Part shown: positions 1-64,000 of the stretch, piece by piece | Layout of the letters: the number at the start of each line of letters is the position of its first letter | How positions within the stretch are numbered: position 1 is the first letter of the stretch | Origin: Auanema rhodensis | Lineage: Eukaryota; Animalia; Nematoda | DNA: 64,000 bases | Direction: 5' to 3' | NCBI GenBank assembly: GCA_964057225.1 | Contig: OZ059898.1 | Location: 7,316,001 to 7,380,000, forward strand | The notes under the pieces: model-generated | Databases searched by the model: none | Told to the model about the DNA's origin: nothing | The model's input: the letters and a program-made list of their open reading frames with translations, nothing else | Position numbers and translations under genes: made by a program

Positions 1-47
1 AGTAGTCTGAATGAAGGAGGAGACTTATATGAGCATCATGTAAATAC

Positions 48-142
48 AGAGAGCAAGAGAGAGAGAGAGAGAAAGAGAGAGAAGTTTAAGAGAGCAAGAG
101 AGAAGGAGAGATAAGTTTAAGAGAAAGAGAGAGAGAGAGAGA
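48..142 (+). repeat. Imperfect (GA)n microsatellite
   Basis: Direct reading. Confidence 0.9.
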
Positions 143-1104
143 AAAAAAATTTTCGTAGCTAATGCTTATGTATATAAATGGTGTTCGTTTGCTTATGAAT
201 TCTTGTGCTTTACCACAACTACGGGAAATAAGAATCTTTCCTAAATTACTTAGTTTCTTGAGTGTAATAACTCTTAATTTCCTTTTAAAGGACATCTCCT
301 TATGAACATTCAAAGATTTATTCAAACATCTACTGATTTTGATTGCTTTCTATTTAATTCTAGTAGCTTGAAAATTTATTTTGATTGTTCTTTCTCATTT
401 TAATTTTATTAAAATCTGACATCATTATCCGATACACCTCAAATAACTACCTTCAGCCAGCCCATACACACATCGCTGATTCTGCTTTCACATGGTTGTT
501 TCAGTTGAAACAACCTTTTTCTCGAAATACGATCCATCTGAGAATCAAGAGGAAAACCATTCAGTTGAATACAATATTACATTCTGCTTTTCTTTATATT
601 CTTAGGCTTCTTCTTTCACTTTTCCTGCAGCACTTTTCTACTAACATTCCGACTTATTGGCTTCTAGACTATCTTCTGTCTACATCGTTGATTCTAATTG
701 CTTAATAGAGCTTTATAGTTGGCAGGGAAGTAACGATTGTTCAAAATATATTTTTCCTTTGTAAGAGCAACATATAGCTCAACATCCAATTTGTCTTTTA
801 CTTTTTCTTATTAAAATTTTCTTTAATTTTCCTTTATTCAAATTATTCTTTCAATTATTCATTCAATACCTCACAATCTTTCATATCTCTCATATCTTGT
901 ATTTTCCCACCAAACTCTTTTTCTATCTTTGCTCTTATTTCCATGTTAATGTTACTAACAGATTATTCATATTTTAATTTCATGACATAATAATTTATAT
1001 ATTTAATTTAAAATATATATAATATTTAATTATATAATTGTCGCATTTTTATTATATCTTCATATTTTTAAAAATATTTTATTATTTTATTTTTAGGCAT
1101 TTAA

Positions 1105-1772
1105 ATGGCGCCACCGCGCCTTCTACTACTTGTAGGACTATGCGCACTACTTGTGATGTCATCACGGTAAGCTATATAGAAATTCAAGTTTTAAACTTAT
1201 CAGAAAACCTATTATAAATCTTTTTTAATGATAAAATAAAAGTGAATGCAAGACAAATTAATAAACTTAGGACATATGTATGTAAAAGGAAATGAAGAGG
1301 AAATGAAAGAAAAGCTTAGTTGATGTATTCTTAAGAGTTTTAAAAATCAAATAGTTCATGCAAATGAAAAGTAAAGAAAAAATGTTTTTTTTTCTTTTAA
1401 AAATGTAACAAAAATGAATTAGACGAAAAGAATTATCATGACACATGTCTATCAAAACTAATCTTTTTTTTATAAAAACATATTTTTCGAGGATAAAGTC
1501 ATTCTATCTAATAGATGATATATAACTTTTTTTGTCATTATTTTGCATCATTTTCAATTTATTCCAAATTATTTTGTTGTTTTGTTTTCAGAGCCCTATC
1601 TGAACCTGTGAAAGATAAAAAAATGTCCAAGCAAATGTCACCTATTGGACCATCGTATATGAAAAGAGCGCCGTTTTTAGTTCGACCACATCGTACTTTG
1701 GGTAATTCAATGAAAAACATTGTTTGAAACCGTTATTCAAATCTATTTTCAGCGTTACTACTATTATCGTGA
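1105..1772 (+). CDS. Small secreted neuropeptide-like precursor, ~63 aa (exons 1105-1166, 1592-1701, 1753-1772)
   Basis: MAPPRLLLLVGLCALLVMSSRA signal peptide, then KK-MSKQMSPIGPSYM-KR-APFLVRPHRTLALLLLS*. GT-AG introns with TTTTCAG acceptors. If intron 2 is unspliced the ORF ends at 1727. Confidence 0.7.
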
Positions 1773-2535
1773 CCAAATCTGTTCTTTAAAATACTCTTAT
1801 CGTACACAACACATTCTCGTCTTCGTCGTCCACTTCTCTTCTAAGCCATTTTTCAAGTCGTCGGTGTTGCTGTCGTTCTCATGGCCGTCAAAACGTCTTG
1901 GAATTCAGAATAACTTCAAAATATTTTTAATATAAACATCAGTATACTGTTTCCTGTCACCCATCCTCCATTCGTCTCATACCGTAGTAACATGTAACGC
2001 GCACTTGTCTCCATCACATCCTTTTCTCGTTCCGTTTTTGTTGTCTCGAGAATGTTTGTGTGCTTATTAGAACATTAGTTTTCACACCATGTTCTTTATC
2101 TTCTTCCTATATTTTTCATTTTAAAAAGTTTTTTTTTCCAAAACATTATTTTGAAAACTTGAACAAGCATTAAAGATTGAAGAGATTGTGCAGGATTTAT
2201 ATTTCGTCAAAAATGTTGATTTTTGATGAACTTACAACATATTTTTTTGGTTTAAATTTCATGATTTTAAAAACATTCAAATATACATATATAGTATATT
2301 CATTCATATTAAACAAACGAGAATATATATATATTTGTCTTTATTTCAACAAGTACTGAAAAGAATGAAAAAAAGTATATATATATATATAAGCTGACTG
2401 ATGTTTATTCAATTAAAGTCTATTTAACAATATTTTTAAATGACTTTTTAAAATAAAATTTATTTGGTAATAGATGTAAAAGAGATGAAACTAGAAAAGT
2501 ATACTTCAAGAAAAAAAAAGATTGAAAATCTCATT

Positions 2536-3367
2536 TTATTCTTCATCACCACTTTCAGATGCTGGTGGAGCAATTTTCTGAAATAAACAAAACCTTTTAG
2601 TGTATATACTTAGTTGAAAGTCATTAATTTATGTGAATAGTTAGTTGCTGTTGTTTTACATAAAATAATATTTTTGAATACTTACACTGAATGTGTCGTA
2701 GTACTTTTGTCGTTGGTCTTCTGGAAGTTGACCAATAGTTTCATCATTGCACATGATCATTCCCTAAAAATAAAAGATCATTTTCACTAAGAAAATTAGG
2801 AAAATTAGTGAAAAGACTTTGAAAAAAGAACAAAAAAAACTGAGAGGTATAGGAAAATGAGAGAGAGAGAGAGGGTGAGAGAGAGAGAAAGAAAGGATTG
2901 TATGATATAAGCAAAGATACTACCTTATCGGTATTCTTGATACAGTCAAGGAATTTGTTGCTCATCTCAATTAAAGCAGGGTCAATTGATTGAGAGCTCA
3001 AACTTTGCTTAGCAATATCAATCTTGTGGTGGAATTCAGCTGCAATCATATTGTATTAATTTTTAGATAATTAAAGATAATATATATGTTAATTATATTT
3101 AATTTGAGTTGATTATAAATTCATTTCTGATCTTATATTCGTCATTTTGATATTGTGTCAACTTAAGTTTTTAAAAATTTCAAGTTTAAAACCTTTTTCA
3201 ATACCTTTAAATTTTCTATCACGAGTATCATCGGATTCGTCACTGGAAGAAGAAGAATCGTCTATGTTTTCAGCAGCAAAGTCCATACGAGCAGCACGTG
3301 GAATTTCTTGTGCGGAAGCGTAGACAACCAAGATGCAGAATCCAAGAGCGAGAAATTGGAAATTCAT
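2536..3367 (-). CDS. Small secreted protein of unknown function (4 exons, acidic/Ser-rich N-region, 2 Cys)
   Basis: Signal peptide MNFQFLALGFCILVVYASA. Exons join in frame through GT-AG introns: ...RDRKFK|AEFHHK...NTDK|GMIMCNDE...DTFS|KIAPPASESGDEE*. Confidence 0.8.
2859..2890 (+). repeat. (GA)n microsatellite in an intron
   Basis: Direct reading. Confidence 0.9.
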
Positions 3368-4019
3368 TATCTAAAGAAGATAAATGATAATTTAAAGAAG
3401 ATAAAAGATTTTTAAATAATAAAAATAAATAGTTTATGTATATAATTAATAATAAATTTTAAAAAAATGTAAAAAAAAATATATTTCAGTTCAAACAAAT
3501 CAGATTATTATATGTTTTTACAGTTATATCTCTAAAACTACTGAATTTCTGTCATTATATAGTATTTTCATTTGCTCATTACTGAAAATCGGATTAAGAT
3601 CAATTTGTCTATTTATTTAGTCAGGTTATGAGTATTGATAGATTTGAAAAGCAATTTACCGAATGAACATTATAGTTTGGAATAATCCGTTTGTAATCAG
3701 TACAATCGGATCATTATCCGAACAATGATCTGTTCAATTCTCAACAATTGTATTATATACAATATAAATACTATATATTGTATATATATATATTATATAT
3801 TATATTATATAATTAAAATATATTAATTGTATACAACTGATAAAGATGCTGATGTTGCTGTTACTGCTGCTATTATGTTATGTTATGATGTATTTAGTTG
3901 CAAATTTGAAAATAAATTATTTCTTTAATACTTAAAAATATAAAATAATAAATTTTTATTTATTTATTTTTTAAATAAACAATATTATTTTTGATAAATG
4001 ATTATCAATCATTTAATAT

Positions 4020-7000
4020 TTATAAATAACAAAAATTCTTAGTGTCACACGTTGTTGTCATACACATAGAACTGAAAATATAATAAAAATTGAAAAATTA
4101 AAAATATATTAAACTAACAATGCTTCTTTCGTTAAACAATTCTCATTTCTCCATACAGCTTGGTTTTTAACTGTTGTCGATACTACACAATCACCTCCAT
4201 TTTGTATTGGATAGCCTTCATCCCAATTTTCATATTTTAAATCCTTAAAAGTTCAAAAAACCATTAATTATAATTATATATTTGGATTATCTAACCGTTA
4301 CTCCTACATGACTCCATTCCCATTCATTAGATCCCTTTTTCAATCCAACATGATATTCTACTGTTCGATTAATATTTCTAATAGTCATATATCTGAATTT
4401 TTTTAGTAAAAAATTTAATTTTTTTAAAATCAAAAATACTTTTTAGCTGCATTTTGAACGACAACACTTTTTTCTTGAGAATTGATGAAAACCAAAAAAC
4501 CTTCATAACCATAAATGTTAGAACAGACATGTCTTAAATTGAATTTTCAAAATTATGTTTTTTTCTTGTTGTTTTTCTGAAATATTTTTTTATGAAAAAG
4601 TGAAACAATGACATATTATTTTCTAATTATCTTCTTTTTTTTCCAATGATTAAATGAGCTGATTAGCTTACTCAGCACTGATCCAATTGGAATCAATTGT
4701 ATCCAACATATAACATTCTCCAAATTTTCGATCATTAACTATTAATTGAATCCAACGATTTGGACAGAAACAATTAACTAAAACATATATACTTGTTATT
4801 TACATTATACATAAGTATATATACTATATACTGTGTTGATATAATTAAGAAATATATTTGTAATATACCTTGACACAATGCATCAGTTACATCGTCAATT
4901 TCATCAAATTCTTCAGTTGTAAAATTCATTCGTGGACTAGCTAATAAACCTATTTTCTTTGAAAAATCTCCAGTATTTTGCTATAATATTTAAAAAAATT
5001 TTAGTTAAATTTGGTAAAAAATGAAATGAACGCATACCGTAATAACTGAAACGGTTATAATGCTTATACCATTTTCTTTAATAGAATCAGCTAAATTAGT
5101 TGGATCATCAAGACCATTTCTAAAATAAAAAAAAAGAATAAATAAATAATTTTAAAAAAAAAATAAAAAAATATTATTTGTTACCCATGATATGCACTTG
5201 TATATAATATTATTGCGTTTGGTGATCTTTTCCTAGAAGTTGTATCAAATTCATTTGACGCTAAACGTAGGCAGCTGCAAACAAAATTTTGAAACTAAAA
5301 TCAAATTGGACATTTTAAAATTATAATTTTAAAAATATAAAATATTTTAATTATTATATTACCTAGCTATATCAGATTTACTTATATTTGTTGCTTCAAT
5401 ATTCCATAATTTATCAATAAAAGTATTAGTATCATTACAAGAATCCATAGAAATTTCCACCTAAAATTTAAAAATTAAATTCAAAACAAATTTCAAAAAA
5501 TTCAAACCTTTGCTTGATTGTTGAATGTTAATAAACTAACACGAACAGATTGATTATATGTTTGATCAAGATTCATACCAGCTACCAATGAATGAATATT
5601 AGCTTGAATCTAAAAGTTAAGTTTTAATTTATCAAAAAGAACTGTATTAGTATTAACTGAGGAAAAATCTGCTTTCATTCCTGCTGAATTATCAAGACAA
5701 ATAACAATATTAGTCTAAAATAAATAAATTATTAAAATATAAATAACTATTAATCAAATAATTTTACATAAAGGCTGCTAGGATCACATGAACAGTTCAT
5801 ATAATCAGCTTCTGTTTTAACAGGAGCTGTTGTTGGTCTAGGTTTCTTTGTAGGATTCTACAAAGATATTCAAATAAAATAATTATTATAGTATTAGTTA
5901 CTGGAGAAGTATTCTTCTGAGTTGGCTTAGGTGGAGTGAGAGTTGAACATGTTTCAGTGGGAGGTGTTGGATATGAAGCTAAATTGAAGATTGTTCCTAT
6001 ATTATGATTAAACAAAGCTTTAATACCTTCATGAAAACAAATCTGATCATTTATAATATTATTAAAAACAGATTCTTTAGAAGTACTAAGAGATTGCATT
6101 GGAATAGAAATAATCTATAAGATTAATAGATTTTTATAGTTTAAGAAGGACAGAGATTACATTATATTTAGAAATATTAGCAAAGTCGGACACTTGAGCT
6201 TTTAAAGTTATAAAGGATAATTGAAAACCTGCATTTATAATATTTTTACTTGTTTGTTCTGATAATTTAAATTCTTTAGATCTTCTAAATATATGAATAT
6301 TCTATATATTTTTTATAATAAAACAAACGTTTCTCCTGTAAAAACAATCATTCTTTTCTGAACATCAGTTCTAGGAAGAGATTTCATTCCAATTACATAA
6401 AATTTATAAAGAGCATATAGACATCTTAATATTTTTATATAATTAATAATTAAATGTAATTATCTTACTCAGATAATCCACCTTCCCATAATCCATATGA
6501 TAATGTTTGTGAGTTAAGTGTATCCAAAGTATTTATTAAAGAACTACTGAAAATTTTGCAAAATAAACAGGTGAAATTTGATAATGACGTATATATAATG
6601 ATGTATATTAATAATAAATATATAATAATATACCTTATATCAAAATATGGTGTTGATTCATAATTATCAACAAATAAAAATCCAAATGTTGCAACTCGTA
6701 CCTTATTCTGACTTAATGTCCAATTTGAAACTAATCGTTTAATAAAACTAATTTCCTATAAAAAATAATTATTTTTCTAAAGTTTTTTTACATAAAAATT
6801 AAAATTTACTTCAACTACATTCGAAGGGCTTTCCATAGACAATGAATTATCAATGGCAAATACGATATCTCGTGTACATGGTTCAACATAACATTCTATA
6901 AATTATATAAATACATATAAATATATATTTATTGATTTATTTATTTATTTATAATTTATAATAAATTATACCTTTTGTATGTATTAAAGTATATACATTG

Positions 7001-7044
7001 AATATAAGAAATAATGAGAAATATATTGAATGAGGTGTCATCAT
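4020..7044 (-). CDS. Secreted vWA-vWA-C-type lectin protein (nematode clec-60/62-like architecture), many short exons
   Basis: Signal peptide. vWA1 CTRDIVFAIDNSLSM...VRVATFGF, Pro/Thr linker, vWA2 NIVICLDNSAGM...VRVSL, CTL domain NCFCPNRW...YHVGL...YENWDEGYP...DCV...WRNENC, C-terminus CMTTTCDTKNFCYL*. Confidence 0.85.
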
Positions 7045-7790
7045 CTTCTACCTTTAAGTTATTTAATTAATAATTTTAATATTATAAAAGAAAACAAATC
7101 AATATTTTCTTTCCTTTTTTTAAAAAATTAAGAAAATATTAGCATCATATGAAATATACTGTAATAAATAATTTTAATGATAAGAAAAAGTTATTTCATT
7201 GATTATATATATGGTTTTTCAACGCCTTCAACTCTGTAAATCGGATGATCTAAGAGATTATAATGATTTCATATCAATTAACTGTTCGTTTATGTCATTT
7301 TTATATACTTCATAGACATTTTTTACATTGAAATAAAAATAAAAATTTATTTTATTCTGTGTACAAAGGCAATTTGACCCAAGTGAAACATGAAGCATCA
7401 TATAGAATATACATATATGTATAAGTAAATGAATAAAAAAAAACATTTTCTTTCAAACCGGGATTAATAACATTTAAAATTTAAAAAAAATAACAATCTA
7501 TATAACCTATATAATCATATAATTCTTAGTTAAAATATAAACTAAAGAATTAAATGAGAATAGTTATTAAGGAATAAGAAGAAGAACGAGTAAAAACAAC
7601 ATCCCGTATAACTGACGATGCTTAACAACCTATACCTAATATAGGTTATTGGTTGGGAAAGTAACTAGTAGAGGATAAAGCTAAACAAATTAGTTTTTGA
7701 CACAAATTTTGTAAGAAAAAGAGAATTTACGATGATATTCTTCTGAATACATTTTCAGAAAAAATAATGGTAGTATAATCTATATTTAGG

Positions 7791-10700
7791 TTATAGATTA
7801 TCACATATGACAAAGCCATCCTTATCAAATTTTCGACAGAACTCCTCTAATTCACCCAAACGATGTTTCTCAATAGTGCTCATCGCTGACATTCTGTAAT
7901 ATTATTATATAAATTGTATAAAAAGTAATAATAAAATAAAAATATAAAATATATTTCGAACCTAACAGTAAAATGATTACAATCATTCTTATCTTTAGTC
8001 CATTTCCAGTCAACATCAATTTTTAATGGTGTTATACTGGTTAAGTTCATGACATTTTTATCATATCCATCCATTCCAAGGCGAAGATGTTGATTATACT
8101 AAATAAAAAATAATATATTACATCATAATTATATGGTATAGTTACATGTTCATCTTCTAATTCTGTTGGCAGTTGAACATAGGTAAATGCATTTTGCCAT
8201 CTGGGTAATTCATGATAATCTTGTGGTGATGTAGCCATATGAGCATTTGTTCCACCTTCACAATGTTTTTTACCATGTCTTGTACCACATGTTGAGAGAT
8301 GCCATCTAAATTATTATATAAATAGTTATAGTTTTAGTATAATATATAGTTAAAATAATTATATTTACCTAATAGCTACTTCATCCCAATGGCGACAACG
8401 TAAAACTTCAGATCCTTCCCAGTTATATGTACGACTACCAATTAGCTCCCATTTCTCTTCTTCGGACTGAAAGTTTAAATTATATTTATTTATATTTAAT
8501 ATATAATATTAGATATATTTAATATTAAAATTATAAATATTAGAGAGATAGATAGAAGTAAAAATGTAGTAAAAACAATTTAAATAGAATCGATCTGTTT
8601 AAATCAATGATTAGACAAATATGATAAATGTAAATAAAATATTATATTTATAAGTTATATTTCAATCAATATAACCATTATTATATATTTTTTAAAATAT
8701 ATAATAATAATATAAATTATTATTATAATTTTACTTCCCAACTTCATATTATCTAAAATTTAGAAATTGAAAAACTTGAACATTCAATGAAAAAATCTAA
8801 TTTTCCTACAAATCACGATGAATGTTCAGTGGTTTTTTTTCAATTTCCGTATTCATGAACAGTTGGCTTGACAATGCCATTGATCTGCTTATATCTGCCG
8901 TTTATCTCTAAATCTCATATTCTTCTTTGATTTTTCAAAGTATTTTAACTGAACTGAATAGAAGATAGAATGACATAATCAATAGGTCCGGCTGCCTTTT
9001 TCTCGAAAATTTTGTGTAAAATGGCAGATATCCGTTAAGCTATTTCTTGCTCATCTCTTTACTTTCAGATCATCTGCCTTATCCAATAGATGTATTTACT
9101 TATCCATTTGAATTATACTATATGTATAATGTAATCAATTGGATTATATTACTAAAGTTTATGTTTTATTAATGTTTTTCAAATTTAATTTGTAAACTAA
9201 GCTTATTTCAACTTTTAAATACAATCAATCTGATTGTTTATCTCATGTTTTACACTTAGTTTTTATTTTGAATCGACAATTCACTTTGCTCCAATTTCAA
9301 TCAAGAATTGAAAAAATTATCGTTCAAATACATTTTTTGCTTATTTTCAGAATGTCTGAGTACTTAGGATGGACTGAACGTACTCCATCACAAAGAACCA
9401 AAACATATGGAAAGTACGTATAATTAATAAATATAAATAATATTATATTGTGTTAATTATATTAATTATATTCTTATTTATTTTAGAGATACACTTCCAG
9501 GAGGACCAGTAACGCATAGTTATGAGAGTTACGTGAAGAATATTTTCCATCCAGCAAATCGTCTTAAAAGAGTTAGAACGCACATAAACAACAAAAATCA
9601 AAATGTCTGACGTCTCATATTTCAGGATTCAGAACAATTGGCTACAGATCGTGGTATTCCAGCCAGTACTATGCTCAGAATGGAGAGAACATTGGGTCGT
9701 GGAGTTTTAGAAGATAAATATGATGATGATTTATTAAAGACTCCACTGGAAGCAATGTATGATGAGCTTGGCCTCAAGAGCAATGAGGTTTGTTAGCTTA
9801 AAAACATTTATTTTTTGGTTCGTTGTTATAGATAGGGATTAAATATTGAAAATATTTTAGAATGCTTTGTATCGCAATTATCAAGTATATGTGCCAAAGC
9901 AATCAAGTGAATACTATGCCATTGCTTATGGAAATATCAAGAAAGACACAAGTGATTTGGCACAATGCAGAGTAAGCTTTCTCAATTTGTTTCTTTATTT
10001 GAAACATATTTAGGGTTTGTATACATCATATCGTGATAAAGCAGATGATGAATACATGAAGAATAATCACAAAACATTGATTGATTACAAAAATTTTGAA
10101 AGGTTAGTTCAATCATTACTATATTATAATCACAAAACAATTAGTAGTAAATCAGATAAATACAAATTATATCAGATGAACTATATCTTTCTTGGATAGT
10201 TCTTTGGAATTTTCTTTTTTTTTTCAAAATAATAAAAAAAAATTCTTCAGTCCTGATCATATGTCATACGCCTATGACGGCTATATGTAGTAAGTTTATC
10301 AGACTATATTAACTATAACGTATAGTATAGTTGTAATATAATTGAATTGATAACATTAACTATTTAATATAATTTACAGCTTTTATGCTTTTCAGTAAAA
10401 AAATATTTTTTTCTTCAATTTTTTTTCTATAAAGTATGTTAGACCTCCACAATTGTCACTAAATATGTTGACAAATTGAAAATTTGATTTTCAAGCTTTA
10501 AAATGAATAGAAACTTGAGAAGAAAATATGAATCAAAGAAAACTTAATTATTATTTTGAATAGCAGCCTAATTAGGAAATAGATTGAAATCAAAAATGAC
10601 AAGGACGTTAGAATGAAACAGATTGATTTCAATTTTTGTGTGAGTGAGTGAGTTTTACTATAAATCAACGGAAATTTAAGAAAGAAAAATAAATAAATAA

Positions 10701-11324
10701 TATGAATATATAAGTTTATAACATGTTATTATAACAAATAATAAACTAACTACTATATAATATATAAATATCTATATGAATCATATGAATTATAAACTTT
10801 TTTCTTATTTTCAGTTCTCCTCTCTCACCCTTTTTGTATCAAAGTCATCCATATGTCAGAAGTCAAGATTCAAGAATAGTAGGATCGAACTTCGTTCAGG
10901 TTTTTCAAAGGAAAACATTTTTTCTCTTAATAATTTAATTTCTTAAAGGTAACATCTCGTCCAAAAGACAGATTCCTTGAGAAGGTGGAACAGACTCTAG
11001 CTGAAGTACGCTCAATGCCAAGATACTGTTAATGAACTTCTCAGACAATTTGCTCAATAATTTTCTCAAAAAAAGAAAATGTATAATAGGGCCAATGTGG
11101 AATAGGTTTCTGGTTGTATTAATTCATTATACTATTTTTGATTTTCTTCACAAAATTCTTCTAATAACATCCGGTGAATATAAATACATTTTGAATTATC
11201 TTTTTAAATATTAATATAAGATGTATAAGATGTTATGTATAATTATATTATAATATAAGAATATATAACTAACCTGAATCCTGGCTTGAGCCAGTCCTAC
11301 TAAAAGAAATAACCATAACGTCAT
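7791..11324 (-). CDS. Secreted nematode protein of unknown function; signal-peptide exon 11274-11324, 2.8-kb intron 1, remaining exons 8466-7791
   Basis: Exons below 8466 splice into an open frame (SEEEKWELIGSRTYNWEG...FVICDNL*) that lacks a start. Exon MTLWLFLLVGLAQARIQ|gttagt has the matching phase 0 and follows a TTTTCAG. The link to exon 1 is inferred. Confidence 0.7.
9352..11032 (+). CDS. Tyr/Ser-rich nematode protein of unknown function (8 exons), nested antisense in the intron of the previous gene
   Basis: TTTTCAG-A-ATG start. Continuous frame MSEYLGWTERTPSQRTKTYG...GYMYSPLSPFLYQSHPY...EVRSMPRYC* through canonical introns. Confidence 0.85.
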
Positions 11325-13218
11325 ATGACTGAAAAATATAAAAAAGTAATTTAGAAAATGTCAAAATATATAGAAAAAAGTGCAGAATATAGGATGAAAT
11401 AACGAAGAACAATTGATAATTTAAAGAATATGTTGAGAAACATTTCTAAGACTGTATAAGAAAGTATCAGAGAAGTTCACTCTTATATGAAGTGACAGAT
11501 TAGAAAGAGATAAAATTCAAAATCTTATAAAAAGAATTTTTTTTCTTTGAAAGTATTGTGTTTAAACATAATAAAGTCTGGAAAAGATCTGAGATAATGA
11601 GATTTGAATATACAATGAAATGAGAAATGCGAATTATGAATTTTCATTTTCAATACTATGAACATCAAAGAAAGTGATTATAAGGAATCTAATCATTCAA
11701 AATCAAGACAGAAAATCGTTAATTTCCTGAAAAGAATGGGTGAATCAGAGATATATTTGAAGACAAATTCATGAATTAGATTCAGGAATGCTGATAGCAG
11801 AATGATGCATAATATCGAGTAAAATTCATGGAATATGTATTTAAAAGACAAAATTTGAGTTTTTTTAAGAACAATATCTATTATTCTCATCTCAAACAAA
11901 GAATGAACATGAATAAATACAAAAAACAATTTCAATTAATCAACAAGCAAAATTTGGTCGAAAATTTGTATGAAAACTCAATCAGTAGGAAAAACAAATT
12001 TTCTTTATTTTGCTATAGGATGAATGAAACAATAGAATCACCATATAAAGAGAATGCTGAAGGACAAAATTAGCTTAAGGATTTTTTCCGTTCTTCGTTG
12101 ATGTTACTTCTTTCCAATTTGCTGTAACTCACACGTTCTTAAGCTTTTGCATTGCTCAATGAGTATGGAGGTAAAGCGAATAAGCTTGAAATGGGTAGAA
12201 AGTGTATTTAAAGCTTATTCATATCATATTAAAGCCTCGTTAGAGCTTTTTTTTTTTTTAAAAAAAGTATTATATGCATATAGATTTGAAATGTAAAGGA
12301 TATTGACAGAACGAAATAGATGAAAGTGAATTGAACAACAAGAAAATATAAAATAATTCAAATAGAACCAAATATGTATTTATAAAATACATATTTATGC
12401 TTATATATAATATATAAGTATATAAATAAATCAATATAATAAAGAAAAATCAAAGAAAATCATGTAGTAAGTATAGTTCAGAGAGCAACGAACCCTAAAT
12501 TGGATGGTCGATCTTCGGTCATTTGCATATATGATTTGAAAATCTTTCTCCCCTTCACTAGTTGAACGCACACACTTTCTGATTTGCTAAACAACATTTT
12601 CGAACATTTTAAATGTAATTTTCATATAAATGTTTCCAAATAAAATGATTTTGAATGTTTTTAACCATCTTATCTCTTCTAATCTCTAAATATAAATTGT
12701 TTTTTTTAATTAATTTGAATACAACCGTTCATTATATAGAACGTAGTCTAAATAAAAAGAAGCCATACAAGCCATATTCACGTAATACGGGTTTGAACCT
12801 ATCTATCTCCCGCAAATAAATTTCACGTAAAATTGAATTATAGGTATAATCATATATAGAATCAGAATAATTTTGATCTTTTTTACATCATTATGCTTTC
12901 TAATTAGGATATAATGAAAATAGCCCGTCAAGGGTTATGGGAATGATGACAAGTCGGAATGTCATTTGACTTCTTTTTCTTCTTCTTCTCCTTCTTCTAC
13001 AACTGACAGATGATATCTTGGTCAAGATGTATCGAGAATAGCTTTCTACATTTCCTATTCAAAATCGGAAATAACACAAGATCGAGCTTCTGGGCTAGCA
13101 CTAACATTTCCTCAAGTAATATTAGGTCTAAAACATTATCTTGATTACTTGGTAGGGAGGAATGAGGTATAGGGGTGAAAAAGAGATAAATTTGCAGTAT
13201 AAGGAGCAAACCCGACGG

Positions 13219-13220
<2 letters not shown>

Positions 13221-13290
<70 letters not shown>
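13221..13290 (+). repeat. (GA)n microsatellite, ~70 bp
   Basis: Direct reading. Confidence 0.97.
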
Positions 13291-13292
<2 letters not shown>

Positions 13293-14392
13293 TGCAATGT
13301 AACAAGCGCAAGAAATGGGGGTGAAAATAACCATAAATGGAAAGAAAATGAGAAATTGTGGGTGAGAACAGCGATGAAGATGGATTATTTTGTGACTGAC
13401 AGATTTTAGGAAGGAAATGAATAAAAGGTTTCTTAGTGATGAAACACCTAAATGGATAAAAAAATTGTTTTTAAATAATCGAAATGACGCATTACTGCAA
13501 CAAATGAAATAAGGGGAGAAAAAGTTGAACCAGTAAAAGGATGAAGATTATAATTTGAAAAGGCGTAACGAAAAGCCGAACGAAGAAGCCATTGAAACCG
13601 TTTAAGAAGTGGATTAGTATTTGAAGTCATGATACGTAATAGAAAGAACTTCAAAAGAGAAAAGTGAAGAAAAAAAAGAGTAACTAATACGAAGATGGAA
13701 CAAGTAGGAAATATATAATGTGCAAAAGGGAGATATAAAGAGAAATGAGATGATAATCAGCTATTTTCCTAATTTGGTCGAAGATGAGCTAAATTTTTTT
13801 TTTAAACTGAGATTGTTATTCATATTTTTAGCGAAATAAAATCAAACGAAAACATACAAGGTTATATGAAAAAATTACATGAAAATGAAAAAAATACAAG
13901 TGCTAGAAGAAAATTATGAAAATAGAATAAGCACAGGACAAAGATCAAAAGCTATTTTTCTGCTCTGCTCTCAAGCCTCCAAATGAAAATATCATGGATA
14001 TGGAAAGAAAAGAAAAAAAAAGATAGAAAATGATAGAGATCCTATAAGGAAAGTGTAGATAAGTATAAGAAACTTATATGTATATGAAACACAAAGTATT
14101 TGAATTTCATTTTATAGGAGAAGCGCTGAACGTAATGAATATTTTACAATTAAGAATATAAATTAGGCAATGAAATAAACATTTTCAATCAAATATTCTT
14201 TAGTAGTTATAGAAAATTATCTTGGAATTGAAGTGAGAAAATCAAATTTTATGTGCAAAGATATTATGTACATGTCATCAGTTGAAAAGTGTCTTATCAT
14301 ACATAAAAGCTTTGAGCATTGATTGAGTTGATTGGAATAGCTGTGTTTGTATGTATGTTTATGTATGTAAGAGAAATATAGAAAAGAACTAT

Positions 14393-14455
<63 letters not shown>

Positions 14456-14462
14456 AAGAGAG
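14393..14462 (+). repeat. (GA)n microsatellite
   Basis: Direct reading. Confidence 0.97.
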
Positions 14463-15023
14463 ATAAAAGGGATGTATGTGTATTTAACAAGAAAGAAAAA
14501 AAAAGATCAATAAAGCGATTTAAAAAATCATAATGACATTTCAATTATCAATACGGATTATTATAAAAAGTTTTTGTCTGATTAATATAATTCATTATAA
14601 TTATAAAAATACATTATATTATATATAAAATAAAGTATAAAGTAAAAAGCTTAAATCATCAATAAATCAGTTTTTCCACATTTCGTCTTATGTGGTGTAT
14701 TCTCACTTGTCTTCTGTGCAAATACAATCACAGTCTTTCCCATTCCTCATGACTAACAATCGTTTCTAATCGATTTCAATAGATTGAAGTAGTAAAAGAG
14801 CACCTTGAGATGGTTTGCCTCAATCTATATTTGTATTACAATGATTGTATAATGATATTACGTATATTGTATATATATAATATATAGCATAAGATATAGA
14901 AGTATGGAATATAATTTGAAAATAACGGACAACATCAGTTAGAACTTATATGAATCTACTTTATATATATAGATTAGACATAGATATATATGTCTATAAT
15001 ATTATAAATAATTCAAGAAAAGT

Positions 15024-15026
<3 letters not shown>

Positions 15027-15056
<30 letters not shown>
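15027..15056. repeat. (TA)n microsatellite (others near 2376, 19156, 29264, 31731)
   Basis: Direct reading. Confidence 0.95.
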
Positions 15057-15062
<6 letters not shown>

Positions 15063-16429
15063 ATATTTTAACCTTTTAATAAAATATATTATACAGCATT
15101 TTTTTAGAAGATAGTAAATGCGCATATGGAGATGGTGAAATAACATAAAAGCAGCTGCTGCTAATTCAATTTCTCTTCCTTTGATTGGAAATTTATAGCT
15201 ACTTTTAATGGTAAATAACCCCCAACACCTCCAAATACATATATAGCTTTTTAGGTAATTAAAATGGTGTTGGATGAGATGAGAAATAAATAAATTTTCA
15301 TTTGATAGAAAATTCAATTAATTAATTAGTTATGTTTTACAGTTTAGCACATTAAAATTGAAAATGTTTATCAGGTCATTTAGAAGTTAACGATAGAAGA
15401 TGATAATCAAATTCAAACAAATAAATGACGAAGATTCAATAATATGACATGGATACTTTTTATTTTCTAAAATATAAAGAAGGGATAGCATGTTCATGTC
15501 AAGTTATGATTTGAATTTTTTATTTGATTTTTGGTTAGAGATGACTAATATTCTTATGAAATCATATATGTATGTTCTTTCATTTTTTTCATTATGATAC
15601 TGTAAGAAATATAAATTGATAGACATTTTGTTTACCAAAATTCAAGCTATTAAGTTGAGAAGAAACATAAAATTTCGAAATATGTACCGCGAATTACTGC
15701 GTAAAACGTAGAAGAAACTTGAAAGTTTGGGTCTTAGTTTGATTGCTTTAGTAATAGCTGATAATGAGGCATAACAAGAGAATAATTAGAAAGAAAGAGA
15801 GAAATGTGGAAAGAAGGAAATAAAAAAAAAGTTAGAAGATACTAGACAGGTTATGAAGAAGACAAGTACCGACAATCGTTTTTTCGGATATGAAAAAGAG
15901 ATGTTAGTTATACGATAGAACTAATTGGATCATGCTTGAACAGTATTAGACAAGGAAAAACTATGTTTAACTGTTTTGTTTGACTTTAACAGTAACGATA
16001 TTTCTAATATATAGAATATAATATATTAAAATATTTCAAAATTTATATTCAAATGAATAATAATTATATGTTTCATATAATTTGAGCTGAAAAATTTTTT
16101 AACTGAGATTAAGATGAGTTGTGTTGAGAAACAAGGCTTGAAAGGCTAATAGTTGAATTCAATTTAACTCAGCTACCATCACGACTATGACATCCGAATC
16201 ATCTGATGAAACAATAAAATCTTCAGTGACATCAGAAGGATGGTTAATGTGGATGGATTTCTAGCATTGATGCCATAGCATTAGCTATATGAATGTTACT
16301 GAAGCTTTTAAAAAGCTAACGTTTTAAGAAAATATTGTTTGTTGAAAGATAATTATAAAAATAGTTAGCAATCATATTAAAGTTTAAAGATTAGAAGATA
16401 TTGGAAAAAAGAGAGAGAATGAGTGAATC

Positions 16430-16441
16430 AGATAGAGAGAG

Positions 16442-16502
<61 letters not shown>

Positions 16503-16503
16503 G
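16430..16503 (+). repeat. (GA)n microsatellite
   Basis: Direct reading. Confidence 0.97.
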
Positions 16504-18593
16504 ATGAAATAAAATAAGACATAGGAGTACATTATATGAAAGAAAATTGTGAGGATGTATGAGAAAAATCGAAACTATAGATAGCTCTAGTAAGATAACA
16601 AATATTCTTATGATGTAAAAACTGGAATATACTTATTTTGAAAAAAAATTGCCGGCATGAGATTAGACGGATGAAATGATGGCACTGAGGGGGGGGGGGG
16701 AGTGAAGATAGATGAGAAGTAGTTACGACAAGTTTCAAAGCTTTCATCACATTCAGACGATTATTAGCCTGAAGAGAGTCAGAAATATATATTCTCTGGA
16801 GAATCGTATGGAATGATTCTTGCCTTCAGATATTTCGTCATTAAATTTTCTTCATTTTCCGCTGTTTTTTTGTGAGAATGATAAGAAATGAGCTGAGCAT
16901 AACTTAGTCAAGATTGTTGATGTTGAAGATAAATATCAACAAAATTCTGTATAAGCTTTTAAGTTTTATAGAAGAAAACTTAAAATTTTCATAGAAATAT
17001 GATAATAAAATAAAATAAATATCATTATTAGTGTATTGAACTTATCTTACATGTTATAAAGACAACCTTCTTTCCGTTTCATGTCAATTAGTCAACAGGT
17101 TCTATGTAGTGTCAGGTAGATCTGGATAGGTTTTGTTCGTCATCATCCAAAATCACATGAATCAATCAAAATATATTTATGATGAGATTATTTTTTGATA
17201 ATACAAAACAATTCAAAACATTGATTTTCAGTTAAAATCTTTTAGTATTTCATGTTACAAGTTCATAAATGAACAAAAGATACTTTTTTTTAAAAAAAAT
17301 GACAAAATGAAAAGATGAAATTGATGTTGTTACCTGATGATCGATGACAAATAATAGAATATGCTAGAGGATATATAAGTTGTGTAGATGAATGAAAAAA
17401 TGAAGAAAAAGGAAAATGGAAATGTGAGAAGTATCGTTTACATGACTAACGTAAGCACTACCTCAAACGTCGTCTTCGTGTTTTTTCTTTTTAATTTCCT
17501 TTGTACAACATAATGTGTTTTAGTTTTAACAAGAAAACAAAATTTAATATGGATAATAGCCTTATAACTTGAATGTAATGATAATCGGAAGTTGTACAAT
17601 TTAAGGAAAAGAAAAGAAAAAGTATTTAGCTTTTGTTATCCAAAACTTACTGAAATTTCGGCCAACAATTTATTCATTATTGTTGTTATTGTGAAATAAA
17701 CTGAATGTATTTTATTCAAAAGGTTATTCATAATAATACAAGGACATAAGAACTTTTTCTATCAAAAAGCTATATAAAAAAAGTTTTTTTTTCTCTTTTA
17801 TAAATGCTAAAATAATCGATTGAACATTATAAATAATTTGTTGAGATATTATAAGAGAAATTAGATCTAAGTTACACCGTTATCTAAATAATTATTCTTA
17901 GTTGACAACTAAAAAACGAGAAAAGAAGAGAAATCTGTGAAGATGACCTAATGAAGCATACGATCAAGATGATTAGCTTCCGTCTTTTCTTTCTTTTTTT
18001 ATTATCGAAATTAGAGATATATGGGCATTCAATAGTTTTTTGTTCGTCTTATCTTCCGAATGTAGACGATGTTCAAATGAAAATGATTGATGATTGGCCT
18101 TAAGGTGGATGGTAAGCACTATTGATGATATTCGTATCAAAGTCTAAGATATGTTCAAACTTTATCTTTTTGTTTTCTTTTTATTTTATAAAAAAAAAGC
18201 AAAATTCAGGTGGAAATATTGAAATCGGAAATATAGGATATAGGGTATAAGGGGATGAAAGATAGTTATTTAGATAAATCTTAGTAAAGGATAAAAAGAC
18301 GGCAATCCATCTATGGTGGTTCAGTTGTTGTTGTGATGCTCAAGCCGTTGCCTGATGATAGAGCGATTTATAACATACATATTTCTACTAACTTAGCGTA
18401 TAGTTAGCCACAAGATAAAAAAAATATTTTGAAGATGATGCGGTGTTTTTAGGAATTCAAAATATATTTTTAATGCTTTCATTGATATTGTATTAATTAT
18501 ATATTATAATATATCCTTGGTTTTTGTGGTATATAATATACATTTGTTTTCTATTATCTTTGTCGATTCATCAGTGAAATGCTTAGAAAAGAA

Positions 18594-18597
<4 letters not shown>

Positions 18598-18638
<41 letters not shown>

Positions 18639-18655
18639 GAGAAGGGAGAGAGAGA
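18598..18655 (+). repeat. (GA)n microsatellite fused to a G12 tract
   Basis: Direct reading. Confidence 0.95.
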
Positions 18656-19144
18656 AACATTAACAGAAAATAGCAGTATATTCAAGCAATGAGCACATAA
18701 GAGGAATGATTGTCATGTTAAACAAACTTAGAACAACAAGCATTAACACTCATCATAAATATATAATAAAAAAATGTTTTTTTTTGTTGTTTTCAAAAAG
18801 AAATGAATGAATTGATAATGATACAGAAAGAGAGATCATGTAGTAAGAGCAAGGACAATATTGAAGAACAGATAGAGGCTATGAAAGTAGCTATGAGATA
18901 AGAACGGATATTCTATGTACTTTCTAAAAAAGAAAACGATAATATATAAGCCAGATCATGCATATCAATCTTAGTGAAATCTTAAATACAAGCTACTTTA
19001 CAAGTAGAGAACAGGAGTCATCCTTTCTCACTCACATACTCAATTCACAACAAAAGCGATAATTAGATCCATGGAAGAGTGATAATGATCTTCTGTATCT
19101 ATCTATATATCCCATATAATCTTCTATATATATAATAAAAATAA

Positions 19145-19177
<33 letters not shown>

Positions 19178-21107
19178 TATAATATATTTTGATTATATTA
19201 TATATGCATAATTTTTATTAAAATCATGTCTTATCATAAACAATATCATTTTTCATATTTTACAAAAGAAAGGTAAAATATATTGTAATGAAATTGAAAT
19301 AATAATAATAATAATATAATTAAGAAATGAGTGAAGTTGAGTATAAATATAAGATGAGGAATGCATCCGCTTCTTTTGTCTGCACAAACAAATAAAAGTT
19401 GCAAATGCAGATTCACGGGATTACGCCACTCATTTGCATATTAGACGGAAAGAGCTTGATGGTGGTTGGTTTCAATTCTATAGATGTAATAATCGAATGA
19501 TTAAGATGAATAATGAAAATAAGTAAAACGAATTAGAAACAAAAAAAGAAAAAGCGAGGTTTGGAATTTTTAATTCTTTCATTTATTTTTAAAAAATTAA
19601 ATTCTATCGCGAATGAATGAATACTAATAGAAGCAAAAGATCTTTAAAAAATATTTTTGTTTCAAACAGGTAGAATCTGTTGCAAGAATATGTAACGCCC
19701 ACAGCTACAATCATTCAAGAATACATGAAGAAGCAGGTAGCATAAGCAATAAGTAAGAGCTGCAAGCAAGAACATGAATCTTTACAATGATGATGATGAT
19801 GATGATGATGTTTTTATTAGAAATAAATGAGCACGATGGTAAAATATTTCTACTATTGTTCTAAAACGATTAGAATAGCCGGGATTGTCTAATGAGGAAG
19901 AAGAACATCGCTTTGTCTTCGATGCTAGTTAGACTGACATTCTAGACAGAGAAGAGAAAATGAGGAAGATAAAAAGTGAATTAGAGAGAAAGAAAAACGG
20001 GAAAGCTAGAAAGAAAGAGATTGTATAAGAGGCCGAGAGGCAGAAAAGATAAAGAAGAAGACAGAGATTCAAAGCAGAGATTGAAAATTTTATGGAGAGT
20101 TAATCTTGCGAGAGAAAAAAAGAAGAAATGAATGTGAAATACTGATAGCGTTGTTATTTATACCCTAAGTGCGTTGATGATTCTCTTTTCAGGTATTCAG
20201 TAAATTGAGCAAAGGCTTAAGAGATCATTGAGGAAGACATAGTCAATGAAATTGTGAAAGACACAGATTAACTTCAAATTCATTGACTATGGCCTAAGGG
20301 TATGTATGTAGGTGACGTTATTTTAATGCAAATGTAACTACGTTTTCTTCTCAAAATCTCCAGCTCAAGTTTTCTGTTCACAATCTCTAGTTCTCCACCT
20401 TCAGTAACTCTAATCTTTCTCACTCAAACTTAATCCTAACTTCATTCTAACCATTTTTTAAACGAATAGCATCGATGTATGTATAACTTCATGGATGAAC
20501 AGCAAGTTTGCAGAGTACACAATCTCGTTTTGATCCAAGCTTGCTAAGGAAGTTTGTGGGTGAAGAGTTCACGCATATACGAGCATGACCTCAAATTTCC
20601 GTCGGTCCGTCAGTCAATTAGATGGAGTGAATGCTGACATCGGGTTTTCAGTATTCTGAAGTATCCCTAAGGGAATTAGCAGACTAACTTAAATGTTAGC
20701 GTCTTAAACTCTTCAGAGAAATGAACAAAGGCTGAATCACGATGAAAAAAGAGCAATTATAGAGAAAACTAGTGAAAACCTCTGTCCTAATGTCACATTT
20801 TAGTTCTCACGACATATCACATTTTGCATATCCGTAGCCGTTTATTATGCATACATAATACAAAGAAAACGATATATATATATACTATATATATATATTA
20901 CATATAGATAGATAGAAATATGTATAAAATTCATTATTTTCAACAAAAAATAATACAGAAATTAATAAAAATATATTAATTAAAATTATTATGAGTCAAT
21001 CTGTATAAGAAGAGGTATTGCCTAGACAATGATCAGTTTTTTACACACAATATAAAAACATGTAATGGAACCGTCAGTAATGAATACAATGTATCCAAAC
21101 AAATACA

Positions 21108-23379
21108 TTAAATTTTGATTTTTATTTTATGTATAGGAAATCTCAAAATATTATAGATCATTCCTATAATTTTTGCGTGTTCGTTGATAGTCAATATGTT
21201 GATAACTGATTGGAACTTTACTCAAATACGCTTTTTGGCTTGCTGTCAAATATTGACAATTCGATGATACTCCTGAAAATAAAGTTTATGTTATGATGAA
21301 TTGAAGAGAGTACTATACTTCGTCCTTGCCGACCACTGAGCTGTAAAGAAATTTCCAGACTTCTCATTCGCTCCGGAAAAAGTTGAGAATATTCATATTC
21401 ACCTTTTTCACAATGAACAAATGGTAACCAACGAAAGACATAACGAAATCCGATGCGAAACCTGAAAAACAAGAAAAATATAAATTATGTTTCAGGTATA
21501 TAGATAATAGAATGTATTAATTATATAAATAACTTACCTTTCATTAACAAGACAATAAATAATTGGATTATATACAGTAGTACTCATAGCAATCCAATAA
21601 ATAGCCAAATATGTATATCCTGATGTATCATCAGATTGTGGAAAATATTCCTAAAATAAATATAATATTAATTCGATGATAATCATACATCATATAACTA
21701 ATTTCATTATTTTTTCAATTAAAATCTACTTACACTGAGTTCGAATGTATGATACATGTGATATGGAAGCCAACTGAATCCAAATGCTCCAACCATGACA
21801 GCGAGCATTTTCACAGCCTACAAAGATAATAACTTTTACTTTTTTTCTTCTATTGTTTATTGTTTACGATTTTTGTTTAAAAGAAAAACTCATACCTTTG
21901 CCCTATTAGCTGTAGCACCTTTGCATCCTTTTAGAGCCGCTTCAGCACTTATATATAATTCGTAATATATTCTTCCAAAAATATAAACAATAACTGTCAA
22001 TGGGACAGCATATTGTGTGACAAAAAGTACGTAATTTATTCTGAAATTAAGAAAATAAATAGTTTTTGCAGAATATTTACGCTATATTACGCTTTATTAT
22101 GATTGTGATCCAATTCAGATGTACAAGAATGAGTAATTTCTAAAGAATCATGCCGAGGATTATAGAGCCTAAAATTATTTTGAAAATATAAAAACGCTTT
22201 AATTGAGTTTTTAAAAACTATATTTACTATTATTATTATTATGTCTATACATATATGTATAATATTACATAAAACTTACCAAAATTCTTTAACTGTTGCA
22301 AATATTGTATTAGGTAATGCTGTAAGTGTACTAACAATCCATATAATTGATATTACCATTATAGCTTGTTTTCTACTGAACGTACTGTTGGGTAAAGGAT
22401 GTATGACAGCTTGCATTCTAAATTAAAAATTGAATTAAGTTTACAATTAGGCTGCAATTTTATAATTATTTAATTTTCTAGTTTCTAATTTCTACGAATA
22501 CGTCATTCGTTGAAAAAGATTTAAAGTTCATTTTCCATTTGGTCTCTCTACATACCTATCCCAACTGAGAGCCATCATCGAGAAAACAGACACAGACGTA
22601 GGTGCAATGCCAAAAAAGGAAGTCGGGGTACATAAACTACCGTACCTAAATAAGAAGACATTCACCATTTTGCATAAAAAAGGTTAAAATTATGTTTTAT
22701 GTTGCATTTTCGAGATTAAACTTTATATTTCCGACAAATCCAAAAGGGTTTTGCAAAAAAAGGTCAAACTAATACAACGGTCTGAACAAAATTATGTAAA
22801 GTATGTTTAAAGCTGTGACAACATATCAATTAGAATATATCATTTTTATTAATATAATTTTGAAAATTAAATTAATTTTCATTAACTAACCACCAATCAT
22901 AGTAAAGATTAAAAGTCCATGATGTACCAACATTCAAAACAGCAATCATAAGATCTGCTAAAGCCATGTTGAATAGAAAAAAGTTAAAGCCATTTCTCAT
23001 TGTCTGAAACATCAAATTTCTAGCATCTTTTTAGTGAACAATTTTTTTTTGTTAAAAAAATACATTTCTATTCTTTATGCTAAAAATTTAATTTAATATC
23101 TTTTTTTTCCCACCTTATGCCTGGCTATTATCCACATAACAGCAGCATTACCAGCAGCTGCCATGAAAATTAAAAGTAAAAAGGCAGCATTAACAAACAC
23201 AGCAACATGTCTAAAGATTAAATTATTTTTTGGTAATTATTTGATGTTATAATTTACATTGGAACAACAATTTTAAATGCTTGACAGTAAAGTTTTCCCT
23301 GTAACTCTTCGGGTAAACTAAAGTTGTTTGATGGTGGTGTTTTACACATTAATCGGCCGATTTCCAAGGCTTCATTCAT
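21108..23379 (-). CDS. tkr-1: Class A neuropeptide GPCR, tachykinin-receptor-like; 3' end uncertain (21108-21218), possible extra 5' micro-exon at 26616-26630
   Basis: TM1 GNAAV, TM2 NMALADL, WDRM (DRY variant), TM6 FSWLPYH, TM7 YNPIIY, followed by [16 protein letters not shown]...[14 protein letters not shown], which matches my recollection of C. elegans TKR-1. Confidence 0.9.
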
Positions 23380-23563
23380 TTTGTGCCTATCTGAAACAAC
23401 TATTATAGAGTTTATAAATGATAATTATTTAACATTAAGATATACAAAAAGAGCAGAATTTATAAAAAATAAATACAAATGAAAAATAATAAATAATAAG
23501 TAATGTATATTTTCATTTTTTTTTCTTAATATTTGTATATTTGCATATTACAATGTGTGACCG

Positions 23564-23607
23564 TTCACGTGAAATCGAATTTAATTTCAGATGTAACTTC
23601 ACGTGAA
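23564..23607. promoter_or_regulatory. Two identical palindromic E-boxes, TTCACGTGAA
   Basis: At 23564-23573 and 23598-23607, about 200 bp upstream of the tkr-1 ATG. Confidence 0.5.
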
Positions 23608-26600
23608 ATTGGTTGATGCTGCTGTGTTGTTTATTTTCTATTTGAAATTACACATTTAAGATGCTTGAGCGTTGTCACATTTACATGTACATATGTATGT
23701 ATGTATATGTACATATAGTATGATCTTTAAGAAGAATATCAAGTATAAACTAGATAAAAATTTAAAAAATCTTTCAAATCATTCATAGAAAATCATTCAT
23801 AGTACTCATCATCTTATACAACATGTAATTGAAATTTAAAATTCAATCCACTACTTTGTATACTTGAATAATACCGTTTTGAACAATCGCAATGGACAAA
23901 GCTTGTTAATGATTACTTGAAATAGGTTTACACAATGTTGATTTTTTTTTTCGGAAAAACATGGGATATTGATGAGAAAAGTTTGATGAGGAATGAGAAG
24001 AATACAAAATAGAAAAGAGTTGTACGGAAACAAAAAAAATATTCATATTTCGTAGAGATAAGAATATTTTTTAATCATTGATGAAATAAATAAGAATAGC
24101 AAGCTTGTTAATCAAGTTTTCAAAAAGAGTAAAATAAGTTAAAAAAGATTTAGAGATGTAGCACAGACAAGAAAGAGCAATAAGAGTTACAAAGATAAAA
24201 CCGGGACATTGGGAATTCTTCGTTGAAGTTATGTTCTATTCAGATCAGGCAAGAAAAGAAAGCATTTTCATAGTACATCAAAGCATGAAGAATATCAATA
24301 TACGAATATACATAGTGAGACACATAGTGAACTGGAGACCAAGTGTCAATGTTTTTTAATTCTCAAATGAAAGAGGAAATACGGAAGAAGAAAGCGATGA
24401 GAGGATAATAAAAAAAATTTTCAAATTAATAAAATTGTGAGAAATCAGTAATAAAACTGAAAGAAATGTGGAACAAGAGCTGTTGTGTTATACTGGAAGT
24501 GAAACGAAAAGGTATTTTCTGTGAAAAAGAACAACAATGTAAAAAGAAATATATTGTATTGTATACACAATATTCATATTCTCTCTATATGATATATAAT
24601 ATATAAATATAAAATTACAATAAAGAAAACTTTAAAACAAAAAATTAAAACTACATATATGTATATTAGGAGAATATCTTAAATTAATTTTGGGCAAAAA
24701 AATAATAATGAAGGTCCCATGTCTTCATGCATCTTATTTTTCATATGAATTGATTCATTACCAATTTCTGATATTGCAGAACGAGAGAAATGTTTACAGT
24801 TGAAACTAAAAGTTTAGCATTTAACGAGCATTTATTTCAAGTTTAAAATTGAAGTAAAAGAGTTGTGAGTTAAGCCCCTACACTAACAAGATACAACAAG
24901 GTAACAAAACATTCTACGCAAATGAGTTATTCTCTCCTTTTCGAAAAAAAAATCATTTTGGATGGTAGTCAGATATAAGAGAATGTAGAGATTAAAAGAA
25001 AGAAAATGAAATAAGGAGATTGAATGATATATAGAAGAAATGGAAAGAGAGAAGAGAAGGAGATAGAGAAAGAGAAAATGTGGAAAATGTAGAGAGAAAA
25101 GAAGTAAAGGAGAATAAAGAACTACCTACATATGCCAAAGGAAAACTAAAAACAGTGAGATTTACGGACAATCGAATGTAGAACTTTCTTACAGATTAAG
25201 TTGATGTGTATTTTGTTTGAATGTTTTTTGAACGGGAAAGTGTTCGGTAAGCCTAAAAGATGTTTGAAACCGTCTGCTTTTCAAAAGTCCTCTCTACGCT
25301 CTCATAGAATCTTCATTTCAGATGCACAAACATCTAACTTTAAAGACAAAAAAATCAAATTTTTTTTGTTCAAAAAGCCAAAGCTTAGAATTGACAGGAA
25401 AATCGTTGTAGCTTCATGAAGCTAAAAGAAAGAACTTGGAATGAATCAGGCGAAGACCTTTCGTTGACCTTACTGCTAGTTCGTCAACTCTTATAAGGAA
25501 GCCTGACAGCGCTGAAACAAGGAAGACAAAGGAGATACATTTGGAAGCTATAAAGATCATTACCTCCTTTACATCATTTTTAGATGTTTTGATGATTGGA
25601 GAAAATGAAATATGAAAAGTATAGAAGATAGTTCGTTGCAGTAGATTAGAAGGAAATAAAAGCACAGTAGATGTAAACGGAAGAGGAAGTTCTTCTAATG
25701 AGTTTACTCAGAAACAAAATGGAGAATCTAAATGTTGCCTATAGACTAGTACTCCTCTGAATTTAGGTCCGCGAAATTTAGGCGAAAGAAAACTTCTTTT
25801 CCCCTCTTCTTTTCTGTTACTCTCATCCTATTTAGTTGTCTAGTTTTTTTGTTATTTATCTTTAAGAGTCTTCCTTAACTGAAGTCTGTATTAGATATAT
25901 TCAGGATTGTTAATGTTTAGATCTCTAGATATATGGTTAGAAGTTCACAATAAAACTCATAACAATTGACTAAGCATACAAAGAAACTTCAACAAGTAGA
26001 TTTATGGATTTTCAACAATAGTAAAAGATTGAAAAAAAAAGAAAATTAGATTTCTCTTCACGTGCAAGCTATTTAGTTCTTTTAGAATATCAGAAGAATA
26101 TTTGAAGTTTAAGTGGAAAAAAATAAATTTTCACTTATGATAGAGGCAAAAAAGTATTGTGAAAATATGGATAAAAATAAAGAAAATTGAGAACATGTGA
26201 ATGTGATGATGGGATGAAAAACTAAGAAATATTATATTCTATTTCGATATAAATAATAATAAATTGATTATAGTATTTAATAAAGTCAATTTTAATAGAA
26301 AAAGAACTTTTAAAAGTAAAAGTAAGATTAAGAGAATAAAATATTAACAAGATGAATTCGTTGAAGTAAGTAGATGAAAAGATTCAAAGAACTACACTAT
26401 CACTTCGATCACGAAAAACTGATATACTTCATCGTTAAATATTAATTATTCCACAAATGCTAAAGTTAGGTAACTTTTTTTGGAAAAAAAATATATAATA
26501 AACTTAATATTATATAAATATTGTTAAATTTTTTGATACAATATATAGATAAATTTATATAAATTTATAATAATCAAATGAAATAACAGGAAATTTAAAA

Positions 26601-29600
26601 ACATTAAAAACTCACTAGATTTCATTTAATCTAAAGTTCTAATGGAAAAGAATCTTTATCTTACTTTAATATTTCTATCTATATTTTTATTTCTTATTCA
26701 GAACATTTTTTAGAAAAGAAAAAAAAAGGAAAATTCTCATTACGAGTTAGTTTTGGGACGAGGGCGTGAACGACATGTGTAAGTCATTTGAAACATGAGC
26801 TATCTGAGCAATGTATTCAATCGGAGAATATGGAGACGATGACGAAGACGAAGAAGCATTTCTCAAATTCTAATTTTCCAAACTTTTTAACTTTCAGAAA
26901 ATTATCAGATTCAAAGAGATATTTTATGAATATAAGCTCAGTATGCTCATTAGTTAGTTTGATCTTTCAAAAAACTTTTTATAACTAAGAAAAGAACTTT
27001 TTGTTTACTAATCATATATTGAATTGATAAAAAAATATTAATTTTCATGAATTTAAATTAGAATGATCATTAATTACATATATTTTAGTATTAGAATTAA
27101 TGGAAAAAGAAGAAGAGAAAATTAACCCGAAAGTTGTCTTCTAGTTAAGTTGTAAAACTATTTCTATTTCAATGATATTGGCTAAAAATAGAAAATTATG
27201 CATTGTATTACATATAATGTTCTAATACTTATTTATATAAAGTAAGTATTGGTTGATAAACTAATTGACATTATTATATTTGAAATAAATTATAACCAAT
27301 AATATATATTATTGTTTAAGCAATGTGACATGTATATACATATATGAATATTTAATATTTTGAAATGATATAAACGTTATATTGGTCATTATAATTATAT
27401 CAAATATATCCTTGAAAATTATCAGTAACATATGTATACGTATATAGATGTACAACGTATGTATATACATATAAGTTTGTTTGAAACTATTGATATTAGA
27501 CATTGTACATCAGATCTCAATACAGAATATGAATATGAAATAACAATCTCAAGTATCTTGAAAAAGGAAAAAATTCCGTTTCTTTTAAAATAAGAAGGCA
27601 TCAACAAATCTGGGGAAATAGCTTAGAATACTATAAGGTTTGTCAAGAAATGCGACAAAAAAAAATGAAAAATAAAAAGGTTTTAAGTTGTTAAAAATAT
27701 TCAAAAGTTCAAAAAAATGTTAGTTCTAAAGGATAAAAGTTTAATATTTCTTTTGAGTAATGTAAAATTGAATAGAAAAATATAACTATGAAAAAGCTTT
27801 ACGTTGGTAACTATTCTGAATGATTAAAAGAATATATGTAGATAGTTCCAAGTTAGTGTCTATTATTGGTTATAATGTTTTTATTATTGTAAATAACATT
27901 TATTATTTACAAAAATTAAATTAGAAGTGGACAAACTACTTTGAACCTTTTAATTTATTTTGATAAATACAAAATTTCGTATAAGATACATGAAATCTCT
28001 TCAAAAAATATTTTTTCATTGAAAATGTGGAAGAAAACTGATGATTATTATGAACTTTGGTTACGAATATATTCTATACAATTGTAATATATTAAGTATA
28101 AACAAGACATGCAATCATGAAGCATTTCAGGAATAAAAAAAACATTTTCACGTATTTCCTGAAATTTCTACAAATGTTCAAGGAATCACAGATGTTTTTT
28201 GTTTCTCTACGTTCATATATATTTACATTTTTTTCAAAGTTGTACATAATTTATGTTCTGTGATCAGATTGCTTAAATTTATTTTAAAAGGACGTCTTGA
28301 ACAATATTTAGATGTCAAAACAAACTAAAGTTTTTGCACCTATGTATGTATATTATTCTTTCTTTTATGTGTAGAAATTATTTTTTTAAAAAGAAATTTG
28401 TTAAAAAAGAAAATTTCAAAAACAGTCGTTAAATTTTTTTCAGATTTTCGTGACGCATAAAAACATTAGAAAGAAACAATCTAATCGGAAGTATGGAATA
28501 CACAAGCATGTGCTTGTTGTTTTAACAATCTCTAACTGAAGAGATTTTAGAAGAACTTTAATAGATCACATTAAGACTGATGATTACCGTAAGCAATTTT
28601 CAAGCAATTTAAAATCTAACGATAATTAATGTTTTTACGCAAAAAATACGAAAAAAAGTATTTCAAAATAGTCCAGAAAAGGCTTAGTTTAAGACAAGCC
28701 GTTTTTGTTTCATGTCATGGGTTGCTCTTTTAGGATTGGACAACAGATAATTCTTAGGTAACAGTTGACTTTTAAATTGAGTTAGTGTATGCTTGACATG
28801 ATTCAAGAACAAGTTTTAAAAATAGTCCTAGCATATATACTTAGCTTACATACATGTGCTCAGAAAATCCTTTATACTTTTTGAAAATAAAGCGACAAGT
28901 TTACGAAAATGTGTTTCAAATGCTATATACTATAACCTATTGTGAATGTGGAATGGTTTGCGAATGGACAGACAAGAAAAGAAGGTATTTTATTCAATTT
29001 TAGACATTTAGTTTAGATGAATTGTCAATTTATCTTGCGAAAACAAGGCAAGAACTACAACCGTTTTCTACTTAGTGATACTACATCAATGTTAATAAAC
29101 ATAAAAAGGAAATATATTCAAAATAAATAACATAAAGTTCTAATAACGAGACATTAAGATGCATATCACTTAGTAATTTTTTGAAGTTTTGATATTTTGA
29201 TGTTTTAAGTGAATAAACTATAAAAATTTATGTTTTAAAATATCTTATATATCTTATATGTATTATATATATATATATATATATTTGAAATTGACTGACA
29301 AGATGATATGTATATGTGAAAGATCGAAGACAGACTAATGCATCACGTCATCAAAACCTTGGTTAGAATTAGAAAATTCAAATAAAATAGGAAACGGAAT
29401 ACGACAGAACAAGTGAGGATGGAACAGCTATTTCTCTATTTATAAAAAAAAATGAGAAAAATTGTAAAACATCCACTATTTACTTCATTTTTTGTGAAAA
29501 ATAAGCATACAACCTCAATATGCTATTATAAAGCTCGATTAAGAAATGATCGTTATAAGCTCAGAGAACATTACTTTATCTGTGAATAAAGGGCTACAGG

Positions 29601-32600
29601 AAATTGTTGAAAAAAAAAAGAAAATATTGATATATAAAAAGTGAAATATTTAAAGATTGAATTTATATTTATTTATGAATATTTAATTAATTATCTAGTT
29701 TATCCATGAGATTAATATAGCTGAATCCAAAAGAAACTTCATTATTATTTCTTTTTAAATGACTTCTGAAACAAAATAGTTAAGGTAGAGAGGGGGTAAT
29801 ACATTATATAATTAATTTGATTTATGAAACAAAATAAACAAAGTAATTGAAACCATTGATCAAGATAGACCCAGATGTTCTATTATACTTAATATCTTCA
29901 TATAGAAGAACGAGAAAAGAAAAATCACATAGAGGAAAAGCAATTATTGAAAGAAAGAGGTTGAGACATTTTACTATAAGAGAACATAGTACAACCATAG
30001 TAGTAGAGAAGAAGAGAAGGTTATAGAGATGGAGGGAAAGAGGAAAGAGAGAAGGGGCCAACAAACAAAAATTTCAAAGAAAATGGTACATAGAACGATA
30101 TTGAGTTTTCAAAAGAAATGTGCCTTCATAACAAAATTATGATCTAATTAAAGAGAAGAAAGCAGCATATTGCACTTCAGAGTTTAGAGCTGCAATTTGA
30201 ATTCCCATTATTATCAGCTTTGTTTGAAAAGAATTCGTACCGAAAGAAGAGGAGTTTCAAAAAGATTTAGAAAACTATTGAAACTACTTCTTCATTTTGT
30301 TATTTTTCTTCTGCAGCCAGGTTGACTTTAACTTTCGAATTGTTGTCAAAAACATATTTCAAAATAGGAAGTGCTAATAGAAAAGATATATATATTCCCA
30401 AATAGTTCGTTATAAGTATTCAAAACTATATTTTTCTTAATAAAATAAACAATTGAAAATAGTTTAAACTATGAGCTTAAATGTGAATCAACCTTGCATT
30501 TGTAGGCTTCTTCTCATCAATGGCTCTACGTCATATTACGAACAATAACGTTACTTTAGAAAAGCTTAAAAGGTTCCGTAACTCACGTAAAGCCGGATAT
30601 GCTATGGAAGACATAAGAACGATAAACTACATTATTCTACCTTCCATGTCTTTAGCATATGAGTCTGATTCAGCGAACCTAAATAGGACCACAACATATC
30701 ATTAACTATTCTACAAGGGAGCATAGAACGGTTCACGTTTTGCAAAAAAACAGGAGAAAAGGTCATAGAAGACAATAAGGGGAGATAAAGTCCGAAGTCC
30801 GCTAATCTAACCAATAAGCTCAGTTTAAAACTTCAAAGATTATGAACATCGTATGGTATAGCTAAAAGTTATAAATTGCAAGTTAATAAAAAATCGGAAA
30901 ATATGAAGAATAATAAATAAATAATAAAACAAAAGGTCAACCTCAATTGCAAAAAAATCTCAACTTGAATAGCATCTATATTCAAAGTATGAGAATAAAA
31001 GAAATGGAAGAAAAGTTATATTTTCAGAAAAAAAGGAAGTCTTTCAGCTATTATACTGTATATAATGATACCAGCAGAAGAAGCATCTTCTTTCATTTAT
31101 AACTTGGACTTGAAGAAATTCAATATAATAACTTATTTTTCTAATTTAAAAGAATATAAACTTTGAAAATTACGTCACACGAGGTCTTCATCTATGATTC
31201 ATATTTCATTCCTTTAATAGAACGCTCATGATAATATAAAATGTTGATGATTTTAAAAATTGGAAAACCTAAAATTAAAAATGAGTTATGTCAAATTTAT
31301 ATTTCATGGATCATAAAGCTGTTATTATAGATGGATGAGAGAACATTGATATATAAAATCTGTAGAAGTTATAAGCATGAACTAACTCAAAACAAAAATA
31401 TTCTTGGCATATTATTGGATCATGATGAGCACAGAAAACATTTTATAAGTACTATGATAAATGAACAAAAAACGGATGAAACGTGTTGTCAATGATGTTC
31501 TTTAAAAGATCGCCGAGTCATCGCTAATAGATAATTGATGGGAGTACATTGCTATTCCCTAGATTAACCTATTCCTGTTCAATTACAAGAATTTGCGTAA
31601 AAACATTTGAAGGCGTAAAATGCTCCGCCTGGAAAAATGTAGAATATGCTTTCAGGTTCACCAATCTTATTTGACAAACAAAAGCCGGAACATACAGAAT
31701 TTAAAAGAAGCTGACGTAATAGTGAGGTCGTATATATATACATATATATATGTATATATATATATATATATATTCATATATTTGTATTAAAGTAATATTA
31801 CTGCAGTTTATCTAAAATAATTATTTGCCCTTTCCATAGATCGATGCTCATTATGATCTTATTATAAATTGAATAATATTATTTAGATGAAGCAAATAAG
31901 GGAAAAAATGTTTTTTACGGCAGTTCGGTTTAATGAATAACGCATAATTTCTTTTAAGGTACTTAAAGTATACAGAAATATCAATTTATTATACTGCAAT
32001 ATCCACTAATTTCTAAAATTGTATTATTAACCTCTTCCAGTTTTAACTATTCAGAAGTTTTTGGAGGATGAAGAGTTTCCGGCTCTTGCAAGCATCGTAA
32101 AGAATATTTTTTGCTAGTAAAATTAAAAATTGTTCAGCAAAATATATAATATATGTAACAATGAAAAAAGAAATAAAAAGAATTGAATAATTAAGTATTT
32201 TTTCTTAAATTATTAAAACTTTATTTTAAAACAATCTATCATTGATAAAATTATAGAAAATGTTTTTTTCTATTCATTTTTCATAAAATGTGAAAACGTC
32301 TTTGCCTTCAAGTTAGATATATTCGTATCATTTTAGAAATAAATAATAAACAAGAAGTGCTTTGCCAATTCTTTTGAAATTTGAACTGTTATTATTTCCT
32401 TTTTCATTCCTTTTTTTTATTTCCTACATCTCAGTTTAACTATCATCATTATATTTAAAAATTATAAAAATTCTTATTTTCTCTTGCTTTTTAAAAAAAA
32501 AAATTTCTATGTACTCAAGAACGTTTTCTACATAACTTTAAAATAAAACTTAGTATGAATTTATCTTTAAAAAATATATATTATATGATAGAAATAAGAG

Positions 32601-35600
32601 ATGTTGAGATGTAAATTATTCTTGTTTTTAAAAAGAAAGTCATAAGGAAAGAATATCAGTATAATTAAAAATATTTTTTTATACCGATATTTTTATGTTT
32701 CAAGTTGAACTTATAATGAAGAGATTGAAAAAGCCTAAACTTTGAAGACTCTCAAATCTGTGTTTGACAAGGAAAGTGATAGAAGATCATAGGAGGACAA
32801 TGAGAAAAGGTTGAACACGTATGAGTGGAACTCTGAGAAAGTTCTGAAACGTTTCAAGTATTTTGTTTAATCCTCCGTCTCTATTAAGCTTCAATCTTGA
32901 TAACTTTACAAAAGAATGTAAAGTGAAAAATGAATTATCAATTGGAATAGATGCATCAAGTAAAATATTTAAATATTGTTAAAAGAATATATATATATTT
33001 TGATAAATATTATAATTATAGATAAAACAGATTATATACACATATATGTATAAATATGTATCTAAGTACTAATATCATGTTAGAACTGTAAAAACTGAAA
33101 GAAGATATTTATCTTTAAATATAAATATGTATATCATTCATTCTCACTTCCTTATTGGTATTTTGAAAAAATAATAAAACAAAAAAAATGATTTGTAGTG
33201 AATTTTTGATCAAATAATATAAGAAATAATAATAGAAGAAATATGTATATAAACTAATAATAATTATTAATAATACTAATATCATTTTCATTTAATTTTA
33301 ATTTTAAAAACATTGTGAGTTACTTCCTAAAATTGCATTTCTTTAGCTTTTGTTTTTGTAAATTATACAACACAACTGTTCAGATGTTTTTGTTTAAAAT
33401 TAAAATTTTATTTCCAAAATATTTTTTAAAATCAAATTTATATACATATAGATAAATGTATAATTTACAATAAAAACATTGCTATTGTTAGTTTATACAT
33501 ATATTATCAAACATTTGTTGCATATAAATTAATTTAACTAATAATTTAAACTAATTTGTATAGAAATTTTCATGAAATACTCGTTGTGATTTCATTCTTG
33601 AGAAAGGAAATGAGGGAAGTAAGAGGAATCAGAGACAAATTTAGGAATATCCGAGTAGGAAACCTAACGCAACATTCAAGTACGTTCATGTTTCTTCTCT
33701 AATTTCAGTTTAAGAACAGCCAAGTTAAGATTTATAAGAAAATTAAGATTGCCCAAATATTTCAAGCTTAGTACAAGACATATAGATTTTTTTTAATCTA
33801 AAAAGTCATAAATTATCTTCCTTTCAATATTTCTTCTATAAAAACTGACACAAAGATAGGGTTCAGCTGAAGTCAACAAGCTATTTATGCGGGGGAGAAT
33901 AATCATTCTACCGTAGCTGACTTCCAAGACCGATTCATTAGGAATGAATGATGATGAATTTTCTTAAAAAAAGAATATAAAACAAAAGATATTAAAACGT
34001 TTAAATGCCAATGTTTCAATAAAAAAAAACTTTTCTTTCTAATGATGCTTATATGAGCACATGTTCATATATGTATATATGAAGATATGAATGAATGCAA
34101 TGTATAACATATGAACATCCATCTTGTCAAATGTAGCAGTTATTTAACTGCAATTAACTAAATTACTGGTACGTTCGATGTGTTTTTTAAAAGTTTGAAT
34201 AAGACAAATCTGCAATAACAAAACAAAAATCAAGATAATGGAAGGGGAACATATAAATTTAATTTTTTTATAATTTCCTTATTTGGTTGCATAAACGGAA
34301 ACATGGACATAGAAATGACCGAGCCGGTCGACGGAAACACTGATTGAAGCGCCTGAATGAGCAAGCAGCCAATCGTGATCCAAATAAGGAAATTATAGCA
34401 TAGTTTTTGGGGTAAAAAAGGTTTCACAATCATTTCGAGGTAGTATTGGTTCCCTGTCAATCGTTGTTTCCGGACTATAAGGCAATTCGCCTACTCCTTA
34501 TCCCTTATAAGGGAAGGAAATTTATTCAAAATCAAATCTTTTTATTTGTGAAATTTGTAACCGTCAAACTCTTTTGACAGTTAAAAATGATAAAATAGTT
34601 GTCTTTTTTTCAATAAAATAATATTTTCTAACATAGTGATAGTAGATATTTTCAAAAATTGTGAGAAATATCAAGGTATGAATTAATTAAGATTATATCG
34701 ACTATATAAACATAGTAAAGCATTTATGAGGCTGCAATAACTCTCGATAGCGTACATCATGAAATATATTAAAATGAAAAAGAAAATCGAGATGTATGTT
34801 TTAAACGAGATGAGAGTGTTTTAGATTAATAGATGAATTTTCCAAAAAAACCTCAGAGATCATTTTAGAATAACGAGCAAATGAAAGTTTCGTCTAAAAA
34901 ATGATAATCCGGATATCTTTGCAACTTTTTCAAGAGTTGAAGAAAAAGGTTTTATAAACGGTGTTATCCTATAACAGCTTATCCTCATCAGGATGAATCG
35001 ACAGCAATTATGCTGTATTAGAGGCGTAACTCTTCTGCAGTTCATCTAAATGACTTCCAAACTTATAAGTTCTCGAGCCCCTACATAAGAGGTTGTATTG
35101 CATAATAAATCAATTCGCATTATATAAGCCTAGTAAATTTTTCTGAAGTATCAGTTAAAGATAGAAGTTGTTTTTCATATTAGTCATTTTCTGTGAGTTT
35201 AACAAGCCGCCGACATTAAAGATTGTTAAAGATATGTATATATTTCAACCAGTAGCTTTCGCTCTGTCCAGCCGAGATAAGTTTGTCCTTTCTTGGAATT
35301 AAAGCGGAAGTTCCGAAAAAATTTGAGAAATACGAGTGCCATCTTATACATACTTAGAATCATCCTAGCAGTTCTCTTCTTCCCCTCATCCATTTTCTCT
35401 AGATGCGCCTATTATAGTTAAAAAACATTGTAAGTGAAATTAAACACTTAAATTTAAAAAAAAAGAAAAAAGAGAAAAGAGAGAACACATAATATTTTAA
35501 TAGAAAGGAATAGCCAGTAATATAAAAATAAATAAAAAAAAATCAAGTAACCTTTGAATAAATTTAAAATTATTCTTTTCAATAGATCTTCGACTCTTCA

Positions 35601-36916
35601 ATAAAATATAACTAGATCAAATAAAATATTTTATCTTATAACTAACAAGAAATTTTGTTTTGTATCTTGAAAAGAATTCAAGCCATTTTTAAAGCTGGTA
35701 TATTAAACGTAGTATTTTTTATATGAAACAAGTTGTTACGTTTTATAAAGTAGGATATCATATTTTGATATTGAGTTTGAAAAATATTTCTAATGAAAAC
35801 AAAACTTTTTATAAGAATTTATCTTTAAAGTACTTTATACATATTTTGAAGAAGAACACTTCAAGAGTATAGAAATAGTTTTTTTCGCGTCTCAAATGTA
35901 TAATTGCTTATGGTTTTGCTAAAAATATAATATGTACATCATTACAAAATATTAAAAAAAAACGAAAAATGAAAAAGGAAAAAGGAATTTATAAAAAAAA
36001 GGCATGATAGTATCCTTACTTCATGAGTTCTTTAAATTTTCCAAATTTATTAGTTTTTTATCTCAGAATGGATTAATTTAACACAGTCGGCTAATCTGTA
36101 ATTGAACTCAAGTAGTTATGAAACATATGCAATCACAACAACATTTTCGGATCAGCTAAAACATGTGGTAGCTGTATTCTCACGACTTGCAGCAAGCAAT
36201 CCGTTCGTTATAATTAATAATTCAGACATCCTCCAAGTCTTGCAATCTATTCCAGCCTCTGAACAGAACATCTATTTAATTTTTAAAACAAAAACTTCAA
36301 AATTGTTCCGAGAAATAAGGTTCAATTTCTACAGGTACTGCAACTGTACTGTATTGTGAGGGAATTTGAATCATTTAAACACCCGGTCTCATATTTGAAC
36401 ATAAAAAGTGAATCGCAGCAATTATTACTTGTGTTTATTGCAACAGTCCTAAACGCACTTTACCATTTCAATATTTAATTCATTAGATAATGAATACATA
36501 AGGTCAAGATAAAAGACGTTCCTTTGTTTGAAGCGTTTAATAACAATTGCAATCATATTAGCGAAAAATTTTTTTTTAAATATTGTTTGAATTTCTATTG
36601 CAGTACTTGTGCAGAAATTACAAATACTTCTTCATAAAACTTTAATAATTACAAAGGAATTTCATTAACTGACATGAAACGGATAGTGCGCCCTAATCGA
36701 AAACCGCCAAAGAATGGTTTTCAAATGCCTCTATCTATATCAGAAATACTTTATAAAATACATGTGACAATGGTTCGAGTTAAATTGTACTGCTTGTTTA
36801 TACAATAGATCAATTGCATTGAATAGTGTTGATATGATTTTTGTTGTTTGTGCTTTAATTTATTCTTTCAAGATATTATCTAATTTTGTTTCATTTACAG
36901 TTATTGTTTCCGTCTG

Positions 36917-39900
36917 ATGCTTATTAGAGATAGAGAAAATCTTCGGTTCCAATTCTATGACATTGTTAAACGTGGGGTATGTGATTAGAAATTGTATATT
37001 TATCCGTTTTCATATATTTTCAGCATGTGTTATTGATTGTGGGTAATGATGTAGATGCTCTCTGTTCTGCAACAATATTAACTGTAAGTATTTCAAAATT
37101 TATAAATCTAGTCAACAATGCGGCACCCGTGAGTAAATTGGTTATGAAAATTATGATCTGAGATCGGAGAATTAAAAGAGCATTTTGATTATTTCATGAT
37201 AATTATGTATGAACTAAGTATACCCTAACGGATAAAGTAACCACGACTATTGTTAGTAATATCCACAAAGGCAATAATATTAGCCATAAAGGAACAGCAA
37301 CTTGGAAGCACAATCTCAAGCAAAGCAGAGTCTCGAATAATACCTTCAGGCAAACGCAGACTGAAACATTATAAGTTAAACGCGCAAACTGAGTATATCT
37401 CACAAAATTGTCCAAACAAGTCATAGTTTAATCGCAAGAATATCCTCCAGTTGTAGAATATCCTTTCGTCAGTTCTTTCTTCTAACGCTTTATAAACAGT
37501 TAAAAAAAATGTAGTTAAAATTACTAAGTCTGTGGCAGCTAAAACTGAAAATAGAAGAATAGGCGGTTGTTTTTCAGAACCACTATCCTGAATTAAATGT
37601 TTAGATATATTACTTTTTAAAGACAACGTACCAAGTGGAGAACTAAGCATGCTAATACTATAATCATCATCATCCATATTATAATACATCTGTGACCAGT
37701 AGCGAGAGACATAAAACTTCAAGTAAAACGTGATCCCTTATGTGGGGGATTAAGAAAGCTACTCCTTGCGCGTTTCGGGGCTAAGGGCGTGCGCAAGTCT
37801 GGTGCAGTTATTACGGTCATACAGACGTAGCGAGAAAATTAGTATTTGAGCAAAAACAGGATGAGTAAATATGAGAACCACATTTTATTACAAATTGAAA
37901 TAAGAAAGTTTCGTTATTTTTAGAAATTATTCGCTTGTGATGATGTACCGTTCTCAATTGCTACTGTTTCTGGATGGGACTCCTTAGAAAGAACATTAGC
38001 AGAACATGCCGATCAAGGTACTATATGAAAAAAAATAATTCAAAAGTATTAATAAGTTATTATGCAGAGACTTCTATCGTAATGCTCAATTGTGGGGTAA
38101 ACAAAGCTCTTGATGAACTTGGATTATCGGAAACTCAAAGAGTATCAATTCTGTCAAATTTATATAGTCATAGTCATTTATAGGTATTTATTTTGGACTC
38201 CAGGAGACCCATACATCATGAAAATGTCTACAATCACACTCAAATAGCAGTACTACTAGATTCTGAGGAAGAAGCTGCTCTTAAGTATTGTTTTAAACTT
38301 GAATAGTTTTTGCATAGAATAAGAACCGAAGATTTTCTCGAGCTCAGAAATTCTGTTACAGGATTCCTCCAGCTGAAGCAATTATTCCTCAAGACAGTGA
38401 CGAAGAATCAGACGACGATGATAATGAAGACGATGAAAATAAGCCCAATCGTTTTGAAAAATTACAACGACGGATTTTGAAGCAGGTCTTGAAGTGGTTT
38501 TGACCTGCAAGATACTTTCAAATTTAGGAAATTCGTAAAAAATGGGAACGTAGCCGTGGAGATTTGTTGTGGTCATACTACGAGAGTACCTGGTATTCCA
38601 TGGCAGTATGTTTTTATTTCTTTGCTAAGATCTTGTTCTTTTGCAGACATCTGTTCGAATGCTGGAACTAGCAGCAGCATTGAATCGGGTAAGTTCTGAA
38701 CATATGTGGCTTGCTGCTGTTGGATTGAATAGTCAATGGACTGACAAGCTCGTAAGTTAAAAAAATAACTTATTTAATATCACAATTCTTTCAGATATCT
38801 ACCGAAATGTATACTTCTTATTGTATAGAACGAATGCGACCTTTCATTTACAAATTTTCTCCAAAAAATACACCCAAAGCTGATGATGTTCTTCGGATAT
38901 CGTTCGAGAAAGAGTAGATAACTTGTTATTTGATTAGTATAGCTTTTTTTTAGTTTACCGTTAGCCATGTATACACATTGGTCTATTTATCAGGCAATGA
39001 TGGTTAATGATTATTTTGCTTGCTTAACCAAGAATTGGACCCAAAGAGGAGATGCTGAAGTAAAGCATATGTTAGCAAGATTAGGGTTGGTAAAAGAGAA
39101 CGTAATCTGGATTCATTAATTCAATAACAGATTAACATTGAATGAAACTAAGCAGAAATACGAAGCTATGACGACGGAAAGGAGAAAAGAAGTTTTTACA
39201 ACTCTGGAAAGCGAAATGAATTCAGCGTTTGCTTCGTTTGTAGCTCATCTTGGATACTGTAGTAGGATAACTTCCGCTGATTTAGCTAGGGCATTAGTTG
39301 TTAAGTCAGTATAAAAAGTGTATAGTTGCTATTGTGGCTTTTTCAGACTAGAAACTCCGGCAAGTGTTTCCCTGACAGAGCGTTTCACTAAGGCTAAGGA
39401 TGTTTTAATGCCTTTCCTAGAATCAAATGGAGATTTTCTTTGTCTAAATAAGGCTTTTGAGAGCTATAAGGTATCTTTACTCGAATGTGCTTTAAATTAT
39501 AAGATTTCAGATGTCTCTTGAGGCAATGTGGACGATGGTATCAAATGCTGTAAATCAGTCTGAAATTTTACCTACTGGCCCATTTTATCTATTTTCATCT
39601 TCCCGTGAATTGGGTATTGCCATCCTTCTGATAATATGAACATATTTTTCATTTATAGACACGGATCTCTTAGAATCTAGACATTTCCTGTACAATTTTT
39701 GTCAATTTTTACTCAAAGCTTTTGCTATTTCTGGTAGAGGACGTGGTCGTAAACCCTTGATTGTATCATTTCCTCTAACAGGAGAGAGGCGTGGTAACCA
39801 TCTAGTTACTGGTGTTATGCCTCTTGACACTGTTCATGAAGACAGCATTCTCAAATGGTTGTAAAGTTTTTCGTGATATAATATTATATATTCTATTTAG

Positions 39901-40098
39901 TTTTATTGGAAGAGCGTTCAAAGAAGTAAGCAGACGGCCTGGTATGAGTGAAGCTATTACTTTGGATTATTTTGATGAAAATAGTGAGAATATAGAGAAC
40001 ATAGAAAAATGAATAATATATTTTCAGTTATAATGCTACGATCATCCGATCGTTCACGCTTCTTTGATATTCTTCAAGCTGTCATGGATACTGCATAA
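36917..40098 (+). CDS. cdc-45: CDC45 replication initiation factor (C. elegans evl-18)
   Basis: NDVDALCS, LNCG, FILDSRRP, acidic insert, MYTHWSIYQAM, LARLGLTL, KPLI, FIGRAF, DRSRFFD motifs across about 14 exons. Confidence 0.93.
37203..37712 (-). CDS. TMEM60-like four-TM protein nested antisense in cdc-45 intron 2 (3 exons)
   Basis: MSLATGHRCIIIWMMMIIVLACLVLHL|DSG...TDLVIL...GQF|FCVCLKVLFETLLCLRL...LLPLWILL, similar to TMEM60/TMEM185-family motifs (LKxxFxxxLCxxL, PLW). Two ~43-44 nt GT-AG introns. Confidence 0.8.
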
Positions 40099-40644
40099 TT
40101 ATTTTATTTCGTTAAGTGTGTTATATCATTGTCATAGTGTTTTTCATTATACTTATATATTGTAAGATTTTCGGTTTGTCAAAATAAAATATGTTTGATA
40201 CAGAATGTTTATTTCTGGATACACCCGTCGTCAAACCCGCAGAAATGCTTCTGAAATGCTGAGATGCGTATCTGAAATTCAAAAGTAGCTACAATACAAA
40301 ACAACAAGAAAAAATCAACAATTAGATGCCTTTTCTTACATCTTCACCGTCTTGCCATCTTTTTTATCTTTTAACCACCACGAGGAATGTTTTTTTTTAG
40401 TTGTGGCTTTGTTTTTATAAATCGTAGTGGAATTTATATAAGTATATCTATTTATTAACTTTGGAGCATATGCTCTCTTTTATAACTTAACATACATATT
40501 TAAATAAGAAATATGAAAACAACTCAATATACACCAGAACAATCAAAACAGAGAATTTGAAAACAGAGTTGAGGACACTTCTTATATGGAAATCTCATCG
40601 ATAAGGCATCATGCATGCGAACGTAAATCCAATGCACCTAGAGA

Positions 40645-43600
40645 TCAGTCATCATCGGACTAAAAACGAAAAAAATAAATTGGGAGAATACTTCGAAACT
40701 CACGTCGTTGTGGTCAATACCCTGGAGCAACTGGTTTGTGTTCAGAGTATCAAAACCACCTTGGGGAGTCATACTTAAAGGAATTTCGTTAAGAGTTACA
40801 CCCTCAAGTAAAGCCTGATAAAAACTATTATGAAAAAAAGCAACTTATAAATAACAAACCATTTCAGCATCAGCACGGTTTCTGTACGTTACAAACAACT
40901 CGGGCTTACCACTGGAAGAAACTTCGTTTCGAATTGATACTATTTCGCCAAGAAGACCCAGTTGTTCTTGAACGTAATTTTGTTGATCATTCTGAATTAA
41001 ATTTATGATTATTCAGTATTGAACTAGAAATTGAAATTACATCAAAACCTTTCACCAGTATAGTTACAGCATCTTGATTGGTATCAGTCCACTCTTCTCC
41101 TATAAATAACGAGTATATAAAAAATCAAATATGAACCTAACCATTTACAGAATTTTCTTCGAGCAAATTTTTAGTTGTAACTACAGTAACAGTTCCTTCT
41201 TCTTGGAGTGGAGGACTTTCACTATTACGAGAATCATCATTACTAGTTGAACGAGCTTTGATTTGAGTCTCTAGGTCAGTAATAGAATCCAAAATCTTCT
41301 TTATTTCTTCCATATGTTGAGCATGCTGAAAATTCGCATTAAAAAGGCTCTTAGAAATAAATCAAATTACATCATCTTTGGCGGAAGTAATACTTTCACT
41401 TAGCTTTTGAGCAATAGCTTTCAATTTTTTCTTCTTTTCTGCTTCTTTGTTCTCTCTTAACTGAAAAGACATCGATGCAACACTATGCTTTGTTAGACGT
41501 ACCGCTGATATGACAACTTTCTGTTTCTCCACAAGTTTTTCAAGCAAAGCCATAGATTTCTTTTGAACATCCATAACAGCAAATTTTCGGTTCTAAAACA
41601 TATTTTTTAATCCAATTCATGATGTCAAAAAATACTTTTTGCTCTTTCAAGTTTTTCCGCAATTCTGAGAGTATTTGACGACTTTCCAGAACAGCAGGAT
41701 TGACAAACTTTGCTTCCCGTACTGATGCAACTTTTGGAGGTGGCTGATTAACAACCGGAGGAGGCACAGACTTATCCGATCTATGAACCTGACCATTTGG
41801 AGCAGAAGATCCTCCAGACTAAACAAAATCGAAAGGGTAAAAAAAATTGTATTTTTAATAAATTACCACGGTTTCAGTGTTTTCTGGATTATACCAAAAC
41901 AGTTTGATAAAACGGTTATTCAATACAGGTGTTGGAGACTTTAGTGCACTAACGGCTTCTTGCCTATTACTATAAGTTATGAGAGCAGATTCAGGATCGC
42001 CATTGAAATGAACCTAGAAAAATATAATGAAAAAATTTTGAAATTGTTTTCACGTGCCTGTAAGTTTACAATGGTTCCAAAGTTAGCAAAGTGTTCATTC
42101 AATTTAGATATATTGTTCTGTTCTGGAGGAATTTTCTTAACCTGAAATATTTCAATTTAAAAAAACATTGTAACTGGTTGGGTATATACCTGTATAGTTT
42201 TATTATCACCACGATTTGGCAACCGAGTTCCAGCATTAACAGCACCGCCTCGACCACGTCCTCTACTACAATTACGAATTGGACCAGCTGCTCCAGGATC
42301 CATAGGCAAACTTGCGCTATCATAAGACATCTGAAAACGTTTCATTAACAAATTACTTTTAAAAAATTGCCTATACCATATTTCCTTGTGGAGGAACAGG
42401 GTAAGGGGCAGATCTCCAGTTTAGATGCATGGGAATAGGAGGGGGAGGGAATGAATAAGTGGGTCCAGCCATACCAGGAGCCTCAGGATTATATCCTGAA
42501 GAAAAAAATAGAAATTAAAAATTATTTGAAAATCAAGGAAAACCTTCAACAGGAGCAGCGACATAGCTCCCATCCACACCAGGAGGAGGAGGATTCAGGG
42601 TATTATAGCCAGGAGGTGGTACACTAGACAACTAATTAGAAAAGAGTAAAAAAACCATGTTACTATACCTAAAGTTTGGTGTCGGAGCTTTTTGATTATT
42701 TTTCACAAATTTATCAAGAGCAGAATCATCTACTACAACGGGATCAGGACCATGATCATACTGACAGCTATCCCCCCTTGAGCACACTCCGGCTTCTGTA
42801 AAACAAATAAGTAAAATTGAAAAACTCAAACAATTACCATGATAATCTCGACAACGTCTTTTTGGTTTTTCGTCTTTTCTATCGCGTCTTTCAACTGATC
42901 GAGATCTGCTTCTTCTATTATGTCTACTACGTCCATATTCAGGTGATCTGCGTCTCCCACGACGATCTCTGGGTGATCTTGATTTACGTCGTTGAAACTC
43001 TCGCTGTTCCCGTTCTCTAGCATCCTTCTAAAATAAAATTTGAATCATTAAAAAAAGAATTTGGAACCTTGATCTCAGCAGGAGGAGGACTAATCCGTTT
43101 TCTTTCTATCCTTTCTGAACGATTACTAGTGGAGGTATCTCGCTTTTCTTCTTTCTTCGACGTAGTTGTAACTCGTCGTTTGTCTTCACGATCAGATACA
43201 CTTGAGGTAGTTGGCTAAAAATTTCTAGTATATCTTCGTGATCATATGACCAAACGATGCCTTAATATCATCTTTTTCCTTATGAGATTTAACCGAGTCA
43301 TCTCTTTTCTCTTTAACAGGAGATGTTTCGCCTGCTTTGAACTCGGGAGATTCTTCTTTAGACATATAAGATTTGCTTTTTAGCACAGTAAACAACTTAT
43401 CACTAAACTTGGTGTTGTCTAAAAAAAGATATTTTAAAATTATGTTAAAACTTGTTCGTACGGCCTGGAAGAAAATCCTCTAATTGTTTGGTGATATGGA
43501 ATTTCAATTCATCATCAGTTTTACCCTGTTTTTTAACTAATGCTACGACATATTTGGCTAGAGCTGATGGTTCAGCGTCACATCTAAAATATGGAAATAA

Positions 43601-43685
43601 CAAGCATTGTACTAAAGATAACTCACATTGGTCCTAGCTCTTTAACTAACCAATTTGTCAATGACTCTTCACAATCAATTTGCAT
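40645..43685 (-). CDS. rbm-26: RBM26/27 family RNA-binding protein (PWI, CCCH zinc finger, RRMs)
   Basis: PWI: LGPICDAEPSALAKYVVAL. ZnF: RCRDYH.AGVCSRGDSCQYDHGPDP. RRM: HFANFGTIVNLQVHFNGDPESALITY...VLNNRFIKLFW. Two GC-AG introns. Confidence 0.92.
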
Positions 43686-44083
43686 CTGAAAAAACAAGAT
43701 ATTGATGATTGTGAAAAATTACAATATAATAAACAATAAAAGAAAAGAGAAAGATATATAAAACGAAAAATGGTAGCATGAATGTAAGAATGAACAACTG
43801 ACACTAAACAACGCGGAACAATGACCACTAAGCTATTTCATTCATCTTTTTCTAAACGATGATCGCGAATTTTACTTTTACTTTCTTGACTACTAATAGA
43901 AAATACAACAATTTGCTCTAGGTTCAATGTTTTTTGGTGCGCAGAGCCTATCTTTTTCGAGACTCTGTAAAGTAAACATGTCTCTCGAAGAAATTTTGCA
44001 GCGCTAACACTCTGAAATCCAGTTCATCTAAGCTCGACACTTCATATTTCCATTTTGTTTCTGGAAAATATCTTTCAGATTCA

Positions 44084-46361
44084 ATGACGGCAGACAATGT
44101 TGAGTCGCTAACGCCGTTAACAAGAAGTATTAAACGTTGTAGTAGCTCTTTATCAACCATATCCTATACATCTTTACTTCAAGATCTCCGTAATCGTATT
44201 TTACAGGTAAACTTTATAAGAATTTATCGATCATACAATTTCTGCTTTAACAGGACAGGCTAACCAAAAAATTCAATGCAGAAGACATAGCAAGAATTAA
44301 ACATGAGGATTGGTGGCTTCTTACGTTCCTCACAAGCTGCCACTATGATCCTGACGTAAGTTATAGTGTAGTGATGGAATGCCTTCGTTGGAGAAATAAC
44401 TTTGAGATAGAACGTATGTCTTTCTTTAAACATTGGATAAAACTTATAATGCAGACTTGAGCATTCTGGAACTCAAACCATACTTAGAGCAGCAATTGAT
44501 CTTTATACACGGTAAAGACCATATGAATAACGTTCTGTGTTAGTCAATCCTAACTTTTCAAATTATATATATATTTTTAAGTATGGGTCAACAGTATGTT
44601 GCTCCACGAAGCTAACAAAACAGTGGAGCAACTATTAATATTTTGGCTAGATAACTACTTTATGGCTACAAGAGCTAACAGCCACATGAGTATTTTAATA
44701 GATATGTATGGTTCTCGAACAAAGCACATGGTTAGTACACAAGCGATCAATCGATAACTAAAGATATGCAATTAAAGGATATTAATGTTATGAAATTCAT
44801 ATTAAGAGCAGCAAAGTATTATTATCCAGGATTGATTCAAGATATATTAGTTTATGAATCGCCTTCGATTCTCAGCGCTCCGTGGAAAGTAATTGAAAGA
44901 GCATGACTATAAGACAACATAGTTATTTAAGGTAGTTCGGTCATGGATTGAACCAGGACATCCCACCCTGCATCAAGTTAGCAAAGACACAATAATCGAC
45001 TTCGTAGACCCGGTGTTCCTTAAGAGCTATCAAGGTGGTACGGTAAGATATTCGCTTATATATCCTCAATGTTTCAATCAAATCTGCTAACTCTACATAA
45101 CAGCCGCGCTGACCACTAACCACGGGATTCCCTTACATTCTACAATCCGAACTAGCAACATATGCCTTTTCGCTGTTACAATTGAACTTTCAGTCAACAC
45201 TACTAAGCCTCCTTTGCTATACTCCACTCATTTTTTAGGATAATTTTGTCTTCACTATGAGCGAGATCGCTAATTGCTTGCCTACACCTTTATCGTCAAT
45301 TTCACAGAATCAGAATTCAAACGGATTTCATGAAGTTGAATTTCAAAAACCGAATCTCGATGACTATCCAATGCGCAGAAGGGTGAGTAATATTAACTTC
45401 AAATATTATACTAAAACAAAAAAATAAAGTCGGTGAAATTTGACGAAGACACAGGCAGAGCTATTCCACTTACTCTACCTAGACGACCAAGTAAAGGACC
45501 TGGAAGAAGAAATGGTTATCCAACAGCGTTGAAGCCTATAATCGAGAAAAGAATGAATGCTAGTGAGAACGATTGGCTGTCAACATCGCTTGTATCAATC
45601 AGGTAGGGAAAAAACAAGAAGCTAATACTAAAAATTTTATTTTAGTCCCCGAGATGAACTTGCTTTATCCAAAATAGAATCCGAAACTGACTATGTGGAT
45701 ATTATTATAGTGCGCAACAATTCAGATAAAGGAATGCAATTCAAAATCAAAACCACAGCCCCAGAAAAATTCCGAGTAAGACCTAGCACAGGATTTATCA
45801 AGGCAAAGAACTCAGAAATTGTGAGAGTACATCTACAAAATGGTAAAATAATAGGAAAAAACAAAGTTATATGTAATTTTAGAGTATAAGTACTCCGCAT
45901 CCAAAGAAAAAATTTTACTCCTAACTATGAACACGGATGATCCAAATACAGAAAATTTTTCTGATATCTGGAAGAAATCACCGCCTGAAGAAAGAGTAGA
46001 GCATAAACTTAAATGCAAAATTCATGACGATTCAGAAGATTTAATAAATGGAAAACCAGAGAGACGTTCAAGTCTATTCACAGCTCAGGTTAATTTTAAG
46101 TTGATTAATAATAGAAATAGAATTTCTTTGCAGCAAGAAACCATAGATAAACTAAATGATACCATCAAAAGTATGGCAAGCATTCAACAAATTATGATCA
46201 TAGTCATGTGTTTATTGTTCGCTATTCAAGTCATAATTATCATGTATGAAAATTCGAACTATTCTGACCTTAGAGCGCGAATTGAGACAGTTTCAAAAAC
46301 AATAATTCTGAAGCAGAGTGATGGTATACAAAAGCCTATGCATGCTGATGAAGATCTTTAA
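44084..46361 (+). CDS. hpo-28: MOSPD2-like protein: CRAL-TRIO + MSP domain + C-terminal TM
   Basis: CLRWR, HGKD, YYPG and PWKVVRSW (CRAL-TRIO); FKIKTTAPEKFRVRPSTG (MSP); C-terminal hydrophobic helix. Symbol from recalled C. elegans B0336.11. Confidence 0.85.
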
Positions 46362-46887
46362 GCGTTTTAAATGGTTGTTGAAAAAATGAAATGTGATTTT
46401 GAATGTGAACTAAGATTAATAAATACGAAATGTTATTAAACGTCTTACGGTTTTAAGAAAAAATAAGGAAAATGAAAACATGAACATAAACAATTTTAAG
46501 TAAGGCTATTTAAATTTCAAGTGCTTAACAAAAACAATAAAGAAACAAGCTGTTATAATTTAGCATACTGCAAGAATTAAAGATTATTAAAAACGTGTTC
46601 AGACAGCGCGATTGTATTGCAGCGCATGTGTGATAATTGGTCTCGGTTGGAAATTTTCTTTTGGCTGCTGGAAAACTGAGTATTCAACTACGATGACAAG
46701 GCAATTTTCACTATAGAAAAATATTTCTATTTCTATAATTACCTAAAGTATTTTTGAAAGTTTTGCTTTTTTAGCTTTTGTATATTTACGAATTTTGCGA
46801 TAATTCTTTCGACCGAATGTCTTAGTATAGATTCCTTGGGATTGTTATGCGAGGAACGTATTTTTCAATGTTTTGGTTTTAGGTAAG

Positions 46888-47516
<629 letters not shown>

Positions 47517-48091
47517 ATTGTTACTGTTATTATCCGGGTTGCCCGAATAAATGTTTAATTAAATATCTTGTTTTTTTTAATTGCTATAAGAAGATGAATT
47601 ATAAATTAACATTGAGAAATATGAAAGTTATATATCTTTTAATGGAAGTTGCGCTCCACTAGAGAAATATTGGACCAATGCTAAATGGTACGGTGTATGT
47701 TGCAATGATAAGAATTTAAATGTGAGAAGAACAAATTCAATTAGAATGCCTTTTTTATGCATTCTGTGTCGATGAGCATACCAGTATGTGTTTAATTTAA
47801 AAAAGCGAACTTATCGAATAATTCCCGCTATATGTCTTACGGTTGTCATTCGATTTTGCGTATCTCGTGAACTAGTGTAAATGACAAGATTTCAATTCGA
47901 TGCGTACCTTTACATTTGAAATATTTACAAAATGTGTATTAGTTTTATTTTGTCAGTACTAAAAATCTATTATACTGTATATGCAATTAATTTTTTCTTT
48001 GGAAGTTTTTATATCTACTACCATTAGAAGTTTTAAATGGTTTTGTTTTTTAAATTATATTAGATATAACTATATTTCAGTACCATACGGA

Positions 48092-48875
48092 ATGGTTTCT
48101 CTTGCTTGCGAAGGTGCTTTTCCTCCTGGATCTTCTGTAAAGTTTAATACAGTCCTGGGAGGGAACGTGCAGGGGGATGTCGTCTGTTTCGATCCATCGC
48201 TGAAGGTTAAAAATTTATAAGTATTGCTACTTTAATTATTATTAAATTGTTTTAGGTACTTATTATAAAGGATAATACCAATGAGGGTAAACCTACTCTT
48301 CGTATGTTTAACATGTCTATGATCAATAATGTGAAATTGCTGTAGATGTTTGTAGATATGTTATTTATTTTTTTAGATCGTAAGCGTGAGCAATACGAAA
48401 AGTGAATCTGTTGAAAATTATCTATCGAATTGTTCGTTAACTACTCAACAGGTTTGAAACATTCTTGAAAGTAAAGTTGAAATATTGTTAGGCATCTGAT
48501 CGCTGCTTTTTGTCGGAAAGTCGGCGAAGAGTAGAAATAATGGATGAAAGTGTATGCATAGAAGGCCAGAAAGCTTTCCTTCAATTACGCCGTATTCTGG
48601 ACGAAGTCTGTTGGAAGGTATTAATAGTCATTATCTATATTTCATCGGATATTTCATTCTTAGGGTCCCGATATTCATGTTCTGGGAAGAGTTATTGTTA
48701 AAGCACCATACAGTGCCAACAGCGCTCTAGTTAATGAGGTTTTGAGAATATTTTGATTGTATTTGATTTTTGATTTTAGGATACCGATCAAGCTAGAGCC
48801 GCTCTGGCTCAAGTAAAAAAAATTCTCTCCAAGCCATTTGTTTGTGAAAACAAGTTGACTCCTTGTCATAAGTAG
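48092..48875 (+). CDS. LSM12-like protein (Lsm + anticodon-binding domain)
   Basis: GSSVKFNTVLGGNVQGDVVCFDPSLKVLIIK...EGQKAFLQLRRIL.EVCWKGPDIHVLGRVIVKAPY...ALAQVKKIL. Confidence 0.8.
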
Positions 48876-49260
48876 TGTTAGTTCTATACACTATAGGTGA
48901 CCCACCATCTCCCTTTTCCTCTCTTTTGCCTGGTGCTAGAATCACCGTTTAATTCATGTCACGCGTTATAATACAAGTATTGTCTAATTTTTTGTAGTCC
49001 ATTTTCAATTAGTTTAGTATCTGAGTTGTATGGGTTGTGACAAACGCTCTTGTTTTCAAGTCGACCTCAAGTTCCATTTCTTTAATTTTAAATACCTGAG
49101 CTCCCGTTCCTACGTTCATTTTCCCAAATCGTTTTTAGATGATGACTAATTAATGTAAATGTAATAAATATTCATTTTTCTGGAACCGTTATATAATATC
49201 GTCGTTTGTTCGATTCTATTTGACGAACCTGTTTTAACTGTTTTATTAGTCTTCAGTATT

Positions 49261-50162
49261 ATGTCTGACAGTGAGGATTACCAACTGCGAAATGATAGTC
49301 TTGCTGCTTTGCAAGAATTCTTGTAAGTGTTATCATAAATAGTATTTAAATCTGATTATCTGCTTGTAGGAATGAACAAAAAGAAAGGGAAGCTGCAAAC
49401 GAAGCTTCTCCTGAAATTTCCGAAGATTGGCAGGTTGACCAGTTTCTCTGCACTTTTTTCATTTCTTTTTAGTTATCACAATTCTGGTATGACGCTGAAA
49501 CAGCCCGAAAGCTCACTTCAGAAGCAATTGCTGCTTGTAATGGAAAAAAAAATGCCAAGATAGCATGTATTAGTTCACCAACACTTATGAAATATTTTAA
49601 GGAGGAAAAAGTAAAGCCACATAACTGTTCTTTTTTACTCTTACATTTAGGCAGTTATAAACGGAGAAGTTGAACTAAAAGTGTTTGAGTACGATAAGCG
49701 GTTTGAAATCAAGTACCCTGAAGAATTTGTTTTTTATGATTATAAAGAGCCTTTGATTGTTCCAACAGAATTGAAAGGTGCCGTTTCAAATGATGACTTA
49801 TACATAATTCATTTTTAGAATATTTTGATGTATTAGTTGTTGATCCTCCTTTCCTTTCTGTAGAATGTTTGGTGAAAACAGCTCAAACCGTTCGGTTACT
49901 CTCTCATTCTTCAACTAAAATAATTTTATGCACAGGTGCAATAATGGAAGAACAGGTAGGTTCTTAGATTTTCATTACGGTTTAGTTTCAAAATCGTCAG
50001 CTAATATGAATCATAGTGCACATAAGTACAATTATTAAATTTTATTGATTTCAGGCTTTAAAATTATTGAATGCCAAGAGAACTAACTTCGATCCGAGAC
50101 ATGAAAATAATTTAGCCAATGAGTTTGCCTGTTATACAAATTATAGCCCTATTAAATTGTGA
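49261..50162 (+). CDS. EEF1AKMT1: eEF1A lysine N-methyltransferase 1 (N6AMT2/Efm5)
   Basis: MSDSED...[58 protein letters not shown]. Confidence 0.93.
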
Positions 50163-50241
50163 TAGAATTCTAGATCTTTGTTATTCGTTTTTGTTATTGT
50201 TTTATGTTAGTCAATTTCATCATGTCTAAATTGTTCGTTTG

Positions 50242-50330
50242 TTTGAACCGTATAATTCGGTTTAAAATTACTTTAACGCTTTTTTGTGTTTTATTACCCT
50301 TTTTAATTTTAAATTTTAATAATTTTTCAG
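50242..50330 (+). promoter_or_regulatory. Ur element (stem-loop + UAYYUU) and trans-splice acceptor for rle-1
   Basis: TTTGAACCG-tataatt-CGGTTTAAA hairpin, then TACTTT at 50269-50274, then TTTTCAG ending at 50330. Confidence 0.65.
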
Positions 50331-50420
50331 TGCTTTCTAAATCCATGTAAGCATCTGACGAGATTCAATTTCACTGTTTGAAAGTTTGGATTTTGTATAC
50401 CGTGTATACGTCTTTTTGTA

Positions 50421-53400
50421 ATGGCTCCTGCAGGGCAGGGTCAGGCTTGGTCTCACATTTTGTGTTGTCTCAAGTGCGATAAGGCATGGCAAAAGTTTTT
50501 TCAATGTCTTTATAATAAAATATTACAGAGATTTTCTTCTGAATATTTGCCCGTGAACCTTGCTTGTGGTCATGTAGTTTGCAATTCTTGTGTCACAGGT
50601 TTAACAACTGTGTGTCCATCTGATGAGGTATTTGGATTATTATTCAATCTCTATAGCATTACTATGATCATTTCCAGTTAACGAGTGCATATTCTTGGCA
50701 AGAGTATCCTGTAAACGTGCCTTTATTATCCATTTGTGTAAATGAGTACACAAATGAACTTGCTAATTGGAAACGGGCAGATAATGATTTACAGGCTAGT
50801 GATATTTTGAATAATCTGTAAATCATTTGTTATTTAGAAAGTATTGTCTAATATCGAAGAAGATCTTCTTAAGCTTGCCTCATATCTGAAAAGAGCCGAA
50901 TCGGAAAGAGGTGGTAGCGTGTTCAGCGAGGTTATATTAGCATATTTATGTATATGAACATATATTCTATAGGTTCTTTCTCGAACAATGCAAAGAAAAT
51001 TAGTTGCACTAATTTGCTATCAATTAGTTGAAGAAGATGGTAGATCTCGAGCTTTAAAAACATGCAGAGCTTTAGTTGATCGTATTATTGCTGAAGTAAT
51101 GACCTTATATATATACATTAAGAGATTTTTTGTTTTTATAGGTTATAACTATTAACTCTTCATCCAACCCAAGTACTCAGTTATGGTCTGAAGTAAGAGC
51201 TCGTGGATGTCAGTTCTTGGGTCCTGGTACTAAGAAATGTTTTTGATATGTATACATAATCTTATACTACAGCTATGCAAGAAGATGTCCTCAAGTTAAT
51301 TCTTTTAGCCCTCGGTAATGGTGCTCAAATAGCTAGAAAGACATTAGTTATTTATGTTGTTCAAAAGCTTACTGAAGATTATCCTCAGGTTGTGTAACTA
51401 TTCATTTACAGTATCTAATAATTAAGTTCAAGGTTTCTAAGACTTGTGTTGGGCATGTTGTACAACTTCTTTATCGTGCTTCTTGTTTCCATGTTATCAA
51501 AAGAGATGGTGAATCGTCATTAATGCAGCTGAAAGAAGAGTTCAGAACATACGAAACTTTGAGAAAAGAACACGATGCTCAAATCGTTCATGTATTTGTT
51601 TTATCATTAATATTTTGTTAATTTTTAAAGATCAGATGGCTATGGAAGCTGGATTGAAAATCACTCCTGATCAATGGTCTTCTTTATTATATGGTGATTG
51701 GCAACATCGCCCTCATATGCAGTCAATTATTGGTATTATTTATTGAATTTTATCCATTTCCCTATTATGATCATTTTAGATAAGTTACAATCTCCACAAA
51801 GTTATCAGTTGAGTCTAGATGGATTAGAACACTTCGCTTCAAATGGTGATCCAATTCTACCAAAAATGTTAAAACTACTTACTATTTTTGGTGATATTCA
51901 TCCCTTTCATCATGGTAAGCCTCGTGACATTTTTCGGGATAGCTTTATTATTTATAGAAGCCGTTACTTGGGAAAAATTTGCTGAAATTATCTCTGCCCT
52001 TGCGCAGGTTGTAGAATTGCATGTTTCATACATTAAAAACAAGAATGAGATTAAACAAAGAGAGAAGGCCTGGAGAGCTCAGAAGAAGGATGAGAAATCA
52101 ACTGCTTATGTGGCTACAAGATATAAGACTCGGATGTGCCGGTAATCAATTGTTCATTTATTTAAGCTACGTTTTTTTTAGCGATGCGGTTCGGGGACAA
52201 TTATGTCCAAGAGGAAGCCGATGCACTTTTGCTCATTTTTTTGATGAAATACATGTTCCTATGAGTTCAGGAGACAATGTTCATATGCCACCAAGTCACA
52301 TTGTTACTACCATCCCTGCACACATGAATCAACAATGTGAACAAGTATTCTAGATGTTTTGGCTTTGTATTTGAATTTTTAATTTTTAGCCAAATTATCA
52401 GATGGCTCAAACACAACAGGGTGTTCCTAATGTTGGTGTGCAGCGATTGCAAATTATTCACGCTCCACCACCTAATCCCTACGGACCAATCACACAGCAT
52501 GGTTAGTTATCGTTTATCAGAATTTGAAAAACAGCAGGTATAATTTTTAAAGTTTTACCTCAAGCTGCTCCTGAAGTTGTGCCAATGGTTCCTATGGTGC
52601 CCGTTGTTCAATCACCTGGTGGACCTCATGCTGTTCCCATTCAACCACCAGCTATGCTTTTAGTAAGATTACATATTAATGAGTATAATAACTATAGCTT
52701 CAGATGAGCCACCCCCCTCCTCCTAATGTTATGGTAACTCCTAAGATCTGGCAAAGCTCCCAGCAAGCAGTCTTTTTACACCCAACTTCTCCCCAACAAC
52801 CTACATTTTGGTTGTCCACACAGTATGTTATGCTTTACGTATTGTTATTTTGCTTTCAAACTTTAGGACACCTGGTTTCTCCATAGATAATGGTCGAGAA
52901 GCGGTTAAAATTGATTGTCGTTCTGAGCCAGATCCTGATCAATTAGTCATGAAAAGAAAGGAAATTTTAAGGTTTGTAATGCCCTAATATACTAATGTTT
53001 AATAAACTGTTCAGCCGCTTGGCTCCTTTCACTTTGACTGATGATGAAGAAGGAGATGATAGTGTTGGTCACGTATCATATACTGTGGCGTCGTCTGTTT
53101 TGGATGAAAGGTATTCATTCGGCTCGCTCGGTATTCACTTTTCTTTTCAGAATGGAGCTTCATCCTCATCCTCATTCTCATTCTCATTCTCATTCTCATC
53201 CTTTGGTTGTAATTGGACGTCCTCCCTTGGAACTACCCCCTATACCAGCTGTAATGTCACCTAATCCGAATGAGGAAAATATGTAAGTTTTTTGATAATT
53301 TATACTTTCTAACGATATTGATTTGTTTTTTTAATTTTAGTATGATGAGAACTTCTGATATGGTTGCCGTTCCTGCAAGACCTAGAGCTCCTAGTGTGCC

Positions 53401-54114
53401 TTTTATTCAGGCTAGTGAAATTTGAAATATTTTTTCTCATTATTTTTTTTCAGTCTGTTCAGATGCCTTGCGAAACTCTAGTAGCTCCTGATGGAACCAG
53501 CCTAGCCACAGTACAGTCCGATTGCACTGCAATGCAGATTTGTGAGACAATTTGTCAACCTCTTCCAACAGCAGGTATTCAACCAACGCAAGGTTAGATT
53601 AAATCCAGACATCGTTTGGATCCGTAGACAGAAAAACAGCAAAAAAATTATATTTCTGTTTCTACTTATTTGAGAAAATTAGTATTATTTCAGTTTCAAC
53701 AGTTGCTTTTATACCAGCATTAGATCCATGTGGATTAAGTGATCGCATGGCTGTTATGCCTCCTCCACCACCCCCTATTTTGGATCCTCAAGGAGTGGTT
53801 TCTAGCAGTTTGGATAAAATTGTTGATGTTAAAGAAAGGCTTAATGAAGCTGAAGGTTCGCTTGTTCGATTGATTAAGTTAAGTTCACTTTTTTCTTCAG
53901 GTGCTACTATGTCTTCTGCTGTCAGCCAGCAGCTTCGGGTTGAATTGCAAATTGCTGAACGTGAAATGGATTTATTAGATCCTAGGACTCAAGCAAGCTG
54001 TTTGTTGCGTGAGCTTCAACAGGTATGGGATATCGTTTTTCTTATATTTCCAATTTTTCTGTGAAGGTTGATCGAGAACTGGAACGAATTGAAGCTGCTC
54101 GCCCCGCAGAATAG
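50421..54114 (+). CDS. rle-1: Roquin (RING, ROQ, CCCH zinc finger, Pro-rich region, coiled coil)
   Basis: [44 protein letters not shown]...[18 protein letters not shown]...[10 protein letters not shown], ZnF YKTRMC...[11 protein letters not shown]. About 21 exons, three GC-AG introns. Confidence 0.95.
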
Positions 54115-54214
54115 CTCAATTTTCATATCAGAACGTCTGTTGTTGTTCTTCTTAATGTGACTGTTGTTCCTTTTTAACACATTCAAAGGGTATAATTGGT
54201 TGTTTCCGATAATC

Positions 54215-54233
54215 AAGCTTTGTATCAAAGCTT
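54215..54233 (+). promoter_or_regulatory. CDE-like tri-loop hairpin in the presumptive rle-1 3' UTR
   Basis: AAGCTTTG-TAT-CAAAGCTT: perfect 8-bp stem with a UAU loop. Confidence 0.5.
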
Positions 54234-54660
54234 AATATTACACTATGTAAATATTATTAGGAATTGAGTGGAATTTTTCATCCACATGGCAAATTTCTTA
54301 CTCGTTTTTCGGGGCCAAATTCTCTTGTTATTACATACATGTAGGGAGTCACTTGTAAACGTAAATTGAAGTGAGAAGTCCTTGGTTTTAGATTCTTTTG
54401 TCCAACTAATGTATGCCATACTTTGAGTAATTTTACACTTTACGTTATTAAAGTCGAATATAGGCTTTATCATCATAGCTTTTATTTAGATTAACCGGTT
54501 GGGCAGAGGTAACTTGATTGTAGTTCATGTTTGTTTTTTGCTTGAATATATGTTTAATCTTTGTTGTTGTTATTTACCAATAATCGTGATACAGTATCTA
54601 CTGCTTCTATTTCGTGTTTTCATTTGATCAATCGAAGTTTCAAATTAATATTTCAAGATT

Positions 54661-56147
54661 ATGAATAATCCAACATGTGATCTCTTCCCTTGTGGATATA
54701 CTCTTCAAAGATGGATAGGTTATTCGATTTAATCTGCACTGACTGAAACAGAGATTTCAGGCCACTGCTTTAACGGATTGGGGGATGTTTTTCTGGCTAA
54801 ATGTAATGATTCTTCGCGAACAACTATTAAAAGAATTATTGTTGATTGCTTAATTGAGCCTGCCCATGTCATGGTACGTTGAAACAAAAGTTTGGAACAC
54901 TTCTCATGTTTTGAAGAACATTTCGAAGTATGAAAAGTTTATCCGCTCAAAAGCAATGTAGTGTTAATCATTAGTTGATTTCTCTTTCAATGACAGGATG
55001 AAGTCAAAATGCTAAAATCTCTTCGACATCAACATATATTGGAGTTTCATGCCTCATTTGTATATAAAAATGATTTACTTATTGCCACACCAACTTGCAG
55101 CTATGGTTTGCCAACGTTTCATGAACTGATCACCTATATACATTTTAGGATCCGCGCTAGACATTATACTCAGTGTTTACCAACATGGTCTTCCCGAGAA
55201 AGCAATTGCTGTTTTATTAGCTCAATTGCTTAAGGCTGTAAATTATCTACATCAGCAAGATATTGTACATAGGTTTTGAGTTATTTTCCCTTTTAAATGT
55301 ATTATAATTTTTTTTAGATCGATTAGAGCTTCACACCTATTAATCGAAAATAATGGTAATCTTAGACTAACTGGATTCAGGTGTTCGGCTTATTTGCCAA
55401 AGGTATATTACATCTTCAGCATCCATATGATTTTATATTTCAGAATACTCGAAGAAAACTAACAGAATTTGATAAGAGTTTAGAAGGATCATTGTTGTGG
55501 CTTGCACCTGAAGTTCTTGCTCAAGTAGAATCCTTTTTCTTTTTTAGCTAATCATTTTTTAAAGGATTTAAATGGGTACGGAGTGAAATCTGATGTATAC
55601 AGCATAGGAATTACTTTATGTGAATTGGCAAATGGATTTCCACCCTTTTCTGACATGGAACCTCTTCAAATGTTGTACGAGAAGGTATTTCAGATAAATG
55701 CTTGATATCATCTGATTAAGTTTTAACGTTTGTTAATTATAGGGTAGAGGTACGGTACCCAAGTTATTAGATGCTAAAACATTACCTGACAGCGGTTAGT
55801 ATTCATAAATTCACTGAAGCGGAATTATTTCTTGATATTAAGATCATTCTGCTCATGGTAGTCGCGAATTTTCTGAAGCATTTCATGACATCACCGAACA
55901 AAGTCTGAAAGCTAATCAGTATACACGACCCGATGCCTCTTTTCTTCTTCAACACCCTTTTGTTCGAAAATCAAAGAAGACTGTTTTAGAGTATTTACCA
56001 TTGGTGAAGACATTAGAAGAAGTTGAAAAATGTAATCAAAGATCAACATATAATGAATGCATTATCTCTTTTTTTTCAGTTTCTGAGAAAACACCCGTTG
56101 ATGAGGCTGCGATAATTAGTCCTGAATGGTCCTACGAAACTTCATGA
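54661..56147 (+). CDS. strd-1: STE20-related adaptor pseudokinase STRAD
   Basis: Kinase fold with HRSIRASH replacing HRD and LTGF replacing DFG; [33 protein letters not shown]; C-terminal EWSY resembling the WEF MO25-binding motif. Confidence 0.9.
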
Positions 56148-56436
56148 ATTGCTAGTATACCTGCCAGAAGTTCAAAGTTTGATGTTTACTAAATCTTTGT
56201 TAACAATTATCAGACAAAGTTATTGAAGAACTTATTTCATCTCATTTAGCGTATAATGAGGAAAACTCTTGGAAAGATTTTGTGGATAAATTGTTAACGA
56301 AAACGAAAATAAATGCCATCACGTTAATTGATTTATAACAAGAAAGAAAAGGTTATAATTTTGTGGGAAAGTATGATCAACTGGCTAGAACTGAATATTC
56401 ATATTTATGGGAAAATATTAAATTTATTTCAAAATT

Positions 56437-58700
56437 TCAACCATCATCAGCATAGATTACAGTAGATTCCGCTTGAGCTTCACCAAATTCATTTGTAGCC
56501 GTACACTTATATGTTTCTGTGATCGTCTCAGCATCACCTTTTACCAGTAACACCTCCTGTCGCTTCTGAGATGTCAAACATAAATATTTATTATGAAATA
56601 TAACTAATTAATACCCCATAACGACGAAGACTTTTGAAATCTACTTCTTCTCCGTCTTCACCTATTCTGGTCCATCGTATGGATGGTTTAGGGAATCCAC
56701 CGGCACGGCATATAAGCTCAACCAAGTTGCCTGAAACAGTTGTTTTTCTTCTTATAAATAGTTTACAATACCAGCAAGTTCGATACGACTAACAGTGCTG
56801 AACTTTATGTAAGGAGCTTCGTTAACAACACTCTCGTTTGGACAAGACTTTCCTAAAAATAATTCAGTTCAATGGATATAATCAGTTTGAATTGAGTTAT
56901 AATATAAAATTTCATTTGAATAAAAATTAAAATAAGTAATCTAAAAGACGTAGTTTGTTTTAGATCGGTTTAATCTCCATGTTCTTTAACAACGCAGAAC
57001 AAAACAAAACACATGATATTAAAATAGAAAAGAAACTTTCATAATCTGATGTATTGCTGTTTTCACTTTGTAAAGAGTAAAATATTCCAAACTTCTATTC
57101 AAAAATATTCTTGCTACTATGCGAAAGTGGAACTATTCGTGATTTATTTCTCTTCGTAATAAATATATTTTCGAAATTGAAAGGTTTTATATGTTTCTGC
57201 ATGAGCAACAAATCATCTCTTAGATAGAAAGAAATAACTTTTTAGAAATTCAAGATAATCTGTTGCTTCTCAATTGAATAAATCGAGAAAATAATGAGGA
57301 TGATTATATTCATACCTGCTCCAAATGTTACAATGGATGTACTGGAAATGTGTTGACCACAGGGAGTTCGAGCTTCGCAACGATACTGTCCTGCGGTGTT
57401 CACGTTCACACAAGGAATTTTCAGAGCTGAAAGAACTGTTTTATTTCTTAGCAGCTCAATGTATTGAACGAACATGATTGAATTACACTAGTTCCCATCA
57501 CACGACGATTCACTAATAATTCTCCAGATGATGCACGCTGCTCAGATACAAGATTATCACCGTGATACCACAAAATATCAGCCTATACTTTAGTAATTTT
57601 CTTTGTTTTAAATCGAATTTGTACTTGTGGAGTTGCCAGTACACTGCATGTTAAGGTTAACTCTTCTCCCTCTTCTGCAGCGAAATTTTGCGGCTTATTC
57701 TCAAATGATAGAGCTGGAGGTTCCAATAATCCGCTGCACATGAGATAAGGAGCTGGCTGTGGCAAAAGACTTCGTAGAAAATGCATGTAAGGCCGAGGCA
57801 GGATTGCCCGAGGACTCTGAAAGTGAACAGCTCTTTAAATAAGTATGTACTAAATTGTGGGAAGAAGCTGTTCAAAAACCAGAGAAAAAATGAGAAATTA
57901 TGAGCGTTTGTACCCTCGATAATGAACATAAGGCACATATGATAATTCATTGTGCTCACGTAAAACAACGTCATTCGGAAAAAGGATCGCTTCTAATATC
58001 CGTCATTTCTTTCCCTTTCCGTAATTTTAAAATGATGATTGAACGCAATCAGAAAAGAGCAATATGGATTTGTATAATATGCTCGTTAGAATACATTTCA
58101 GAATTTATATGTTAACCTTAAAATAGAATGTATTTTTTTCTTGAAGAAAGTTAAGAAGACAAAGAAATGAAGTCAAAGAAACAAAGTTTATGTTTGGGAC
58201 ATCACCGTGGTGTTGTATGAAAGTCATTTTTCTAATTTTTTGAGTGAAAACATGAATGAAGTTGGTCGGTTTTCAAAATTTATCGTAATCTTTCTTTCAC
58301 AGTATATTCAGTTCAATTATATTCATTTCGCACAAGACAATCGCGAAATATCTTCACATTAGCTATATGAAGTGGAAACCTATTCTTTAAAGTCAACGGA
58401 ATCGACTAGACTATATGTACGAGTACGATTTCAATAATACCGCCAATAAATTATTTTTGCTTACTGAACAACTTTATGAAATTTGTAAACACACTCACAC
58501 ACTCATACAAACACACATATGCCCACATACATGTAGATATATGTACACACATGTAGCCATTTATAGAGGAAATATAGTTTCTTTATGATGAAAATCATAT
58601 TGTTCCCATAAAACAATTAAAAACATACTCGATTCCCAGCTGCTGCCAAGTTGAGGATGCAGAAAAACGTAAAACCAATTATGGTACTGATGTTAGTCAT
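56437..58700 (-). CDS. zig-5: Secreted two-Ig-domain ZIG protein
   Basis: Signal peptide exon MTNISTIIGF...AAAGNR, then HFLRSLLPQPAPYLMC. Ig1 LTLTCSV...W...GQYRCEA; Ig2 ELICRAGGFPKPSIRW...YKCTATNEFG. The zig-5 assignment is from recall. Confidence 0.82.
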
Positions 58701-61700
58701 TTCTAAAAATTATTAATTGTTTACACTATTATATTATATATAAGAATATATTAAATCTTTTAACAAACAATCAACGAATTAAAAAATAAATATAAATAAA
58801 TTTCCAGGAGTAAAAGGAGATCATATTAGAGTTTCGGAAAACTTAACTTTTTTGAACCCGTTATTAAATTTTCAAGCACCAAGCCTAAAATCGCTGATTT
58901 TTCAAATTCTAATAGTTTAAATAAACAAAAACTTAGAAAAAAATTGAATCAAAGGTTCAAATATGTGTATATGTATGCTAATGGAATATAATAATAATTT
59001 ACGAAACAATATCACGATACATTTAACGTTTTGTATGCAAACTTGAAAAAAGTTCGGAGAAAAAAATAATAAACGGAAATGCGGAAATTACATAACATGC
59101 ATAATGAATTATTTTTTTTAATATTCATTCGATTTCAGAGTTATATCCGATTTAGCAGAAACAAAGTATTATATCAAATGAAACTATGAAAAAAATAAGA
59201 ACAAAGAGTATTTGAACTAAAAATAAACGACTAACTCTTGAGCATATGAACAATCACTGTAGATGAAAATAGTTGAATTGCATAAGATCAGAAGATCTTA
59301 AGTGATAAAAAAAGATGAAAAGTGAAAGAGAAAAAAGATTTTTCATATTACATAGGCCATGCGTTGGCGACTGCTGACGACAGAATAGTTTTACTAATAC
59401 CATATTGTGATAATCCTTGTGGAACGTGAGAAAAAGATCAAGATTAGCTATAAATTGTCAAGAAATTATGGAACTCTGATGTCATCTTTAAATAGTGTTT
59501 CTTCACTGAGCTTATGCTATATAAAAGTTAAACATATTCAGCAATTTTCGTGGAAATCGAAAACCTAAGTTATAGTTCAAAATGCAGCTTACTCATTTCT
59601 ACTGCAACTAGATGAGATCAAAGGATTAAAACTAGGAAAAGAAAATTCTAAGTAAAAGTGATGATTCATCAAGAAACAAAGAATAAGGAAGTTCGAGGAA
59701 GTAAATTGACTAATTTTTATTCTGTTAATCAACGTTGATGCTTTTCTTGAGTTTCTCACTGTAAGTCTTTTGCTCTCATAATTTATCTTACTCTCTTTTT
59801 TCTTTTAGAAATTTATATGAAAAAATGCTGGTGGGTGACAAAATGAAAAGAAAGAGTTATAAGCTTTATATGGAATTATAGCCACGCCTCTTTTTTTTTC
59901 TGTCTATTTTCACAAGACGTATGTTTCTTGCAGTATGTTGTTTAAAAATCAAATGAAAAAAAAGGTTACTATACAAAAAAAAGAAAATTAAAATTGTTTT
60001 TTTAATCAAAACAGCTTTGAAATGTTAGTATCAATAACATAAAACAAGAGAGCCAAACTTTATTAAATTGAGTTTCGATTCAAGACAGTAATAAATATTC
60101 TATTTTATAAAAAGAAATATTAAAAACAAATGCGTAACATTCAAATTTTCAAAGAGGGATCAGTAATATGTAAAATTATGTATACATCTCTGTATTTAAT
60201 TATGATCAAGTAATCTAGATAAGTAGAGATAATGAGGCATATGCTCGAGAAGATAATGTTCTCATTGAAATATCGAAATAGATTGAATCGTAAGTTAGCT
60301 AGATAAATGTTGAATGGAGAAGCTGATTTCACTAATAGACTCGAACAAGAACCTATTCTTCAAATATATATTAGACGTGAAGATAGCAAAGTACCATAAT
60401 GTATCTGAGTTGTTAGGAAACAGCTATTTCAAATACTACTACGATTATTCAACTCAATCATATTTTACGTACGCACTTCAGGATGAAGTGAACAGAAAAT
60501 AAGAAATAATATGTTTAGACAGCTAAATTTCTGAACTAGCATGAGATGACACACGAGATCTACATATATTTATATATATACTTGAATATGCTGAAGTTAT
60601 TAAAGAATGCCAAATAAAAATGTTGTTGAAAAGTTCAGTCTTAGATCAATTTAGTTGAATTTTCCGATAGGACTGAAGTATAATTTGAAGCAATATAAAT
60701 ATCAGAGCATAGATACCGATGTTTGAGATCGAATATTCAGGTGTGAGAGAAAACAGAAACAAATTCAATATTTTTTGAAAATCACAGAAGTTGATATTAT
60801 GTACTATGTATGTATATACGTGCATAATATATTTGAAATTAATTCAATTTGCTGAAAAAAATGAGATTTGGATAAAAACAGATAAATGCTCTTTAATTCT
60901 CTTCACTAACTTATTTAATACTCGTAATTTAAAACTTCAATGAAAAAGTGAAAAAATTGATTAAATGGTGTGAAAGAAGATGATGGATGAACCTTCTTGA
61001 ACAGCTGAGTATTTGAGATAACTGCGAGATGGAAGAAAAATATTTATTACTTTCAGGATTTATATGAGTTTTGAATAAGAATGATCAATCTAATATGTAG
61101 ACGTCACAATTATTCAGATGATTGTGGTAGTAGCAATAGTTTGTTGTTTTTTTTTTTGAAAAAAAAAGAAAGCTTTAGAAAAAATTGAAAAATACGTTTG
61201 ATAGTTTGCACAGGGCAAAGCTAGTAAATGAGAAAATGAAAACCGTCTGACTCAAGGTAGGGAAACGGATAAAGCATCCGCTTTCGTTGTAGTAATAACC
61301 GAAAAGCAGAACATGCTCGGGATATCTCACTAGGATTTCCTTACATTTTCCTCAGGCAATTTTAGCGCACATAGTCTTCTGAAAAAATTAAATATTTTCA
61401 AATGTTTAGTGATGTAAACGGAAATAATACCAGAGTTTTCTGTTCTTATGAAAAGATTACAATATTTTTTATACCAGGTTTAGATGAAAAGTTTCGAAAA
61501 TCTGTTGGTGCTGGAATTTTAATATTATATATAAAATTCAACCTGAATTTCGCTCCAAAACTTTTAATTTCAATTTGTGATTTGCAGAACAAACAAAGGA
61601 TTGGTTTGCAATCATTAAAGATTTTCTCATCATTCACAACTTTTTTAGTTTATAAAGATTAAAGTTTAGCATTAGCTTTGTAGCCAACACTACAATAAAC

Positions 61701-62577
61701 TGCTTCGAAAGGAAACATAAACAGCCAATATGAATTTTTTTTTTCAATATTTCAATCAGGTATGGTTGATTTTTTTTTTACAAAAAGGCTATATTTCAAT
61801 CTACCTTCGTAAACTTGGCTATTGAAACGAGAAAAGTGCACAGGATATGACACAAGTGTCTACGATTAGAAAGGTCAGCTGCATGTGGCTAAATCTTTCC
61901 AGATATTCACATCAGCTGTTCTTTGATTTACATTGACATATTAAAGACGTAGTAAAGGTTGAAAGAGCCATATATTAGTATAACATACAATTACTATTCG
62001 ATATAGTAATGTTACAGCCACTATTTGAACAAATCTCTAAAAAAGCATCGTTCATTTAAATTTAAATCAGATCACATGAAAAATATAAAACAAAGGAATG
62101 CATTAGTTTTTCATTTAACTCCATTCATATATACATATTGGAAGTTTGAACATCCAATTTTACTCAAATATTATGCGTAAATATAGCTTTTTCAGAAATG
62201 TATATATTTTTCAAATTAAGATATTCTCCTTCTGGTGTTTGGTTTCTGTTACTTATCAATTGAAACAATATATATGTAAATGGTGTTATTCTCCTAATTC
62301 TCAACATTTAGTTCAGTGATACCCCCAAGAGCTAACATAATCAACAAATTTTTATACAAATTAGTCTTGGCGCGCAAACCTCTTTTAAGCGTTTTCGCAA
62401 TGGAGCGAGTATTTATCATTTACAGTCACTGTGAATTACATTGGGGTCAATATTCCAAATTCAAGGAGTATTTTTCTGAGCTTTGAAGCGGAAGTTCGAG
62501 TTCTTACGTCATTCTTATAAAGAACATACGCTTACGTTTAAGGATTTTTGTCCTTTACCTTTAAAGTAGAGACTGCT

Positions 62578-64000
62578 ATGGTTCGAGTATGCAGGGTTGT
62601 ACCTAAAGAGTGAGACAATTTATTCATATTTTCTATCAGCCTTTACTTTTCATATAGTTTTTTAATCTCCATTTATTTTGTTCAATATGAATAATATCAA
62701 TTATTAACATTTATAGATATATAAAGTGTTTATTATTTATCTGGTATATATGAATATTTTTCAGATGGTCCAAATACAATCCTGTCGGTAATGTGATACC
62801 TCGCACACGTTTTATAGTTTTTAAAACACCATTAAATGATAGTCTACTTACTAGAGTTCCAAGTGCTCAACGTTTCAATGTATCAGGTTTGCTTTGGAAA
62901 GTAAGTCATAATGACAATTATAATCTATATAATACTTTTATTTGCTTTCAGATTGCGGAAAAAAATGGACATCTTGGTTTAGTAATTGATCTCACTGATA
63001 CAGATAGATATTATGACAAAACTGATATTGAGGGGATGTGCATTAAATATACCAAGATAAATTGTCCTGGTCGTGGGTGAGTCCAAATCCAAATGAATCC
63101 AAAATTCAATGGTTATTGTGTTTGCTGTTTAGATTTATCGAAAATGAAGACCACGTTGATGATTTTGTCAAAGCAGTTTCTGAATTTTTACAAGAATCGG
63201 ATGATAAAGGTTTTAAAAGTTTTTATTTGCGTAATTTCGTATTAATTTTCAGAATGCTTAATTGGTGTTCATTGCACCCATGGGGTAAATCGCAGCGGCT
63301 ATTTAATTTGTAGATTTCTTATTGATACTTTAGGATGGTCTTCCCATGAAGCTTTATCAGGTAACCTATAGTCAATATTGCAATAATATATCAATAAAAT
63401 ATTTCCAGCATTTGAGGAAGCTCGGGGACATCCAATTTCTAATGGTTCTTATGTACAGGCACTTCATAAAGCTTCTATGCGGAGAATGTACCTTATTAGT
63501 TTTGCAACTTTCTTGTAAAATAGTACTTTAGAAATGATTCTGAGAGTGATGATAGTTCAAGAAAAAAAAAGAAAAAACAGAAACGAAAACGTGATAGAAA
63601 AGAACACGATGATTCTAGACACTTGGGCAGTATGATGCAGCAGTTTATCGGCCAAATTGAAGAACAGGCATTTTTTTTTTCATTTTTATTTGAAACATAT
63701 TACGTTTAAAGGCACAAGTATTGGAGTCAAATTCCGGGTTTGATTCTTCTGCTGCAATAGCAAGTGGTTATATTGAGTCTTCTCATCATCACTGGGCATT
63801 CCAACAACCTAAGGTTTTGAATTATTATTATTTTTTCTATTTGTTTTTTAGCGACATAGAGCTGAGGGATCGGAACAAGCAGTTGATGAGGGAGCCGAAG
63901 AAGAAATCGTGGATTATGCTGATGAAGTATGTAAAAATGTATTATTAAAGTTATGAATTTATTTTTTTAGGCTGAGGAAGGTGAATATGCTGATGATGCC
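62578..64000 (+). CDS. pir-2: DUSP11/PIR1-type RNA 5'-phosphatase (C. elegans F54C8.4-like), truncated by window end
   Basis: MVRVCRVVPK.WSKYNPVGNVIPRTRFIVFKTP, LGLVIDLTDTDRYYD, active site VHCTHGVNRSGY, basic NLS-like RKKKKKQKRKR. No guanylyltransferase domain follows within the window. Confidence 0.85.

What the first reader, a model, noticed from the sequence alone, without database searches (positions are those of the whole stretch)
42014..63711. Unusually frequent GC-AG introns with weak intronic consensus
Seen: six GC donors among roughly 95 hand-spliced introns in the right compartment: rbm-26 (-) 42014-42057 and 43215-43260; rle-1 50484-50528, 50795-50837 and 53411-53453; pir-2 63668-63711. 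Frame or homology requires them (e.g. VNLQ|VHFNGDPE and the RING spacing). All follow exonic AAG or CAG, yet the intronic bases are degenerate (gcacgt, gcatcg, gcatgg, gctagt x2, gcattt). Known: GC-AG introns are usually about 1% or fewer and carry a strong GCAAGT. Inference: 5' splice-site choice here leans on exonic AG (U5 loop 1 / U1 pairing) and fixed ~44-nt intron length, suggesting a divergent spliceosome.
Basis: partly seen in the sequence, partly recalled or inferred. Interest (0 to 1): 0.75.

Follow-up and report, generated by a model that had tools for sequence, protein, structure and literature searches.

The report
Frequent GC-start introns in Auanema
Six very short introns in three genes of this roundworm really do begin with GC instead of the usual GT, and such introns seem to make up a few per cent of all its introns, several times the usual animal rate; they look like ordinary introns read by an ordinary U1 RNA, not the product of a rebuilt splicing machine.

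Summary
All six GC donors sit at the stated coordinates. A gene finder I wrote, which penalised GC, GA and GG donors equally, recovered all six exactly. All are phase 0, 43-46 nt long and preceded by AAG or CAG. The three in rle-1 are confirmed to the residue: the exons tile an Auanema sp. JU1783 orthologue without gap or insert. The two in rbm-26 and the one in pir-2 rest on frame and model only. No RNA evidence could be reached.

Window rate is 6 of about 95 introns (6%). Genome-wide pattern counts with controls suggest roughly 2-4% (plausible range 1-5%). C. elegans has 0.37%; cyst nematodes have 3.5%.

The intronic bases are indeed weak, but GT donors here are just as weak. GC donors compensate in the exon: AG in 6/6 against 38% of GT donors.

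All 17 U1 copies read have the canonical 5' end, and no U1 has a changed base opposite +2.

This is a new lineage for a known oddity. The scan flagged the same pattern before in other windows of this genome (s1-422414, s1-391298, s1-391423).

The parts
42014..42057 (-). GC-AG intron, 44 nt, phase 0, rbm-26 intron 12 (VNLQ|VHFNGDPE), CAG|GCACGT...TTTTCTAG
   Evidence: Retention shifts the frame. One in-frame alternative GT donor lies 12 nt upstream (56-nt intron, would delete VNLQ). No orthologue or RNA check was possible.
43215..43260 (-). GC-AG intron, 46 nt, phase 0, rbm-26 intron 5, AAG|GCATCG...ATTTTTAG
   Evidence: Retention meets a stop after 11 codons. The alternatives need poor acceptors or a 79-nt intron. 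The 5' end resembles a U12-type donor (6/7) but there is no U12 branch site.
50484..50528 (+). GC-AG intron, 45 nt, phase 0, rle-1 (Roquin) intron 1 inside the RING finger, AAG|GCATGG...ATTACAG
   Evidence: The flanking exons abut at residues 21|22 of orthologue P0004. The C. elegans-like P0005 also lacks a 15-residue insert. The intron is in frame and stop-free.
50795..50837 (+). GC-AG intron, 43 nt, phase 0, rle-1 intron 3, CAG|GCTAGT...TTATTTAG
   Evidence: The exons abut at residues 93|94 of P0004 (DLQ|KVLS against ELK|KTLS). A same-length GT alternative shifted by 4 nt would need the poor acceptor GAAAG and would lose the conserved K.
53411..53453 (+). GC-AG intron, 43 nt, phase 0, rle-1 intron 19, CAG|GCTAGT...TTTTTTTTCAG
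   Evidence: The exons abut at residues 735|736 of P0004. The genome-wide pattern searches also found it at C6:7369409-7369453.
63668..63711 (+). GC-AG intron, 44 nt, phase 0, PIR1/DUSP11-like phosphatase gene ('pir-2') intron 7, CAG|GCATTT...GTTTAAAG
   Evidence: Retention meets a stop after 13 codons. The only frame-keeping GT alternative is an 89-nt intron with a poor acceptor. It lies in a poorly conserved C-terminal tail, so there is no homology check.
50421..54114 (+). rle-1 (Roquin) gene model, 23 exons and 22 introns, 3 of them GC-AG
   Evidence: All 23 exons tile P0004 in order, with 617 of 871 residues identical.
40645..44160 (-). rbm-26 gene model, 20 exons and 19 introns, 2 of them GC-AG (one further GA call is probably a model error)

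Best explanation
These are ordinary major-spliceosome (U2-type) GC-AG introns in a genome, probably Auanema rhodense, where such introns are several times more common than in most animals: about 2-4% of introns. Introns here are very short (mode about 45 nt) and 5' splice sites are generally weak. Recognition therefore probably rests on intron definition (short length, AT-rich body, T-rich tract plus AG) together with a modest total of U1 base pairs. A T-to-C change at +2 costs one U1 pair. It is tolerated mainly where the exon ends in AG, often CAG, which supplies two or three pairs on the other side of the junction. The U1 5' end is canonical, so no special machinery is needed. Shown here: the positions, the exact junctions for rle-1, the exonic compensation, the canonical U1 and the elevated frequency. 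Inferred: the intron-definition mechanism, and that the excess arose by relaxed selection or drift rather than by regulation.
For: An unbiased gene finder recovers all six with equal treatment of GC, GA and GG donors. Orthologue tiling confirms the three rle-1 junctions. AG| occurs in 6/6 GC donors against 50/131 GT donors (p=0.004), and matches to the U1 complement are 6.0 against 4.5 of 8 (p=0.004), all from the exon side. Genome-wide counts for AG|GYWNGT...TTTTCAG: T 232 (control 21), C 28 (control 10), G 10. Counts for MAG|GYW...TTTTTTCAG: C 44 non-satellite (control 8), against about 400 non-repeat T. On C1 the figures are 8 against 55. Converted with locally measured class frequencies, these give 0.6-5%, centred on 2-4%. 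The pooled local rate is 7/185 = 3.8%. U1 is canonical in 17 of 17 copies and no +2-compensating variant exists. GT donors are equally degenerate. C. elegans GC-AG donors are also reported as less conserved than those of other species (PMC1557818).
Against: There is no RNA evidence for any of the six. Three junctions rest on frame and model only. The genome-wide rate is indirect: one estimate reaches down to 0.6% and the only unselected 50-kb sample gave 1 GC intron in about 60-85. A rate near 1%, with this window as an outlier, is therefore not excluded. The anticorrelation between exon and intron parts of GT donors (rho=-0.34) may partly be a selection effect of my own scoring. U5, U6, U2 and spliceosomal proteins were not examined. 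Earlier scan notes mention an altered U2 core and a diverged U1 copy, which I did not test.
Confidence: 0.72

Rival explanations
1. Divergent spliceosome: 5' splice-site choice has been rewired through changed snRNAs or proteins, so that +2 is no longer read strictly and exonic AG plus fixed length define the site.
For: GC-AG frequency is elevated. GT donors are generally weak and full GTAAGT is rare. Earlier scan notes, untested here, report non-AG acceptors, an altered U2 core and a diverged U1 copy in this genome.
Against: The U1 5' end is canonical in all 17 copies read, and no variant has a non-A opposite +2. GC donors show the classical U1 compensation (exonic AG; +4 A enrichment in the G5T6 class), which argues that U1 pairing still matters. 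A frequency of a few per cent is matched by cyst nematodes, where the GC donors fit the same CAGG[T|C]AAGT consensus as the GT donors (PMC4901422).
Confidence: 0.08
2. Regulatory weak donors: the GC donors are kept because they make splicing of these RNA-regulator genes (Roquin, RBM26) inefficient or alternative, for example by intron retention or autoregulation.
For: Five of the six lie in two RNA-binding regulator genes: 3 of 22 introns in rle-1, p=0.03 at a 3% rate. The first rle-1 intron is in frame and stop-free, so retention would give a 15-residue RING insert. GC donors are enriched in alternatively spliced genes in human, nematode and Arabidopsis (abstract of PMC2490688). The same gene has annotated alternative donors elsewhere.
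Against: Five of the six would give frameshifts or stops if retained. Orthologue isoforms show no variation at these junctions. The genome-wide excess suggests a general property rather than gene-specific control. No transcript data were available.
Confidence: 0.15
3. Artefact or sampling fluke: some models are wrong (true donors are nearby GT, or the introns are retained), or the +2 bases are assembly errors, and the true genome rate is the usual 1% or less.
For: rbm-26 42057 has an in-frame GT alternative, and one rle-1 intron has a same-length GT alternative. My lowest genome-wide estimate is 0.6%. This window was picked out because it looked unusual.
Against: Three junctions are fixed by the orthologue. 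All six have the modal length and AG| context. Six independent T-to-C errors in one assembly are implausible. GC matches exceed both the reversed-pattern control and the G control genome-wide.
Confidence: 0.05

Closest known systems
GC/AG-rich genomes of cyst nematodes (Globodera rostochiensis 3.46%, G. pallida 3.53%, Rotylenchulus reniformis 2.36%; Eves-van den Akker et al. 2016, PMC4901422)
   Same: A nematode genome with a few per cent GC-AG introns spliced by the normal machinery. Default gene predictors are expected to miss them. Several can occur in one gene.
   Different: The lineage is different: a free-living rhabditine, whereas that paper states the elevation appears restricted to Heteroderidae. 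In Globodera both GT and GC donors fit CAGG[T|C]AAGT. Here the intronic part is weak for both types and compensation is exonic. No 3' bias within genes is visible in this small sample. Conservation between sister species could not be tested.
C. elegans GC-AG introns (0.37% of introns; Sheth et al. 2006, PMC1557818; Farrer et al. 2002 as cited there)
   Same: They are U2-type with nematode-style T-rich acceptors. The GC-AG donor motif is reported as less conserved than in other species and close to the species' own GT motif, as here.
   Different: The frequency here is about 5-10 times higher. Introns are even shorter and more uniform.
[quoted passage not shown]
   Same: A whole-genome relaxation of the donor dinucleotide in a compact genome.
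   Different: Those involve GA (position +2 A) at about 10%, with a proposed U1 isoform variant. Here only GC is enriched (GA/GG calls are at noise level) and no U1 variant was found.

Membership tests
U2-type GC-AG intron | Intron begins with GC and ends with AG | tested here: met
   all six.
U2-type GC-AG intron | Exact removal is needed to give the conserved protein | tested here: met
   Met for the three rle-1 introns by exon-by-exon tiling on orthologue P0004. For rbm-26 (two) and pir-2 (one) only frame and gene model support it.
U2-type GC-AG intron | Spliced junction seen in RNA | not testable with these tools
   No transcript-derived protein or contig of this species could be reached.
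U2-type GC-AG intron | Other donor positions compensate for the +2 mismatch to U1 | tested here: met
   6.0 against 4.5 of 8 matches (p=0.004), from the exon side; AG| in 6/6 against 38%. Genome-wide, +4 A is enriched among GC donors in the G5T6 class. The intronic part of the six themselves is not stronger than in GT donors.
U2-type GC-AG intron | Not U12-type: no ATCCTT donor with a TCCTTAAC branch site | tested here: met
   No branch-site match within 2 mismatches in any of the six. One donor (GCATCGTTT) resembles the U12 donor in 6 of 7 positions but has a nematode-type acceptor. Presence of U11/U12 genes was not tested.
Genome with elevated GC-AG frequency (Heteroderidae type) | GC-AG at 2% or more of all introns genome-wide | tested here: inconclusive
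   Indirect estimates run from 0.6% to 5%, centred on 2-4%. Local rates are 7/185 overall and 1 in about 60-85 in the only unselected sample.
Genome with elevated GC-AG frequency (Heteroderidae type) | GC and GT donors share a strong CAGG[T|C]AAGT consensus | tested here: not met
   AG|GTAAGT...TTTTCAG occurs only 29 times and AG|GCAAGT 8 times in the genome. Most GC donors listed lack G at +5.
Genome with elevated GC-AG frequency (Heteroderidae type) | GC state conserved at orthologous introns of a sister species | not testable with these tools
   DNA of the Auanema sp. JU1783 locus could not be fetched.
Spliceosome with re-programmed U1 | U1 5' end changed at the base opposite +2, or elsewhere in ACUUACCUG | tested here: not met
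17 of 17 copies are canonical. The pattern with a non-A at that base has 0 matches in 181 Mb.

The most novel reading that the evidence does not exclude
Auanema has independently evolved a generally relaxed splice-site code: GC donors at several per cent and, per other scan notes, non-AG acceptors. The cause would be a change in a core spliceosome component other than the U1 5' end (for example U2, U5, U6, PRP8 or U2AF), which makes very short introns definable mostly by length and composition.
Probability: 0.12. Interest if true: 0.65.

Novelty: new member of a known kind. Interest (0 to 1): 0.3.

Why it matters
If about 3% of introns start with GC and genes carry about 10 introns each (Tandonnet et al. 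2019), roughly a quarter of this worm's genes hold at least one intron that default gene predictors will mis-splice. This matters because the published annotation was protein-homology-trained BRAKER2. It would also be a second, independent nematode lineage with elevated GC-AG, outside the plant parasites to which the phenomenon was thought restricted. The species is culturable and has public RNA-seq, so it could be used to ask how much U1 pairing a 45-nt intron really needs.

Tried and rejected
1. A plain ORF-bridging census with all 16 donor dinucleotides was swamped by combinatorial noise.
2. Viterbi self-training of the gene finder with a lenient intron cost ran away to more than 1000 false introns. 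It was fixed with a stricter intron penalty.
3. Sampling about 2 Mb of the genome was not possible.
4. The loose pattern AGGC...TTTTCAG was swamped by a 351-bp satellite.
5. RNA or own-species protein evidence failed by every route. There was no encoding contig for P0004, no own-species protein in the Roquin search and no candidates for two exon queries.
6. PDB and Pfam searches of single rbm-26 and pir-2 exons gave nothing usable for junction checks.
7. A U12-type origin was considered and rejected for lack of branch sites.
All protein comparisons were exon by exon, by reference. My script concatenated predicted exons only internally, to count codons for its own training.
Full report
**What is there.** The window is G000:C6:7316001-7380000 of a 181-Mb assembly in 112 contigs. 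The size matches the 180-Mb germline genome of Auanema rhodense described in bioRxiv 10.64898/2026.08.27.747507. The Roquin protein encoded here is about 71% identical to a protein of Auanema sp. JU1783. The species name is therefore an inference. All six GC dinucleotides are at the stated positions.

**Independent gene models.** I wrote a dynamic-programming gene finder with a codon log-odds score, donor and acceptor weight matrices that ignore the terminal dinucleotides, and an intron-length prior.
- Donors could be GT, GC, GA or GG, with the same 5-bit penalty for C, A and G at +2.
- It ran on 34-64 kb of the window and on an unselected 50-kb stretch of contig C1. It predicted about 95-100 introns in the window part.
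- All six are phase 0, 43-46 nt long (GT median 45) and preceded by AAG or CAG.
- The GA and GG calls lack that context and vary with the settings, so they measure the noise level.

**Homology check, exon by exon.** One ROQ-domain exon was searched against 1.84 billion representative proteins and found Roquin orthologues.
- The best full-length hit, P0004, is CAI4224728.1 of Auanema sp. JU1783.
- Translating each rle-1 exon separately and aligning it to P0004 shows all 23 exons tiling the orthologue in order.
- The exons abut exactly at the three GC junctions: residues 21|22, 93|94 and 735|736.
- The C. elegans-like P0005 also has no 15-residue insert between the first two zinc-ligand pairs of the RING. 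An unspliced reading aligns to mouse/human Roquin-1 (4txa) only by losing the CxxC pair.
- I searched no joined model.
- For rbm-26 and the PIR1-like phosphatase gene I found no orthologue or domain match that crosses the junctions. Those three introns rest on frame, length and context.

Enumerating frame-preserving GT-AG alternatives gave three points:
- One credible rival exists for the rbm-26 intron at 42057: ATT|GTAAAC, 12 nt upstream, giving a 56-nt intron.
- A same-length alternative for 50795 needs a poor acceptor and loses a conserved lysine.
- The intron 50484-50528 is in frame and stop-free, so only homology argues for its removal.

**Is it more than chance, and is it genome-wide?** Six of 95 is incompatible with 0.37% (p=2e-6) or 1% (p=4e-4), but not with 3% (p=0.07). 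Each comes with a reversed-pattern control.

| Pattern | +2 = T | +2 = C | +2 = G |
|---|---|---|---|
| AG\|GYAAGT, 26-40 nt, TTTTCAG | 29 | 8 | not run |
| AG\|GYWNGT, same gap and acceptor | 232 (control 21) | 28 (control 10) | 10 (control 17) |
| MAG\|GYW, 28-42 nt, TTTTTTCAG | 1154 raw, about 400 after removing repeats (control 31) | 97, of which 53 are one satellite, leaving 44 (control 8) | 28, mostly one repeat or shifted G\|GT donors (control 17) |

- In the third pattern the T count is inflated by a repeat-borne intron family and a strand-skewed surplus. From strand symmetry and the fully listed contigs, about 400 are unique. On C1 alone the counts are 55 for T against 8 for C.
- I converted these ratios with the class frequencies measured in my local models. 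MAG plus W at +3 occurs in 25-27% of GT donors and in about 75-100% of GC donors. AG plus W, G5 and T6 occurs in 2-4% of GT donors and about 13% of GC donors.
- The resulting estimates run from 0.6% to 5%, centred on 2-4%. The pooled local rate is 7/185 (3.8%). The unselected C1 stretch alone gave 1 in about 60-85.
- I conclude that GC-AG is probably elevated several-fold, but a value near 1% is not rigorously excluded. A looser pattern was unusable because of a 351-bp satellite.

**Donor anatomy.**
- GT donors of short introns are weak here: -2 A 60%, -1 G 61%, +3 A 62%, +4 A 43%, +5 G 49%, +6 T 43%.
- Among AG|GTWNGT donors the order is GTTTGT > GTATGT > GTTAGT > GTAAGT.
- The six GC donors match the U1 complement at 6.0 of 8 positions outside +2, against 4.5 for GT donors (p=0.004).
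- The gain is wholly exonic: 2.67 against 1.52 of 3, with AG| in 6/6 against 50/131. The intronic part is similar: 2.33 against 1.96 of 4.
- The genome-wide list confirms that most GC donors lack G at +5. Within the G5T6 class, however, GC donors are enriched for +4 A (15/23 against 25/100, p=4e-4).
It describes a genome whose donors are all weak, with GC donors compensated in the classical way, mainly from the exon.

**Machinery.**
- All 17 U1 genes in the eight loci fetched read AAACTTACCTGGCTGGG, the canonical 5' end.
- A genome-wide search for the same context with any non-A at the base that faces +2 found nothing.
- None of the six introns has a U12-type branch site.
- Earlier scan notes mention an intact U6 array, an altered U2 core and a diverged, probably dead U1 copy. 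These are untested leads.

**Comparison with what is known.**
- C. elegans has 0.37% GC-AG, and its GC motif is noted as less conserved than in other species (PMC1557818).
- Animals average 98.3% GT-AG, with GC-AG below 1% in model organisms (PMC7072748).
- The Auanema genome papers held in the library do not mention GC-AG.
- The finding is thus a new lineage for a known oddity. The difference is that compensation is exonic in a weak-donor, 45-nt-intron genome.

**Verdict.** The most likely mechanism is ordinary U1/U2-type splicing under intron definition, with tolerance of +2 C where the exon ends in AG. The same pattern was flagged in other windows of this genome by this scan (s1-422414, s1-391298, s1-391423, s1-411887).

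Noticed in passing
window 53574-53593 (+): rle-1 exon 33 ends with two tandem GT donors 18 nt apart (GCAG|GTATTC and CAAG|GTTAGA). The two annotated isoforms of the Auanema sp. JU1783 orthologue (883 and 889 aa) differ by exactly the six residues GIQPTQ encoded between them, so this alternative 5' splice site is probably conserved.
   Followed up: partly
window 50484-50528 (+): The first rle-1 GC intron is 45 nt, in frame and free of stops. Retention would insert 15 residues, including one Cys, between the first and second zinc-ligand pairs of the Roquin RING finger.
   Followed up: partly
window 43215-43260 (-): The rbm-26 GC intron begins GCATCGTTT, a 6-of-7 match to the U12-type donor ATCCTTT, but it has no U12 branch site and has a nematode-type acceptor. 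It may be a vestige of a former minor-type intron, or chance.
   Followed up: partly
G000 C1 1.1-5.1 Mb, C5 19-20.6 Mb, C6 16.9-20.2 Mb, C7 1.8-3.4 Mb: A satellite with spacing in multiples of 351 bp contains AGGCAAAGACG...TTTTTCAG and so mimics a 47-nt GC-AG intron. It dominates loose intron-pattern counts.
   Followed up: no
G000 C1 15.7-18.8 Mb and C3 4.5-13.5 Mb (22 or more copies): A dispersed repeat carries a conserved 45-nt GT-AG intron-like unit (CAG|GTAAYCTGGTAAG...TTTTTTCAG). It is presumably an intron inside a transposable-element gene.
   Followed up: no
L006-L008 (G000 C3 15.86-16.08 Mb): A tandem array with a 727-bp unit, each unit holding a U1 snRNA gene and a tRNA-Asp(GTC) gene. 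U1 5' ends are canonical.
   Followed up: partly
genome-wide: The full-consensus donor AG|GTAAGT is rare: 29 of 232 AG|GTWNGT...TTTTCAG matches. GTTTGT, GTATGT and GTTAGT are commoner. Exon and intron halves of GT donors are anticorrelated (rho=-0.34), though my scoring may contribute to that.
   Followed up: partly
window 1-36000: The left 36 kb has lower G+C (23-29% against 30-36% on the right) and stretches of strong positive GC and AT skew (12-20 kb, 24-28 kb). It was not analysed.
   Followed up: no
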